Assembly: GCA_045578445.1 (NCBI GenBank)
Contig: JAZNKG010000007.1
Span: forward strand, 9,838 to 73,837
DNA length: 64,000 bases
Origin: Alphaproteobacteria bacterium
Lineage (GTDB): Bacteria; Pseudomonadota; Alphaproteobacteria; RF32; CAG-239
Direction of reading: 5' to 3'
How positions within the stretch are numbered: the stretch's first letter is position 1; the number at the start of each line of letters is the position of its first letter. The notes beneath the pieces are model-generated. The model was not told where the DNA came from, ran no database searches, and saw nothing but the letters and a program-made list of their open reading frames with translations. Positions 1-64,000 of the stretch are shown piece by piece. Made by a program: the position numbers and the translations under genes.

Positions 1-179
1 TTATTGCCATGATTATCAGTATATGTTGTTACTCCGAGTGAATTGGTACGTGATTTTATGTTATTACCAAAGCTGTCTTTACAGCTTGTTACTCCCAATG
101 AATTTTTTGAGCAATTTATATCTGCTAGAGCTTGAGTGCTAAGTAGCAATATTGTTATGACTATGGTATATATTTTCAT
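1..179 (-). CDS. small secreted repeat protein, N-terminal part (runs off window edge)
   Basis: Not in the ORF track (<60 aa in window). Reverse-strand reading from ATG at 179 gives MKIYTIVITILLLSTQALADINCSKNSLGVTSCKDSFGNNIKSRTNSLGVTTYTDNHGN... This is a signal-peptide-like N-terminus followed by two copies of an NSLGVT-containing ~15-aa unit. No stop codon before position 1. Confidence 0.35.
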   Translation of the reverse strand, partial: MKIYTIVITILLLSTQALADINCSKNSLGVTSCKDSFGNNIKSRTNSLGVTTYTDNHGN

Positions 180-306
180 TTTATGTACTCCTTTGTTTTT
201 TTGTATATCAGCTTTGATAAAATGTAAACAAATTTATATTTACTTTAAAAAAAGTTTATTTATAATCACTCTTGTTAATCGATAATTATTTAAAATATAT
301 ATTATT

Positions 307-921
307 ATGAATAAGTTTAGAGATTTTGCGATTGAGAGTATTGATGACCAGTTATGTTTTCAATGTAATGTTAATCGTCGTAGTTCCAGTATCGAAGAAC
401 TGCTTTATATTTATGTGATGTATAAAGGAGCATCTGTTAATGAAAGTCAGTTCATTATTTGCCCTAGGGAAGGCACACACTATTCTCAAATAAGTTTGCT
501 TTTTAATGTTTGTCGCTTAAGCTACAAAGATGAAAAATCTTCAAGCTTATTTGATGTATTTTCTTCATGGCACTGCGAAAAGAAAGCTACGGTAATGTCT
601 TGGTATATAAACGGTCCTTTTGTTCCGGCTAATATCTTGGCTTATGATTGTTGTTATCCAAAGGAAATTTTCAAAATCCATCAGGATGAAAAAATTTTTC
701 CGTATGACTACAGTCGAGAGATTATCAGGGCGATAAAGGAATCTGAAATGTTGCGTCCTTATGTGCTTATGATTGATGAAGCATATGAAAAAGGATTAGC
801 ACAGAAAGAGTTTGGAATTTCACAAAGTTTCAAACTTCCACAAGAGCTTTTTGTTGAGCACATGTTTAAGATTAATCAACATTACTACCTTGACAGGCAG
901 GAATTCAATCTCCAACGCTAA
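307..921 (+). CDS. hypothetical Cys-rich protein
   Basis: 204-aa ORF followed directly by a strong terminator hairpin. No motif recognised. Confidence 0.5.
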   Translation: MNKFRDFAIESIDDQLCFQCNVNRRSSSIEELLYIYVMYKGASVNESQFIICPREGTHYSQISLLFNVCRLSYKDEKSSSLFDVFSSWHCEKKATVMSWYINGPFVPANILAYDCCYPKEIFKIHQDEKIFPYDYSREIIRAIKESEMLRPYVLMIDEAYEKGLAQKEFGISQSFKLPQELFVEHMFKINQHYYLDRQEFNLQR

Positions 922-928
922 AGTTTAG

Positions 929-961
929 AGAACAGTAGTTACAACTACTGTTCTTTTTTTG
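929..961 (+). terminator. rho-independent terminator
   Basis: AGAACAGTAGTT-aca-AACTACTGTTCT (12-bp stem) followed by T7. Confidence 0.75.
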
Positions 962-1044
962 TTTATAGATAAATTTTTATTTTTTCTTGTTTTTATTTTA
1001 GTTACGTATAAAATTTTTTATATAAATTTCGTTGGAGAGAGAAG

Positions 1045-2040
1045 ATGAATAAAATTGGAGTTATTGGTACAGGTATTTGGGGAACGGCTCTTGCTTTAAC
1101 GGCTAGTCGTGCAGGAAATGATGTTCTTTGTTGGGCAAGAAGACAAGAAATAGTCGATAGTATAAATCATTCTCATGTAAATAGAACATATCTTCCTGAT
1201 ATTCCTCTTCCAGATACAATAAAAGCAACAAATAATATTAAAGATATTTTTGATTTTGCAAAAATTATTCTTTTAACTGTTTCTGCTCAATATACTAGAG
1301 AGACATTAAAGTTAATCAAGCCCTATGTACAAAAAGATACTGTTATTGTGATTTGTGCTAAAGGAATTGAAGCAGACAGTGGTAAAATGTTATCTCAAGT
1401 GGCTAGAGAAGAAATTCCTGATACAACTATTGCTATTTTATCTGGTCCTGGTTTTGCTATTGACGTTGCTGAGAGAAGAATAGCCTCTGTTACAATAGCC
1501 TGTGAAAAAGAGGAAATTGCTTCTAAAATTACAGATATGCTTGGAACACAATTCTTTAGACCTTATTATACAACAGATATTATATCACCACAAATCGGCG
1601 GTAGTGTTAAAAATGTTATAGCTATTGCATCTGGTATTGTTGAAGGGGCGCATTTTGGAGATGGCGCAAGAGCAACTCTAATCACACGAGGTTTTCATGA
1701 AATGTCTAAGCTTGCTAAAGCTTTAGGCGGAGAGTTAACTACTATTACTGGTATGTGTGGTTTGGGCGACTTGGTGATGACTGCTAGTTGCTCACAATCT
1801 CGTAATTTTAGTTTTGGATATGAGATTGGAGTTAATGGAGAAGCAGAAAGTGTTATTAGAGCAAATACTCGTACTGTTGAGGGATTGCATACAACTAGAG
1901 CGGTGGTTAAAATTGCTAAAGAATTAGGCATTGAAATGCCTATTTGTGAGATGGTAAATCGTTTATTGTTTGAAGGAATATCTTTAAATGATGCAATGAT
2001 TAAATTGTTATCTCGTCCGTATAAAGAGGAAGGATTTTAA
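1045..2040 (+). CDS. gpsA: NAD(P)H-dependent glycerol-3-phosphate dehydrogenase
   Basis: N-terminal Rossmann motif IGVIGTGIWGTALA. Full-length colinearity with the GpsA family (LPD..LP, GPGFA, GGSVKNVIAIA.G). SD GGAGAGAG upstream. Confidence 0.93.
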   Translation: MNKIGVIGTGIWGTALALTASRAGNDVLCWARRQEIVDSINHSHVNRTYLPDIPLPDTIKATNNIKDIFDFAKIILLTVSAQYTRETLKLIKPYVQKDTVIVICAKGIEADSGKMLSQVAREEIPDTTIAILSGPGFAIDVAERRIASVTIACEKEEIASKITDMLGTQFFRPYYTTDIISPQIGGSVKNVIAIASGIVEGAHFGDGARATLITRGFHEMSKLAKALGGELTTITGMCGLGDLVMTASCSQSRNFSFGYEIGVNGEAESVIRANTRTVEGLHTTRAVVKIAKELGIEMPICEMVNRLLFEGISLNDAMIKLLSRPYKEEGF

Positions 2041-2045
2041 TTTTT

Positions 2046-2073
2046 AGCGGTGGCTTTTTACCACCGCTTTTTC
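2046..2073. terminator. bidirectional terminator between gpsA and trpB
   Basis: AGCGGTGG-cttttta-CCACCGCT flanked by T/A runs, between convergent genes. Confidence 0.7.
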
Positions 2074-2074
2074 T

Positions 2075-3253
2075 TTATATACCATATTTATCTGCAATAA
2101 AATCTAGGTCTTTATCACCTCGCCCCGATAAATTTACTAATATAGTTTTATCGTTTGGCATTGTTTTTGCTAATTTTGTAGCAAAAGCTAATGCGTGTGC
2201 GCTTTCTAATGCAGGAATTATTCCTTCTGTTTTAGGTAATTCATAAAAAGCTTGTAGACACTCTTTATCATCTATTGCTACATATTTTACTCTATTTATA
2301 GTATGTAAATATGCATGTTCAGGACCAACTGATGGATAATCTAAGCCACTTGCTATTGAATAAACTGGGGCTGGGTTATTTTTATCATCTGTTAGAACTA
2401 ATGATTTGAAACCATGGATGATACCTTCTTTTCCAAAAGTTATAGTTGCGGCGTGCTCGCCTAATTTTGTCCCCTTACCTAATGGTTCTACTCCATATAG
2501 TTCAACACTTTTATCTTTTATGAAACCGCTAAATATACCTATGGCATTGCTTCCTCCGCCTACACAGGCTATAACTGCATTTGGCAATGATCCTGTATCT
2601 TGAAGCATTTGTGACTTTGCTTCTTCGCCAATTATTGACTGATAATCTCTTACAATAGTTGGGAATGGATGTGGTCCTACGACTGAACCGATGCAATACA
2701 AACTATTTTCTACATCTTTTAAATATGCTTCAAATGCGCTATCTACAGCTTCTTTTAAGCTTTTTTGCCCATGTGTTACGGGGACGATTTTGCATCCTAA
2801 TAATTTCATGCGCAATACGTTTGAACGTTCTTTTATTATATCATTCTCCCCCATATGTATTTCACATTCTAGTCCTAAATATGCGGAGGCTGTTGCTAGA
2901 GCTACACCATGTTGCCCTGCTCCTGTTTCTGCAATTACTTTCTTTTTTTTCATAAATTTAGCTAATAGAGCTTCTCCGATACAATGATTTATCTTATGTG
3001 AACCGGTATGATTTAGGTCTTCTCTTTTTAGATATATTTGTGCTCCACCTATTTTTTTAGTTAAATTTTTTGCATATGTTATTGGGGTTGGTCTTCCTTG
3101 ATAGGTACGTCTTATATATTGCATATCTTCAACAAATTGGGGATTATTTTTTAGCTCAATATAAGCTTGTTTTACTTTTTGCATTTCTTGGTTTAGTTCT
3201 GCAGAAATATATGCTCCACCAAATGGACCGAAAAATCCTGATAAATCTTTCAT
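2075..3253 (-). CDS. trpB: tryptophan synthase beta chain (stand-alone)
   Basis: PLP-lysine motif [20 protein letters not shown] and GGGSNAIG motifs, 392 aa. SD AAGGAAA. No trpA or other trp gene is adjacent. Confidence 0.92.
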
Positions 3254-3337
3254 GTTATTTTCCTTATATGTATTAATATTATGTGATTTTTTGCCTATTA
3301 GGTTGGCTAGACCGTATAATAAAAATGTATAGGTGCG

Positions 3338-3409
3338 TTAGCACCACCAAAACCATACGTTGGTAGAGTTTAATATTTTAGCAATAAATTTCGTTTTGCA
3401 TATCTTCAT
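3338..3409 (-). CDS. candidate Trp-rich leader peptide (23 aa) upstream of trpB
   Basis: Not in the ORF track. Reverse-strand ATG at 3409 reads MKICKTKFIAKILNSTNVWFWWC-stop, with three Trp codons in the last five sense codons. The stop lies 84 nt upstream of the trpB ATG, and alternative hairpins overlap the Trp codons. Confidence 0.5.
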   Translation of the reverse strand: MKICKTKFIAKILNSTNVWFWWC

Positions 3410-3416
3410 GATGTTA

Positions 3417-3444
3417 ATTATATGGTCTCTTTTTTATTAATCAA
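3417..3444 (-). promoter_or_regulatory. candidate sigma70-type promoter for leader peptide/trpB
   Basis: Reverse strand TTGATT-16 nt-TATAAT. The -10 element ends 7 nt before the leader ATG, which would make the leader ORF leaderless (no SD is present). Confidence 0.45.
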
Positions 3445-3533
3445 TACTTTTGATATAAAAAAATATTTATACTAAGCTTGTTTTTATTTTTTCTATTACC
3501 ATATTTAGCTTTTGTAATAATAAAGGTGATAGT

Positions 3534-5843
3534 ATGAAAAGAATTTTGTTTTTATTTGTGTTTATCTTTGGTTTTATAAATATTGCTATTGGTCAAGTAT
3601 CTGATAAAGAGTTTAATCTAACACAAAGCAACAAAATTTTAGATAAAATTTTCAAAGAATTAGAAGACAAAAATATTACTAGAAAGCAAACAGCTAATTT
3701 TATTGAAGAAATTACTAACCTTAAAGCAACTCTTATTCTTAAAAAAAGTGATTATAATATTGAATTCGAAAATTTAGAAAAAAAGATACTTGCTCTTGGA
3801 GAAAAGACTGACAAAACTGAACCAATTGAGATAGCTAAACAACGAGAAGAATTTGCTACAAAAATTGATAAGGTTAAAACTCAAATAGCTCAGATTGATT
3901 TACAACTAGCAAAAATTGATGAAATTAATGGACTTGTTCTAAAAATTAGAAATCAACAATTACTAGACAATATATTAGTTAAACAAAGTTCTATTTTTCA
4001 TCCTGAAGAATTTTGGTATTCTATAGTAAAATTTTCTGAATTTATTTTTGAGCTAGTTAAGTCTCCTTTAAATTGGCATTTACACTTAGATGAAAAGCAG
4101 AAAAATATTGTATCTGAAAAAATTTATTTTATGAGCATTAGTATTTTGTTGATGGTACTTATTGCTATTGTTGTAAGATTTTATATTAAAAAGTTTTTTG
4201 GATATAATGATTTGATTATAAAGCCTAATTATTCTCAAAAAATTAGCACAGCTATTGGTATGTTTGTTGTTTATAGTTTAATTCCTATTACTATTTTTTT
4301 AACTTTTATGTTTTGGTTTAATAATCTTCCATTATTAAATGATGGCGCTTTTGGTATTTTAGTAAAAAATACGGTTTTATATATATTTTATTATTATCTA
4401 TTAAAATCTTTTTTTAAGATAATCTTTAGCCCTTATGAAAGCAAATGGCGTATTATTGAAATTGATAATGAAAAAGCGAAAACTATATATTCTGTTGTTA
4501 TTTTTTCTTCTTTTTTAATTTGCGTTGTTTCATTTTTTCAAAATATTGCTAATCAAATCAATTATGATGCGTCTATCGTTTATTCTATAAAAATATTTGC
4601 TAATGCTGTTAAGGCATTTTGCATTATTTTGATTGCAAGAAAAACCTTATATACAAATAAAACTCTATCTGATGATGAAATAAAAAATGAGGAAATTATT
4701 ACAGAGCTTAGTACATCTTCAAAGTTGAGCCTTTTTATTATTTTTTCTATGATTATTGCTTTTATGTTTTCTTTATTTGGGTATATTAGGCTATCTGAAT
4801 TTATTATTAATCGATTTATTTATTCTATTATTGTTATTGGTTTATTTTATATTTTTGATAAACTAATTAGAGCTATTATACACCAAATTATGTTATTAAA
4901 GGTGTGGGTGAAAACTTTTAGAATAAATAGAAGGTCGTTAGTTAAAACAGAATTTTGGATTGGGTTATTATTAAGTCCTATTATGTGGATTGTTGCAATT
5001 TTGGTACTATTGGCTATTTGGGGTGTTTCTGTTGATTTATTGATAGCAAAGGCTAAGGGTATCTTTATTGGTTTTAATATTGGGGGTGTTCATATTTCTA
5101 TAAGTTCTATTTTGTTAGGAATTTTGAGTTTCTTTGTCTTGCTATCATTATTTAAGATGCTAAAAAATAGCTTTATTAATGGAAAACTTAGCCATATTGA
5201 AATGAATGATGGTTTACGCAATTCTGTTGTTTCTTCTATTGGCTTTTTAGGATTTATTGTATCTGGAATTTTAGCTATAGCTATTATGGGGGGAAGTCTT
5301 ACAAATATTGCTTTTATTGCTGGTGCACTTTCTTTTGGCATGGGTCTTGGCTTGCAGAACATGGTTAGCAACTTGGCTGCTGGTTTAACCATATTATGGG
5401 CGAGACCTATTAAAATTGGAGATTGGGTAGTTATTAACGGTTTAGAAGGTGTAGTTAGTCAAATAAATATGCGTTCAACAGAAATTAAAACATGGGATAA
5501 ATCAACTGCAATTATACCTAATTCTGATATTTTATCAAAAAGTTTGATTAACTATACCTATTCAGGAAGAATTGGTAGAGTTGTAATTAAAGTTGGAGTT
5601 GATTATAATAATGATGTAAAAAAAGTTAAGGAAGCTTTGTTAAATATTGTTAATACTGACGATAAAATTTTACAAATTCCTGCCCCATCGGTTAATATTA
5701 ACGGAGTTACTGATGGAAATTTGATTTTTCAACTGATTTGTTTTACTGATAACGTTTTTAATAGAGCCAGTATCAGCAATGATTTGAGAGAAAATATAAT
5801 TGACTATTTTAGAAAAATGAATGTAACTATATATTTTATATAG
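3534..5843 (+). CDS. MscS-family mechanosensitive channel, MscK/KefA-like architecture
   Basis: MscS core near the C-terminus: GLGLQNMVSNLAAGLTILWARPIKIGDWVVINGLEGVVSQINMRSTEIKTWD. Signal peptide, coiled-coil region and many TM segments precede it. SD AAAGGTGA. Confidence 0.85.
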   Translation: MKRILFLFVFIFGFINIAIGQVSDKEFNLTQSNKILDKIFKELEDKNITRKQTANFIEEITNLKATLILKKSDYNIEFENLEKKILALGEKTDKTEPIEIAKQREEFATKIDKVKTQIAQIDLQLAKIDEINGLVLKIRNQQLLDNILVKQSSIFHPEEFWYSIVKFSEFIFELVKSPLNWHLHLDEKQKNIVSEKIYFMSISILLMVLIAIVVRFYIKKFFGYNDLIIKPNYSQKISTAIGMFVVYSLIPITIFLTFMFWFNNLPLLNDGAFGILVKNTVLYIFYYYLLKSFFKIIFSPYESKWRIIEIDNEKAKTIYSVVIFSSFLICVVSFFQNIANQINYDASIVYSIKIFANAVKAFCIILIARKTLYTNKTLSDDEIKNEEIITELSTSSKLSLFIIFSMIIAFMFSLFGYIRLSEFIINRFIYSIIVIGLFYIFDKLIRAIIHQIMLLKVWVKTFRINRRSLVKTEFWIGLLLSPIMWIVAILVLLAIWGVSVDLLIAKAKGIFIGFNIGGVHISISSILLGILSFFVLLSLFKMLKNSFINGKLSHIEMNDGLRNSVVSSIGFLGFIVSGILAIAIMGGSLTNIAFIAGALSFGMGLGLQNMVSNLAAGLTILWARPIKIGDWVVINGLEGVVSQINMRSTEIKTWDKSTAIIPNSDILSKSLINYTYSGRIGRVVIKVGVDYNNDVKKVKEALLNIVNTDDKILQIPAPSVNINGVTDGNLIFQLICFTDNVFNRASISNDLRENIIDYFRKMNVTIYFI

Positions 5844-5866
5844 TTTTGCTTGTGTCAGAGGTTATT

Positions 5867-6670
5867 ATGATTAACTTTATGAAATTAACATATAAATTAG
5901 CTATATTTGTGTGTGCGTATGCATTAATTCTTTATTTAGCACAAGAAAATTTTTATTTACATCCTGATAAAGAATATATACCACCTAGTAAATGTGGAAT
6001 GCCAAGATTTAAGGAGATAACATTAAAATCCGATGATAATATTAATGTTGTTAATTGGTATGCAAAAGGAGATAGTAATAAACCTATTTTATTATTTTTT
6101 CATGGAAATAAAGCACAAATGGCTGAATTTGCCCCAGCTTTATCGCCTTACATTAGAGAAGGTTTTAATGTGATGATGGCTGAATATAGGGGATTTGGCG
6201 GAGCTAATGGAAAATTTAGCCAAGAAAATATGTATAAAGATGCATCAAATATCTATGACTATTTGAAAAACAAATTAAAATATAATGATATTTATGTATT
6301 TGGATTTTCTTTAGGTACAGCTCCGGCTTCTTATTTAGCAGAAGCTAAAAAGCCTAAAGGAGTAATTTTAGGTGCGCCTTTTTATTCTTTGAAAGAAGTC
6401 GCTGGAGAAAAGAATATTCCTCTAGCTAAATATATTATAAAATATGAAATGCCGTCTTATAAATATGTTAAAAATTATAAAGGAGATTTGTTAATAGTAC
6501 ATGGAACTGACGATATGGTGATTCCTGCTCATCATGGTAAAAGTTTATATGAATTATCTTCTAGTAATTCTAAAAAGCTTGTCTTGTTGCCCAAAACTGG
6601 GCATAATGATTTATTTTTTAATAATAAAGGAGCTCATCCGCATATTATAGATTGGATTAATTCTCATTAA
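5867..6670 (+). CDS. alpha/beta-fold serine hydrolase
   Basis: FHGN oxyanion region, GFSLG nucleophile elbow, late HG.DD...GHND. I prefer ATG 5867 (SD AGAGG) over the TTG at 5846 used in the ORF track. Confidence 0.75.
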   Translation: MINFMKLTYKLAIFVCAYALILYLAQENFYLHPDKEYIPPSKCGMPRFKEITLKSDDNINVVNWYAKGDSNKPILLFFHGNKAQMAEFAPALSPYIREGFNVMMAEYRGFGGANGKFSQENMYKDASNIYDYLKNKLKYNDIYVFGFSLGTAPASYLAEAKKPKGVILGAPFYSLKEVAGEKNIPLAKYIIKYEMPSYKYVKNYKGDLLIVHGTDDMVIPAHHGKSLYELSSSNSKKLVLLPKTGHNDLFFNNKGAHPHIIDWINSH

Positions 6671-7232
6671 AATATTCTAGATATATACTTTTTAGTTCTT
6701 CTTGTCCTTTAGAATTTAGGTGTACAGCATCTGTATATAGTATTTCTAAATCTTTGGTCTTAAATTTTTCATAGGCATCTATGTATAAAATACTATGTTC
6801 TTTTGCTAGATATTGCAACATACGGTTAAATGTTTCTATAGTTTTATTAAATGCGTACTGTGGACTATCTAGCCAAGTTTGATTTGGAAATCTTTTTTCT
6901 ATTACTGGTAATACAGATTGGATAATAACTTTATCTGCTTTGGTTTTAGCTATGGTTAATATTTGATTATATTGAGCCATTAGCTTTATATTCACAAAAT
7001 CTTCAGCTTTACGACTTTCTTGTAGTAAATCATTAATTCCAACCGCAATTATAATAGTATTATACGTATTTGTATCTTTGATAAGCTTTTCTAAAACATT
7101 AGATGTTGTTTCTCCATTTTGAGCATTTTTAATCTTATTTTTAAAAGCCGTTAAACCATCGAACCAGCTTTTATTATTTGAGCCATATCCATAAGCTATA
7201 CTATCACCATAAACTGAAATTTTGTAATCCAT
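6657..7232 (-). CDS. SGNH/GDSL hydrolase
   Basis: Block I VYGDSIAYG, block V DAVHLN. The start is probably MDYK (7232), because GGAGAAGGG sits just upstream; the track start is 7244. The 3' end overlaps the convergent hydrolase gene by 14 nt. Confidence 0.8.
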   Translation of the reverse strand: MDYKISVYGDSIAYGYGSNNKSWFDGLTAFKNKIKNAQNGETTSNVLEKLIKDTNTYNTIIIAVGINDLLQESRKAEDFVNIKLMAQYNQILTIAKTKADKVIIQSVLPVIEKRFPNQTWLDSPQYAFNKTIETFNRMLQYLAKEHSILYIDAYEKFKTKDLEILYTDAVHLNSKGQEELKSIYLEYFNEN

Positions 7233-7250
7233 GCCCTTCTCCATTTTTTA

Positions 7251-7271
7251 AAGCCACCAATACGGTGGCTT
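7251..7271. terminator. hairpin downstream of the NUDIX gene
   Basis: AAGCCACC-aatac-GGTGGCTT between the NUDIX stop (7276) and the SGNH start. The U-tract is weak on the minus strand. Confidence 0.45.
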
Positions 7272-7275
7272 TTAT

Positions 7276-7755
7276 TTATAAATCTATTACTTCTTTAATA
7301 TGGAAATTTTCGTCATAGATAAAACGTCTTTTCACATATTTTCCAGAAATAATTTCAGGTAAAAAGTTGCGATCTGCTTCTCGCATTTCTTCGTAAGGAA
7401 CTTTATCTGTATCTTGCCAAAAGGCATTTACTTCTGCTTCGTTTTCTTTTATATTACCAGAAAACTTGGTGCTTTTGAAAACATGAACATAGTAGTCAAC
7501 ACCAGGAAATTCTATATATCCTACTTCAATGGGATTTTCTATTTTGATACCTGTTTCTTCAAAAGTTTCTCTTACTACGCAATCTTTAATACTTTCATTT
7601 GGCTCTTTCTTGCCACCAGGAAAATTTATGCAACCTTTATTTATTCCGCGATGATGCCTTATCATAAGATATTTATGATTAATAGTATCTTCGACGATTG
7701 ATAAAGACGCAATTTTTCTCATTTTTTCCTCATTTGTTGTTTTTGATTTATTCAT
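7276..7755 (-). CDS. NUDIX hydrolase (MutT-like)
   Basis: Nudix box GGKKEPNESIKDCVVRETFEETGI (G-x5-E-x7-REUxEExGU). Confidence 0.85.
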   Translation of the reverse strand: MNKSKTTNEEKMRKIASLSIVEDTINHKYLMIRHHRGINKGCINFPGGKKEPNESIKDCVVRETFEETGIKIENPIEVGYIEFPGVDYYVHVFKSTKFSGNIKENEAEVNAFWQDTDKVPYEEMREADRNFLPEIISGKYVKRRFIYDENFHIKEVIDL

Positions 7756-7937
7756 AATAGTTTAGTTTATTTACCTAATTGTATGTTTGTAAGGGGTAGT
7801 GTAGAAAATTTTTTTATTTAAATCAAGCGGTTTTATTGTGTGATTTATTAATATTTTTATTGAATAGCTCTTATTTTATTATATTTTGTTTGTTGTAAGA
7901 AGATTATTATGCCAAACCTATAAAATACATATTATTA

Positions 7938-8110
7938 TGAGTACAAATAGCAATGGTTCAAGCGAGAGTAGCTCTTTGCTGGACAAGTTTTTTGGATGGC
8001 TCGATAGTATAGAGCTGTCTCCGTCTACACGTGAATGGATGGAAGCCTACAACGAGGCCAGTGATAACTTTAACAATGGTTACATTGGCGGTAACTTTGG
8101 TGGTTTTTAG
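7938..8110 (+). CDS. small hypothetical protein (57 aa)
   Basis: MSTNSNGSSESSSLLDKFFGWLDSIELSPSTREWMEAYNEASDNFNNGYIGGNFGGF. Locally GC-richer than the flanks and followed by an 11-bp-stem hairpin (8122-8156). No SD. Confidence 0.3.
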
Positions 8111-8194
8111 TTAACCACTTGCTCTCAGAAAGGCTTTTTTATGGTCTTTCTGAGAGTTCTCTGATAATCACATATCATCCTTAACCTATAGCTT

Positions 8195-8347
8195 ATGAAA
8201 CTTGGCACAAGAACTAATAAAAAATCATTCTTTACAAGGTTTAAAGAGTGCTTTTTTGCATTTCCTATGTGGATTATTGAGTGTATGAACGCGCACAATC
8301 GCTTCGTACAGCCTGATAATAAAAATTTCAACTATGGTGGTTGGTAG
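8195..8347 (+). CDS. possible small ORF (50 aa)
   Basis: Not in the ORF track. MKLGTRTNKKSFFTRFKECFFAFPMWIIECMNAHNRFVQPDNKNFNYGGW. Its C-terminus (DN.NFN.G..GG-aromatic) loosely echoes the preceding small ORF. The stop lies 13 nt before a plus-strand terminator. No SD. Confidence 0.2.
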   Translation: MKLGTRTNKKSFFTRFKECFFAFPMWIIECMNAHNRFVQPDNKNFNYGGW

Positions 8348-8359
8348 TTTAGTGTGGTT

Positions 8360-8402
8360 GGCTCTGAAATGTTTCTGTTAAGAACGTTCAGAGCCTTTTT
8401 TA
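8360..8402 (+). terminator. plus-strand rho-independent terminator overlapping the acrB-like stop codon
   Basis: GGCTCTGAA-(18 nt)-TTCAGAGCC followed by T6 on the plus strand. The 3' arm lies inside the last codons of the convergent RND gene. Confidence 0.5.
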
Positions 8403-11400
8403 TTAAAAAATTCCCCAATGATTGCAAATAACATTGGTACAAACAATGTGGCTATAAATGTTGAGAATATCATACCGCCTATCATTCCTGTACCTATTGA
8501 ATGTCTACTTGCTGCCCCTGCTCCAGTTGATATAGCCAATGGTAATACCCCAAATGTAAATGCTAATGAGGTCATAACAATTGGTCTAAAGCGTAAACGA
8601 GATGCCTCTATGGCTGCTTCAACATAACTTTTGCCTTCTTCTACTTTCATAACGGCAAATTCTACGATTAAGATAGCATTTTTTGCAGCTAAACCAATTA
8701 AAGTTACTAAACCAACTTGAAAATATAAATCGTTGTCAATTCCTCGTAACCAAACTGCACATAGTGCTCCTAAAATAGCAAATGGCACTGATAAGATAAC
8801 AACAAAAGGTAATGACCATTTTTCATATTGTGCTGATAAAATCAAGAATATCATTATAAGACCAAATATAAATGCTTGAGTTGAGGTATTGCTTGCTTTT
8901 TGTTCTTGATAAGCTGAACCTATCCACTCTAGACTATAATCTGAGCCAAGTACTTCTGAAGCTACGTTTTCCATAGCTTTAATGGCCTGCCCTGATGAAT
9001 ATCCCAAAGCAGGATTGCCCAATATTTTTGCTGCAGGAAATATATTAAAACGATTGACTAGCTCTGGTCCTACTACCCTTTTTATCTTTATTAGTGTTGA
9101 GAGAGGAACTAAATTACCATTTTTTGATTTTACATATACATAGCGTAAATCATCTGGACTTCGACGAAATTTAGCTTCTGACTGCAAAGTTACTCTAAAG
9201 TTTCTTCCCATATACGTAAAATCGTTTACATATAAACTGCCAAATGTTGATTGCATTGTTGTAAATATACTATTAATTGAAACATTTAGAGTTCTGGCTT
9301 TTTCTCTATCTAAATCTATCTGATACTGAGGTGTACTCACTGAAAATGTAGTTTTGACGTCTGACAATTCTGGACGTTTGTTAGCCTCTTCTATAAACTT
9401 TTGTGTAATATCCATCAATTGTTGTGGAGTTTTACCAGATTTATTTTGAATATATCCTTCAAAACCACCTGTTGTACTCATACCTGTTATTGGTGGCATA
9501 CTAAAAGCATAGGCTATACCTTCTTTTTGGCTCATACCGATAGCTGTAAATTGTTGTGCCAAAGCTTCTGCTGATTGGCTTTTTTTTGTACGTTCATCCC
9601 AATCTTTTAATGTTATAAAGCTAATAGCTGAATATGTATTTTGGCTAGATGATAACATATTAAAACCATTAATAGTTAGAAAATCTACAACATTAGGATT
9701 TTTACGAATTTCTTCACCAACTTTGGCTGTAAACTTTTCTGTTCTCGAAAGTGATGTCGCCTCTGGCATTGAATATGCCATTAAAAGATTTCCCATATCT
9801 TCATTTGGGACAAGACTTGTTGGTATAATCTTAAAAAGCGATAAAATTGATAGACATATCCCAATAAAGCACACTATTGCCAATTTACGATGAATTAAAA
9901 AATATTCTACTCCCCTTATATACAAATCTGTTAACTTGCTAAAGCCTTTATTAAACCAGCGAAAAATAGCTATCGGTTTATAATTTTCTTTTTTGGCTCT
10001 AATAATTAATGAGCAAAGTGATGGGGTAAGTGTTAAAGCAACAATGGCTGAAATTAATACTGATATAGCAATAGTTACGGAAAACTGTTTATACATAACA
10101 CCTGTCATTCCTCCTAAAAAAGCAATAGGTAAAAAAACAGATGATAATACAAGGGCAACGGCTACTACAGGACCAGATACTTCTTGCATTGCTTTTATTG
10201 ATGCTTCTTTGGGTGATATGTGCTCTTCTTCCATAATTCGTTCTACATTTTCTAATACAATAATAGCATCATCTACCACAATACCTATGGCTAATATTAA
10301 ACCAAATAATGTTAGTAGATTTATCGAAAATCCCAAAAGATACATTCCTGCGAATGCTCCTATAATAGAAACTGGAACTGCTAAAATTGGTATAAGAGTT
10401 GCTCGCATGCTTTGTAAAAATAAATATACTACAATTATAACAAGTATAACTGCCTCAAAAAAAGTATGTATTACTTCTTTAATTGATGCATTCACGAATA
10501 TTGTTGTATCATAAGGAATTTCATATGTTATACCCTGAGGAAAATTCTTTGATAATTCTTTCATTTTGGCTTTGATAGCATTTGCTGTTTCTATGGCATT
10601 TGCTCCTGGTTGTAAGTATATAGCAAATGCTACGGCTGGTTTTCCGTTAAAAGTTGAGGTTACACTATAATCTTGAGCTCCTAGTTCTATACGTGCTACG
10701 TCTTTTAATCGCAACATTCCTCCATCTTCGTTGCTTTTTAAGATAATATTACCGAACTCTTTTGTATCTACTAATCTGCCTTTGGTATTTACAGAATACG
10801 TATAAGCAACACCTGTATCCGTTGGTTCTTGTCCAAATTGACCTGCTGCAAATTGTGAATTTTGCTCTTGTATAGCGGATACAACATCAGAAGGTGTTAA
10901 ATCATAATCGGCTAATTTATCTGGAGATAACCATATTCTCATCGAATAATCTTGGTTAGCAAAAAGAGAGGCACTTCCTACTCCTTTTATACGACGTATT
11001 TCATCTAGGATATTTAGCGAAGCATAATTTGAAACATAAACTGTATCGTATTGGTTTGAATTTGACCACATTGTTATAACTTGTAAAATAGAATTTGACT
11101 TTTGCTCAACAGTTATACCTTGTTTTGTTACTTCTGCTGGTAATTTAGATGTTGCCATTTGTACTTTATTATTTACATCTATTGTTGCTTGGTCGGGGTC
11201 TGTTCCAATATCAAATACAACACCAATGGTTAGATATCCTGATGAAGTTGATGTTGAATACATATATATCATATTTTTAACGCCATTGATTTCTTGTTCC
11301 AATGGAGCTGCAACTGTATCAGCTAAAACTTCTGCTGTTGCACCAGGATATACTGCAGTGACTTGAATTTCTGTTGGGACTATGTTTGGGTACTGTTCAA

Positions 11401-11497
11401 TTGGCAAAACTTTGATTGACACCAGACCTGCTAATAATATAATAAGCGAAATAACTGTTGAAAATATAGGTCTTTCAATAAAAAATTTTGAAAACAT
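8378..11497 (-). CDS. acrB: RND multidrug efflux transporter, AcrB/MexB family
   Basis: 1039 aa. N-terminus MFSKFFIERPIFSTVISLIILLAGL, 12-TM/two-large-loop layout, conserved VVDDAIVVLENVER-like segment (VVDDAIIVLENVERI). Confidence 0.93.
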   Translation of the reverse strand: MFSKFFIERPIFSTVISLIILLAGLVSIKVLPIEQYPNIVPTEIQVTAVYPGATAEVLADTVAAPLEQEINGVKNMIYMYSTSTSSGYLTIGVVFDIGTDPDQATIDVNNKVQMATSKLPAEVTKQGITVEQKSNSILQVITMWSNSNQYDTVYVSNYASLNILDEIRRIKGVGSASLFANQDYSMRIWLSPDKLADYDLTPSDVVSAIQEQNSQFAAGQFGQEPTDTGVAYTYSVNTKGRLVDTKEFGNIILKSNEDGGMLRLKDVARIELGAQDYSVTSTFNGKPAVAFAIYLQPGANAIETANAIKAKMKELSKNFPQGITYEIPYDTTIFVNASIKEVIHTFFEAVILVIIVVYLFLQSMRATLIPILAVPVSIIGAFAGMYLLGFSINLLTLFGLILAIGIVVDDAIIVLENVERIMEEEHISPKEASIKAMQEVSGPVVAVALVLSSVFLPIAFLGGMTGVMYKQFSVTIAISVLISAIVALTLTPSLCSLIIRAKKENYKPIAIFRWFNKGFSKLTDLYIRGVEYFLIHRKLAIVCFIGICLSILSLFKIIPTSLVPNEDMGNLLMAYSMPEATSLSRTEKFTAKVGEEIRKNPNVVDFLTINGFNMLSSSQNTYSAISFITLKDWDERTKKSQSAEALAQQFTAIGMSQKEGIAYAFSMPPITGMSTTGGFEGYIQNKSGKTPQQLMDITQKFIEEANKRPELSDVKTTFSVSTPQYQIDLDREKARTLNVSINSIFTTMQSTFGSLYVNDFTYMGRNFRVTLQSEAKFRRSPDDLRYVYVKSKNGNLVPLSTLIKIKRVVGPELVNRFNIFPAAKILGNPALGYSSGQAIKAMENVASEVLGSDYSLEWIGSAYQEQKASNTSTQAFIFGLIMIFLILSAQYEKWSLPFVVILSVPFAILGALCAVWLRGIDNDLYFQVGLVTLIGLAAKNAILIVEFAVMKVEEGKSYVEAAIEASRLRFRPIVMTSLAFTFGVLPLAISTGAGAASRHSIGTGMIGGMIFSTFIATLFVPMLFAIIGEFFNKKGSERS

Positions 11498-11531
11498 CTA
11501 TTGATTCCTTTCAAAGTGTTAAATCTTGTAA

Positions 11532-12674
11532 TTAATGTTGTACTTTAATATAATTAGGAATTACAGACATACCTTGTCTTAACTTCATTAAATCGCTTAT
11601 AATTACATTATCTCCTGCTTTTAGTCCGCTATCTATTATCCAATCGCCATTAGGAGTATTCAATCCTGTTTTAATAAGTACCTTTTTTATTATATTATCG
11701 GTGTTTATACAATATACATATGAACCATTGACATCTTGCATTACAGCACTTTGCGGTATTACAAGAGCATCTACTCGTACTAATCCTTCTAATATTAGAC
11801 GTAAAAATTGCCCTGGGCGTATGCTATTTTGTGCGTTAGGAAATACCGCTCTTAATGTTACAGTTCCGGTTGATGTATCTATATTTGGAGTTATAAAATT
11901 AATTTTCCCATCTTCATTATACATACTACCGTCACTTAACTCTAATTTAGCATAAATATCTTTGCCACCATTGGGATTTTTTACTTTACCACTATCAACC
12001 ATATTAGTTAGTGCCATTAATTCATTTTCTGATACAGAAAATAGTACATATATTGGATTTATTTGAGTTATGGTTGTTAAAATACCAGATGAACCTGAAG
12101 TAGAAATTAAGCTTCCTTCTGATTGAGCTTCTAAACTTGTTAATCCGCTAATTGGCGCTTTTACTGTTGTATAACTTAGATTTAACTTAGCTTCATCGAC
12201 GTTTGCTTCAGACATTTGAACTGTGGCCTTGAGCGAATCGGCTTTTGCTATAGCATCATCTAGCGTTTTTTCACTTGCATATCCCTTTTTGAATAAAGTT
12301 TGTGTGCGATTTAATTGTGATTGAGCATTTTTTAATTCTGCTTGATTTTGAGCTAATTTAGCTTCTGCTTGTTTGAGGGCTATTTCATATGGTTCAGGGT
12401 CTATTTCGAAAAGAACACTACCTTCTTCTACTTCTGAACCTTCTTTATAATTGCGTTTTAATAAAATTCCCCCGACTCTAGCTCTTACCTCTGTTTCTTT
12501 ATACCCTTGAGCGCGAGCAGTAAAAGAAAAAGAGAGTGGGACATTTTGAGCTTTAATTTTTAATACATCTACCGTGGGCAAACTTGTTTGTTTTGCTGAT
12601 TGATTAGTATCATCACATCCGGTAACAAGCAATGTTAAAGTAACTAGGATTGAAAAGATCTTTTTCATATACAT
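11532..12674 (-). CDS. acrA: RND efflux periplasmic adaptor (membrane fusion protein), lipoprotein
   Basis: Lipobox LLVTGC, coiled-coil hairpin region (AEAKLAQNQAELKNAQSQL), beta-barrel/MPD segments typical of AcrA/MexA. Sits 34 nt upstream of the RND gene. Confidence 0.9.
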   Translation of the reverse strand: MYMKKIFSILVTLTLLVTGCDDTNQSAKQTSLPTVDVLKIKAQNVPLSFSFTARAQGYKETEVRARVGGILLKRNYKEGSEVEEGSVLFEIDPEPYEIALKQAEAKLAQNQAELKNAQSQLNRTQTLFKKGYASEKTLDDAIAKADSLKATVQMSEANVDEAKLNLSYTTVKAPISGLTSLEAQSEGSLISTSGSSGILTTITQINPIYVLFSVSENELMALTNMVDSGKVKNPNGGKDIYAKLELSDGSMYNEDGKINFITPNIDTSTGTVTLRAVFPNAQNSIRPGQFLRLILEGLVRVDALVIPQSAVMQDVNGSYVYCINTDNIIKKVLIKTGLNTPNGDWIIDSGLKAGDNVIISDLMKLRQGMSVIPNYIKVQH

Positions 12675-12729
12675 TGTGACCTCACTATAATTTATATATT
12701 TTACAATATATTACTATTATGTGATTTAT

Positions 12730-13383
12730 CTAGTCAATCCAAGTTGAAATATTTTTAATAATTTTTTCTACAATTTCGTCTGTATTCATATTTTGTGGAG
12801 TTTCATCTAGCAACATTTCAACGTTAAAACAAGCTTTTACTTTAGCTAAAGATATGGCTTTTAATAATCCTGCTATTGCTAGAGCATCAAATACATTTGT
12901 TGTTTTATACGTATATACTGGCTCTGGGCTTCCTTCATATTTTATATTTAGAGTATTTTTTGCATAACTCCTTTGGATATCTAAATCTAAGTACCCTAGT
13001 TCTGATATACTTTTATATATTGCTGATGGACTTTCATTTAACCACTTTAATACATATTTTATAGCGATAGTTAAAGCAACATAGGGATAATAGTTTTGAC
13101 GAGCTTTATTTAAATCTTTTACCTTAAACACAGCATTTTCTAAGTTTGTTTCGTTTTTTATTGATTCTACAAACAAGGCTAGAGATAATTTGTTTAACGA
13201 AAAATTTTCATCTTTTATGTAAATTATGATGGCTTTTTCTTCTTGATACAAAGAAATATAGTTACGAGCTAGTTCTTTATAATTTTCCCAATTATAGTTA
13301 TTTTGTGATTTTATTTCTATTATAGGATATGTTTTACCACAGAACTCATTTCCCTCATTAGCGTCTAAAACTATTTCTATCAT
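12730..13383 (-). CDS. hypothetical protein, co-directional and 51 nt downstream of giant ORF 1
   Basis: 217-aa ORF with no motif recognised and no signal peptide. No terminator hairpin on either side. Confidence 0.55.
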   Translation of the reverse strand: MIEIVLDANEGNEFCGKTYPIIEIKSQNNYNWENYKELARNYISLYQEEKAIIIYIKDENFSLNKLSLALFVESIKNETNLENAVFKVKDLNKARQNYYPYVALTIAIKYVLKWLNESPSAIYKSISELGYLDLDIQRSYAKNTLNIKYEGSPEPVYTYKTTNVFDALAIAGLLKAISLAKVKACFNVEMLLDETPQNMNTDEIVEKIIKNISTWID

Positions 13384-13434
13384 ACTTTTGCTTTCTATTT
13401 ATAAATATGTTTTTATGTGGTTTGTGAAAATATA

Positions 13435-16400
13435 TTACATATGTTTTCTGCACATTTTCAAGTACATCGCTTGTAAATTCCTACTAAGCTTATTACCTTT
13501 TCTTTCTTTGTCAATCTTTTCTTTGCGTTCTTTTTTACTTAATTTTTCTATTTCTTTTGTTTTGAAAGGATTATCTTCTGAAAACTGTAGTGCTTCATCT
13601 ATTTTTTTATTTTCTTCTTTTTGTTGAGTGATTGGTTTGGCTTGAAAAGTAATTTTTACTGTTTCTTCTTCTTTTTTACTAGTTCCAATCTTGGATACTT
13701 TTTTCTTTATTTGATTTATAGCTAGCTTAGCTAAAAACTTCTTATCTTTTAATATTCCACTTAAAACATTATCAGATATTGTGTGGTCAAGCATACCAGA
13801 ATTAGCTATTGATGATATTATTTGAACAAAATCATTTGCTGTTAAGCTTTTACTTTCTTTTATGACCTTACCATTGCTATCTTTTTCTTCTTTTTGATAT
13901 TCGCAAATATCAGCTAATGCAATACATCCTCTTTGAATGTCTGAAATATAAGAGGCATCTTTGCCTTGCTTTTCAAGTTTTTCAACCTCTCTAAACATTA
14001 CATCATTAATCTTTTCTCCGTTTATAACAGATTTTATAACTTCAGCATAGAAATGTGCTGATGATAATTTATCTTCTTCGCTAGGTGCTTTTCTTAAAGC
14101 TCCAGTATCAAAAATATTAACGTCTACGCTTGTTATTTTACCGTTTTCATCACGATTAACATTGAAATTTTGTTGTCCTGCATGTCTATCAATATCCCAA
14201 GCTCGACCGCTCAATAAAATTCCTAACTCTGTGGTCAAATATCCTATGGCTAATATTTTTTTCTCTTCTGGGGTACAATCTATTTTAGCTAAAGACTTAC
14301 CGTCTCCAAATTCCATTTCTTTATATCCTGAACCTGTTTCTTTATTATAATTCCAGTCTTTCCATGGACATAGACTAAGATTAAACTTAACACCATCAAC
14401 TTCTAGTTTATCTACCATATTGTAATTTTTATATGCTTCTACATATTGAGCATAGCCCATTGCAATATCAATTTCTGTCTTTGCGCTTTCTTCTGCTCTA
14501 GCTACAATTGTCTTTAAAACAGAGTATTTGTTATCTTTTTTAGATAATTCTTCTATGGTTCTGCCTATTTTTTTAAATTCATTATATGCATCTTTGGCGG
14601 CATTTTGACGCATCATTTGTAATACACTTTTTTGACCTTCTTGGTCCTCTACCTCAACTGATATATAAAATGAACCAGCACCAAGAACTTTGCCAACTCT
14701 TTTTATTGATTTTAACTTTTCTTCTGGAAGATTTTCTTTTAATTCTTCATATATCTCCCATCTATTCAATGTTGTAGCTCTATCTTTTAATACAGATAAA
14801 GGTTTTCTGATATCGTCTGGTAAATTAGGTATATTTGACAATGCTTGTCCGAACTTTACCCAAGCTGGACCATTGTTTGAGCAAAACTTTGCTAAAGCTT
14901 CACCGATTGACATATTTACACTTTGACCGTCTTCAGTTGGCTTTTTGGCTGCTAACATTGCGCCTAACATAAATCTTGCTTGATCTTTACGGTAATAGCC
15001 TGCTCCTAGTCCTCTTGCATATAAGCTACATAATATATTATTGGCATCTTGGTAATAGGGATCATCTTTTTCCATAAATTTATCTAGCACAACTTCAACT
15101 GCTTTATTAACATTATTTTTAGAGTAGTTGCCAAGTAATCTCTGCATTACAACAGCACCTTCCTCTATGCTCTTTCCCCTAAATTCGCTATGAAATATTT
15201 TTAAATCTTCATTTCTTATTTCATCTAAGCCTTTCTTTAAGTCATCTTTTTCTTCTTGTGTCATTGGTACAGGGGCTTCGCCACTTTGATGAGACATTAT
15301 CAGCGGATAAATATCGCATAGATTTGTGTGTAAATTTTTTTTGAAGTTATCAATACTTTCTTGGGTGCAAGGTTCTGTTAAAAAATTTATAACATCTAAA
15401 TTACTATTTGGACATACTGTTAAAAACTCATTTAGTGAACTTATCACTCTTGCAGAAGCTTCATTTTTGAACCCTAAATCATTATCATCTTCTTGGTGTT
15501 TAAGTGATATTGCAAATTTTTCAGATAAATCTTGTTGAGCTTCAATTTTGTTTGCAACTAATGCAAACAATTCGTTCTTTACAGTATCGCTCATAGTTTG
15601 ATTTGTAAAATTCATAAATGATATAATATTGTTATGGTATGATACTATATCTTCGTTGGTTACAGATGTACCATCGCTCTTTGTATTACCTAAAATAGGT
15701 TCTTTTCCGATACGGCTTGTATATATATTTGCATATTCCTCTTCAAAAAATTCACGTATTGGACGATAATCAACTGAATTTACAATATCAACTTTATCTG
15801 TAATTTTCACTCCTAAAAACTTATCATATTGTTTATATGGTATTTTTTTATCTTGAAGCATCATTATTGCTGCATTTTCTTTTTCTTCTTCTGGCAATTT
15901 TAAATATGATTGTTTCAATTGCTCTAAAAACTCAAATTTTATTTCGCTTTCTGAATCAAATAACGATTTATGAGACATTAAATCATATATTTCTTTTTGT
16001 TCATAAATACTTAAATCTTTAAAACCATGATTTAATATGTAATTTGAAATATAATTACAAAATTCCTTAGATGATGTTTTCACATATGTAATTTTAGGGT
16101 AAGACTCTAATAATTTTTTAATATCTACAGGTGGATTTTCTGGATTATTTAAGTATCGTAAAACTTCATATTCTGCAAATATATATTGTTCCATTCCTAA
16201 TAAAACCTTAGGAAGACCATTATAATCTCCATTACGATAATTTTTATCATTAATTGTTTCTTGAAGATTTGCATATAATTGTTCTGGATTTTTATCAGTT
16301 TCTTTTAATCCTAATTTAGCTCTACAGGTTTCATAATAAGGTATTTTTTTATTTACATAAATTGTTGCGGCATGAAAGTTATCCTTACTTCCTATTATAC

Positions 16401-33140: not shown

Positions 33141-33395
33141 ATGACAGAACATGATAAGGGACTTTGGGAAAAGACTAAGGATGTTAGTGCTGAGGCTTGG
33201 GATAAAACAAAAGATACCACTGCTAAAGCTTGGGACAAGACCAAGGAAGTAAGCGCAAAAGCATGGGATAAAACAAGAGATGCTTTTAGCGATGATGAAG
33301 ACGATAAAAAAGAAGATGAAATGGAAGATGTGGAACATCCTATGTATAATAAAGAACAAGGATGTACTCGCACTAGATTTGGAGGTAGATGGTAA
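33141..33395 (+). CDS. small hydrophilic protein with four 11-aa (A/L)W(D/E)KTKD-type repeats and an acidic tail
   Basis: SD AGGAGA 8 nt upstream and a strong terminator downstream. Repeats: LWEKTKDVSAE/AWDKTKDTTAK/AWDKTKEVSAK/AWDKTRDAFSD. Confidence 0.6.
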   Translation: MTEHDKGLWEKTKDVSAEAWDKTKDTTAKAWDKTKEVSAKAWDKTRDAFSDDEDDKKEDEMEDVEHPMYNKEQGCTRTRFGGRW

Positions 33396-33408
33396 TTATT
33401 AAAAAGAA

Positions 33409-33441
33409 ACAGACTTCCTTTTGAGGGGAAGTCTGTATTTT
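33409..33441. terminator. bidirectional terminator
   Basis: ACAGACTTCC-ttttgagg-GGAAGTCTGT followed by a T-run, between convergent small genes. Confidence 0.75.
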
Positions 33442-33463
33442 GCTTAAGCGATATTCTCGTTGT

Positions 33464-33709
33464 TTAAGCGAGGTTCTCGTTCATAGGAGCTAACTCCTCT
33501 ACATCACACCAATGATGGTGACCATGATGATGACCGTGGTGGTGATGATGATGATGGTGATGATATGGAGGTGGTGGTGGGAAGCTCATAAGAACGTCAT
33601 GTACTGCACACATTACTCCACAAGATGACGTCATCATAACTACTGAAGCGAGGATAATCGCTGTTTTAACAAATCTTTTCATAATAATCTTGAATCTAGG
33701 GTTAAACAT
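33464..33709 (-). CDS. small exported His/Pro-rich protein (possible lipoprotein)
   Basis: MKRFVKTAIILASVVMMTSSCG signal peptide with a possible lipobox, then PPPPPYHHHHHHHHHGHHHGHHHWC. His codons are mixed CAT/CAC. The start is ambiguous (33709 or 33682). Confidence 0.55.
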   Translation of the reverse strand: MFNPRFKIIMKRFVKTAIILASVVMMTSSCGVMCAVHDVLMSFPPPPPYHHHHHHHHHGHHHGHHHWCDVEELAPMNENLA

Positions 33710-33884
33710 ATCTATACATATCGGTGTTTATTATAGCATAAAAATTGTCTTTTGTCTAGTATTTTACATACTAATTTTTAAAAAAAGTTCTAAAAAATAA
33801 AAAAAAATATTTGCAAGATAAAAAAAATCAAAAAATAATTATTATGTAAATAGATGGTTTTATATTAGAAATAGGAGATGAAAA

Positions 33885-34250
33885 ATGAAGACAAGTAAAG
33901 TTTTAGCTGTAGCTGTATTAGGTGTTAGTTTTGCGATGGTTAGCAATGCTATTGCACAAAATGCCGGTGGTTTTAAAGGTCCAGGTATTGCAGATTCAAC
34001 AGTTGCTGATGCTTTAAAATTGCCTGATGATACTCCTGTTGTGTTAAAAGGTAAAATTGAGAAGAGTTTAGGTAATGAAAAATATCAATTTAATGACGGT
34101 ACAGGGGTTATTGTTGTTGAAATTGATAATGAAGATTGGAGAGGTGTAACTGTTACTCCAGAAAATACTATTGAGATTAAAGGAGAGATTGATAAAGAAA
34201 TGTTATCTGCTCCTGAAGTTGATGTTGATAGTGTAAGTGTTGTACAATAA
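33885..34250 (+). CDS. YgiW/YdeI-family periplasmic OB-fold (BOF) protein
   Basis: Signal peptide, then GGFKGPG...TVADALKLPDDTPVVLKGKIEKSLGNEKYQFNDGTGVIVVEIDNEDW, a typical BOF pattern. SD AGGAGA. Confidence 0.8.
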   Translation: MKTSKVLAVAVLGVSFAMVSNAIAQNAGGFKGPGIADSTVADALKLPDDTPVVLKGKIEKSLGNEKYQFNDGTGVIVVEIDNEDWRGVTVTPENTIEIKGEIDKEMLSAPEVDVDSVSVVQ

Positions 34251-34273
34251 TTTTTCATTACAACTTTTAAGAA

Positions 34274-34299
34274 AGGCGAAGAAAACTTCGCCTTTTTTT
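34274..34299. terminator. bidirectional terminator
   Basis: AGGCGAAG-aaaa-CTTCGCCT followed by T7. Confidence 0.75.
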
Positions 34300-35311
34300 A
34301 ACGCTCCTTTGAAGGAATTGTTGGTATATTTTCTTTTGCATTATATTTTTGATGATATGCATCTTTTATGAGTGACCTGGCATCTAAAATTCTTCCCTTT
34401 TGTGGGTGGCTTTTATCTGAATAAAAAGCATTATAAAACCCATTATATCCCTTTGCATTATTAGAAAAGCCTAAAACTAACGGCTCTTTTTCTTCATTAA
34501 ATTCATAGCACATCATAGCGTGTCCAGGCTCGTTATCGCCATTTGTAAATATAAAGATATCGCCAACTTTGACATCCGGAATATCTTTTAGTTCTCCACT
34601 TGGTGCTTCTTTTACATAAGGTTTTAAGTATTCTATTAAATCTTTTGGGTGAGCTATTTTTTCTATATCATCTAAATTGGGAAAAATATTCAAACCAAAT
34701 TTCTTTTGAAGATTATACAGGGATACAGTAATCGCTTTAGTGCAGTTACCTTTGTCCTTTTCTCCTTTAAATTTAATATTATCACCAAATTTTTTACGTA
34801 CATTATCTCTTACATCCCTCTCCCCTTTTATCTGAGATATATATTTAATATAATAGTCTTTTAACACTTTTTCTTGTTGATTAATAGGGAGCGAATCGAA
34901 CATTATTTCTAACTTTAAGTTAACCATCTGATCTACCACGCCAGTTTTATATCTTTTATATTCTTCTGATATGTCTGTACGTGCTTGTATCCTTTCTCTA
35001 TCTGCCATGCGTTTTTTTATTAACTCGCTAACTTCAGGCTTGTCTTTATAGTAGCTTCTCATAGCTCGATATTTTTCCTCGCATTCAAATGTTGTATATC
35101 TGCTATGTCCTGTTTTATTACCTTTTCTTTCTTTATATTTATCTTCTTTTATACATAATTCTCTTATGATCTTTTTGAGTTCTTTTAATGGCACATCTTT
35201 ATATTCTGCGGAAATTGTTTTATCATTCTCAATAGCATCTTGATTAAGTTTTTTTACTTCGTCAACGTAATAATCGTAAATTTCTTTTAATGTCGGTTTA
35301 TATTTACCCAT
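34298..35311 (-). CDS. hypothetical protein with possible papain-like (NlpC/P60-type) Cys/His C-terminal domain
   Basis: 337 aa with no signal peptide and a charged helical N-terminal half. C-terminal half carries KGNCTKAI ... VGDIFIFTNGDNEPGHAMMCYEF, matching the Cys...GD(hydrophobic)3...GH order of NlpC/P60-like enzymes. By-eye call only. Confidence 0.55.
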   Translation of the reverse strand: MGKYKPTLKEIYDYYVDEVKKLNQDAIENDKTISAEYKDVPLKELKKIIRELCIKEDKYKERKGNKTGHSRYTTFECEEKYRAMRSYYKDKPEVSELIKKRMADRERIQARTDISEEYKRYKTGVVDQMVNLKLEIMFDSLPINQQEKVLKDYYIKYISQIKGERDVRDNVRKKFGDNIKFKGEKDKGNCTKAITVSLYNLQKKFGLNIFPNLDDIEKIAHPKDLIEYLKPYVKEAPSGELKDIPDVKVGDIFIFTNGDNEPGHAMMCYEFNEEKEPLVLGFSNNAKGYNGFYNAFYSDKSHPQKGRILDARSLIKDAYHQKYNAKENIPTIPSKER

Positions 35312-35397
35312 AGCTCTCTCCCAATATTAGGATAAGCTTATCATTTTTTTATTATTTTTGCAAGAATTTATTTTATGCGAATCGAAACATCATCTGT

Positions 35398-36171
35398 TTA
35401 TATTTCAATATCCATACCATCATAAGCGAGACTAAAATTTTCTGGTAGGTATTTTTGGAAATCATCATAGTCTACACGCCAAGAAAGATGAGATAATATA
35501 ACCTTTTTAGGGGTTATTATAGATGTCACCTCTTTTACTTTATCTAGATATGCATGTCCGGTACTTTCTTGCGTTAGACCATCATTACATTCAATTATTA
35601 GCAAATCTAAATTATGCAATAAATCTAATGCTTCATCTGATATTTCTGACCAATCAGTTACATAGGCAAAATTTTTATAACGAAAACCTGATGGATGAAG
35701 CTTGTGATGAAATACTGTAAATGTTGTAAATTTTATATCGCCAATTTTAACCTCTCCAAAATCAGGAATTTCTTTCCAATGTAGTAATATACTATTTGGC
35801 TCTGCATCCGCTTTTGCATTAAATAGATAGCTAAAATTTGATTTGATACCTGAAAGAGTTTCTTGAGTAGCATATATGTTTATACCGTGGTCTAAAATTT
35901 TTGCTGCACGAGGTAATTCTGGTATTCCTCCTGTATGGTCATAATGTCCATGGGTTATAAAAACTGCGTCTATATTGGTTATATTATTTTTATTGATTTG
36001 TGTTCTTAACTCTGGGCTGGCATCAACTAATATATTATAGCCATCTATATCTAAGAACAATGATGCTCTTGTGCGATTATTTTTGGGATTATTGGGGTTT
36101 AATCGTCCCCAAGAATTAAATATCATGGGGGCACCAAATGCAGAACCAGAACCTAATATTTTTACTTTCAT
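35398..36171 (-). CDS. MBL-fold metallo-hydrolase
   Basis: ITHGHYDHTGG (HxHxDH motif), later H and D ligands. SD AAAGGAG. Confidence 0.85.
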   Translation of the reverse strand: MKVKILGSGSAFGAPMIFNSWGRLNPNNPKNNRTRASLFLDIDGYNILVDASPELRTQINKNNITNIDAVFITHGHYDHTGGIPELPRAAKILDHGINIYATQETLSGIKSNFSYLFNAKADAEPNSILLHWKEIPDFGEVKIGDIKFTTFTVFHHKLHPSGFRYKNFAYVTDWSEISDEALDLLHNLDLLIIECNDGLTQESTGHAYLDKVKEVTSIITPKKVILSHLSWRVDYDDFQKYLPENFSLAYDGMDIEI

Positions 36172-36272
36172 ATCCTACTCCTTTGTTATGTTTATTGTAT
36201 TTATGCATTTTAATTTGTGTCAAGGTATTTTTTAGGTATTGACATTTTTGATTTTGGTGTTAATCTATAATT

Positions 36273-36307
36273 GTTCTTGATGCTCGAAGGGCTTATGGGC
36301 ATAGAAC
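36273..36307 (+). promoter_or_regulatory. structured element A: hairpin presenting the loop GAAGGGCTTAT in the 5' region of the NAD operon
   Basis: GTTCT-tg-ATGCTC[GAAGGGCTTAT]GGGCAT-AGAAC: a 5-bp lower stem, a 2-nt 5' bulge, a 6-bp upper stem and an 11-nt loop. Confidence 0.45.
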
Positions 36308-36394
36308 ATTAACAAACCGAGCCAGTTTGATGAGATTTATAAAAAGAGGTTTATTTAAATTTCGTTGACGGCTCCTGATAAAAGGAGTTTTTTT

Positions 36395-36937
36395 ATGACT
36401 AATTTCAAGTATATTCATGGTCTTAGTATTATGAGGGCTCAACCTTTTCATATTGGGCATCAAAAACTTATTGACCAAATGCTGAGTGAATGCGAACGTG
36501 TTACTATTGTTTTGGGTTCTATTCAAGAGCATGGAACAGAGCGTAATCCTTTAAACTATACTACTCGCAAAAAGATGATACAAAACATATATCGTTCTAA
36601 ACCTGAATATGATAGGTTAAAGATTGTTGGTTTATTTGATATCAATAATCCAGCTGAATGGGGCGAATATGTATTAGACTTCATTAATGAGAGTTTTCCT
36701 GATTTGCCTAAACCTGATGTTTATTATGCGGGTTCTTCATATGATGCGCATTGGTTTAAGGATTGTTTTAAGCATATTGAACTTGTTGATAGAACAGACC
36801 CAGACTTTCCATTTGTTACAGGAACTATGGTTCGTGATATGATTAAGTTTGGTGATGCAAGGTGGAAAAACTTTATTGCTCCAGAAAACTATCATATTGT
36901 TGAGGAAAATTTTAATAAGAAAAAAGGTATTATTTAA
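36395..36937 (+). CDS. nadM: nicotinamide/nicotinate-mononucleotide adenylyltransferase, archaeal/NadM type
   Basis: MRAQPFHIGHQKLI ((T/H)xGH motif) and VLGSIQEHGTERNPLNYTTRKKMI match the NadM-type pattern GRFQPFH.GH...GSAQ.S.T..NPFT..ER. SD AAAGGAG before ATG 36395. Confidence 0.72.
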   Translation: MTNFKYIHGLSIMRAQPFHIGHQKLIDQMLSECERVTIVLGSIQEHGTERNPLNYTTRKKMIQNIYRSKPEYDRLKIVGLFDINNPAEWGEYVLDFINESFPDLPKPDVYYAGSSYDAHWFKDCFKHIELVDRTDPDFPFVTGTMVRDMIKFGDARWKNFIAPENYHIVEENFNKKKGII

Positions 36938-36950
36938 GATTTTTTATTAA

Positions 36951-36987
36951 AGCCTGCGTCTTCTGAAGGGCTTATAGAAGACAGGCT
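36951..36987 (+). promoter_or_regulatory. structured element B: second hairpin with the identical GAAGGGCTTAT loop, between nadM-type gene and pncA
   Basis: AGCCT-gc-GTCTTCT[GAAGGGCTTAT]AGAAGAC-AGGCT. The architecture matches element A but the stem sequence differs completely. ATAAGCC (37001-37007), complementary to the loop 3' half, abuts the pncA SD GAAGGGA. Confidence 0.45.
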
Positions 36988-37025
36988 AGTTGTTAACCCG
37001 ATAAGCCTTGAAGGGAATTTTTAAG

Positions 37026-37649
37026 ATGAATAAACGTATTTTAATGAGAGTGGACTTTCAGAATGACTTTGTTCACTCTGATGGTGCATTAACCATAAAT
37101 CAACCTGAATTGATAGAAAAACATCAGAAATTTGCTAATAGCTTATTTAGCAATACTTTTGATGAAATTATCGATACTTATGATACACATTTTGCTGATA
37201 CATTTGATAATACTTTAGAAGGAAAACAATTTCCACTACATTGTGTTTATGGTACTTGGGGATGGGAACAGGCTGCACCTTTTAAACCTGAACTTGAAGT
37301 TACAAAAATGTATAAATCTACTACAAATCTTTGGAATGAAGAAAATGCTTATCAAGAACTTAAAGAGGACTGGAAAGATAAAGATGTTTATCTTTGCGGT
37401 GTATTAAGTGATATTTGTGTTGTTCAAGCTATGAATGGACTTTTGAAAAAAGGTGCAAACGTGATTATTCTTGAAGACTTATGTATGGGAATAAAAAAAC
37501 AAATGTCTGATATTTTGCAAAAAGATTGCTACGATAAGCTTATAAAAGAAGGGAGACTGAAGAGTATAACTTCCCAACAATTTTTTCGCTCTATATTGTT
37601 AGATAAAAAAATACAACACAATTTAGTTAATAGAAGTTTAGGAGAATAG
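37026..37649 (+). CDS. pncA: nicotinamidase (isochorismatase-fold)
   Basis: RVDFQNDF, later K, and LCGVLSDICV (catalytic Cys context). The operon context also supports the call. ATG 37026 is preferred (SD GAAGGGA) over the TTG at 37008. Confidence 0.82.
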   Translation: MNKRILMRVDFQNDFVHSDGALTINQPELIEKHQKFANSLFSNTFDEIIDTYDTHFADTFDNTLEGKQFPLHCVYGTWGWEQAAPFKPELEVTKMYKSTTNLWNEENAYQELKEDWKDKDVYLCGVLSDICVVQAMNGLLKKGANVIILEDLCMGIKKQMSDILQKDCYDKLIKEGRLKSITSQQFFRSILLDKKIQHNLVNRSLGE

Positions 37650-37651
37650 AT

Positions 37652-39166
37652 ATGAGAAACGATTTTAATAACACAAGACCAAGTATTTTAGAAAATGGAA
37701 CACCTTTATTTTGTGATTTATATCATTTAACAATGGCTCAAGCTTGGTTTTTAGATGGCAAAGCGGAAGAAATTAAAACTTCTGAGGCTTTTTTTAGAAG
37801 ATGTCCTTTTGGTGGAAGTTATTTATTAGCTGCAGGATTAGCTGAATTTTCTCAATGGCTTAATAATTGGCATTTCAGCGATGATGATATTAAATATCTA
37901 AAAAGCTTAAAAAATGCTGATGGATCAAATAGGTTTGATGAGAAATTCTTAGAGTTTGTAAAAAATGATAAACTCAGAGTTTCTATTAAAGCTGTTAATG
38001 AAGGAGAAGTTGTGTTCCCTAACGAACCAATCTACTCTGTAACAGGTCCTTGTTGGCAAGTTGAAGTAATTGAAGCGGCTTTGTTAAATATCTTCAACTC
38101 ACAAAGTTTAATTGCTACTAAAGCTTCTCGTATAGCTAGAGCTTCTTCTTTAGATGGTGTGCAACGTCCTTTGTTAGAGTTTGGATTAAGACGTGGGCAA
38201 GAACTTGGTTGTTTTAGTGCAACAAGAGCATCTATTATCGGTGGAGCAACTGGTACTTCTAATGTGGCAGCTGGTAAGCATTATGGTATACCTGTTAGCG
38301 GTACTATGGCACACTCTTTCATTATGAGCTATGAAAGTGAGCTTGATGCATTTAAGGCTTATATGAAAACATCTCAAGGTAATACAACTCTTTTAGTTGA
38401 TACTTATGATACTAGGGAGGGTATTAAAAATGCCATTAGAGCAGCAAAAGAGACAGGTATTAAGCTTATGGGTATGCGAATCGACTCTGGAGATTTGGCG
38501 TATTGGGCAAAAGAAGCTCGTAAAATTATTGATGAAGAACTTGAAACAATAGAAGATAAGAGCTTGATTTCTGATGTTAAATTAATTGCTTCTAATGATT
38601 TGGATGAGTATGCTATTGAAAACTTAGTAATGGTACAACGTGCTCCTTATGATATTTTTGCAGCAGGTACAAAGCTCGTTACAGCTTATGACTGTCCTGC
38701 TCTTGGCGGTGTGTTTAAAACAAAACGTTATAATGGAGAGCCAAAAATTAAAATTGCTGAAGGTAAAACTACTATTCCTGGCGATACAGATGTGGTTCGT
38801 ATTATAAGAAATGGTAAATATGAAGGTGATATTATTTGTCGCGCTAAAGATAAAGTAGTTGAAAATGGAAAACTAATAAATGATATTACATCATATACTG
38901 TTGGCAGTCAAAATATGGCAAAAGCTGTTTTCAATAAAGGTGAAATGGCATATACTTTGCTTCAACCTTTAATGGAAGACGGTAAATTTGTGAGTATTCC
39001 TGAATTTGACGTTAATGTTTTACAAAAACGTGCTAAAGATAACTTAGCAATGCTTGATGAATCACATAAAAGACTTTCTAATCCTCATATTTATGGTGTT
39101 GGATTAGAAAGTAGGTTATTTGATTTGCAACAAAATTTAATTAAAGCTCATAGTGGGAGGGAATAA
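37652..39166 (+). CDS. pncB: nicotinate phosphoribosyltransferase
   Basis: DLYHLTMAQAW N-terminal motif, GTMAHSF, ~500 aa. SD AGGAGA. Confidence 0.88.
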   Translation: MRNDFNNTRPSILENGTPLFCDLYHLTMAQAWFLDGKAEEIKTSEAFFRRCPFGGSYLLAAGLAEFSQWLNNWHFSDDDIKYLKSLKNADGSNRFDEKFLEFVKNDKLRVSIKAVNEGEVVFPNEPIYSVTGPCWQVEVIEAALLNIFNSQSLIATKASRIARASSLDGVQRPLLEFGLRRGQELGCFSATRASIIGGATGTSNVAAGKHYGIPVSGTMAHSFIMSYESELDAFKAYMKTSQGNTTLLVDTYDTREGIKNAIRAAKETGIKLMGMRIDSGDLAYWAKEARKIIDEELETIEDKSLISDVKLIASNDLDEYAIENLVMVQRAPYDIFAAGTKLVTAYDCPALGGVFKTKRYNGEPKIKIAEGKTTIPGDTDVVRIIRNGKYEGDIICRAKDKVVENGKLINDITSYTVGSQNMAKAVFNKGEMAYTLLQPLMEDGKFVSIPEFDVNVLQKRAKDNLAMLDESHKRLSNPHIYGVGLESRLFDLQQNLIKAHSGRE

Positions 39167-39939
39167 TGGAAGAACTTTGGAACAAACTAAAACTTGGTTT
39201 AAAAAATTATTGCGATAACAATGGATTTAATAAAGCTATTTTGGGATTATCCGGAGGGCTTGACTCTGCAATTTGTGCGGTACTTGCTAGAGATGTATTA
39301 GGCGGTAAAAATGTAAAGTCAATTATGATGAAAACAAAGTATACTTCTGATTTGAGTCTAAAAATTGCTAGAGAAATTGCTGAGCTTAACAATCTGGATT
39401 ATCAAGAAATTGATATTGAGGATATCGTTTCAAGAGAGGTTGATTTTCTAAAAAACAGCTTTAACGAAGATGTTAAAGGAATTGTTATTGAAAATTTGCA
39501 AGCTCGTATTAGAGGACAGATTTTAATGGCTTATTCTAATCAATTTGGCGGTCTTGTTTTAGCTTGTGGAAATAAATCGGAAGCTCATACAGGTTATTGT
39601 ACCTTATACGGCGATACTTGTGGAGGTATTATGCCGATTGGTGATGTTTATAAAACAACAATTTTTGAACTTGCTAAATGGAGAAATTCTCTTGGTTATG
39701 CTTTGCCAAATGAAGTTATAACAAGAGCGCCTTCAGCTGAGCTTGCTGAAGGGCAAAAAGATGAAAATTCTTTGCCTCCCTATCCTATTTTAGATGCAAT
39801 ACTAAAACAGCTTGTTGATGAGAATAAATTAGTGTCTGAAATTTATGATTTTGATGCTAAATTAGTTGAACGAGTTGATAATTTAGTTAAACGTTCGGCA
39901 TTTAAACGAGCACAGATGGCTAAACCAATTAAAGTTTAA
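39166..39939 (+). CDS. nadE: NH3-dependent NAD+ synthetase
   Basis: PP-loop LGLSGGLDSA, NLQARIRG, GNKSE...GY.TLYGD. The start overlaps the pncB stop (TAATG). Confidence 0.92.
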   Translation: MEELWNKLKLGLKNYCDNNGFNKAILGLSGGLDSAICAVLARDVLGGKNVKSIMMKTKYTSDLSLKIAREIAELNNLDYQEIDIEDIVSREVDFLKNSFNEDVKGIVIENLQARIRGQILMAYSNQFGGLVLACGNKSEAHTGYCTLYGDTCGGIMPIGDVYKTTIFELAKWRNSLGYALPNEVITRAPSAELAEGQKDENSLPPYPILDAILKQLVDENKLVSEIYDFDAKLVERVDNLVKRSAFKRAQMAKPIKV

Positions 39940-39964
39940 TTATTGTTTTATAATGATATTTTGC

Positions 39965-40005
39965 ATCCCTCTTTTATCTATGAGTGTAAAAGAGGGATTA
40001 TTTGT
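39965..40005 (+). terminator. rho-independent terminator of the NAD operon
   Basis: ATCCCTCTTTTA-(10 nt)-TAAAAGAGGGAT (12-bp stem) followed by a T-rich tract. Confidence 0.7.
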
Positions 40006-40115
40006 TAATACAATCTAAGTCTTTGAAATATTAAAAAAGAGGTGTTGACATTGTGTAAATAGTGATATAAGTTATGTGGCGTGTTTAATTTTTAGAGGTA
40101 AAAAAATAAACTGAC

Positions 40116-41432
40116 ATGAGTCTGTTATACATTTTTTTGGTTTTGTTTTTAGTTTTTTGTAACGCTTTTTTTGTTGTTTCTGAGTTTGCTATTGTTAAGA
40201 TGCGTCGTACTCGTTTAGAAGAGCTTGTACACTCTGGTAGTAAGCGCGCAAAAATTGCATTGAGAATTAATGAACATTTGAATACTTATTTGAGTGCAAC
40301 CCAACTTGGTATTACTTTAGCTTCATTGGGCTTAGGTTGGATTGGTGAACCTGCTGTTTCTAGATTATTAGAAGCTCTTTTAGCTGATTACTTTGTTGGT
40401 AAAGAAGTTTTATTACATTCTATTAGCTTTGGTGTTGCTTTTACATTGATTACTTTATTACACGTTGTATTAGGTGAGCTTGTACCAAAGACTATGGCTA
40501 TTTTGGATACAGAAAAATACACACTGCTTATTGCTGTTCCTTTGTATACATTTAATAAAATTTGTACTCCTATTATTTGGGCATTTGATCATTTGTCTTT
40601 ATGGATACTTAAAGTTATGGGTATGCAAGCTGCTGATGAAAGTGAAGAAGCTCACTCAGAAGAAGAAATTAAGCTTATAATAGATGCTTCTCAAAAAGTT
40701 GGCGTAATTGATGATACAGAGAGTGAAATTATTCAGAATGCTATCAGTTTTTCTGAAATATGTGCTCATGAAATTATGATTCCAAGACAAGATATGGTTT
40801 GTATTTATCAAAACTCATCTTTTAATGAAATTATGGAATTAGTAAAACAAAATAAGCACACACGTTTTCCTCTTTGTAATGGAGATAAAGACCAAATTTT
40901 GGGTATGATTCACATTCGTGATTTGTTAGAATTTCAAGATACACAACACAAAGATATTTTGAACAAAATTGTTCGTAAAATATTGTTTGTACCAGAAAAT
41001 AAATCTGTTTCTGAAATTTTGCATGAGATGATGAAAAAACGTATTCATTTAGCGATTGTGGTTGATGAATATGGCGGTACTGCAGGTTTATTATCTATGG
41101 AAGATATTTTAGAAGAGCTTGTTGGTGATATTCGTGATGAACATGACGTAGCTTGTCCTGAACCGGTTAAGAAGATAAATGAGAAAGTATGCGAATTTGA
41201 CGGTTTATATTTGGTTGAAGATGCATACGATTGTTTAGACTTGCCATATTGCGAACATGAAGAAAGCACTATGGGAGGATATTTATTTAACCTTCTTGGA
41301 CGCGAACCACAAGTTGGTGATAAAGCTGACGATGATTATTGCGACTATGAGGTTATGGCAGTAGATAATATGCGTATTACACGCGTTAAAACTACTGTTA
41401 AAGATAATCCGACAAAGAAAGAGGAAGACTAG
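40116..41432 (+). CDS. CNNM/DUF21-CBS-CorC_HlyC family protein (TlyC/CorC-like)
   Basis: N-terminal 4-TM DUF21 (FVVSEFAIV..RR.RL), a CBS pair (IMIPRQDMV..., HLAIVVDEYGGTAGLLSMEDILEELVGDI) and a C-terminal CorC_HlyC-like segment. Confidence 0.88.
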   Translation: MSLLYIFLVLFLVFCNAFFVVSEFAIVKMRRTRLEELVHSGSKRAKIALRINEHLNTYLSATQLGITLASLGLGWIGEPAVSRLLEALLADYFVGKEVLLHSISFGVAFTLITLLHVVLGELVPKTMAILDTEKYTLLIAVPLYTFNKICTPIIWAFDHLSLWILKVMGMQAADESEEAHSEEEIKLIIDASQKVGVIDDTESEIIQNAISFSEICAHEIMIPRQDMVCIYQNSSFNEIMELVKQNKHTRFPLCNGDKDQILGMIHIRDLLEFQDTQHKDILNKIVRKILFVPENKSVSEILHEMMKKRIHLAIVVDEYGGTAGLLSMEDILEELVGDIRDEHDVACPEPVKKINEKVCEFDGLYLVEDAYDCLDLPYCEHEESTMGGYLFNLLGREPQVGDKADDDYCDYEVMAVDNMRITRVKTTVKDNPTKKEED

Positions 41433-41461
41433 TATTAAATCTGAAATTTCGACTAACAAAC

Positions 41462-41495
41462 GGCATTTTTATTGTAAAAGTGCCATTTATTATTT
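41462..41495 (+). terminator. rho-independent terminator
   Basis: GGCATTTTT-attgt-AAAAGTGCC followed by a T-rich tract. Confidence 0.55.
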
Positions 41496-41513
41496 GTTGC
41501 AAATCGAAGAGTG

Positions 41514-41542
41514 TTGACAAAGAGTTAAAAAAGTGTTAATAT
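41514..41542 (+). promoter_or_regulatory. candidate promoter of the first pilin-like gene
   Basis: TTGACA-17 nt-TAATAT. Confidence 0.45.
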
Positions 41543-41581
41543 TATTTCATATTTAGCTTTTTAATGTGTGGGAGAAGAGCT

Positions 41582-42097
41582 ATGAAGAAATTGATTATAA
41601 CACTAATGGGAATCGGGCTATTTGTTACTAATGCAAATGCATCATTAACTTATTCTCATTCAAAATATGGGTATCAACGTAGTGCTATGGCTAATGTTAG
41701 TGCAACAATTGTGAGGCCTGTGTCTGCAGAAGTTCGTCAAGATTTGGATTTAGGCATGTTGCAGGCAAGAAGTAAAGGCTTTGTCAGTATAGACAAAAAC
41801 AATCAAAGATATGCTGAAGGATTAGAACTTGCAACAAGCAAACCGCATACTGGAGTTGTTAACATAAGTGGACCAAGTGGTCAGATGGTAACTGTTAATG
41901 TGCCAGAAGTAAGATTTCATGGAAATATAGATAAAATCGCAGAATTTAAGCCAAGTGTGAGCCATAATGGTAGAGCTATTGCTCTTAATTCCAGTGACGG
42001 GAAAGCTGAGATTAGAATTGGTGGCATATTAAAATTAAATGACGTACCAGAGAGTGGAGCTCATAAAGGATATTATATTGTGCAGATGTCTTACTAG
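41582..42097 (+). CDS. secreted pilin-like subunit (DUF4402/SCPU-like)
   Basis: Signal peptide MKKLIITLMGIGLFVTNANA, SATIVRPVS...DLDLG, and a C-terminal G.Y.G.Y.V.MSY beta-strand shared with the neighbouring subunits. SD GGGAGAAGAG. Confidence 0.55.
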   Translation: MKKLIITLMGIGLFVTNANASLTYSHSKYGYQRSAMANVSATIVRPVSAEVRQDLDLGMLQARSKGFVSIDKNNQRYAEGLELATSKPHTGVVNISGPSGQMVTVNVPEVRFHGNIDKIAEFKPSVSHNGRAIALNSSDGKAEIRIGGILKLNDVPESGAHKGYYIVQMSY

Positions 42098-42099
42098 AC

Positions 42100-42131
42100 A
42101 AAAAAAACACCTCTAATGAGGTGTTTTTTTA
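42100..42131. terminator. bidirectional terminator
   Basis: A-run-ACACCTC-taat-GAGGTGT-T7 between convergent pilin-like genes. Confidence 0.75.
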
Positions 42132-42153
42132 TTGTATAAACAAGAAGCAAAAA

Positions 42154-42654
42154 TTAGTATGACATTGTCAAAGTAATTTCACCAGTATAAACGCCTGATG
42201 GTTGATTTGCTTTGATATGTAAGTCAGCACCAACTTTTACCTGATCACTACCATCTGTAATTTTTTGTTGTGTTTGAGAATAAGCACTATCATCAACTAA
42301 CAAAGTAAAATTATTTAATTCCATAGTATTTACACCATTACTTAATACGGTTTCAGCAACACTAATAGTGTAAGGTGTACCTGTATCACCTGTAATAGTA
42401 AATTCTGCAGCTTTTACAGCATCACCACGTGCACTAGTTACATCAGATAATTCGCCATTAGGAGCCAACTTAGCTGTTTGTGCCTGAGGAGAACTAACAA
42501 TTGTACCAAAATTCATATCTTGTGTTTTCGTTACACTACCTGCTCCTACGATAGTTGCTGTTACTGTTGCAGTTTCACTTTTTGAAGCTGCAAACGAGTT
42601 ATTAGCGCACAAAACTAAAACAGAAAATACTGTTAATAATAATGCTTTTTTCAT
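42154..42654 (-). CDS. secreted pilin-like subunit (DUF4402/SCPU-like)
   Basis: Signal peptide MKKALLLTVFSVLVLCANNSFA, then ATVTATIVGAGSVTKTQDMNFGTIV...AAEFTITGDTGTPYTISV...GVYTGEITLTMSY. Confidence 0.62.
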   Translation of the reverse strand: MKKALLLTVFSVLVLCANNSFAASKSETATVTATIVGAGSVTKTQDMNFGTIVSSPQAQTAKLAPNGELSDVTSARGDAVKAAEFTITGDTGTPYTISVAETVLSNGVNTMELNNFTLLVDDSAYSQTQQKITDGSDQVKVGADLHIKANQPSGVYTGEITLTMSY

Positions 42655-42761
42655 ATCAATCCCCTTTTCATAAAAACTATATTATTTGTCTAAAGACTAG
42701 AATAAAAGTTATTAACATTTTACTAATAAAAAAAACTTTTTTTACCAAAGCTAAGTTATTG

Positions 42762-42777
42762 AAAAAAAAAAAAAAAA
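42762..42777. repeat. A16 homopolymer tract in the divergent pilus intergenic region
   Basis: 16 consecutive A residues counted directly. A T8 run lies at 42842-42849. Confidence 0.95.
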
Positions 42778-42894
42778 CAGAAATTTTTTCTACAGGTGAA
42801 AAAATAGCAAAATTTCACCTAATTTTATTGCTAAATATGTGTTTTTTTTGTACTTTTTTATAGTAAGATATTGGATATTTTTAAAGGACTGGGC

Positions 42895-43899
42895 ATGAAA
42901 CGCAATCTTATTATTAACCTATTGTTTTTATTTGGTTTTATTCTATTACCTATTAAATATGTAAATTCAGCTGATTATACAACTACTGGCTCTATTGATT
43001 TTGGAGTTATTATGCAAAATGCAATTCCTTCTATTATACCTGTTACATCCGATGGTTTAAGAGATGAATCTGGTACATATGGGGTATACAGGGCGCAAAA
43101 TCCATCAGTTTCCAATACAATTACATTTACAACTACTGGTAATATCATTGTTGGTGAAAGAATAATCATTACAAACAATATGAATACTGAAGAGTTTAAC
43201 ATTGATGGTTGTTCTCATTCCTTTTCAAATGTTTCAACACAAAATAATAATTTCTTTATGTCTTCATCATCCTATAGTTTGCCATTTTCTTTAACATTAA
43301 CTATATCTAACTTTTGTACACCTGATAAAAATTATACTGGTCAATTTTATATTCAATACCGTACGCAAACTTGTATTTTAGGTGGTCTTTTGGGATGTTA
43401 TGATAACGAAGGAATAAATGAAGTTCCTTTCCAATATTCATTTAGGATTGAAGAGCCTTTAGGAGCTGATGAAATTGAGGCGTTAAATTTTGGGGCAATT
43501 ATGCCAATTTTTGACGGTGCTGGAACAGTAACCATTGCTCCTGAGGATGAATCAGTTACTGTAACCGGCGATATTAAATATTTATATTCTGGTTATTCGC
43601 GTGGAATTTATCAAATTTATGGCATCGGAAACCGTATGGTTAATATAACTATGCCAGATAGCGTTATTATAACAAATGTTTCGAATGATAGTGGCGATAC
43701 AATGGTTGTAAATAACTTTAGGGTTTCATCTACATATAATTACACGCAAACCAATGATGGTGCCAAAGTAGAAATTCCCTTAAACGATTTGAGTTTTGAC
43801 AACTATTCTAACTTTTTTGTTGGAGCAACATTAAATGTTGGAGCCGGAGTATCTGAGGGGCAATACCGTGGAGAATATACAATTTATTTAAGTTATTAG
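42895..43899 (+). CDS. two-domain pilin-like subunit (candidate tip/adhesin subunit)
   Basis: Signal peptide, then two tandem pilin-like modules (DFGVIMQN... and LNFGAIMP...VTVTGD...YQIYG...GQYRGEYTIYLSY). SD AAAGGA before ATG 42895. Confidence 0.55.
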   Translation: MKRNLIINLLFLFGFILLPIKYVNSADYTTTGSIDFGVIMQNAIPSIIPVTSDGLRDESGTYGVYRAQNPSVSNTITFTTTGNIIVGERIIITNNMNTEEFNIDGCSHSFSNVSTQNNNFFMSSSSYSLPFSLTLTISNFCTPDKNYTGQFYIQYRTQTCILGGLLGCYDNEGINEVPFQYSFRIEEPLGADEIEALNFGAIMPIFDGAGTVTIAPEDESVTVTGDIKYLYSGYSRGIYQIYGIGNRMVNITMPDSVIITNVSNDSGDTMVVNNFRVSSTYNYTQTNDGAKVEIPLNDLSFDNYSNFFVGATLNVGAGVSEGQYRGEYTIYLSY

Positions 43900-43927
43900 T
43901 TTGATAGAAAAAAGGAGTAATTGATTT

Positions 43928-44701
43928 ATGAAAATAAAACTAAAATATTTAACACTTTTATTGTTATTAATAGCAAATGTGGCAAAAGCCAATATTTCTA
44001 TTTATCCGTTTAGTGTTGATTTTAAAGATGGGGCAAGAAAACGTGTGCAAAGTATACGCATTATTAATTCATCCAATGAAATACAGACTTATCGTGTGAG
44101 TATGGTTGATTTTGCGCAAGATGAGAAAGGAAAATTAGTAGAAATTAAAGGAGCAGAAAATTCTGCAACTCCTTATGTAACTTTTTCTCCTCGTCAATTT
44201 ACCCTAAAGCCCAAAGATGTGCAAACTGTGAATGTGGCTAGACGTAGCTTAGCAAAAGCTAAAGATGGAGAATATGTTTCTCACTTAAAAATCAGTGAAG
44301 TGAATTTAGGTGCTCCTAAATTGAAAAACGAAAAAGAAAACTCTGACGCTATTTCTATGAAAATAGATGTGTTGTTTGCAGTTACAATTCCTGTAACTGT
44401 TGAAAAAGGTGATAATTTGGTAGCTAAAACTTCTTTGGTTAGTTGGAAGAAGATTGGTAGTGACAAACTAAATATCACTCTTAAAAGAGAAGGAAATAAA
44501 TCTTCTCGTGTAAATGCTTATGTTTTAGATAAAAAGAATCAGGAACTAGGCAAAGTTAAAGGTATTAAAATCTATATGACGACTGATATCCTTAATATAG
44601 ATATACCTTTGAACAAAAATGTAACTAATGAGAATGCTTTATTGAAACTAGAAGATGCACAGTCTGAGAAAGAAATACTTAGACAGCCAATTAAACTATA
44701 A
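43928..44701 (+). CDS. periplasmic pilus chaperone (PapD-like fold)
   Basis: Signal peptide, NISIYPFSVDF....R.QSIRIINSSNEIQTYRVSM and two beta-sandwich-sized halves. Sits between the subunit and usher-like genes. SD AAGGAG. Confidence 0.68.
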   Translation: MKIKLKYLTLLLLLIANVAKANISIYPFSVDFKDGARKRVQSIRIINSSNEIQTYRVSMVDFAQDEKGKLVEIKGAENSATPYVTFSPRQFTLKPKDVQTVNVARRSLAKAKDGEYVSHLKISEVNLGAPKLKNEKENSDAISMKIDVLFAVTIPVTVEKGDNLVAKTSLVSWKKIGSDKLNITLKREGNKSSRVNAYVLDKKNQELGKVKGIKIYMTTDILNIDIPLNKNVTNENALLKLEDAQSEKEILRQPIKL

Positions 44702-47700
44702 ATTTATTATTTGTTTATGGACTGTTTTTATTTTAGTTCTGCCACTTGTGGCTAGAGCTCAGACAGTTATAAGCTTTTCTGACGAAAATAATACTGTTAA
44801 TCAACTAGAAGAAAGTGAAGATATTTTCAATTTCTCTGGTGATTTATTGATTTTAGAGCCTGTTATTCAGGGATTTAACCTTAGCGACTATGCTTATGTT
44901 TCTCAAACTGACGGCAAAGAATATATTGCCTTAAGCCAAATGGCCCAATATCTTGGTATTAAGTATATTAAAAACCCTAATAATACTACCAAACTATGGT
45001 ATGCAGATAATGAAGATGTTGTATACTTTATTGATTTTGTAAACCGTAAAGTTATTTTGACCGATAATAAAGGTTATATAAAAGAAGATAAATTTTGGTT
45101 TAGAGATTATGATGTTGATGTTATTGATGAAACTATTTTCTTTAGTGTAGGTTTTTGGAGAACTCTTTTAGAGGCAGATATTGAAATTGATGAACTCAAT
45201 ATGCAACTTGTTATTAAAAGAGAAAAAGACTTCCCTACTATTGCAAAAATGCGTGCAGAGAAAAAACGTAATAATCAAGGTTTCCGTGAATTTAGTAAAG
45301 ATAGTATTTCCGATTATGATTTTGACGATAGATTAATAGCAGAACCTGTACTTGATGTACAACTTGGTAAAGGCTGGGGACATAATAAAGGCGGTAGAAC
45401 TTATAATAGCGACAACTATGCTGTTAATCTTGCAATGATTGCAGGAGGACTTGATGTTAATACTTATGTTAGTGGCAACTCTTCTAATGATAGAAAACCT
45501 ACGGTTAGAATTAGCGGTAGTAGAACTTTCTTAGATGAACCTGAAAATGCTTTTAACTTAAAAACATTAAAAGTTGGTGATATAAGTGGTATTAGTCAGT
45601 CTTATTTTGCTAATGCTGGATATGGTCGCGGTGTGGCCTTGTCATCATTTAAAAACTTAGTAATGTCTGCTGATAAGACTATTGATTTGACTGGTCCGTT
45701 AACTCCAGGGTGGGAAGTTGAACTTTATTGGAATGAACAGCTTATTGGATTCAGACAAAGTGGTATTAATGGCGAATATAACTTTAATGATATTCCAGTT
45801 TCTTATGGTTTGAATACATTTAAGTTAGTATTTTATGGGCCCTATGGAGAGACACGAACTGAATATGAAAGATATTATTCTGGTACTAGTCCAGTGAAGA
45901 CTGGCGAATTTGGATACAATATTTCTGCTTATCAGCCATTTAGATATTTGGTAGAAGACAATAGAACGTTTCAATATGATGGCTCTGATACTCCTATTAT
46001 TGATATGACTGGATATTACGGTGCTACTGATGATTTGACATTGATGGGTGGTTTTACTCAAACTCCTAGTGCTGAAGATAGCTTTGAGACACAATACTTT
46101 GGTATGGCTGGTGCGCAGATGTCTATGTCTGGTAGTTCCATCCAATATAACTTAGAACAAAATTTAGATACTGCAAAATTAGGTCATCATTTAGAATGGC
46201 AGGGTGATGTTTATATTGGTAATATCTATGCCGGATATGATAAATATAATGGAATACATTCTCCTAACTCTTTATACTCTGATGAATATTTGGATGAGCA
46301 ATATGAAGCAAGACTTTCTGGTATATTACCTTGGAATGTACCTTACTATTTAAGTTATCGTACAGGTAAATTGGAAAGTGGTGATATTACTTTTGAAAAT
46401 ATTTCTGCCAGACTTTCTAAGAGATTGACTAACGGTTTGAACTTAACTCTTGAAGATAGCTACTATGGTTATGGCTCAGGTAGAGGTTATTCTAATGTTG
46501 TTCGTACAGGATTGTATAAATGGTGGAATCTATTTTCTACTGAAACTTGGGCCACTTATAGAACTGATCCTGATCCTGAACTTACAGAAGTTCAAGCGAG
46601 AATTGACTGGCGAGCTGGCAGGAACACTTATGTTACAGGAAGATGGACCAGAAATATGCTTAATGATATGGACTACTTCTCTGTTTCAGGAGGTCATGTT
46701 TTTGACTTCGGAGGCTTAACTGCCACTTTAGAGAGTGATAGAGATTTGAACTTAAGTACTTATTTAAATTATAATATCAGCTTTGCTAGAGAACCTAAAT
46801 CTTTTGGAATTGTTACAAATGCTAATTCAAAATTAAGTTCTAGTGGCACAATGTTTGTTAAAGTTATTGACGAAGAAGGTAATCCTGTACCAGAAGTGGG
46901 GCTTAATGCTAACGGATTGGACAAACAAGTTTATACTGATGAAAAAGGTACTGCTATTTTGGCTGACCTACAAACTTACGAACGTACAATTCTTAGAGTT
47001 GATATGGAATCCTTGATTGATATTTCTTTACAACCAGAAGAAGAAATCAAAAAAGTTGTGCTACGCCCTGGCACTATTAGAACTGTTGATTTGAAATTTA
47101 TTCATAAAGGAGCTGTCGAAGGTAAGATTGCTAACCCTGAAGGTAAGCGTTTGTTTGGTTATCAGATTTCTGCGATTGATAAAGATGAGAAGGAAATCGC
47201 TCAAACTTTTGCTGATTTAGATGGTTATTTTATTTTAGATGGTGTGCCTTATGGTACTTATAATATCGTTATTTCTAAAGAAGGTAGCATATTAACAGAG
47301 CTTGTTGATGTTAAAGTTGATGATGTGTCTGTTTATTTGGAAGAAGAAATTGTTGTTGATACTGATGCTATTAACTTCTTTGAAAATATTGATACTGAAA
47401 ATGAAACAAATCGCTTTGTTGAAGAACACGAAAAAGGGTTTAATAATGAAGAATATATGAATAATACATTCCCTATTGATATTGAAAAGGCTGTTATAGA
47501 ACCAGAAGAACATCAACCTATCATTACCATTGAAGAAATTGAGAAAGATATTTTTGTAAATCCTAATGCAGAAGTGTTTAACTCTGTGGCATCTCAACAA
47601 TCTTATGATAGATTTATTGCTGTTGAAAAGCCTAAATATGATGATGTATCTATGGAAAGTATAGAAAAAGAAATCTTTGGTATTAGTGACAAAGATGCTG

Positions 47701-47783
47701 AAATTATTGATAATATTCAAAATGAACTTGATGCTAATATTGCGTTGAAAGAATTGATGGATACTGTTGATAGTATCGAATAA
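44655..47783 (+). CDS. usher-like outer-membrane assembly protein with C-terminal CarboxypepD_reg-like domains and an acidic tail
   Basis: 1042 aa with a signal peptide ...LVLPLVARA and a long Gly/aromatic-rich region of alternating beta-strand character. Two VKVIDEEGNP.../GKIANPEGKR...GYFILDGVPYGTYNIVISKEG modules follow. The usher call rests on synteny. The start is uncertain; the ATG 44655 start overlaps the chaperone gene by 47 nt. Confidence 0.5.
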   Translation: MHSLRKKYLDSQLNYKFIICLWTVFILVLPLVARAQTVISFSDENNTVNQLEESEDIFNFSGDLLILEPVIQGFNLSDYAYVSQTDGKEYIALSQMAQYLGIKYIKNPNNTTKLWYADNEDVVYFIDFVNRKVILTDNKGYIKEDKFWFRDYDVDVIDETIFFSVGFWRTLLEADIEIDELNMQLVIKREKDFPTIAKMRAEKKRNNQGFREFSKDSISDYDFDDRLIAEPVLDVQLGKGWGHNKGGRTYNSDNYAVNLAMIAGGLDVNTYVSGNSSNDRKPTVRISGSRTFLDEPENAFNLKTLKVGDISGISQSYFANAGYGRGVALSSFKNLVMSADKTIDLTGPLTPGWEVELYWNEQLIGFRQSGINGEYNFNDIPVSYGLNTFKLVFYGPYGETRTEYERYYSGTSPVKTGEFGYNISAYQPFRYLVEDNRTFQYDGSDTPIIDMTGYYGATDDLTLMGGFTQTPSAEDSFETQYFGMAGAQMSMSGSSIQYNLEQNLDTAKLGHHLEWQGDVYIGNIYAGYDKYNGIHSPNSLYSDEYLDEQYEARLSGILPWNVPYYLSYRTGKLESGDITFENISARLSKRLTNGLNLTLEDSYYGYGSGRGYSNVVRTGLYKWWNLFSTETWATYRTDPDPELTEVQARIDWRAGRNTYVTGRWTRNMLNDMDYFSVSGGHVFDFGGLTATLESDRDLNLSTYLNYNISFAREPKSFGIVTNANSKLSSSGTMFVKVIDEEGNPVPEVGLNANGLDKQVYTDEKGTAILADLQTYERTILRVDMESLIDISLQPEEEIKKVVLRPGTIRTVDLKFIHKGAVEGKIANPEGKRLFGYQISAIDKDEKEIAQTFADLDGYFILDGVPYGTYNIVISKEGSILTELVDVKVDDVSVYLEEEIVVDTDAINFFENIDTENETNRFVEEHEKGFNNEEYMNNTFPIDIEKAVIEPEEHQPIITIEEIEKDIFVNPNAEVFNSVASQQSYDRFIAVEKPKYDDVSMESIEKEIFGISDKDAEIIDNIQNELDANIALKELMDTVDSIE

Positions 47784-47862
47784 ATATTATTGTTTAGTTT
47801 TTTAATATAATTACACATTATTTAAGATAAAAAACTTGGCTTCTTTTAATATTTGAGCGCAT

Positions 47863-47896
47863 AAAAAAACCTCCTTTTGAGGAGGTTTTGTTTTTT
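47863..47896. terminator. bidirectional terminator
   Basis: A-run-AACCTCC-ttttga-GGAGGTT-T-run between convergent genes. Confidence 0.75.
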
Positions 47897-47903
47897 ATGG
47901 AAT

Positions 47904-48728
47904 TTATTTTATATAATATCCAATATGTGGATCTTGTTCTTTTGTTATAACAGTTAATGAACCATCTTTGTTTATTGTTTTCTCAGCTATGTCATTAAAT
48001 AAATAATCTTTAAAATTATTCAAATCGGCATTTTGGTCACCAGATAAATAGATGTTACTTACTGTTATTTCTTCATTTTCAGCATCAAAGTCTAATCTTA
48101 TACGATATACTTTTTCTGCTGGAATTTTGATTTTATAAGTATTTTCTCCAGCTTGACCTGAAAACGATATTACATATTTAGGACTATACCACACTTCATC
48201 TTTTATAGTATAAAAAATTTGATAATTAAAAGCATTTTTTGCTGTTGCTGTAAAGTTAAAGAATAGATTACTATCTGGTGAAAGTTTTTCTGTTTCTTCT
48301 ATTACTTTAGCTTCAGGTAATGCTACCTTTTCATGATGAACAACCTGTGTTGGTACTTTAGCTTGTGTTATATCCTGCTTTTTCTTACTAGGAACAGATG
48401 CAATCAATAGTAAAATCGCTATTATAAATATAACACATCCAACAATAACTTGCTTTTTATTATTTTTAACATAATTAACACACTTTTCTTTGTAGATAGG
48501 TGCATTTTCTTTTATTTTGATGGCTTGTTCCTTTAATTTAGCTAGATAGACAGGTGCATTTTCTTTTATTTTCAATGCAACTTCCTTTAGCTTTGCCATA
48601 TATACAGGTGCTTTTTCTTTAACTTTAGAAACAACTTTTTTTGTATATATAGGAGCTTTATCTTTTACCTTATTTACTACTTCCATAAGTTTTTCTTTGT
48701 TTATAAACTCTTTTATTTTATCCTTCAT
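47904..48728 (-). CDS. single-pass membrane protein with N-terminal K.KE.AP.Y repeats
   Basis: Four repeats (VKDKAPIYTKK / VKEKAPVYMAKLKE / IKENAPVYLAKLKE / IKENAPIYKEK), a TM helix (VIVGCVIFIIAILLLIASV) and a ~150-aa beta-rich C-terminal domain. SD GGAG before ATG 48728. Confidence 0.6.
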   Translation of the reverse strand: MKDKIKEFINKEKLMEVVNKVKDKAPIYTKKVVSKVKEKAPVYMAKLKEVALKIKENAPVYLAKLKEQAIKIKENAPIYKEKCVNYVKNNKKQVIVGCVIFIIAILLLIASVPSKKKQDITQAKVPTQVVHHEKVALPEAKVIEETEKLSPDSNLFFNFTATAKNAFNYQIFYTIKDEVWYSPKYVISFSGQAGENTYKIKIPAEKVYRIRLDFDAENEEITVSNIYLSGDQNADLNNFKDYLFNDIAEKTINKDGSLTVITKEQDPHIGYYIK

Positions 48729-48747
48729 ATATTTTCTCCATAACAAC

Positions 48748-50394
48748 TTAAACTAAACGACTCTGATTAATTGATGCTTTAACAAACTCTACAAAAAGAG
48801 GATGTGGGGCAAAAGGTCTAGACTTTAGTTCTGGGTGGAACTGTACACCAATAAACCATGGATGATCTAATCTTTCAACAATTTCAGGAAGTTTTCCATC
48901 TGGAGATGTTCCTGATATAATCATTCCACCTTGTGCTAATTGGCTCTTATATTTAATATTAACCTCATAACGATGGCGGTGACGCTCGGAAATATGTGTT
49001 GTTTTATATACTTCAGCAACTTTTGAACCTTCCTTTAATACTGCTTCATAAGCGCCTAAACGCATTGTTCCGCCTAAATCACCATCTTTATGCCGTATTT
49101 CTTTAGCCCCGTCTTTGTCCCATTCTGTCATTAGTCCAACAACAGCTTCACAATTTTCATCTAATTCTGTTGTGTTAGCATTTTTAATGTTTAATACATT
49201 ACGCATTGTTTCTATTACAGCCATTTGCATACCATAGCAAATACCTAAAAATGGAACTTTATGTTCACGAGCATATTTTACTGCCAATATTTTACCAGTA
49301 GTTCCACGTGATCCGAATCCGCCTGGAACTAAAATACCACTAACATCTGATAACATTTCATCAACATCTGCTGTTTCTAGCTCCTCAGAATCTATCCATT
49401 TTATTTTTACTTTATATTTATTAGCTATACCGGCATGATTTAAGGCTTCATTTAAAGATTTATATGCTTCTAAAAGTTTTACATATTTACCAACTACAGC
49501 TATTCTTACCTCTCCTTCAGGAGCTTTAATTGTTTCTACAATTTTCTCCCAACGGCTTAAATCTGTTTCTTCAGGGTAGTTAATTTTAAAATGTCTACAT
49601 ACTGCTTGATCCATGCCTTCTCTATGATATGCTAATGGAACTTGATAAATATTGCTTACATCAAGAGCAGCTATTACATTTTCTTCTTTGATGTTACAGA
49701 ATAAAGCAATTTTTCTTCTTTCATTTTCAGGGATTGCCATTTGTGAACGACACAATAACATATCTGGTTGGATACCATATTCTTGTAATTTTTTAACAGA
49801 GTGTTGAGTTGGCTTTGTTTTTAATTCTCCTGCTGTTGGAATATATGGTAGTAAAGTTAGGTGTAAAAACATTGTACGCTCACGCCCTAAATCATATGCC
49901 AATTGACGAATTGCCTCTAGATATGGTTGACCTTCAATATCGCCAACTGTTCCACCTATTTCACATAAAACAAAATCTTCATCTTCCAAATCGCTAATAA
50001 TAAATTCTTTGATTTCATTTGTTACATGCGGAATTACCTGAATTGTAGCACCTAAATAATCTCCATGACGTTCTTTATCTATTACTCTTTGGTATATTTT
50101 TCCTGTAGTTGTACTGTCACTTTTTTTGGCATTTACACCAGAAAAGCGTTCATAATGTCCTAAATCCAAGTCTGCTTCTGTTCCATCATCTGTAACAAAT
50201 ACTTCACCGTGTTGAAAAGGACTCATTGTTCCTGGATCAACATTTAGATATGGATCTAATTTTCTTAGTCGTACTTTAAAACCACGACATTGTAAAATCG
50301 AAGCTAATGATGCGGATGCTAATCCTTTACCTAATGAGGAAACAACACCACCTGTGATAAAAATAAATTTTGTTTTTGGATTCAATTGAGACAT
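48748..50394 (-). CDS. pyrG: CTP synthase
   Basis: [16 protein letters not shown], the GICYGMQ glutamine amidotransferase Cys motif and HRHRYEVN. Confidence 0.96.
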
Positions 50395-50423
50395 TTTACT
50401 ACCCTTTAGACTTGTTATTTACA

Positions 50424-50455
50424 GTGAAAAAGGCACCTCCTCGAAAAGGTGCCTT
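50424..50455 (-). terminator. terminator downstream of secG
   Basis: AAGGCACC-(10 nt)-GGTGCCTT with a T-run on the minus strand. Confidence 0.6.
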
Positions 50456-50481
50456 ATTTTTTAGTTCTGCTTTCATTCTCG

Positions 50482-50841
50482 CTATTCCGCTGTTGGATTT
50501 GTTGGCTCTGAAACAGGTGTTTCATCGGCTGTTGTATCCGGAACAGTTGGAACAACTGGAGCTTGTTGTGTTAATGGAGCAACTTCTGTAATTGATTCTG
50601 TTTTTCTTGTTTCTCCTTTATAATATAGTGCTAGCAATATAGATGTTATAAAGAATATGGTTGCAAGAATCGCTGTTGTTCTTGTAAGCAAATTTCCTTT
50701 ACCACGTGCAGATAAAAAGCTATCTGCTCCATTGCCACCACCTAAACCACTCAAGGCATTACCTGTGTTGCGTTGCATTAAAATCAATACCACCAATAAG
50801 ATGGCTACCATTAAATGAATTACTAACAATACTGATCCCAT
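50482..50841 (-). CDS. secG: preprotein translocase subunit SecG
   Basis: Two TM helices, LLVVLILMQR....LSGLGGG motif. Position next to tpiA is typical. Confidence 0.85.
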   Translation of the reverse strand: MGSVLLVIHLMVAILLVVLILMQRNTGNALSGLGGGNGADSFLSARGKGNLLTRTTAILATIFFITSILLALYYKGETRKTESITEVAPLTQQAPVVPTVPDTTADETPVSEPTNPTAE

Positions 50842-50860
50842 TTTTCTTTTCCTTTAATTG

Positions 50861-51622
50861 TTATTGTTTACTAGCTTCGCCTATAGCCATAAAATCAGCT
50901 ACCTTTAAGCTTGCACCACCGATTAAACCACCATCTACATCTGGTAGAGCTAATAGTTCTTTTGCATTAGATGGTTTCATGCTACCGCCATACAATAAAC
51001 GCATTTTGTTTGCATTTGCACGACCTAGTTTTTTTGCAACAACTTTACGAATTGCTGAATGTACATCCTGCACATCTTGAGTTGTTGGTGTTTTGCCTGT
51101 ACCAATTGCCCATACTGGTTCATATGCGATAACAGTATTTTGATATGTTGATACAGCTGGTACAGAACCCATAATTTGGGCTGTACATACATCTATTGTT
51201 TTTCCAGCATCACGCTCTGCTTCTGTTTCACCAATGCAAATTATTACTTTTAGGCCAGCATTTATTGCTGCCTCTGCTTTTTTAGCAATTAATTCATTTG
51301 TTTCATGGTGATCTGTACGGCGTTCTGAGTGGCCAACTATTACATATTGACAGCCCAAATCTTTTAACATAACTGGGCTTATATCACCAGTATGAGCACC
51401 TTTTTCTGCAAAAGAACAATCTTGTGCACCAAGCATTAATCTAGAACCTTTAATTGCTTTTTTGGCACTAGTTAAGAGTGTAAATGGAGGACAAACCAAA
51501 AACTCACAATCTTTACGAGCTGCTTTTTTTACTTCTTGTGCAACACCTTTAGCTAAGGCAATACCGTCTTCTAGCAAACCATTCATTTTCCAGTTGCCGG
51601 CAATTAAAGTTTTTCTTACCAT
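50861..51622 (-). CDS. tpiA: triose-phosphate isomerase
   Basis: IAGNWKMNG, VGHSERR and AYEPVWAIGTG motifs. Confidence 0.96.
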   Translation of the reverse strand: MVRKTLIAGNWKMNGLLEDGIALAKGVAQEVKKAARKDCEFLVCPPFTLLTSAKKAIKGSRLMLGAQDCSFAEKGAHTGDISPVMLKDLGCQYVIVGHSERRTDHHETNELIAKKAEAAINAGLKVIICIGETEAERDAGKTIDVCTAQIMGSVPAVSTYQNTVIAYEPVWAIGTGKTPTTQDVQDVHSAIRKVVAKKLGRANANKMRLLYGGSMKPSNAKELLALPDVDGGLIGGASLKVADFMAIGEASKQ

Positions 51623-51817
51623 TTAAATATTCCTCATATTATTAAAAAAATTAACTTTCTTTGTTTTAGCACATGCTTTTTTATTTTCCAGCCAAAAATA
51701 AAGTTGTTTACAAGAAAATTTATTAAAAAAAGTGTTGAACATATTTATATAGGGATTGCATATTTTTTTTGACTTTTTATAATCTAGAACAATTAGGTTA
51801 TTTTTGGGGTAAAAAAA

Positions 51818-53698
51818 ATGATAAGTAAATTAGCAAAAGCGCAAGAAAATTGGTTATTTAAGTTAATCTTTATTGCTGTAGCAATAAGTTTTATTTCTTT
51901 ATTTGGTGTAACTGGGTATATTAATACTGCAGCACAAAATCAAGATGTGGTAAATGTTGGTGGTAAAAAAACATCTCAAAGTGAATTTTCTTATAGAGTA
52001 AATAAAGAACTTAATGCAATAAGAGGAATTGCTGGAGAAGACTTTGAAATTACTGATGAACTTAGCAACTCAATTACAGAAGGTGTTTTGCGTCAAATAA
52101 TTGAAGAGAGTGTATTAGACCAGACAATGAATCGTTTTAATGTAAATTTCCCAAAAGAATTTATAAGACAAGTTATTTTTTCTCAACCTGAATTTATCAA
52201 TCCATTAACAGGTCAATTTAGCAAAGAAGCTTATAATCGCTATTTATCTATTTCTGGATTATCTGAAGCTGGTTATTTAGAGATTATAAAAAGAGTTATG
52301 GCTCGTAAGTTATTGATTGATGACTTGGTTAAATCTTTTAATATCCCAAATGTGTTAACTAATGCCATTCATAAAATGGATAATCAACGTCGTTCATTTA
52401 AGTACGTATTAGTTTCTCCTGAAGATGTAAAAATTGAAAGACAAATATCTGATGATGAAGTTCAACAATATTTTGAAGATTTTGCAGAGACATTTATTAT
52501 CCCAGAAAGTCGTAATGCTGAAATTTTATATATTCCTGTTGATACTATTTTAAATAAATATGTAACTAGCGATGAAATGATTAGTGACTATTATAAAGCT
52601 AATAAATCTTCTTTTGATATGCCTGAAAAACGCGCTGTTTCACAAATGGTATTTATGAATGAAGAAGTTGCAAATAGTGCTTTGAATGAACTTAACGTTG
52701 GAAAAGGTTTTGCTGAAATTGCAAAAAATTTATCTGCTGAAAATCCTAATGATACAGACTTGGGGCTTGTTGCATTAAACGAACTTGCTGACGACCTTGC
52801 TGTTGTTTTTGATATGAATATTAATGAGCCTAAAGTTATTCAAGTTGCAGATACTTGGCAAGTTGTTATGGTTAAAGAAATTGTTCCTGCAAAAGAATCT
52901 GTTTTGGAGGAAGTTAAAGACGAAATTATTACTGAATTGAAAAATGAAAATATGTATGATGCAATTCGCGAAGCAAAAGCAGAAATTGATGATGCCATTA
53001 ATGCTGGTGATAGTTTAGAAAGCGTTGCATCTAAATTTGGTGTGCAAATCGAAAAAGTTGATAATATTCAAGAAAATGTTTTATCTAGTGATTTACCAGA
53101 AAATTTAAGTTCTTTAGGTAAAAACTTGGCTATTAATGAACTTGTATTTTCTTATGGTTTAGATGAAGTTACATCTGCAGAAGAATTTGATGATGCGATT
53201 GTTGTGGCAAAAATTACAGAAATTGTTGATGAACATATGCCAAATATTGCTGATGTAAAAGATAGAATCGTACAAATTTGGTTGGAGCAAGAAAAGAATG
53301 CATTAGCCAAAGAAATTGCTGAAGATATTGTTGCTGATGTTAATGATAACACACAAATCACTGATGCTGCTAAAGCTCGTAATTTAGAAGTGTTCCGCTC
53401 TGAACCTATTAGTAGAAATGATACTTTTGCAAACTTATTACCATCTGAAATTAATGATTTATTCTTAGCTAATGATGGTGAAGTTAAATTATTTGAGCGC
53501 ATTGGCAATAGTTTTATTATTGTAGTTCCTTTTGAAACTGTAAACTATAAAGATGAATTAACTGATGAAGTTGCTGAAGATATTAAGAATCGTGCTGAAG
53601 CATCTATCTTAAGTGATATGGCTAAGGCTATGCTTGATAGCTATGCTTCTGATTTTGAAATTAAAGTTGACTACAAACGTGCAGGATTTGCTGAATAA
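51818..53698 (+). CDS. ppiD: PpiD-like periplasmic chaperone / parvulin-type PPIase
   Basis: N-terminal membrane anchor, SurA-N-like domain and a degenerate parvulin segment, ~626 aa. Confidence 0.75.
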   Translation: MISKLAKAQENWLFKLIFIAVAISFISLFGVTGYINTAAQNQDVVNVGGKKTSQSEFSYRVNKELNAIRGIAGEDFEITDELSNSITEGVLRQIIEESVLDQTMNRFNVNFPKEFIRQVIFSQPEFINPLTGQFSKEAYNRYLSISGLSEAGYLEIIKRVMARKLLIDDLVKSFNIPNVLTNAIHKMDNQRRSFKYVLVSPEDVKIERQISDDEVQQYFEDFAETFIIPESRNAEILYIPVDTILNKYVTSDEMISDYYKANKSSFDMPEKRAVSQMVFMNEEVANSALNELNVGKGFAEIAKNLSAENPNDTDLGLVALNELADDLAVVFDMNINEPKVIQVADTWQVVMVKEIVPAKESVLEEVKDEIITELKNENMYDAIREAKAEIDDAINAGDSLESVASKFGVQIEKVDNIQENVLSSDLPENLSSLGKNLAINELVFSYGLDEVTSAEEFDDAIVVAKITEIVDEHMPNIADVKDRIVQIWLEQEKNALAKEIAEDIVADVNDNTQITDAAKARNLEVFRSEPISRNDTFANLLPSEINDLFLANDGEVKLFERIGNSFIIVVPFETVNYKDELTDEVAEDIKNRAEASILSDMAKAMLDSYASDFEIKVDYKRAGFAE

Positions 53699-54606
53699 TG
53701 AAAATTGTTTTTATGGGAACTCCTGACTTCTCTGTACCAGTATTAGAGAAGCTGATTGAAAAACATGATGTGGTTGCGGTTTATACTAGAGCACCTAAAG
53801 AAAGCGGGCGCGGAAAACGTATAAACAAGTCGCCTATTCACCTATTAGCTGAGAAAGCTGGAATTGAAGTTAGGACTCCTAAAACTTTAAGAAACATTGA
53901 TGAACAAAATATCTTGCGCGAATATAATGCTGATATTGCGATTGTTGCAGCATATGGACTTTTATTGCCTCAAGAAGTGCTTGATATGTTTCCTAAAGGA
54001 TGTGTAAATGTGCATGCTTCATTGTTACCGAGATGGAGAGGTGCAGCTCCTATACAAAGAGCTATTGAATATGGAGATAATGAAAGTGGTATATCTATTA
54101 TGCAAATGGCTTTAGAGCTAGATGCAGGAGATGTATTATCAAAAGAAGCTGTTAGCATTACCTCGTCTATGACGGGAGGAGATTTACACGATAAACTATC
54201 TGAAGTTGGAGCAAATCTTCTTATAAAAACATTAGAAAACTTTGATAACATTAGTAGAGAAAAACAAGACGAATCGCTTGTTACATATGCTGAAAAATTA
54301 GATAAGAAAGAATGCTTAATTAATTTTGATATAGAATCGCAAAGTTTGTGTAATAAAATTAGAGCATTTAATCCCTATCCTGCAATGTATTTTGTGTATA
54401 ACAATGAGCGCTTTAAAATTTTTGAGGCTGAAATTGTAGAAGAAAATGGAAAAGCAGGAGAAATTATTGAGGGTAACAGTGATTTAATTATTGCAACTAA
54501 AGAAAGAGCTATTAAAGTTACTAAAATCCAACGTGAAGGAAAACAAGCAATGAAAATTGACGAGTTATTACGTGGATTTAAGTTTGAAAAAGGTATTATT
54601 ATTTAA
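53698..54606 (+). CDS. fmt: methionyl-tRNA formyltransferase
   Basis: MKIVFMGTPDFSVP, NVHASLLPRWRGAAPIQRAI. The start overlaps the ppiD stop. Confidence 0.94.
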   Translation: MKIVFMGTPDFSVPVLEKLIEKHDVVAVYTRAPKESGRGKRINKSPIHLLAEKAGIEVRTPKTLRNIDEQNILREYNADIAIVAAYGLLLPQEVLDMFPKGCVNVHASLLPRWRGAAPIQRAIEYGDNESGISIMQMALELDAGDVLSKEAVSITSSMTGGDLHDKLSEVGANLLIKTLENFDNISREKQDESLVTYAEKLDKKECLINFDIESQSLCNKIRAFNPYPAMYFVYNNERFKIFEAEIVEENGKAGEIIEGNSDLIIATKERAIKVTKIQREGKQAMKIDELLRGFKFEKGIII

Positions 54607-54682
54607 AAATATGCAATATTGTCGTATTTTTTGCTTGATTATATAAAAATGTTGTATATACTCGCTTTCAATTGTTGTAACC

Positions 54683-54767
54683 GCGGACGTGGTGAAATTG
54701 GTAGACACGCTAGACTTAGGATCTAGTGACGAGAGTTGTGAGAGTTCGAGTCTCTCCGTCCGCACCA
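54683..54767 (+). tRNA. tRNA-Leu(UAG), CCA encoded
   Basis: Cloverleaf folded by hand: acceptor GCGGACG/CGTCCGC, anticodon stem CTAGA/TCTAG with loop CTTAGGA, long variable arm, T-arm GAGAG-TTCGAGT-CTCTC, then A-CCA. Confidence 0.92.
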
Positions 54768-54806
54768 TCTTTTTTAAGATGGTATTTTTTTTAGAAGAGA
54801 TATACA

Positions 54807-56135
54807 ATGGAAATTAAAGAAGTTAAATCTGAAGGCTTAAGCCGTGAATATAATGTTACAATTAAGGCAGCTGATTTTGATGTTGCTGTAGAAAATAAAT
54901 TAAAATCAATTAGTAAATCTGTTAGTATGGCTGGTTTTAGAGCTGGTAAAGTTCCTTTTGCTATGGTTAAGAAAAAATATCAAGCAAATGCTATGAGTGA
55001 AGCTTTGGATGATTCACTTCGTGATGGCGTAAATGAAGTTTTAAAAGAAAAAGATTTACGTCCTGTATTTACTCCAGATGTTGATTTGAAAAAATTTGAA
55101 GAAGGTAAAGATATTGAATTCACAGTTTCTATGGATATCATGCCTACAATTGAAGTTAAAGACTTATCAAAAGTTGAAGTTGAAAAATTAGTAGCTGAAG
55201 TTCCTAGTGAAGAAATTGAAAAAGCAATCAATTATATGGCAGAAAGTCACCGTGATAGCGCTAAGGTTGAGGAAGACCGTGAAACAAAAAAAGGCGATAT
55301 TGCTGTAATTGATTTTGTTGGTTCTATTGATGGTGTAGAATTTCCTGGAGGTAAAGGCGAAGCTTATCCTTTAGAGTTAGGTTCTAATTCATTTATTCCT
55401 GGCTATGAAGATCAATTAATTGGTAAAAAGGTTGGTGATGTTGTTGATGTAAAAGCAACTTTCCCTCAAGAATATCATGCTAAAGATTTGGCTGGAAAAG
55501 AAGCTTTGTTTGTTACAACTATTAAAGAAATTAGAGAAATTAAGAAAACTGAAATTAATGATGACTTTGCAAAATCTATGGGCGAAGAAAACTTGGATAA
55601 ATTAAAAGATACAGTTAAAGATAGAATCGCTAAAGATTATGAATATGCATCAAAAATGAAGTTAAAACGTGCTTTGTTAGATGTTTTAGATAAGGCTTAT
55701 AACTTTGATGTTCCTCAAAAGCTAGTTGATATGGAATATGAAGGAATCGTAAAACAATACGAAGCTGCTAAGAAAAATAATCAATTAGATGAAGACGAAA
55801 AAAGCAAAAAAGAAGAAGATTTATTAAAAGAATACAAAGAAATTGCTATTCGTAGAGTTAAACTTGGTTTATTATTAGCAGAAGTTGGTAATACAGCCAA
55901 AGTTGAAGTTAATCAAGAAGATATTAACAAGGCTATTATGAACGAAGCTCAACGCTATCCAATGCAAGCAAAAGCTATCTTTGATTTCTATTTGAAAAAT
56001 AAAGAAGCTGTTGAGCGCTTACGTACTTCAGTTTATGAAGAAAAAGTTATTGAGTATGTTCTTTCACAAGTTAAAACAACTGAAAAGACTGTTTCTGTTG
56101 AAGAATTATATAACTTTGATGAAAAGAAAGCTTAA
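54807..56135 (+). CDS. tig: trigger factor
   Basis: N-terminal GFR.GK.P ribosome-binding motif (MAGFRAGKVP), FKBP-like middle (GGKGEAYPLELGSNSFIPGYEDQLIG), 442 aa. Confidence 0.95.
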   Translation: MEIKEVKSEGLSREYNVTIKAADFDVAVENKLKSISKSVSMAGFRAGKVPFAMVKKKYQANAMSEALDDSLRDGVNEVLKEKDLRPVFTPDVDLKKFEEGKDIEFTVSMDIMPTIEVKDLSKVEVEKLVAEVPSEEIEKAINYMAESHRDSAKVEEDRETKKGDIAVIDFVGSIDGVEFPGGKGEAYPLELGSNSFIPGYEDQLIGKKVGDVVDVKATFPQEYHAKDLAGKEALFVTTIKEIREIKKTEINDDFAKSMGEENLDKLKDTVKDRIAKDYEYASKMKLKRALLDVLDKAYNFDVPQKLVDMEYEGIVKQYEAAKKNNQLDEDEKSKKEEDLLKEYKEIAIRRVKLGLLLAEVGNTAKVEVNQEDINKAIMNEAQRYPMQAKAIFDFYLKNKEAVERLRTSVYEEKVIEYVLSQVKTTEKTVSVEELYNFDEKKA

Positions 56136-56154
56136 TTGCTAATATATTTTAGTT

Positions 56155-56183
56155 AAGCCCTCTTGTTGAGGGCTTTTTTTTTT
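56155..56183 (+). terminator. rho-independent terminator
   Basis: AAGCCCTC-ttgtt-GAGGGCTT followed by T10. Confidence 0.8.
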
Positions 56184-56264
56184 ATAAAAAGCATTGACTT
56201 TATAAATAAAAATATATATTTTGACCAAGTTTTCTTTTATTATTCACTGTAAAATTATTATGTT

Positions 56265-56687
56265 ATGGAAAGAAACAAAGAAAAACGTGTTGTACTAGTC
56301 TATAGTGGATATAGACAAACTAAAGAAGAGCGTTTTGTTGTAACTTCTGAAATTGAAGGATGCGTAAAAGCTACAAGAAGCAAATGTATTTCTTTTTATT
56401 TTGAAAATGCTGAATACATTGAAGACAGAGGTGAAAGATTTTATGGTAAAACAGAACGTGAACCACAGACTTTCTATCTTGGAGCATCTCATGTTACTAT
56501 TTCGGAACTTGAACAGCTCGAGGAACGCAGCATCCACCACCGCAGACTTCTTCAGGAAGCAAAATACCATAAGTGGGAGCATATGCTTTACTGTGTAAGA
56601 GGTACATGTATGTGTCTGGTGGAATATGTGGAAGGTATAACACTCCCAGTTCATGATGACGGAACAATTGTGCAGAAATCTGCTTAA
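56265..56687 (+). CDS. hypothetical protein (locally GC-richer 3' half)
   Basis: 140-aa ORF followed by a perfect terminator. Competing long ORFs exist on the minus strand, but only the plus-strand ORF has a terminator in the right place. Confidence 0.5.
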   Translation: MERNKEKRVVLVYSGYRQTKEERFVVTSEIEGCVKATRSKCISFYFENAEYIEDRGERFYGKTEREPQTFYLGASHVTISELEQLEERSIHHRRLLQEAKYHKWEHMLYCVRGTCMCLVEYVEGITLPVHDDGTIVQKSA

Positions 56688-56702
56688 GTACGTTATGATT
56701 AA

Positions 56703-56727
56703 AAGTCGGTTTAACCGACTTTTTTTG
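56703..56727 (+). terminator. rho-independent terminator
   Basis: AAGTCGG-ttaa-CCGACTT followed by T6. Confidence 0.75.
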
Positions 56728-56789
56728 TTGCATTTTTTTACTTTTTTCATTAACTATATTACAGTTTTGTTTTTATATTAGAGGTGGTT

Positions 56790-57653
56790 ATGCGTGAAAT
56801 AATTATGGACATTTTAATCGGTTCGTTGCATGAAACTTTGATTTTATTTCCTTATTTATATCTAACGTACTTATTTATGGAAGTAATGGAGCATAAGTTA
56901 TCTCGTAGAAATTCTATTTATATAAGAAAGGCTGGACAATATGGACCTATTGTTGGAGGAATACTTGGCATTATACCTCAATGTGGCTTTTCGGTAGCTG
57001 GGGCAAATTTATATTCTACTGGATTGATTACACTTGGAACTTTAATGGCAGTATTTTTATCTACATCTGATGAAATGCTACCTTTGCTCATATCTAAAGG
57101 TATTGATTTTGGTACAATTTCTGGAATATTAATTATAAAAGTTCTTTTTGCAATTATAATTGGTTTTGCAATAGATAAATTTTTACCTGAGAAATTTATT
57201 AAGCATAAAAATGAAATAAATATTTCAGAATTTTGCAAACGCGAAAAATGCAATTGTGAACACAAAGAAAATGTTTTTGTTTCTGCTTTTAAGCATACTG
57301 ATAAAATTTGTATCTTTATATTTATTTTCTCGCTTATACTTAATACTGCGCTTACATTTGGTGGAAAAGAAATATTATTTGAGGCTTTAGTTAATATGCC
57401 AATTATAAGTAAATTTATGGCGTCTTTGATTGGATTAATTCCTAGTTGCTATCCATCTGTTTTGTTAACACAACTTTATGCAAGTGATGCGATTTCTGCA
57501 AGTACTCTTATTGCTGGAACACTTTCTAATGCAGGACTAGGCTATTTAGTTTTATATAGAGTAAATAAAAATGAACAAGAAAATGCGCGTATTTTAGCTC
57601 TATTGCTTGTTGTTGGTTTTGTGTGCGGAATTATTGCTGAGTTATTTATTTAA
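56790..57653 (+). CDS. polytopic membrane protein, putative 10-TM metal exporter (ArsP_2-like)
   Basis: Multiple TM helices; GIIPQCGFS and STSDEMLP motifs recalled from the ArsP_2-type family. SD GAGG before ATG 56790. Confidence 0.55.
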   Translation: MREIIMDILIGSLHETLILFPYLYLTYLFMEVMEHKLSRRNSIYIRKAGQYGPIVGGILGIIPQCGFSVAGANLYSTGLITLGTLMAVFLSTSDEMLPLLISKGIDFGTISGILIIKVLFAIIIGFAIDKFLPEKFIKHKNEINISEFCKREKCNCEHKENVFVSAFKHTDKICIFIFIFSLILNTALTFGGKEILFEALVNMPIISKFMASLIGLIPSCYPSVLLTQLYASDAISASTLIAGTLSNAGLGYLVLYRVNKNEQENARILALLLVVGFVCGIIAELFI

Positions 57654-58492
57654 TTTTCTTTGTAATTGTTACGCAATATAGCTATTTCTTTTGCATATCC
57701 GTCTAGCTCATTCGGAGTTTCTAGATTGATTGGAATTCCTTTTAGCGCTGGGTGATTTATAAATCGTATAAGCCCCTCTTCTCCTAATGAGCCTTTACCT
57801 AATTGCTCGTGCCTATCTTTGTGAGAATTAAATTCTGTTAAGCTATCATTCAAATGGATTGCATGAAGACGATTTAAACCTATCACTTTATCAAACTTTT
57901 CTATAACTTCATCTAAATGATTTATAATATCATAACCAGCAGAATATACGTGGCATGTATCCAAACATACACCAAGTCGGTTAGGAGCATTATCTTTTGT
58001 TTGAGAAATAATTTCTGCAAGCTCCTCAAATGTTGAACCTACTTCACTACCTTTTCCAGACATTGTTTCTAGTAATACAGTAGTATTTTTTGCTTCAACC
58101 ATTACCTCATCTAATATTTCTACAATTTGAGGAATCGCTATATCTATTCCCTGCCCTACATGTGATCCTGGATGAAAGTTATATAGGTTTCCTGGAATAT
58201 TTTCCATACGCTTTAGGTCGTCAGCAAAAACTAGGCGTGCAAATTCACGCGTTTTTTCATCCTTTGAGCATGGATTTAGTGTATAAGGTGCGTGTGCTAA
58301 TATTTTACCAAAATTGTGCTCTGATGCAATTTTTTTAAAGCTTAAAATATCATCTTTATTTATATCTTTTGCGGCACCTCCTCGTGGATTGCGTAAAAAG
58401 AACTGAAATGTATTTGCATTTATTGATATTGCAGTTTTTGCCATTGCGGTAAAACCTGCTGATGATGAAAGATGACAACCTAGGTATAACAT
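57650..58492 (-). CDS. nfo: endonuclease IV
   Basis: N-terminal GCHLS..G, FQFFLRNPRGG, HA.Y..N, later H..D..H/E metal ligands (CLDTCH, HLNDS), 280 aa. Confidence 0.9.
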   Translation of the reverse strand: MLYLGCHLSSSAGFTAMAKTAISINANTFQFFLRNPRGGAAKDINKDDILSFKKIASEHNFGKILAHAPYTLNPCSKDEKTREFARLVFADDLKRMENIPGNLYNFHPGSHVGQGIDIAIPQIVEILDEVMVEAKNTTVLLETMSGKGSEVGSTFEELAEIISQTKDNAPNRLGVCLDTCHVYSAGYDIINHLDEVIEKFDKVIGLNRLHAIHLNDSLTEFNSHKDRHEQLGKGSLGEEGLIRFINHPALKGIPINLETPNELDGYAKEIAILRNNYKEN

Positions 58493-58613
58493 TTTTATTT
58501 CCTTTCGCTATATACTATATCCTATATAAGAGAAATTTATAGTCAATTTTTTTGATGATATACTAGATTACTCTTGTAATATTTAGTTTTTGAGTTTAAT
58601 AGTACTGGTAATA

Positions 58614-58687
58614 ACGGAATGTAGTTCAGTCTGGTAGAGCGCTGTGTTCGGGACGCAGAAGTCGGAGGTTCGAATCCTCTCATTCCG
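58614..58687 (+). tRNA. tRNA-Pro(CGG), CCA not encoded
   Basis: Acceptor CGGAATG/CATTCCG, anticodon stem CTGTG/CGCAG with loop TTCGGGA, T-arm GGAGG-TTCGAAT-CCTCT, discriminator A, then AAG (no CCA). Confidence 0.9.
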
Positions 58688-58791
58688 AAAGACAAACCCT
58701 ACATGGGTGGTGGGGTTTTATTTTTTATATTTATTTAATAAATAGTATTATGTATCCCAAATTACAGAAGAAATACTTTTAGGAGAATTAT

Positions 58792-59982
58792 ATGAGAAAT
58801 CTTTTTTATTTTGTTTTTTGTATTTGTTTTATTGTTTTTGATGTTCAGGCTACCGAGATTAGTTTTTCTTCAACAAATGGCGTAACTCAAACAACAACAA
58901 AAGCTAAAAAAGCTATATTATATAATTTTTCAGATGATTTGATAAATGCTACTTCTAATTGCATCCCTTATTTTGAAGATTTTTCAAAATCTAATCCAGA
59001 TGTTAACAATTCAGGCAAAATGTTTGGAGGAGCAAAGGTAAAAGTGTTAATTGACATCAAGGGCATGGAAGGAGATTTTTGTAAATTTGATGTTACTCAT
59101 AATATATACGGAATTAGCAACACCAAACAAGTTTGTTCTGTAGATAAATTTGTATTAAACGAAATTATTGAAGCTATGAAAAATCGTTCAACAGAACTTG
59201 TTACAAAAACTTTTACTACTCAAAATAAAATGACTATTGACGGAATTACAAAACAGCGCCCACAACAAAATACAATGACTGATACTGTTTTTAATGTTAC
59301 TATGGCTGAAATATATGGTAATTATTGCGAACTCGAAATTTATGAACCTTCAGAACAAGAACAAAATGATGCAACTGAAAAAGCGATAGAATTTTCGGAT
59401 AGTTTTATCTCATCTTTGAATTCTTGCACTCAAGATAGAGAAGAATTGAGTTTTCTTATGTTTAGCCATCATTATGCTGAAATTATAGGAAAAAAAGATT
59501 ATTTATGTCATGTTAGGACTAATGATTTTGATTTTTATATTCCGGAAGACATAATTCCTACTTTAACTGATTTTCGCAAATTATATGAACTTGTATCTGA
59601 TAAAAATATTGCAACCTATAGAAAAATAGAAAACTATATGTTTGATAACATATACTCTTATGTTAACAAGTGCCAACATTCAAATTATACAACTTCTTCA
59701 TCCGGTGGTTTTGATGAGAATATTTATTCAGTTACGAGATCAATTTCTTCTTCTTACAAGAATAATGAATGTGCTTTGAAACTTAAAAACACATTAAAAA
59801 TAAAAGATGAAAAATTTGATTATAGTTTAATATGTACAATTTCCGATGAAGATAGAAATGCAATAATTTCTAAATATTCAGGTTTACTTAGTAATAATAC
59901 AGAAAAAGAAGAACTAATAAAAGTCGGAAAATTTATATTGAAGTCATTGTTGAAAAATAAATTATGTAAATTTGACAATTAA
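58792..59982 (+). CDS. secreted hypothetical protein
   Basis: Signal peptide MRNLFYFVFCICFIVFDVQA, SD AGGAGA and a terminator downstream. Confidence 0.6.
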   Translation: MRNLFYFVFCICFIVFDVQATEISFSSTNGVTQTTTKAKKAILYNFSDDLINATSNCIPYFEDFSKSNPDVNNSGKMFGGAKVKVLIDIKGMEGDFCKFDVTHNIYGISNTKQVCSVDKFVLNEIIEAMKNRSTELVTKTFTTQNKMTIDGITKQRPQQNTMTDTVFNVTMAEIYGNYCELEIYEPSEQEQNDATEKAIEFSDSFISSLNSCTQDREELSFLMFSHHYAEIIGKKDYLCHVRTNDFDFYIPEDIIPTLTDFRKLYELVSDKNIATYRKIENYMFDNIYSYVNKCQHSNYTTSSSGGFDENIYSVTRSISSSYKNNECALKLKNTLKIKDEKFDYSLICTISDEDRNAIISKYSGLLSNNTEKEELIKVGKFILKSLLKNKLCKFDN

Positions 59983-59992
59983 CTATGACAAA

Positions 59993-60026
59993 CAAAAAAA
60001 GAGGTTATTACAACCTCTTTTTTTAT
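59993..60026. terminator. bidirectional terminator
   Basis: A-run-AAGAGGTT-attac-AACCTCTT-T-run. Confidence 0.75.
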
Positions 60027-60845
60027 TTAATCTTTTTGATACTTCATTTCTTGCAGTATTCTATAATTTATATTTTCTTTATGACCCTTTAGCCAATCTT
60101 GTAAGATTTTAGATAGAGCGATTTCACTTTCTGGTGTACTAAATGTATGGTCACAATCTTTAATTTCTACACTTTTATGATTGGATTTAAGGTTATTTAT
60201 AAAATCTTTTGTATATTTAGTGGGTGCAGTTATATCTTTATCACCTGTTATCATTAAAACATCAGCAGTTATTTGATTAGCATTTTGTACTAAGTTATGA
60301 TTTTTTATGCTATAAACTGCGTTTATTGACAATATATCTTTATCTTCTGGGTTGAAAAAATTATATCTATTAATAAAACCATTCTTTTCAAATTCTGCAT
60401 AATTATCTGGGCGATTTTCTTTAAATGCTTTTTCCCATTCAAATGGTGGAGTTAACAATATTAACTGTTCAATTTCTTCTCCTTTTTGTTGGGCAATAAT
60501 TGTAGAAGCTAGAGCGCCCATTGAATGACCAACTAATGTGTATGGACTACTGTAAAAACTTTCATTTTTCGCCCAGTCTATAACTGTTTTAAAATCTTCT
60601 ATGAAACTATCTAATGTAGCCTTTTCCATTCCCCTTTGGCTTTTTCCAAAATTGTATCTAAAGTCTATATTTATGACTGTATATCCATTTTCCAATAAAG
60701 ATTTTGCGCTTATCTCCATTGCTTTTTCTTCTTTTGATGAAGTAATACCGTGACCGATAAATGCAACTTTATTTGATGAATGTTTAGGTGATAAAATTTC
60801 AATACATATATTTTCACCTTGTTTATTTTGTATAAATTTTTCCAT
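60027..60845 (-). CDS. alpha/beta-fold hydrolase
   Basis: GHG oxyanion region (IGHGITS), nucleophile elbow GHSMGA, late D and H (DCDHTF). Confidence 0.8.
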   Translation of the reverse strand: MEKFIQNKQGENICIEILSPKHSSNKVAFIGHGITSSKEEKAMEISAKSLLENGYTVINIDFRYNFGKSQRGMEKATLDSFIEDFKTVIDWAKNESFYSSPYTLVGHSMGALASTIIAQQKGEEIEQLILLTPPFEWEKAFKENRPDNYAEFEKNGFINRYNFFNPEDKDILSINAVYSIKNHNLVQNANQITADVLMITGDKDITAPTKYTKDFINNLKSNHKSVEIKDCDHTFSTPESEIALSKILQDWLKGHKENINYRILQEMKYQKD

Positions 60846-60857
60846 TTTTATATTTCC

Positions 60858-61649
60858 TTATTTATTGAATATTTCAGCCATATATTCCATTGATTGGCGC
60901 AAAACCGAAATATTTGTAGGTTTTGCTATTTCTAAAGATACATATTTATTGTAACCATTAGACTTTAGATAACTATATAACTCACTATAAAATTCTCTTT
61001 TTTGTAGTGGCTGTAATCCTGGTTCACTTATATGGACATGGCTAATTAAATTTATATTATTATCTAAAACTTTTATGCTCTCATTATTATAAAGCATTGT
61101 TCCTGTATCTAGATTTAGCATTAATCCTTTAGAATCTACTGTAGTTATTAAATCTATAGCACTTTTTGTATCTGTTATATAGTTTGTATTATAACTTTTT
61201 GAAATTGCTTCTAAGCCTATTGTGGTATTTTTAGAATATGCATAATCTGCAATTTGCCTGAAGAAAAACAAGCCTAAATTATAATCTTCATCTCGCAAAA
61301 GATTTCTATTTTTTGCACATCCAAAAACTATATTTTTAGCATCTATTGATGAGGCAAAATCTATGGCTTTTGCTGTATAATTTAATAAAAACCAAAATTC
61401 TTCGTTGCTTGCAAATATTTGCTCTGGTCTTTGGTAATATATTGATTGTATAGAAGATATATCAAAACCGTATTTTAGTTTTAACTCATTTCTCCATATT
61501 GATGCTTGAGTATTTTTTTCATACGGAGTTTCAGAAAAAATTCTTGTTGGAGCTACTTCAAGACCAGTATACCCTAACTCAGACATCCATTTATAAACTT
61601 TGTCGTCGTCCTCTTTTAACCACGCTATATTTGATATTGATAATTTCAT
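60858..61649 (-). CDS. xylose-isomerase-like TIM-barrel protein (sugar phosphate isomerase/epimerase family)
   Basis: MKLSISNIAW...GYTGLEVAP, later LEA / HISE metal-ligand-like positions, ~260 aa. Confidence 0.72.
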   Translation of the reverse strand: MKLSISNIAWLKEDDDKVYKWMSELGYTGLEVAPTRIFSETPYEKNTQASIWRNELKLKYGFDISSIQSIYYQRPEQIFASNEEFWFLLNYTAKAIDFASSIDAKNIVFGCAKNRNLLRDEDYNLGLFFFRQIADYAYSKNTTIGLEAISKSYNTNYITDTKSAIDLITTVDSKGLMLNLDTGTMLYNNESIKVLDNNINLISHVHISEPGLQPLQKREFYSELYSYLKSNGYNKYVSLEIAKPTNISVLRQSMEYMAEIFNK

Positions 61650-61745
61650 TGTCCCCTCTTCTGTCTACTATGTTATACTATAAAATTAATAAGTTAATAT
61701 ATTGCAAATATGCATTTTGATAATTACTTATTTTCTATTGGAGGA

Positions 61746-62243
61746 ATGATGATTATTGTTAATGATAAAATGCAAAAAGAATATAAATATTATTTAACTG
61801 AACCAATGGGAAAAAATTTTGCTTCAAATTTTAATCCAGAATTAACACCTAAACAGATGTTAGAGATGGGGGTATTTGAAGGTCATTATCTAAATGACTG
61901 TACAACTGAATTTCCTGATGATTGGTTTATTGACGCTAAAATTTGTTTAGAAAAACCAGATATTAATTGCAATTTATTTAGAATAAAGTCTCGTCAAAGT
62001 CTTAAAATATGGCAAAACAACGGATGGATTTTTGGACCAGATGTTCGTGGATGGTTTCAATGGTATTGTCGGTATTATATAGGAAGACGTATTCCTAATA
62101 TTGATGAAATTCAAATAAAACGATGGAGAGCTTTTAGACGACATAAAGCTCAAATTGAACATAATTGTAAAATGCTTGATATTGAATGTCGAATTAAACA
62201 AAGGCAGGCTCTTCTGCAATGGGCTTACAATCCTATCTTTTAA
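61746..62243 (+). CDS. conserved hypothetical protein (GWFQWYCRYYIGRR motif)
   Basis: ORF with a Trp/Arg-rich conserved-looking core. The start is uncertain (61746, 61749 or 61770). Confidence 0.55.
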   Translation: MMIIVNDKMQKEYKYYLTEPMGKNFASNFNPELTPKQMLEMGVFEGHYLNDCTTEFPDDWFIDAKICLEKPDINCNLFRIKSRQSLKIWQNNGWIFGPDVRGWFQWYCRYYIGRRIPNIDEIQIKRWRAFRRHKAQIEHNCKMLDIECRIKQRQALLQWAYNPIF

Positions 62244-62341
62244 TTTTAGACAAAAATTTTGTTGCATTTTTTTTATTTGGGTATATAATGCAGTCAGTTT
62301 GAGTATATATCTGTTTATTAAAATAATTATTATGATCGTTA

Positions 62342-62841
62342 TGAAGAAATGCTACGTAGATAAAAATCTACACATTATCACTGATGACGAACAGCTAGAC
62401 GATGCTGTTGGAATTGTTTCTATTTTAGAGGATAAAACTACTGTTGAAATTGTTTTTCTTAATCCTATTGCTAACGACAAAAACTTAGATGAAGCTACTG
62501 CTTCTATCAAAGAATGGATGGCAAAAAATGGATATAAGGAAGCATATTTTCCAAGTATCGCGTCTTGCGTTGTTGCAAATGCTCTTCGTACACACAATCC
62601 CGAGCTTTGCTCTTGTCATCTCGGCATGATTAATCTGCAATCTCCTAGAAGTAGAGATTTCTATGCTAGATTAAATTCTGAAGGCAGGGTAGCTTGTGCA
62701 GACACATCAAAAAAACTCAAGAATGTTTATGTTGCAATTCGTCTTTCTTTGGATGAATTTAAGCAAATGAACTCTTCATCTGAGTTTCCTGATGACTACT
62801 TTGTAGAGGTTGGAAGTGTGTTCGGTGGAGTTTTTGCTTAG
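62342..62841 (+). CDS. hypothetical protein
   Basis: The ~166-aa core of track ORF 62155-62841. The upstream part of the track ORF overlaps the preceding gene and looks non-coding. A terminator lies downstream. Confidence 0.5.
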
Positions 62842-62855
62842 TTACTTGAAAATTA

Positions 62856-62884
62856 AGGTGCCCTATCGGACACCTTTTTTTATT
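62856..62884. terminator. bidirectional terminator
   Basis: AAGGTGCC-ctat-CGGACACCTT followed by T7, abutting the atpC stop. Confidence 0.65.
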
Positions 62885-63233
62885 TATATTTCTCAACAAG
62901 CCACTTGTAAAATGGATTAGGAAAGTCTTTGTACATTTCTTCAACTTTTTCTTTGGATAAATCTTTTTTATCAAAAATAGATTCTGTTAAAACAATGCAC
63001 TCATCATTTTTAACATCAGCAACTCCGCTTGCAAAATAAAATTCTTGAACAATTTCATCTCTTTCATCAAGTATTTTTATTTCACCTATATCTAAAGTTA
63101 TTAAAGAAGGAGCTCGACCTTTTCCTATGGTTATGGTTTTACCTTTATCATATGGTAAAACTACACGATATACTTTTTTATCGAGAGCAATTCTTTCTGG
63201 CATATATATCTTTAATGATAAATCTAAAGACAT
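62880..63233 (-). CDS. atpC: F0F1 ATP synthase subunit epsilon
   Basis: Immediately downstream of atpD. The beta-sandwich N-terminal pattern (...V.LP...G...I...H.P....L..G...I) fits loosely. 117 aa. Confidence 0.85.
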   Translation of the reverse strand: MSLDLSLKIYMPERIALDKKVYRVVLPYDKGKTITIGKGRAPSLITLDIGEIKILDERDEIVQEFYFASGVADVKNDECIVLTESIFDKKDLSKEKVEEMYKDFPNPFYKWLVEKYK

Positions 63234-63235
63234 TT

Positions 63236-64000
<765 letters not shown>

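Follow-up and report, generated by a model that had tools for sequence, protein, structure and literature searches.

A candidate leaderless tryptophan attenuator upstream of a solitary trpB in uncultured Alphaproteobacteria

The trpB locus and its leader

The locus analysed here raises the question of why a lone trpB should be preceded by a short open reading frame (ORF) ending in a cluster of tryptophan codons, and how such an ORF might govern the gene downstream. The product of trpB forms tryptophan from indole and serine. A gene-content search of the window, i.e. the whole 64-kb stretch of DNA that was analysed, revealed no trp gene besides trpB, and in the loci fetched from relatives no further trp gene adjoins it, in agreement with an earlier note on this sequence that had described trpB as solitary. 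The features discussed below are collected in Table 1. We hypothesize that they probably constitute a trpL-like attenuator, leaderless, lacking an antiterminator and mediated by the ribosome, which would couple trpB to the level of charged tRNA-Trp; trpB itself is the likely target of the leader.

Table 1. Features of the leader and of trpB, with positions in the window
Feature	Position	Strand	Remarks
-35 box of the leader promoter, TTGATT	3439..3444	(-)	TTGAYW, spacer of 16-17 nt, in nearly all 16 relatives
-10 box, TATAAT	3417..3422	(-)	ends 7 nt 5' of the leader ATG
Leader ORF, 23 codons + TAA, MKICKTKFIAKILNSTNVWFWWC	3338..3409	(-)	frame open in 16/16 relatives
Trp codons W19 (3355-3353), W21 (3349-3347) and W22 (3346-3344)	3344..3355	(-)	followed by Cys (3343-3341)
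GUAUG	3354..3358	(-)	able to pair with UAUAC (3331-3327), extending hairpin 1 to the U-run
Hairpin 1: 5' arm GGUGC, loop UAAC, 3' arm GCACC	3332..3345	(-)	-8.0 kcal/mol, z -2.07
A/U spacer UAUACA, U5, AUUAU	3316..3331	(-)	U-rich tract after hairpin 1
Spacer from leader stop to trpB, C-rich and G-poor	3254..3337	(-)	84 nt
Hairpin 2 (GCC-AACCUAAUA-GGC), then A6 + UCACA	3282..3307	(-)	
Shine-Dalgarno of trpB, AAGGAAAA	3265-3258	(-)	
trpB, tryptophan synthase beta, 392 aa	2075..3253	(-)	TIGR00263, 545 bits vs cutoff 392
Terminator of trpB	2046-2068		downstream of trpB

The elements from which the earlier note had started are all present: a 23-codon ORF opening with the ATG at 3409, carrying three late UGG codons and closed by a stop codon that ends 84 nt upstream of the trpB ATG (3253, minus strand), and a TTGATT-16-TATAAT promoter spanning 3444 to 3417 on the same strand, 7 nt before the leader ATG. 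The gap between promoter and ATG leaves no space for a Shine-Dalgarno sequence, and in 13 of the 16 relatives described below 6-7 nt separate the -10 box from the ATG. Since the -10 box ends so close to the ORF, transcription is predicted to start at, or adjoining, the A of the ATG, and the leader mRNA would be leaderless, as that note had suggested. Taken on its own such a promoter says little, promoter-like sites in this window of 30% G+C being as numerous as chance predicts (113 found, 112 expected). At the Rfam gathering threshold the whole window yielded only two tRNAs and no leader family, no covariance-model match was obtained to the Trp leader (RF00513), the T-box or other curated RNA families, and a permissive search of positions 3150-3600 returned noise, with fstAT as the top match (21 bits against a cutoff of 72 bits).

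Conservation of the leader among relatives

The relatives comprise 16 distinct trpB upstream regions, from metagenome-assembled genomes labelled 'Alphaproteobacteria bacterium', with TrpB identities of 71-99%. In all of them trpB is preceded by a promoter, a short ORF with late Trp codons and a hairpin and U tract at the stop codon, which lies within, or at the foot of, the hairpin in each unit, and thus the mini-ORF and Trp codons of the earlier note hold beyond the sequence in which they were noticed. The genes flanking the leader-trpB unit vary, and include gpsA, a NUDIX gene, aminoacyl-tRNA synthetases, Lon/HU, a type IV secretion gene and others. The statistics of the single sequence are weak, and it is this conservation across 16 relatives that argues for a real Trp-codon leader ahead of trpB, far beyond what chance would produce.

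The pattern of conservation is that of a coding sequence. The ORF has 20-23 codons in the relatives, its frame is open in 16 of 16 whereas the two alternative frames are free of stops in just 1 and 3 of 16, respectively, and the stop codon interchanges between UAA, UGA and UAG at a fixed position. Together with the start signals, this constraint suggests that the leader ORF is translated, as expected of an attenuator. Trp accounts for 39 of the 112 positions in the last seven residues of the leader peptides and for none of the 242 positions elsewhere (the background frequency in the large ORFs of the window is 0.66%); it is found at position -2 in all 16 relatives and at -3 in 14, with an extra Trp at -5 to -7, outside the stem of the hairpin, in 9. 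The peptides end in WWC, WWH, YWC or RWC, with a terminal Cys in 15 of 16, and only these C-terminal Trp and Cys residues are conserved, the remaining peptide drifting freely. The peptide of the window displays a basic N-terminus, a hydrophobic middle and a WWC tail. Anatomy and codon bias are therefore both conserved, in a short ORF placed upstream of a biosynthetic gene and enriched, by its WxWWC C-terminus, in codons for the end product.

The UGG triplets appear to be selected as codons, beyond their role as bases of a stem, because one divergent relative (L142) keeps Trp-Cys-stop next to a hairpin of unrelated sequence, and because the additional Trp codons of 9 of the 16 leaders sit outside the stem. 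This bears on the idea that no Trp sensing takes place at all, the ORF encoding an independent small protein, or the region giving rise to a terminated, trans-acting sRNA of ~85 nt, with the UGG codons as by-products of the stem. The retention of the terminal Cys could be read in this manner, and the attenuator RNA and leader peptide of Sinorhizobium meliloti both have trans functions (PMC6614838, PMC7298713). Nevertheless, conservation is confined to the C-terminal Trp and Cys, Trp codons occur outside the stem as well as beside the unrelated hairpin of L142, and the unit always lies directly 5' of trpB despite genome rearrangement, so that we regard this explanation as exceedingly improbable.

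In the window the leader frame continues without a stop for the 84 nt between its own stop codon and the trpB ATG. Read-through or frameshifting from the leader into trpB was considered and rejected; the distance from stop to ATG is a multiple of three in just 5 of the first 13 leaders, and the in-frame continuation is therefore treated as coincidence.

The arrangement is also specific to trpB. A generic scan of ~170 kb on both strands, which required a promoter followed by a leaderless short ORF with a hairpin at its stop codon and then a U-run, returned essentially only the trpB leaders, and detected no other leader-peptide attenuator of the same build in the window or the fetched loci. In the locus L133 a promoter, without a leader ORF, is found upstream of a gene of the PF00793 family. 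The outgroup trpB loci of Lentisphaeria (L004 and L005, 61% identity) carry no such leader. A metagenome pattern scan with TGGTGGTGCTRAYGCACC found no leader among the ~120 loci in the matches listed, where the R/Y degeneracy of the pattern had matched CTG-GTG-GTG-CTG-AYG-CAC coding sequence of high-G+C organisms.

The stop-codon hairpin and the step at which it may act

The 5' arm of hairpin 1 is made of the last two bases of W22 and the Cys codon, and its loop of the UAA stop codon and a C. This hairpin sequence (GGUGC-URAY-GCACC) is unchanged in 13 of the 15 relatives that were aligned, and no base-pair covariation was detected for the canonical hairpin among them; L136 carries a re-registered, compensatory version (GUGGC-ACUGAGC-GCCGC) with the stop codon still in the loop, and L142 an unrelated hairpin of 7 bp that begins at the last base of the stop codon. 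The position of the 5' arm and stop codon relative to the hairpin is that of the window in 15 of the 16 relatives. In the 12 nt past the stem U makes up 61%, against 30% in the remaining spacer, and a run of at least four U within 14 nt after the stem is found in 13 of 16 relatives (background 0.23); the three without it (L009, L133 and L137) keep the hairpin. With a stem of 5 bp and a U-run displaced by 3-7 nt, hairpin 1 is weaker than the real terminators of the window, in which stems of 7-13 bp abut the T-runs, and we lean towards regarding hairpin and U tract as an intrinsic terminator of low strength or as a pause signal stabilised by the hairpin.

RNAalifold on the leaders of the relatives returned hairpin 1 as the sole conserved helix, and the whole leader folds no better than its shuffles (z -0.34). 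The composite hairpin of the earlier note, in which an outer GUAUG/UAUAC stem is stacked on hairpin 1 (-8.9 kcal/mol, z -1.42), holds for its GGUGC/GCACC core, which is conserved, and not for the outer stem, which is specific to the window and absent from the relatives. The same results weigh on a classical four-segment attenuator, in which stalling of the ribosome would allow a segment lying upstream or downstream to act as antiterminator against the GGUGC/GCACC terminator. CUACCAA can indeed pair with UUGGUGG in the window, a CACC segment lies just 5' of the Trp codons in L137 (8 bp), L140 (6 bp) and L136 (5 bp), and in several leaders the 3' arm is weakly complementary to a GG segment ~20 nt downstream, with best p values of 0.01-0.09 that are individually not significant and marginal at best when combined. 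However, pairing between the upstream ORF and the Trp region is at the level of shuffled sequences in all 16 leaders (p 0.4 in the window), a ribosome stalled on the Trp codons would cover the very segment needed for pairing, RNAalifold gives hairpin 1 alone, and there is no second hairpin with a U-run downstream to serve as a 3:4 terminator, which makes a four-segment design quite improbable. The mutually exclusive pairings of the CUACCAA/UUGGUGG type put forward in the earlier note, being unconserved and no better than shuffles, are thus set aside; of the trp attenuation proposed there, the Trp-codon leader ORF tied to trpB stands, and the terminator/antiterminator switch, with just one conserved helix, is not supported.

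We propose instead that the ribosome itself serves as the antiterminator, by direct occlusion, a separate one being absent. Transcription would begin at the A of the leader ATG or beside it, and a ribosome would translate the 20-23 codons, of which UGG UGG UGC form the 5' arm of the hairpin, with the stop codon in the loop and the U-rich tract next. When Trp-tRNA is scarce, the ribosome would stall with UGG in its A site and hold the 5' arm within it, so that no hairpin could form and the transcript would extend into, or survive as, trpB mRNA; when Trp-tRNA is plentiful, it would complete the ORF and depart, the hairpin would close and expression would be attenuated. The geometry of occlusion is read from the sequence and follows established ribosome footprint data. 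The near-universal Trp codons at -2 and -3 are precisely those whose occupancy of the A site would bury the 5' arm, which supports direct occlusion.

The spacing of these elements poses a problem. If the A of the ATG is taken as nt 1, W21 and W22 correspond to nt 61-66, the last base of the 3' arm to nt 78 and U5 to nt 85-89, and only ~20-25 nt separate the Trp codons from the U tract. In published expressome structures ~30-34 nt separate the ribosomal P site from the polymerase active site ahead of it when the two machines have collided. With such a spacing, W21 would enter the A site of the first ribosome only when the polymerase is at ~nt 88-92, i.e. in or past the U-run, and consequently a first-passage race would yield read-through with any close ribosome, starved or not, and termination when no ribosome follows. 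Trp-specific control would then need either a long pause of the polymerase over the U tract or a step subsequent to its passage. The Trp codons being too close for a textbook kinetic race, the decision step is one that we infer, as are the direction of regulation and whether the open or closed hairpin would act through a pause, Rho or mRNA decay.

For a decision taken at first passage, the spacing alone would predict a reverse logic, in which the hairpin terminates uncoupled transcripts, a stall at W19 delays the ribosome and starvation lowers trpB expression. When W19 occupies the A site, the RNA unwound in front of the ribosome stops short of the 5' arm, and the single Trp codon of L142 sits just before its hairpin, both in line with this logic. 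It would nevertheless be physiologically senseless for the last enzyme of Trp synthesis, and the universal Trp codons (-2, -3) are inside the stem while an upstream Trp is present in just 9 of 16, so that we consider it very improbable.

Alternatively, the decision might follow the passage of the polymerase and be set by the dwell time of the ribosome on the Trp codons, hairpin 1 and the U tract then being a pause site or a decay determinant and not a regulated terminator. A parked ribosome could cover the beginning of a Rho loading region, in a manner resembling tna or speF but triggered by starvation, or, in an ermC-type stabilisation, protect the leaderless 5' region together with the AU-rich tract against RNases. 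The spacing, which makes a first-passage termination decision implausible, argues for such a reading. So do the gap of 3-7 nt between stem and U-run, closer to the hairpin-stabilised pauses of his and trp leaders than to a terminator, the three leaders that retain the hairpin without a U-run, and the composition of the spacer, with an excess of C and a deficit of G in 15 of 16 leaders (19.7% C, 10.9% G over the 16; 20% C, 8.75% G for the spacer in the window; 11.6% C, 13.0% G for 33 other upstream regions of the window). On the other hand, a stalled ribosome covers ~12-15 nt past the P site and would leave most of the spacer free, hairpin 1 would conceal the first C-rich motif from Rho in Trp-replete cells, and there is no sequence sign of a specific RNase site; a rho gene was not found in the 64-kb window, the only part of the genome in which it was sought. 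On balance we hold a post-passage decision to be unlikely, though not negligible.

The spacer contains a further hairpin. A stem of different sequence is found at the position of hairpin 2 in ~10 of the 16 relatives (GCCA/UGGC, AAUCC/GGAUU, AUCC/GGAU, GCCGC/GCGGC and CCCU/AGGG), and structure in this segment modestly exceeds that of shuffled sequences (mean z -0.71). A protein operator was considered for hairpin 2 and rejected, because the arms change in sequence between relatives while their complementarity persists. Reading of the spacer revealed no convincing -35/-10 pair for a second promoter.

The Shine-Dalgarno of trpB lies at the end of this spacer, and translational attenuation, in which the ribosome-binding site of trpB would be paired with the 3' portion of the leader ORF until a stalled ribosome frees it, has a precedent in the leaderless poly-Cys short ORFs of mycobacteria (10.1101/834739). 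In L136, AUCCUCUG in the ORF is perfectly complementary to the Shine-Dalgarno region of trpB, CAGAGGAU (-13.3 kcal/mol, p 0.003), and in L142 AUAUACUCC pairs with GGAGUAUGUAU (-13.8 kcal/mol, p 0.013). The duplex is, however, at chance level in the window (-4.5 kcal/mol, p 0.54) and in the other 13 leaders, and an imposed ribosome footprint gives no consistent change in the predicted accessibility of the Shine-Dalgarno, which renders control at this level very unlikely indeed.

A further possibility, which we advance tentatively, is a minimal attenuator working by a so far undescribed principle, in which the collision of the ribosome with a paused polymerase, just as UGG enters the A site, would decide the outcome. 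Trp codons, stop codon and the sole hairpin are packed into ~25 nt, and the outcome, instead of being settled by a race of helices, could be persistence of the open hairpin, exclusion of Rho or protection of the leaderless 5' end. Hairpin 2 and its A-run (3307-3282) would, on this doubtful but conceivable principle, remain as an unexplained part of the device.

Implications and comparison with known systems

If correct, the proposed occlusion attenuator would extend leader-peptide attenuation to uncultured, low-G+C Alphaproteobacteria that are known from metagenomes alone, and to a lone trpB, the step of indole salvage. Sample labels suggest that the lineage inhabits the animal gut or rumen, and a switch by which empty tRNA-Trp turns on the conversion of indole to tryptophan would bear on the exchange of indole and tryptophan in gut communities. 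The misfit between the spacing and the textbook kinetic model could reveal an interplay of ribosome-polymerase proximity, pausing and termination. Likewise, leaderless attenuators missed by ordinary gene callers and Rfam may be found with a search signature in which a promoter lies 6-7 nt upstream of the ATG of a short ORF, whose stop codon coincides with a hairpin that is followed by a U-run. To our knowledge, a leader with no 5' UTR and no antiterminator, in which codons, stop codon and hairpin are superimposed, is the smallest design for this job.

Like the trpL leader of Escherichia coli and other gammaproteobacteria (RF00513), the leader upstream of trpB has a short ORF with tandem UGG codons and is predicted to sense charged tRNA-Trp through the position of the ribosome. 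In the 1:2 pause hairpin of E. coli trpL, the Trp codons are in the 5' strand and the stop codon lies between both strands. In contrast to E. coli trpL, the leader described here has no Rfam match and no Shine-Dalgarno, is predicted to be leaderless, and lacks both a 2:3 antiterminator and a separate 3:4 terminator, the U tract following directly after the Trp-codon hairpin; it precedes a lone trpB instead of trpEDCBA.

TnaC of E. coli senses free Trp through its nascent chain (W12, D16 and P24); by blocking Rho it switches on a catabolic operon. In the leader of trpB the Trp residues come last and induction by starvation is the expected logic; the TnaC arrest motif (Trp ~12 residues before a C-terminal Pro-stop, Asp at +4) is absent, and no Asp or Pro is conserved among the 16 leaders. 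The two resemble each other in a peptide of ~24 residues, a ribosome at the end of the ORF that decides, or in the leader of trpB would decide, the fate of the transcript and a long spacer (PMC8429421).

The trpL of S. meliloti (rnTrpL), from the same bacterial class, encodes a 14-aa peptide with consecutive Trp codons and is subject to ribosome-dependent transcription attenuation (PMC6614838). It precedes trpE(G), while trpFBA of that organism has no leader, and it possesses the classical terminator/antiterminator architecture, unlike the leader of trpB; no sequence similarity between the two was detected. Candidate attenuators have been described before trpB1EDGC and trpB2A in Corynebacterium diphtheriae, and in actinobacterial ilvB leaders the codon runs overlap candidate terminator hairpins, the mode of regulation of ilvB being unresolved in that 2005 study (PMC1262725). 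The leader of trpB differs from these actinobacterial systems, whose terminators are GC-rich, accompanied by antiterminators in the trp cases, and which are not described as leaderless.

Leaderless leader peptides have themselves been reported. In Deinococcus deserti, which belongs to a different phylum, leader peptides starting at a 5'-terminal AUG, including one for trpEGD, were proposed to act by attenuation, and their starts were mapped by RNA-seq, whereas the start of the trpB leader is deduced from its promoter (PMC4007540). The Cys 'ribulon' of mycobacteria relies on leaderless short ORFs with a run of regulatory codons at the 3' end and on ribosome stalling (10.1101/834739), and thus shares with the leader of trpB the leaderless short ORF, the position of the regulatory codons and a biosynthetic gene downstream. 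There, however, the codon tract pairs with a downstream Shine-Dalgarno and control is translational, with no terminator; this pairing is missing in the window and is found only in the outlier relatives L136 and L142.

The tlrB (yxjB) leader of Bacillus subtilis has an intrinsic terminator without an overlapping antiterminator, and when a ribosome stalls on the last codons of its leader peptide, this ribosome retains bases of the terminator foot until its release ends the interference (PMC6851288). Its signal is an antibiotic together with an RYR arrest motif, in place of the hungry codons proposed here, and it requires a NusG-dependent pause. The terminator elements of tlrB extend from ~+71 to ~+131, with a termination peak at +142 (PMC6851288), and its polymerase still has tens of nucleotides left while the ribosome acts, whereas the hairpin upstream of trpB spans 14 nt. 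Nevertheless, both leaders dispense with an antiterminator, and in both a ribosome at the C-terminus of the leader peptide would occlude the terminator, as we propose for trpB.

The leader and its relatives

The mini-ORF, its UGG codons, the promoter, the hairpin and trpB were accurately described in the earlier note, and all are present at the coordinates tabulated below. The downstream gene encodes a full-length tryptophan synthase beta subunit (TIGR00263, 545 bits, cutoff 392), and no further trp genes were found in the 64-kb window. By themselves, without the relatives, the features of the window are not compelling. Promoter-like sites number 113 in its 30% G+C DNA versus 112 in shuffled sequence, and the fold of the 168-nt leader is no more stable than those of its shuffles (z -0.34); hairpin 1, formed at the leader stop, reaches -8.0 kcal/mol (z -2.07) when taken alone. 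Beyond the TAA the leader frame stays open, in frame, to the trpB ATG (28 codons), which is probably a coincidence, since just 5 of the first 13 leaders examined have a stop-to-ATG distance divisible by three.

Coordinates of the leader, of trpB and of other features of the window
Feature	Position	Strand	nt from A of leader ATG	Remark
Leader promoter TTGATT-16-TATAAT	3444-3417	-		ends 7 nt 5' of leader ATG
Leader ORF MKICKTKFIAKILNSTNVWFWWC, 23 codons	ATG at 3409, TAA 3340-3338	-		sequence reading
Leader UGG codons	3355-3353, 3349-3347, 3346-3344	-		sequence reading
W21 codon			61-63	
W22 codon			64-66	
Last leader codon (Cys)	3341-3343	-		
Hairpin 1, GGTGC-TAAC-GCACC	3345-3332	-		then TATACA-TTTTT-ATTAT
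Hairpin 1 3' arm end			78	
U5 run			85-89	
Leader-trpB spacer	3254-3337	-		
Hairpin 2	3282-3307	-		25-45 nt beyond hairpin 1
trpB start	3253	-		84 nt beyond leader stop
Antisense promoter-like TTGCCT-18-TATAAT	3291-3320	+		inside leader-trpB spacer
MscK-like gene	3534-5843			divergent
Hairpin AGCGGTGG...CCACCGCT, 8 bp	2046-2068			between trpB (ends 2075) and gpsA (ends 2040)
Large ORF	13435-19101	-		1888 aa
Large ORF	21248-26221	-		1657 aa
DUF4402 cluster	42154-47783			

Elsewhere in the window, the antisense promoter-like site points through the leader ORF toward the MscK-like gene; a similar TTGCCT...TAAAAT is readable in one relative (L006), and such sites occur at chance frequency in this DNA. 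The strong hairpin between the convergent trpB and gpsA, flanked by A-runs and T-runs, is likely a bidirectional terminator. Of the two very large ORFs, the shorter alone has a Pfam match, a weak stretch of Peptidase_M48. The DUF4402 cluster, possibly a locus of the surface or fimbrial type, comprises two DUF4402 proteins, an unassigned ORF and a 1042-aa protein that carries a CarboxypepD_reg-like domain.

Related trpB loci came from scanning genomes with the TrpB protein and from looking up 12 relatives identified by protein search, yielding 16 distinct upstream regions, window included (TrpB identity 71-99%), from 'Alphaproteobacteria bacterium' MAGs or metagenome contigs. The neighbors of trpB vary by locus (gpsA, NUDIX, GDSL lipase, aminoacyl-tRNA synthetases, Lon/HU, type IV secretion coupling protein, NusB/ligase and others), with no trp genes among them at the fetched loci, and a unit of promoter, leader ORF, Trp end and stop hairpin lies directly 5' of trpB in 16/16 regions. 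Nearly all of the 16 promoters carry a -35 TTGAYW and a spacer of 16-17 nt, and the -10 ends 6-7 nt before the ATG in 13 of 16. The ORFs count 20-23 codons, frame 0 being open in all 16 versus 1 and 3 for the other frames, and the stop codon varies in identity (UAA, UGA, UAG) at a fixed position. The alignment suggested in the earlier note upheld the conservation of the C-terminal Trp codons: across the 16 leaders Trp occupies 39 of 112 positions in the last seven residues versus 0 of 242 elsewhere, its share in the large ORFs of the window being 0.66%. The peptides end in WWC in 13 cases and in YWC, WWH or RWC in the rest. A generic scan of both strands of ~170 kb, for a promoter followed within 5-9 nt by an ATG, a short ORF, a stop-codon hairpin and a U-run, recovered the trpB leaders plus a few matches lacking distinctive features, and a similar leader is absent from two Lentisphaeria trpB loci used as outgroup (61% identity). 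From this comparison we conclude that the mini-ORF is real, under coding constraint, selected for terminal Trp codons and functionally tied to trpB.

In one relative (L133/L134, ~2230-2310) a tRNA-like sequence ending in CCA stands directly upstream of the leader promoter, which shows the compact insertion of the promoter-leader-trpB unit between unrelated genes. The last leader residue is Cys in 15/16 leaders, including L142, in which the UGU codon lies outside the hairpin; L002 and L130 have extra Cys codons near the leader end, and the Cys frequency of the proteome is 0.76%. This conserved Cys may be left over from the structure, or it may be a second amino acid that the leader senses.

The stop-codon hairpin and alternative pairings

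Hairpin 1 is the only conserved structure of the leader. Its 5' arm, GGUGC, comprises the last two bases of the final Trp codon and the Cys codon, its loop, URAY, includes the stop codon, and the 3' arm is GCACC; since the sequence is identical in 13 of 15 aligned leaders, no covariation is seen. The WWH leader, L136, has a re-registered hairpin, GUGGC-ACUGAGC-GCCGC, with the stop still in the loop and UUAUUUUUU directly after it, L142 (RWC-UAG) forms an unrelated 7-bp hairpin from the last base of the stop codon, followed by AUUUUAAUUUU, and the loop in L143 measures 5 nt. A run of at least four U within 14 nt 3' of the stem is found in 13/16 leaders versus a background of 0.23 (absent in L009, L133 and L137), and the share of U is 61% in the 12 nt beyond the stem versus 30% in the remaining spacer. 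Judged from sequence, hairpin 1 and its U-run would be a weak terminator, because the stem has 5 bp and the U-run begins 3-7 nt beyond it; the intergenic terminators of the window have 7-13 bp stems abutting T-runs.

The mutually exclusive pairings proposed earlier fail the comparative test, and the composite hairpin with an outer GUAUG/UAUAC stem is specific to the window (z -1.42). In none of the 16 leaders does the upstream ORF pair with the Trp region better than chance (window p 0.4). For a freed 3' arm pairing further downstream, no single leader gives significance and the combined result is marginal, and no downstream hairpin with U-run fit to be a separate terminator was found in the leaders compared.

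A second small stem, hairpin 2, recurs at the equivalent position in nine relatives (L001, L002, L006, L009, L130, L132, L136, L137, L143) and is absent in L003 and L008. Its arms vary yet stay complementary (GCC/GGC, GCCA/UGGC, AAUCC/GGAUU, AUCC/GGAU, GCCGC/GCGGC, CCCU/AGGG), and its loop begins ACC or CCC and often ends UAAC. In most cases an A-run and AAUCA come after the stem. The 5' part of hairpin 2 echoes the 3' arm of hairpin 1, with CACCU in most relatives and GCCGC at both sites in L136.

Proposed occlusion by the ribosome and the spacing problem

With one of the universally conserved Trp codons (-2, -3) in its A site, a ribosome encloses the hairpin's 5' arm, and a starved ribosome would therefore keep the hairpin open. 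Once the ribosome had finished and gone, hairpin 1 would close and, with the U tract, lower trpB expression, the open state presumably permitting it; the ribosome itself would be the antiterminator, in an attenuation by direct occlusion. The Trp-sensor interpretation is well founded, and a leader sensing Trp-tRNA very probably controls trpB. That it acts by termination through direct occlusion is a tentative proposal, somewhat short of an even chance, and the combined statement, a Trp-tRNA-sensing leader acting on trpB by direct occlusion, is one toward which we lean.

In collided ribosome-polymerase complexes (expressome structures), ~30-34 nt separate the P site from the polymerase active site, and W21 therefore enters the A site only once the polymerase is at ~nt 88-92, in or past the U-run. 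In a first-passage race, a close-following ribosome would block the hairpin with or without Trp-tRNA, and a lagging one would permit termination in either Trp state. Since the outcome would be the same, Trp-specific control needs an additional feature, and the textbook explanation is insufficient given this spacing. The addition may be a prolonged pause of the polymerase within the U tract; alternatively, the effect may come after the polymerase has moved on, when ribosome dwell time would matter.

Two such later steps were considered. Rho-dependent termination after polymerase passage may be favored by the spacer, which is C-rich and G-poor in 15/16 leaders (C 19.7% and G 10.9% in the window and 15 related spacers, 11.6% and 13.0% in other upstream regions of the window) and resembles a Rho loading site, although the window contains no rho gene to back the idea. 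The other candidate is protection of the leaderless 5' region from RNase by the ribosome. Translational attenuation, by sequestration of the SD, is not supported for the window, and in two outliers the stretch of the ORF immediately preceding the Trp codons complements the trpB SD region: AUCCUCUG with CAGAGGAU in L136 (~2380-2500, p 0.003) and AUAUACUCC with GGAGUAUGUAU in L142 (~2395-2500, p 0.013), as has been described for leaderless poly-Cys ORFs of mycobacteria. These outliers suggest that more than one output has been tried within the lineage.

Comparison with known leader peptides

The leader, which does not match the Trp leader family of Rfam, would work like a trp leader, yet without an antiterminator, one defining feature of classical attenuators. 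In E. coli trpL the Trp codons likewise lie in the 5' strand of a hairpin with the stop codon in the loop region, and tnaC is similar in peptide size and long spacer. The tlrB leader of B. subtilis is alike in that no antiterminator was found; there the foot of the terminator is held by a ribosome that has stalled on the C-terminal end of the leader peptide, with timing supplied by a NusG-dependent pause (PMC6851288). The predicted leaderless start is shared with leader peptides documented in Deinococcus (PMC4007540) and Mycobacterium (10.1101/834739). In S. meliloti, the studied alphaproteobacterial case, the leader precedes trpE(G) and trpFBA lacks one (PMC6614838), and in C. diphtheriae candidate attenuators are reported to precede trpB-led operons (PMC1262725). 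No published description of the present element was found in the open-access literature. We regard it as a real, conserved cis-regulatory element and a new variant of leader-peptide attenuation, combining a predicted leaderless start, no antiterminator, sensor codons and stop inside the only hairpin, and a solitary trpB as the guarded gene. A Trp-codon leader before a trp gene will not surprise a specialist; its geometry and minimal leaderless design are worth an experiment.

Follow-up and report, generated by a model that had tools for sequence, protein, structure and literature searches.

A giant gene on the minus strand of the window (the whole 64-kb stretch of DNA that was analysed) encodes a protein that joins two known folds in a new architecture. 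It is close to certain that the N-terminal ~250 aa constitute a genuine BepA/3C37-type M48 peptidase and, likewise, that the C-terminal ~500 aa form a strongly divergent UbiB/COQ8-type kinase-fold domain. The protein is soluble and very acidic (net charge −74). The same combination occurs in a second gene of the window, designated here Q2 (the giant gene being Q1), and in a large alphaproteobacterial protein family.

The giant gene and its N-terminal metallopeptidase

According to the ORF listing, the gene is contained in a single uninterrupted minus-strand ORF (13435..19101, 1888 aa), and full-length homologues showing 38–95% identity to the giant protein were found. The ORF agrees with an earlier note on this DNA, which had described one unbroken 5.66-kb frame. 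At the local GC content of ~30%, an open frame of this length cannot have arisen by chance. Two in-frame ATG codons are present, one at 19101 (the upper end of the ORF) and the second at 19095. The second is the more probable start, because the putative ribosome-binding site AGGGAG is located 7 nt upstream of it and only 1 nt from ATG 19101, and because the N-terminus of the homologues reads MAxYGYD. Residues are numbered below according to the 1888-aa translation starting at 19101.

The same note had reported neither a signal peptide nor a transmembrane (TM) helix. Indeed, no hydrophobic N-terminus was found in the giant protein, and no TM segment was detected, the peak Kyte–Doolittle mean over 19 residues being 1.23, which is under the usual TM level. 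The N-terminal and C-terminal sequence blocks quoted there (NAWIMP, VIAHELGHFFVNE, NETLADKHAIDCLYYMGKNP, HGSPSSRLQAMEDY, GPAWVKFGQALSN..., LGAGSFYISV, EIDIAMGYAQYVEA, WDIDRHAGQQNF and NIFDTGA) are all present in the translation, and the coordinates assigned to H157–H161 and K1416–Q1419 are correct (Table 1).

Table 1. Features of the giant gene Q1 and its paralogue in the window
Feature	Coordinates	Strand	Basis or remark
Whole gene including stop codon	13435..19095	−	Product ~1,886 aa; full-length homologues
Putative ribosome-binding site AGGGAG	19103..19108	−	7 nt upstream of ATG 19095; read from sequence
M48 (BepA/3C37-like) zinc-metallopeptidase core, aa ~100–245	18367..18804	−	Pfam, PDB profile, AlphaFold, Foldseek
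HELGH, predicted zinc-binding and catalytic motif (H157, E158, H161)	18619..18633	−	Conservation, clade alignment
ExxAD helix, E178-TLA-D182	18556..18570	−	E178 aligned to third zinc ligand E201 of BepA
H226-GSPSS-R232, counterpart of M48 "THPxxxxR"	18406..18426	−	H226 aligned to BepA H246
Central region, aa ~250–1000, gap-rich, poorly conserved	16102..18354	−	No detectable family; colinear between paralogous clades
Conserved module before the kinase fold, aa ~1001–1399	14905..16101	−	Common to Q1 and Q2
UbiB/ABC1-like protein-kinase-like domain, aa ~1400–1800	13702..14904	−	Model, Foldseek, hhalign, partial TIGR01982 match
KFGQ, UbiB signature KxGQ (K1416, Q1419)	14845..14856	−	Aligned to KFGQ of true UbiB proteins
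Q1495 at the canonical beta3 (VAIK) lysine position	14617..14619	−	Lysine not conserved in the family
Putative catalytic loop D1636-I-D1638-R-H1640-A-G-Q1643, matching UbiB "HADxHxGN"	14173..14196	−	Conservation, hhalign alignment
D1665-T-G, DFG equivalent	14101..14109	−	Conservation, alignment
Lys/Arg-rich C-terminal tail, aa 1811–1888	13438..13671	−	Charge computation
Paralogue Q2, 1657 aa, N-terminal M48 and C-terminal UbiB-like domains	21248..26221	−	~2 kb from Q1

From the order of its signature blocks, the N-terminal region had been read as an M48-type gluzincin, and a PF01435 search together with structure prediction and Foldseek had been proposed as checks. All of these analyses upheld the reading. 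The Pfam PF01435 profile matched aa 113–175 with 29.6 bits (cut-off 20.3), and it also matched 17 of 17 clade-1 members and five of five distant members. Comparison of the family profile with the PDB gave 3C37 (E = 1.3e-16) and BepA (~3e-8). The AlphaFold model of the domain (pLDDT 85) showed the greatest similarity in Foldseek to 3C37 (3.4e-5), BepA (~1e-3) and ZMPSTE24 (1.6e-2), and no other protease family ranked higher.

The residues H157, E158, H161, E178 and H226 are 97% conserved among 171 full-length members, the first four of them showing no variation across three clades. N123-A124 of the NAF/NAW strand and the H226...R232 segment are also conserved, and these sequences align to 3C37 and BepA in two stretches. 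The M48 module is thus predicted from its residues to be intact, with zinc ligands H157, H161 and E178, E158 as the general base and H226 as the "THP" histidine. The equivalent residue of BepA, H246, is a fourth, auto-inhibitory zinc ligand.

The closest relatives of the domain are the soluble M48 peptidases, namely, Geobacter Q74D82 (PDB 3C37) and E. coli BepA/YfgC (6AIT, 6SAR), whereas HtpX and Ste24/ZMPSTE24 are more distant. The giant protein and 3C37/BepA share the motif order NAF/NAW, HExxH, ExxAD (with the third zinc-ligand Glu) and (T)H(P)xxxxR. The spacer between HExxH and ExxAD, previously noted as unusually short, is indeed only ~13–17 aa in length as compared with ~48–55 aa in 3C37 and BepA, which makes the distance between the two helices ~35–45 aa shorter. 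Owing to this spacer, a thermolysin-like (M4) or ImmA/IrrE-like class was also considered and rejected, as the profile and fold clearly favour M48. Unlike the soluble M48 peptidases, the giant protein lacks a signal peptide, a TPR domain and a TM segment; its M48 domain makes up the N-terminal 13% of a cytoplasm-type protein of ~1,900 aa, while the known enzymes are periplasmic or membrane proteins of 250–490 aa.

The divergent UbiB-like domain and adjoining regions

As for the C-terminal region, the earlier note had assigned it to UbiB/ABC1 by motif order and had suggested a PF03109 (ABC1) search as well as structure prediction. The assignment was upheld. The fold was supported by structure: in the Foldseek search with the model of this domain (pLDDT 81), ranks 1–12 were all occupied by UbiB-family structures (MSMEG_1954, Rv3197, COQ8A; E from 1.5e-7 to 3.5e-5), and ordinary kinases entered the list only from rank 13. 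An hhalign comparison with nine true UbiB/ABC1 proteins gave 99.35% probability (E = 6.5e-21, 272 columns). Pfam, however, was silent, with no PF03109 match in the giant protein at E ≤ 1 and a weak one in only two of 15 family members (best E = 5e-4), and the beta3 Lys and alphaC Glu are absent. The TIGR01982 match was partial (39.5 bits, cut-off 487.55). Sequence searches of the PDB with the whole protein, the whole-family profile and the C-domain profile found no UbiB relative, COQ8A included, and returned only weak thermolysin and HDAC8 noise. Since these searches missed the relationship, structure prediction and profile–profile comparison were needed to recognise it.

Alignment of 185 domains showed that K1416 is present in 176 (95%) and Q1419 in 183 (99%), and that D1636, D1638, H1640 and D1665 are 100% conserved. 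Q1643, located at the position of the UbiB Asn, is Gln in 93% and Asn in 6% of the domains. Across the family, position 1495 is occupied by A, S, Q, K, T or R, and G1549 stands at the alphaC Glu position in the hhalign alignment. According to these alignments, the module keeps the KxGQ motif, the D-x-H-x-G-N/Q loop and the DFG Asp, and has lost the Lys–Glu pair of ordinary kinases. The KxGQ Lys could stand in for the missing beta3 Lys.

The kin of this domain include E. coli UbiB, human COQ8A (4PED, 5I35, 7UDQ), M. tuberculosis Rv3197 and M. smegmatis MSMEG_1954 (5YJZ, 7CYR). Common to these proteins and the giant protein are the kinase-like fold, an N-terminal helical extension with KxGQ, the catalytic loop D-x-H-x-G-(N/Q) and the DFG Asp. 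In contrast to UbiB, the giant protein has a GAGS rather than AAAS nucleotide loop, Gln in place of the Mg-binding Asn, neither the beta3 Lys (VAVK) nor the alphaC Glu (ExDxxEA), and no TM anchor, and it falls below the PF03109 and TIGR01982 thresholds. Its kinase-fold domain forms the C-terminal third of proteins of 1,400–2,900 aa, whereas stand-alone UbiB comprises ~400–650 aa, and the fusion family is found in lineages that include quinone-less bacteria.

In Pfam searches of the query, 17 clade-1 members and five distant members, no family other than Peptidase_M48 was found, the ~1,100-aa centre included, and no eukaryote-like domains were detected (Pfam, 17 clade-1 members). Within the conserved module preceding the kinase fold, Q1189 is 97% conserved and aa 1290–1399 are helical in the model. 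The last 40 aa of the acidic giant protein carry a net charge of +9. Positive tails were found in 79% of 159 family members, and a tail charge of at least +8 in only three of the 45 ORFs of the window, two of which are Q1 and Q2. In E. coli UbiB, C-terminal TM helices occupy the position corresponding to the basic tail.

The fusion family and its genomic context

The earlier note knew of no described family with such a pairing and had suggested searching for the full-length architecture elsewhere. Such proteins proved to be numerous: the C-terminal domain recurs in at least 472 sequence clusters (E ≤ 1e-30), so the architecture is not unique, belonging as it does to a large family with a paralogue nearby. 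The first part of the statement holds, as no paper describing the fusion was found. The full-length members retrieved range from 1,400 to 2,900 aa, and nearly all have the N-terminal M48 and C-terminal UbiB-like domains. Both domains are present in 157 of 193 retrieved proteins, the remainder being mostly short fragments, and clades 1 and 2 are colinear over 1,441 columns (E = 7e-127). Because of these figures and the number of clusters, the fusion is considered obligate and ancient. Both predicted active sites are under strong constraint family-wide.

The hosts are reduced-genome gut and rumen Alphaproteobacteria, for which partner dependence has been proposed, as well as bacteria with genomes of the free-living type that abound in two-component and quorum-sensing systems. 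The paralogues, divergent from one another, number two or three per genome and are sometimes clustered or in tandem; Ca. Enterousia has the gene in one or two copies. Genomes of its order, Rs-D84, have a size of ~1 Mb or less and reportedly contain neither respiratory chains nor a TCA cycle. Inheritance of the family seems to be vertical, with two ancient paralogues running through a lineage.

Q1 and Q2 lie in an ordinary chromosomal context among housekeeping genes, with no adjoining mobile-element genes. Across 48 related loci no conserved gene neighbour was found, and operon context therefore gives no functional clue. Secretion genes were found neither within the 64-kb window nor conserved beside homologues; one distant relative is located 2.5–10 kb from AprE-type MFP and ABC transporters (T1SS-like), an arrangement that does not recur. 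A search of PADLOC-DB 2.0 gave no match for Q1 or Q2 at E ≤ 0.01. Because of the chromosomal context, the absence of a PADLOC match and the retention in Ca. Enterousia, Q1 is regarded as a housekeeping-like rather than an accessory gene.

In databases, family members are labelled "M48 family metalloprotease" or hypothetical. The distant members are mostly metagenomic proteins, and the few named ones appear as "M48 family metalloprotease [Rickettsiales bacterium]"; the current automatic annotation misses the kinase-fold domain entirely. A literature search for M48–UbiB/ABC1 fusions, UbiB-like secreted effectors and Rs-D84 secretion revealed nothing relevant.

Possible functions of the fusion

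The best reading, although a tentative one, is that the protein works at the membrane as a nucleotide-gated metalloprotease, the coupling and the cellular location being postulated. The UbiB-like module would bind and hydrolyse Mg-nucleotide in the manner of COQ8/UbiB and would not phosphorylate proteins. Its conformational cycle, perhaps set off at the inner face of the membrane by a hydrophobic or anionic-lipid ligand, would be passed through the ~1,100-residue linker and would open or position an auto-inhibited M48 protease; the basic tail could anchor the protein at this membrane face. The overall role would be membrane-proximal protein processing or quality control, in which the two ancient paralogues may cooperate. 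FtsH, which serves membrane protein quality control and also carries a nucleotide-hydrolysing module and a zinc protease on one polypeptide (AAA+ ATPase and M41 HExxH protease), is a functional analogy only: in the giant protein, the first module is kinase-like and not AAA+, the protease is M48 and not M41, the two are ~1,100 aa apart, and their coupling is hypothetical.

That the module would be an ATPase rather than a protein kinase is supported by published data on COQ8 and UbiB: these proteins have conserved ATPase activity stimulated by cardiolipin membranes, the Gln of their KxGQ motif holds a candidate nucleophilic water, and steric closure keeps proteins out of their active site (bioRxiv 10.1101/149823). 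What is established for the UbiB/ABC1/ADCK family is confined to a weak ATPase activity and to activation by lipids (bioRxiv 10.1101/149823). Several observations count against the gated-protease reading. The beta3 Lys and alphaC Glu are missing, hence nucleotide binding is only putative; conservation is poor over the central ~750 aa; and the two or three divergent paralogues and the basic, disordered C-terminus would suit an exported effector no less well. A secreted or host-targeting effector and a self-processing enzyme had both been called plausible in the earlier note, and both ideas are speculative.

Such export, which is possible but rather unlikely, would make the protein a multi-domain effector or toxin passing through a VirB/D4-type T4SS that reads the basic C-terminus, or through a T1SS, with the protease and the kinase-fold enzyme acting on proteins or lipids in a partner, host, protist or competitor cell. 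The size of the protein without signal peptide or TM segment, the basic tail on an acidic protein and its frequency in the family, the occasionally tandem paralogues, the retention of the gene in reduced-genome lineages and the transporter genes near one relative are all consistent with this, and among the effectors of Legionella and Rickettsiales, atypical kinase-fold enzymes are frequent. However, neither the window nor the loci of homologues provided secretion genes, eukaryote-like domains were not detected, and the family also occurs in free-living-type genomes. In addition, the whole 1,400–1,900-aa layout has been conserved colinearly and not reshuffled module by module, and the reported closure of UbiB active sites to protein substrates (bioRxiv 10.1101/149823) argues against an effector kinase-fold enzyme of this type.

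It is quite improbable that the UbiB-like domain is a non-catalytic pseudo-enzyme, i.e., a module that binds a ligand or lipid or serves as a scaffold, and in this way directs or controls the M48 protease with no ATP hydrolysis. The loss of the beta3 Lys (with varied residues at position 1495) and of the alphaC Glu (G1549 being aligned there) would suit such a module, as would the failure of Pfam ABC1 to recognise the domain and of the PDB sequence profile to find COQ8A. The invariant catalytic Asp and His residues and the nearly invariant KxGQ and Mg-binding Q/N, on the other hand, form the pattern of an active phosphoryl-transfer site and not of a degenerate one.

An anti-phage or abortive-infection function, with a sensor region that activates the protease and kinase effector upon infection, is very unlikely. 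It would be compatible with the large size of the protein, in which one gene supplies several enzymes including a protease, and kinases and proteases are used in some defence systems; but the surroundings are housekeeping genes with no defence island or adjacent mobile-element genes, and inheritance is apparently vertical, with two ancient paralogues. The idea of a defence system was rejected on the PADLOC result.

Finally, an ordinary quinone-biosynthesis UbiB incidentally fused to a protease is hardly credible: despite the UbiB-like KxGQ and catalytic loop, the TIGR01982 score is far below its cut-off, TM helices are absent and the Lys–Glu pair is lost, and a quinone role is unlikely in Ca. 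Enterousia because Rs-D84 genomes are reported without respiratory chains, which is indirect evidence.

The nucleotide-gated metalloprotease thus named as the best reading could, in its boldest form, which is itself unlikely, represent an unrecognised class of nucleotide-driven proteases, where a UbiB-type ATPase, not AAA+, gates an M48 enzyme. If this is true, the fusion would be a "Rosetta stone" pointing to a general partnership of UbiB/ADCK proteins with M48 proteases (Oma1, HtpX, BepA) in membrane homeostasis, and the family would provide a soluble, quinone-independent system for UbiB-fold chemistry. The UbiB fold is found here in a soluble form, without the Lys–Glu pair and fused to M48 in hundreds of clusters, which hints at a capacity of UbiB-type domains to serve as nucleotide or lipid switches of proteases and offers a tractable UbiB-type model independent of quinones. 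In the reduced-genome Alphaproteobacteria of the gut and rumen (Rs-D84, Ca. Enterousia and relatives), ~1% of a ~1-Mb genome is devoted to one or two such genes; if their products are exported effectors, these genes would be prime candidates for a contribution to the proposed partner-dependent lifestyle.

The Q1 gene and its N-terminal M48 domain

According to the ORF listing, the giant gene under study (Q1), which encodes an N-terminal M48 protease and a C-terminal UbiB/ABC1-like domain, is a single minus-strand ORF of 1888 codons. The upper limit of 19095 in the earlier note does coincide with an in-frame ATG, but this is the second ATG, and the ORF runs to 19101. The spacing of an AGGGAG ribosome-binding site (7 nt upstream of the second ATG, 1 nt from the first) and the MAxYGYD start of Q1 homologues indicate that the product is probably 1886 aa long. 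Residue numbering follows the 1888-aa translation throughout. Translation reproduced every motif string reported earlier, with both codon ranges (HELGH and KFGQ). The protein is very acidic (net charge -74). As previously described, it lacks a signal peptide and a TM helix: the N-terminus is hydrophilic, and no 19-residue window exceeds a hydrophobicity score of 1.23.

Features of Q1 and its surroundings in the window
Feature	Coordinates	Strand	Description
217-aa ORF	12730-13383	-	directly downstream of Q1
Q1	13435-19101	-	1888 codons
KFGQ	14845-14856	-	Q1 translation
HELGH	18619-18633	-	Q1 translation
AGGGAG	19103-19108	-	ribosome-binding site
Small ORF	19207-19527	+	between Q1 and Q2
Hairpin	19552-19569		terminator-like, between Q1 and Q2
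GtrII-like membrane glucosyltransferase	19595-21244	+	PF14264, E=1.4e-10; between Q1 and Q2, opposite strand
Q2	21248-26221	-	1657 aa; about 2 kb upstream of Q1, same layout (N-terminal M48, C-terminal UbiB-like)
ORF-poor segment	32921-34297		about 1.4 kb; no ORF of at least 150 aa on either strand
DUF4402 cluster	41564-47783		three DUF4402 proteins and others

The proposed M48-type gluzincin at the N-terminus was borne out by several analyses. PF01435 matched Q1 with 29.6 bits, above the gathering cut-off of 20.3. An alignment of the N-terminal ~300 aa from 20 proteins, representing three clades, showed F112, F114, A124, H157, E158, G160, H161, E178, D182, P196, H226 and R232 to be invariant. 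The profile of this alignment matched the M48 peptidase 3C37 in the PDB (E=1.3e-16) in two stretches, the first covering a strand and the HExxH helix and the second running from ExxAD through HPxxxxR. BepA was matched at about 3e-8, with E178 and H226 of Q1 aligned to BepA E201 and H246, which in BepA serve as third zinc ligand and as fourth, auto-inhibitory ligand, respectively. The AlphaFold model of aa 1-340 (pLDDT 85, pTM 0.82) showed the best Foldseek matches in the PDB with 3C37, BepA and ZMPSTE24, in this order. By all sequence and fold criteria, the predicted protease is a member of M48. The unusually short HExxH-ExxAD spacer is also real: compared with 3C37 and BepA, the Q1 family lacks roughly 35-45 residues between these motifs.

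The C-terminal UbiB/ABC1-like domain

As for the C-terminal domain, its earlier assignment to UbiB/ABC1 holds by structure and profile comparison but not by curated models. Simple sequence tests were weak. Pfam ABC1 did not match Q1 and matched only 2 of 15 family members, TIGR01982 gave E=2.6e-10 but 39.5 bits, where the cut-off is 487, and a sequence-profile search of the PDB found nothing. Structural and profile-profile tests of the predicted UbiB identity were clear. For the AlphaFold model of aa 1290-1810 (pLDDT 81, pTM 0.72), the top twelve Foldseek matches in the PDB all belonged to the UbiB family (MSMEG_1954, Rv3197, COQ8A; E-values from 1.5e-7 to 3.5e-5), with ordinary kinases only below them. 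The family alignment was also compared in hhalign with nine bona fide UbiB/ABC1 genes (470-590 aa, loci L049-L075), giving 99.35% probability and E=6.5e-21 over 272 columns.

In this alignment, KFGQ of Q1 corresponds to KFGQ of true UbiB, LGAGSF to the IAAAS nucleotide loop, E1543 to the E of ELDF, D1638-R-H-A-G-Q1643 to D-x-H-x-G-N, and D1665-T-G to D-F-G. The beta3 Lys and alphaC Glu positions are occupied by Q1495 and G1549. Among 185 family domains, D1636, D1638, H1640 and D1665 are 100% conserved, Q1419 99%, and K1416 and E1543 95% each; position 1643 is Gln in 93% and Asn in a further 6%, and the beta3 position varies (A, S, Q, K, T or R). This conservation indicates that the family has kept the phosphoryl-transfer core together with the UbiB signature but not the classical Lys-Glu pair.

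The domain descends from UbiB/ABC1 and is predicted to work like these proteins. Since, unlike them, it scores below the curated thresholds, is not a stand-alone protein of their size and has neither the Lys-Glu pair nor the TM anchor, it is best classified as a divergent UbiB-like subfamily and not as a UbiB.

Family, hosts and genomic surroundings

BLASTP aligned Q1 and its paralogue Q2 over some 800 C-terminal residues (31% identity) and over the M48 block. Word-indexed searches found 17 relatives for Q1 and 35 for Q2. When the C-domain profile was used in an exhaustive HMM search, 1,627 representatives matched at E<=1e-3, of which 472 also reached E<=1e-30. Of these 1,627, the 150 best matches are nearly all proteins of 1,400-2,900 aa whose C-terminal third contains the domain. 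The N-terminal M48 domain is also present in 157 of the 193 retrieved proteins, the remainder being mostly short fragments. The profiles of the paralogous clades 1 and 2 are colinear over 1,441 columns (E=7e-127), so that the giant layout as a whole is ancestral. Across 171 full-length members, conservation is 97% for each of H157, E158, H161, E178 and H226, aa ~250-1000 are poorly conserved with many gaps, and a module at aa ~1000-1400, before the kinase fold, is conserved (e.g., Q1189, 97%). The alignments demonstrate two putative active sites, intact and strongly constrained, in one obligate fusion. The family members P0012, P0014 and P0015 (about 2480-2491 aa), P0136 (2488 aa), P0144 (2864 aa) and P0115 (2222 aa) carry an extra 700-1,200 aa beyond the UbiB-like domain.

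The species-representative genomes with strong matches are MAGs from gut, rumen or termites; they carry the labels Alphaproteobacteria, Candidatus Enterousia or Rickettsiales, and several have two loci. These matches place the organism of the window, probably, near the Ca. Enterousia/Rs-D84 group. Rs-D84, the order that includes Ca. Enterousia, is described as having genomes no larger than about 1 Mb, neither a TCA cycle nor a respiratory chain, and a possibly partner-dependent lifestyle (PMC12306168). Five gene-bearing contigs (L005, L036, L040, L044, L048) carry Acetobacter, Muribaculaceae or Lactobacillus MAG labels; they look mis-binned or mislabelled, since the distribution is otherwise alphaproteobacterial. 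More distant members were found on contigs of 0.26-2.2 Mb that also encode two-component systems, ECF sigma factors and LuxI/LuxR; one contig has three giant paralogues in a row. In L079 (8278-23503), a free-living-type genome with LuxI/LuxR and 2-oxoacid dehydrogenase, a stretch of 15 kb contains three giant members (1741, 1937 and 1703 aa), which points to local paralogue expansion.

The window (GC ~30%) is ordinary chromosome, with gpsA, NAD salvage, CTP synthase, TIM, trigger factor, glycosyltransferase and RND efflux genes. No conserved gene neighbour was found across 48 loci. The 217-aa ORF matches no Pfam family and only weakly PDC-M39A in PADLOC (E=0.0049); a 33%-identical copy lies in L005, about 7 kb from the Q1 homologue, on the other strand. 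The DUF4402 cluster, which also encodes a protein with a weak, below-cut-off fn3-like match and a 1042-aa CarboxypepD_reg protein (net charge -72), resembles a locus for assembling surface fibres or pilus-type structures. The ORF-poor segment gave no tRNA or Rfam match.

Proposed function and rival readings

In COQ8/UbiB, which are lipid- or membrane-activated ATPases, the attacking water is positioned by the Gln of KxGQ, and protein substrates have no access to the pocket (10.1101/149823). By analogy, the UbiB-like module of Q1 is best read as a lipid- or membrane-activated ATPase through which nucleotide would switch the His-plugged M48 protease. The C-terminal 40 residues have a net charge of +9 in Q1 and +8 in Q2, and just 3 of the 45 ORFs in the window reach +8. 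Of 159 family members, 79% have a positive tail, at a median whole-protein net charge of -26. This basic tail supports the proposed membrane link and could stand in for the canonical UbiB TM anchor by binding anionic lipids.

The same tail, together with the giant size, the absent signal peptide and the multiple divergent paralogues, fits equally well the main rival, an exported effector, e.g., a T4SS substrate, although no secretion genes are linked to Q1 or its relatives in the window and 48 loci. At 2.5-10 kb upstream of the distant member P0201, L077 (1-7552) encodes a membrane-fusion protein of the AprE type, two ABC exporters and a 965-aa protein without annotation; this cluster could be a T1SS and does not recur in other loci. 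It is possible, but less likely, that the UbiB-like domain is a pseudo-enzyme, as loss of the Lys-Glu pair would suggest, since its catalytic Asp residues are invariant. Participation of Q1-type proteins in anti-phage defence or canonical quinone biosynthesis is unlikely.

The view that no described family pairs these folds stands in that literature searches found no publication on such a fusion, but the architecture itself is recurrent. In databases the family is named "M48 family metalloprotease" (the NCBI name of Q2 orthologues) or "hypothetical". We rate the fusion as a new architecture and subfamily made from known folds, the interest of which would rise if the nucleotide-gated protease or the effector reading were confirmed.
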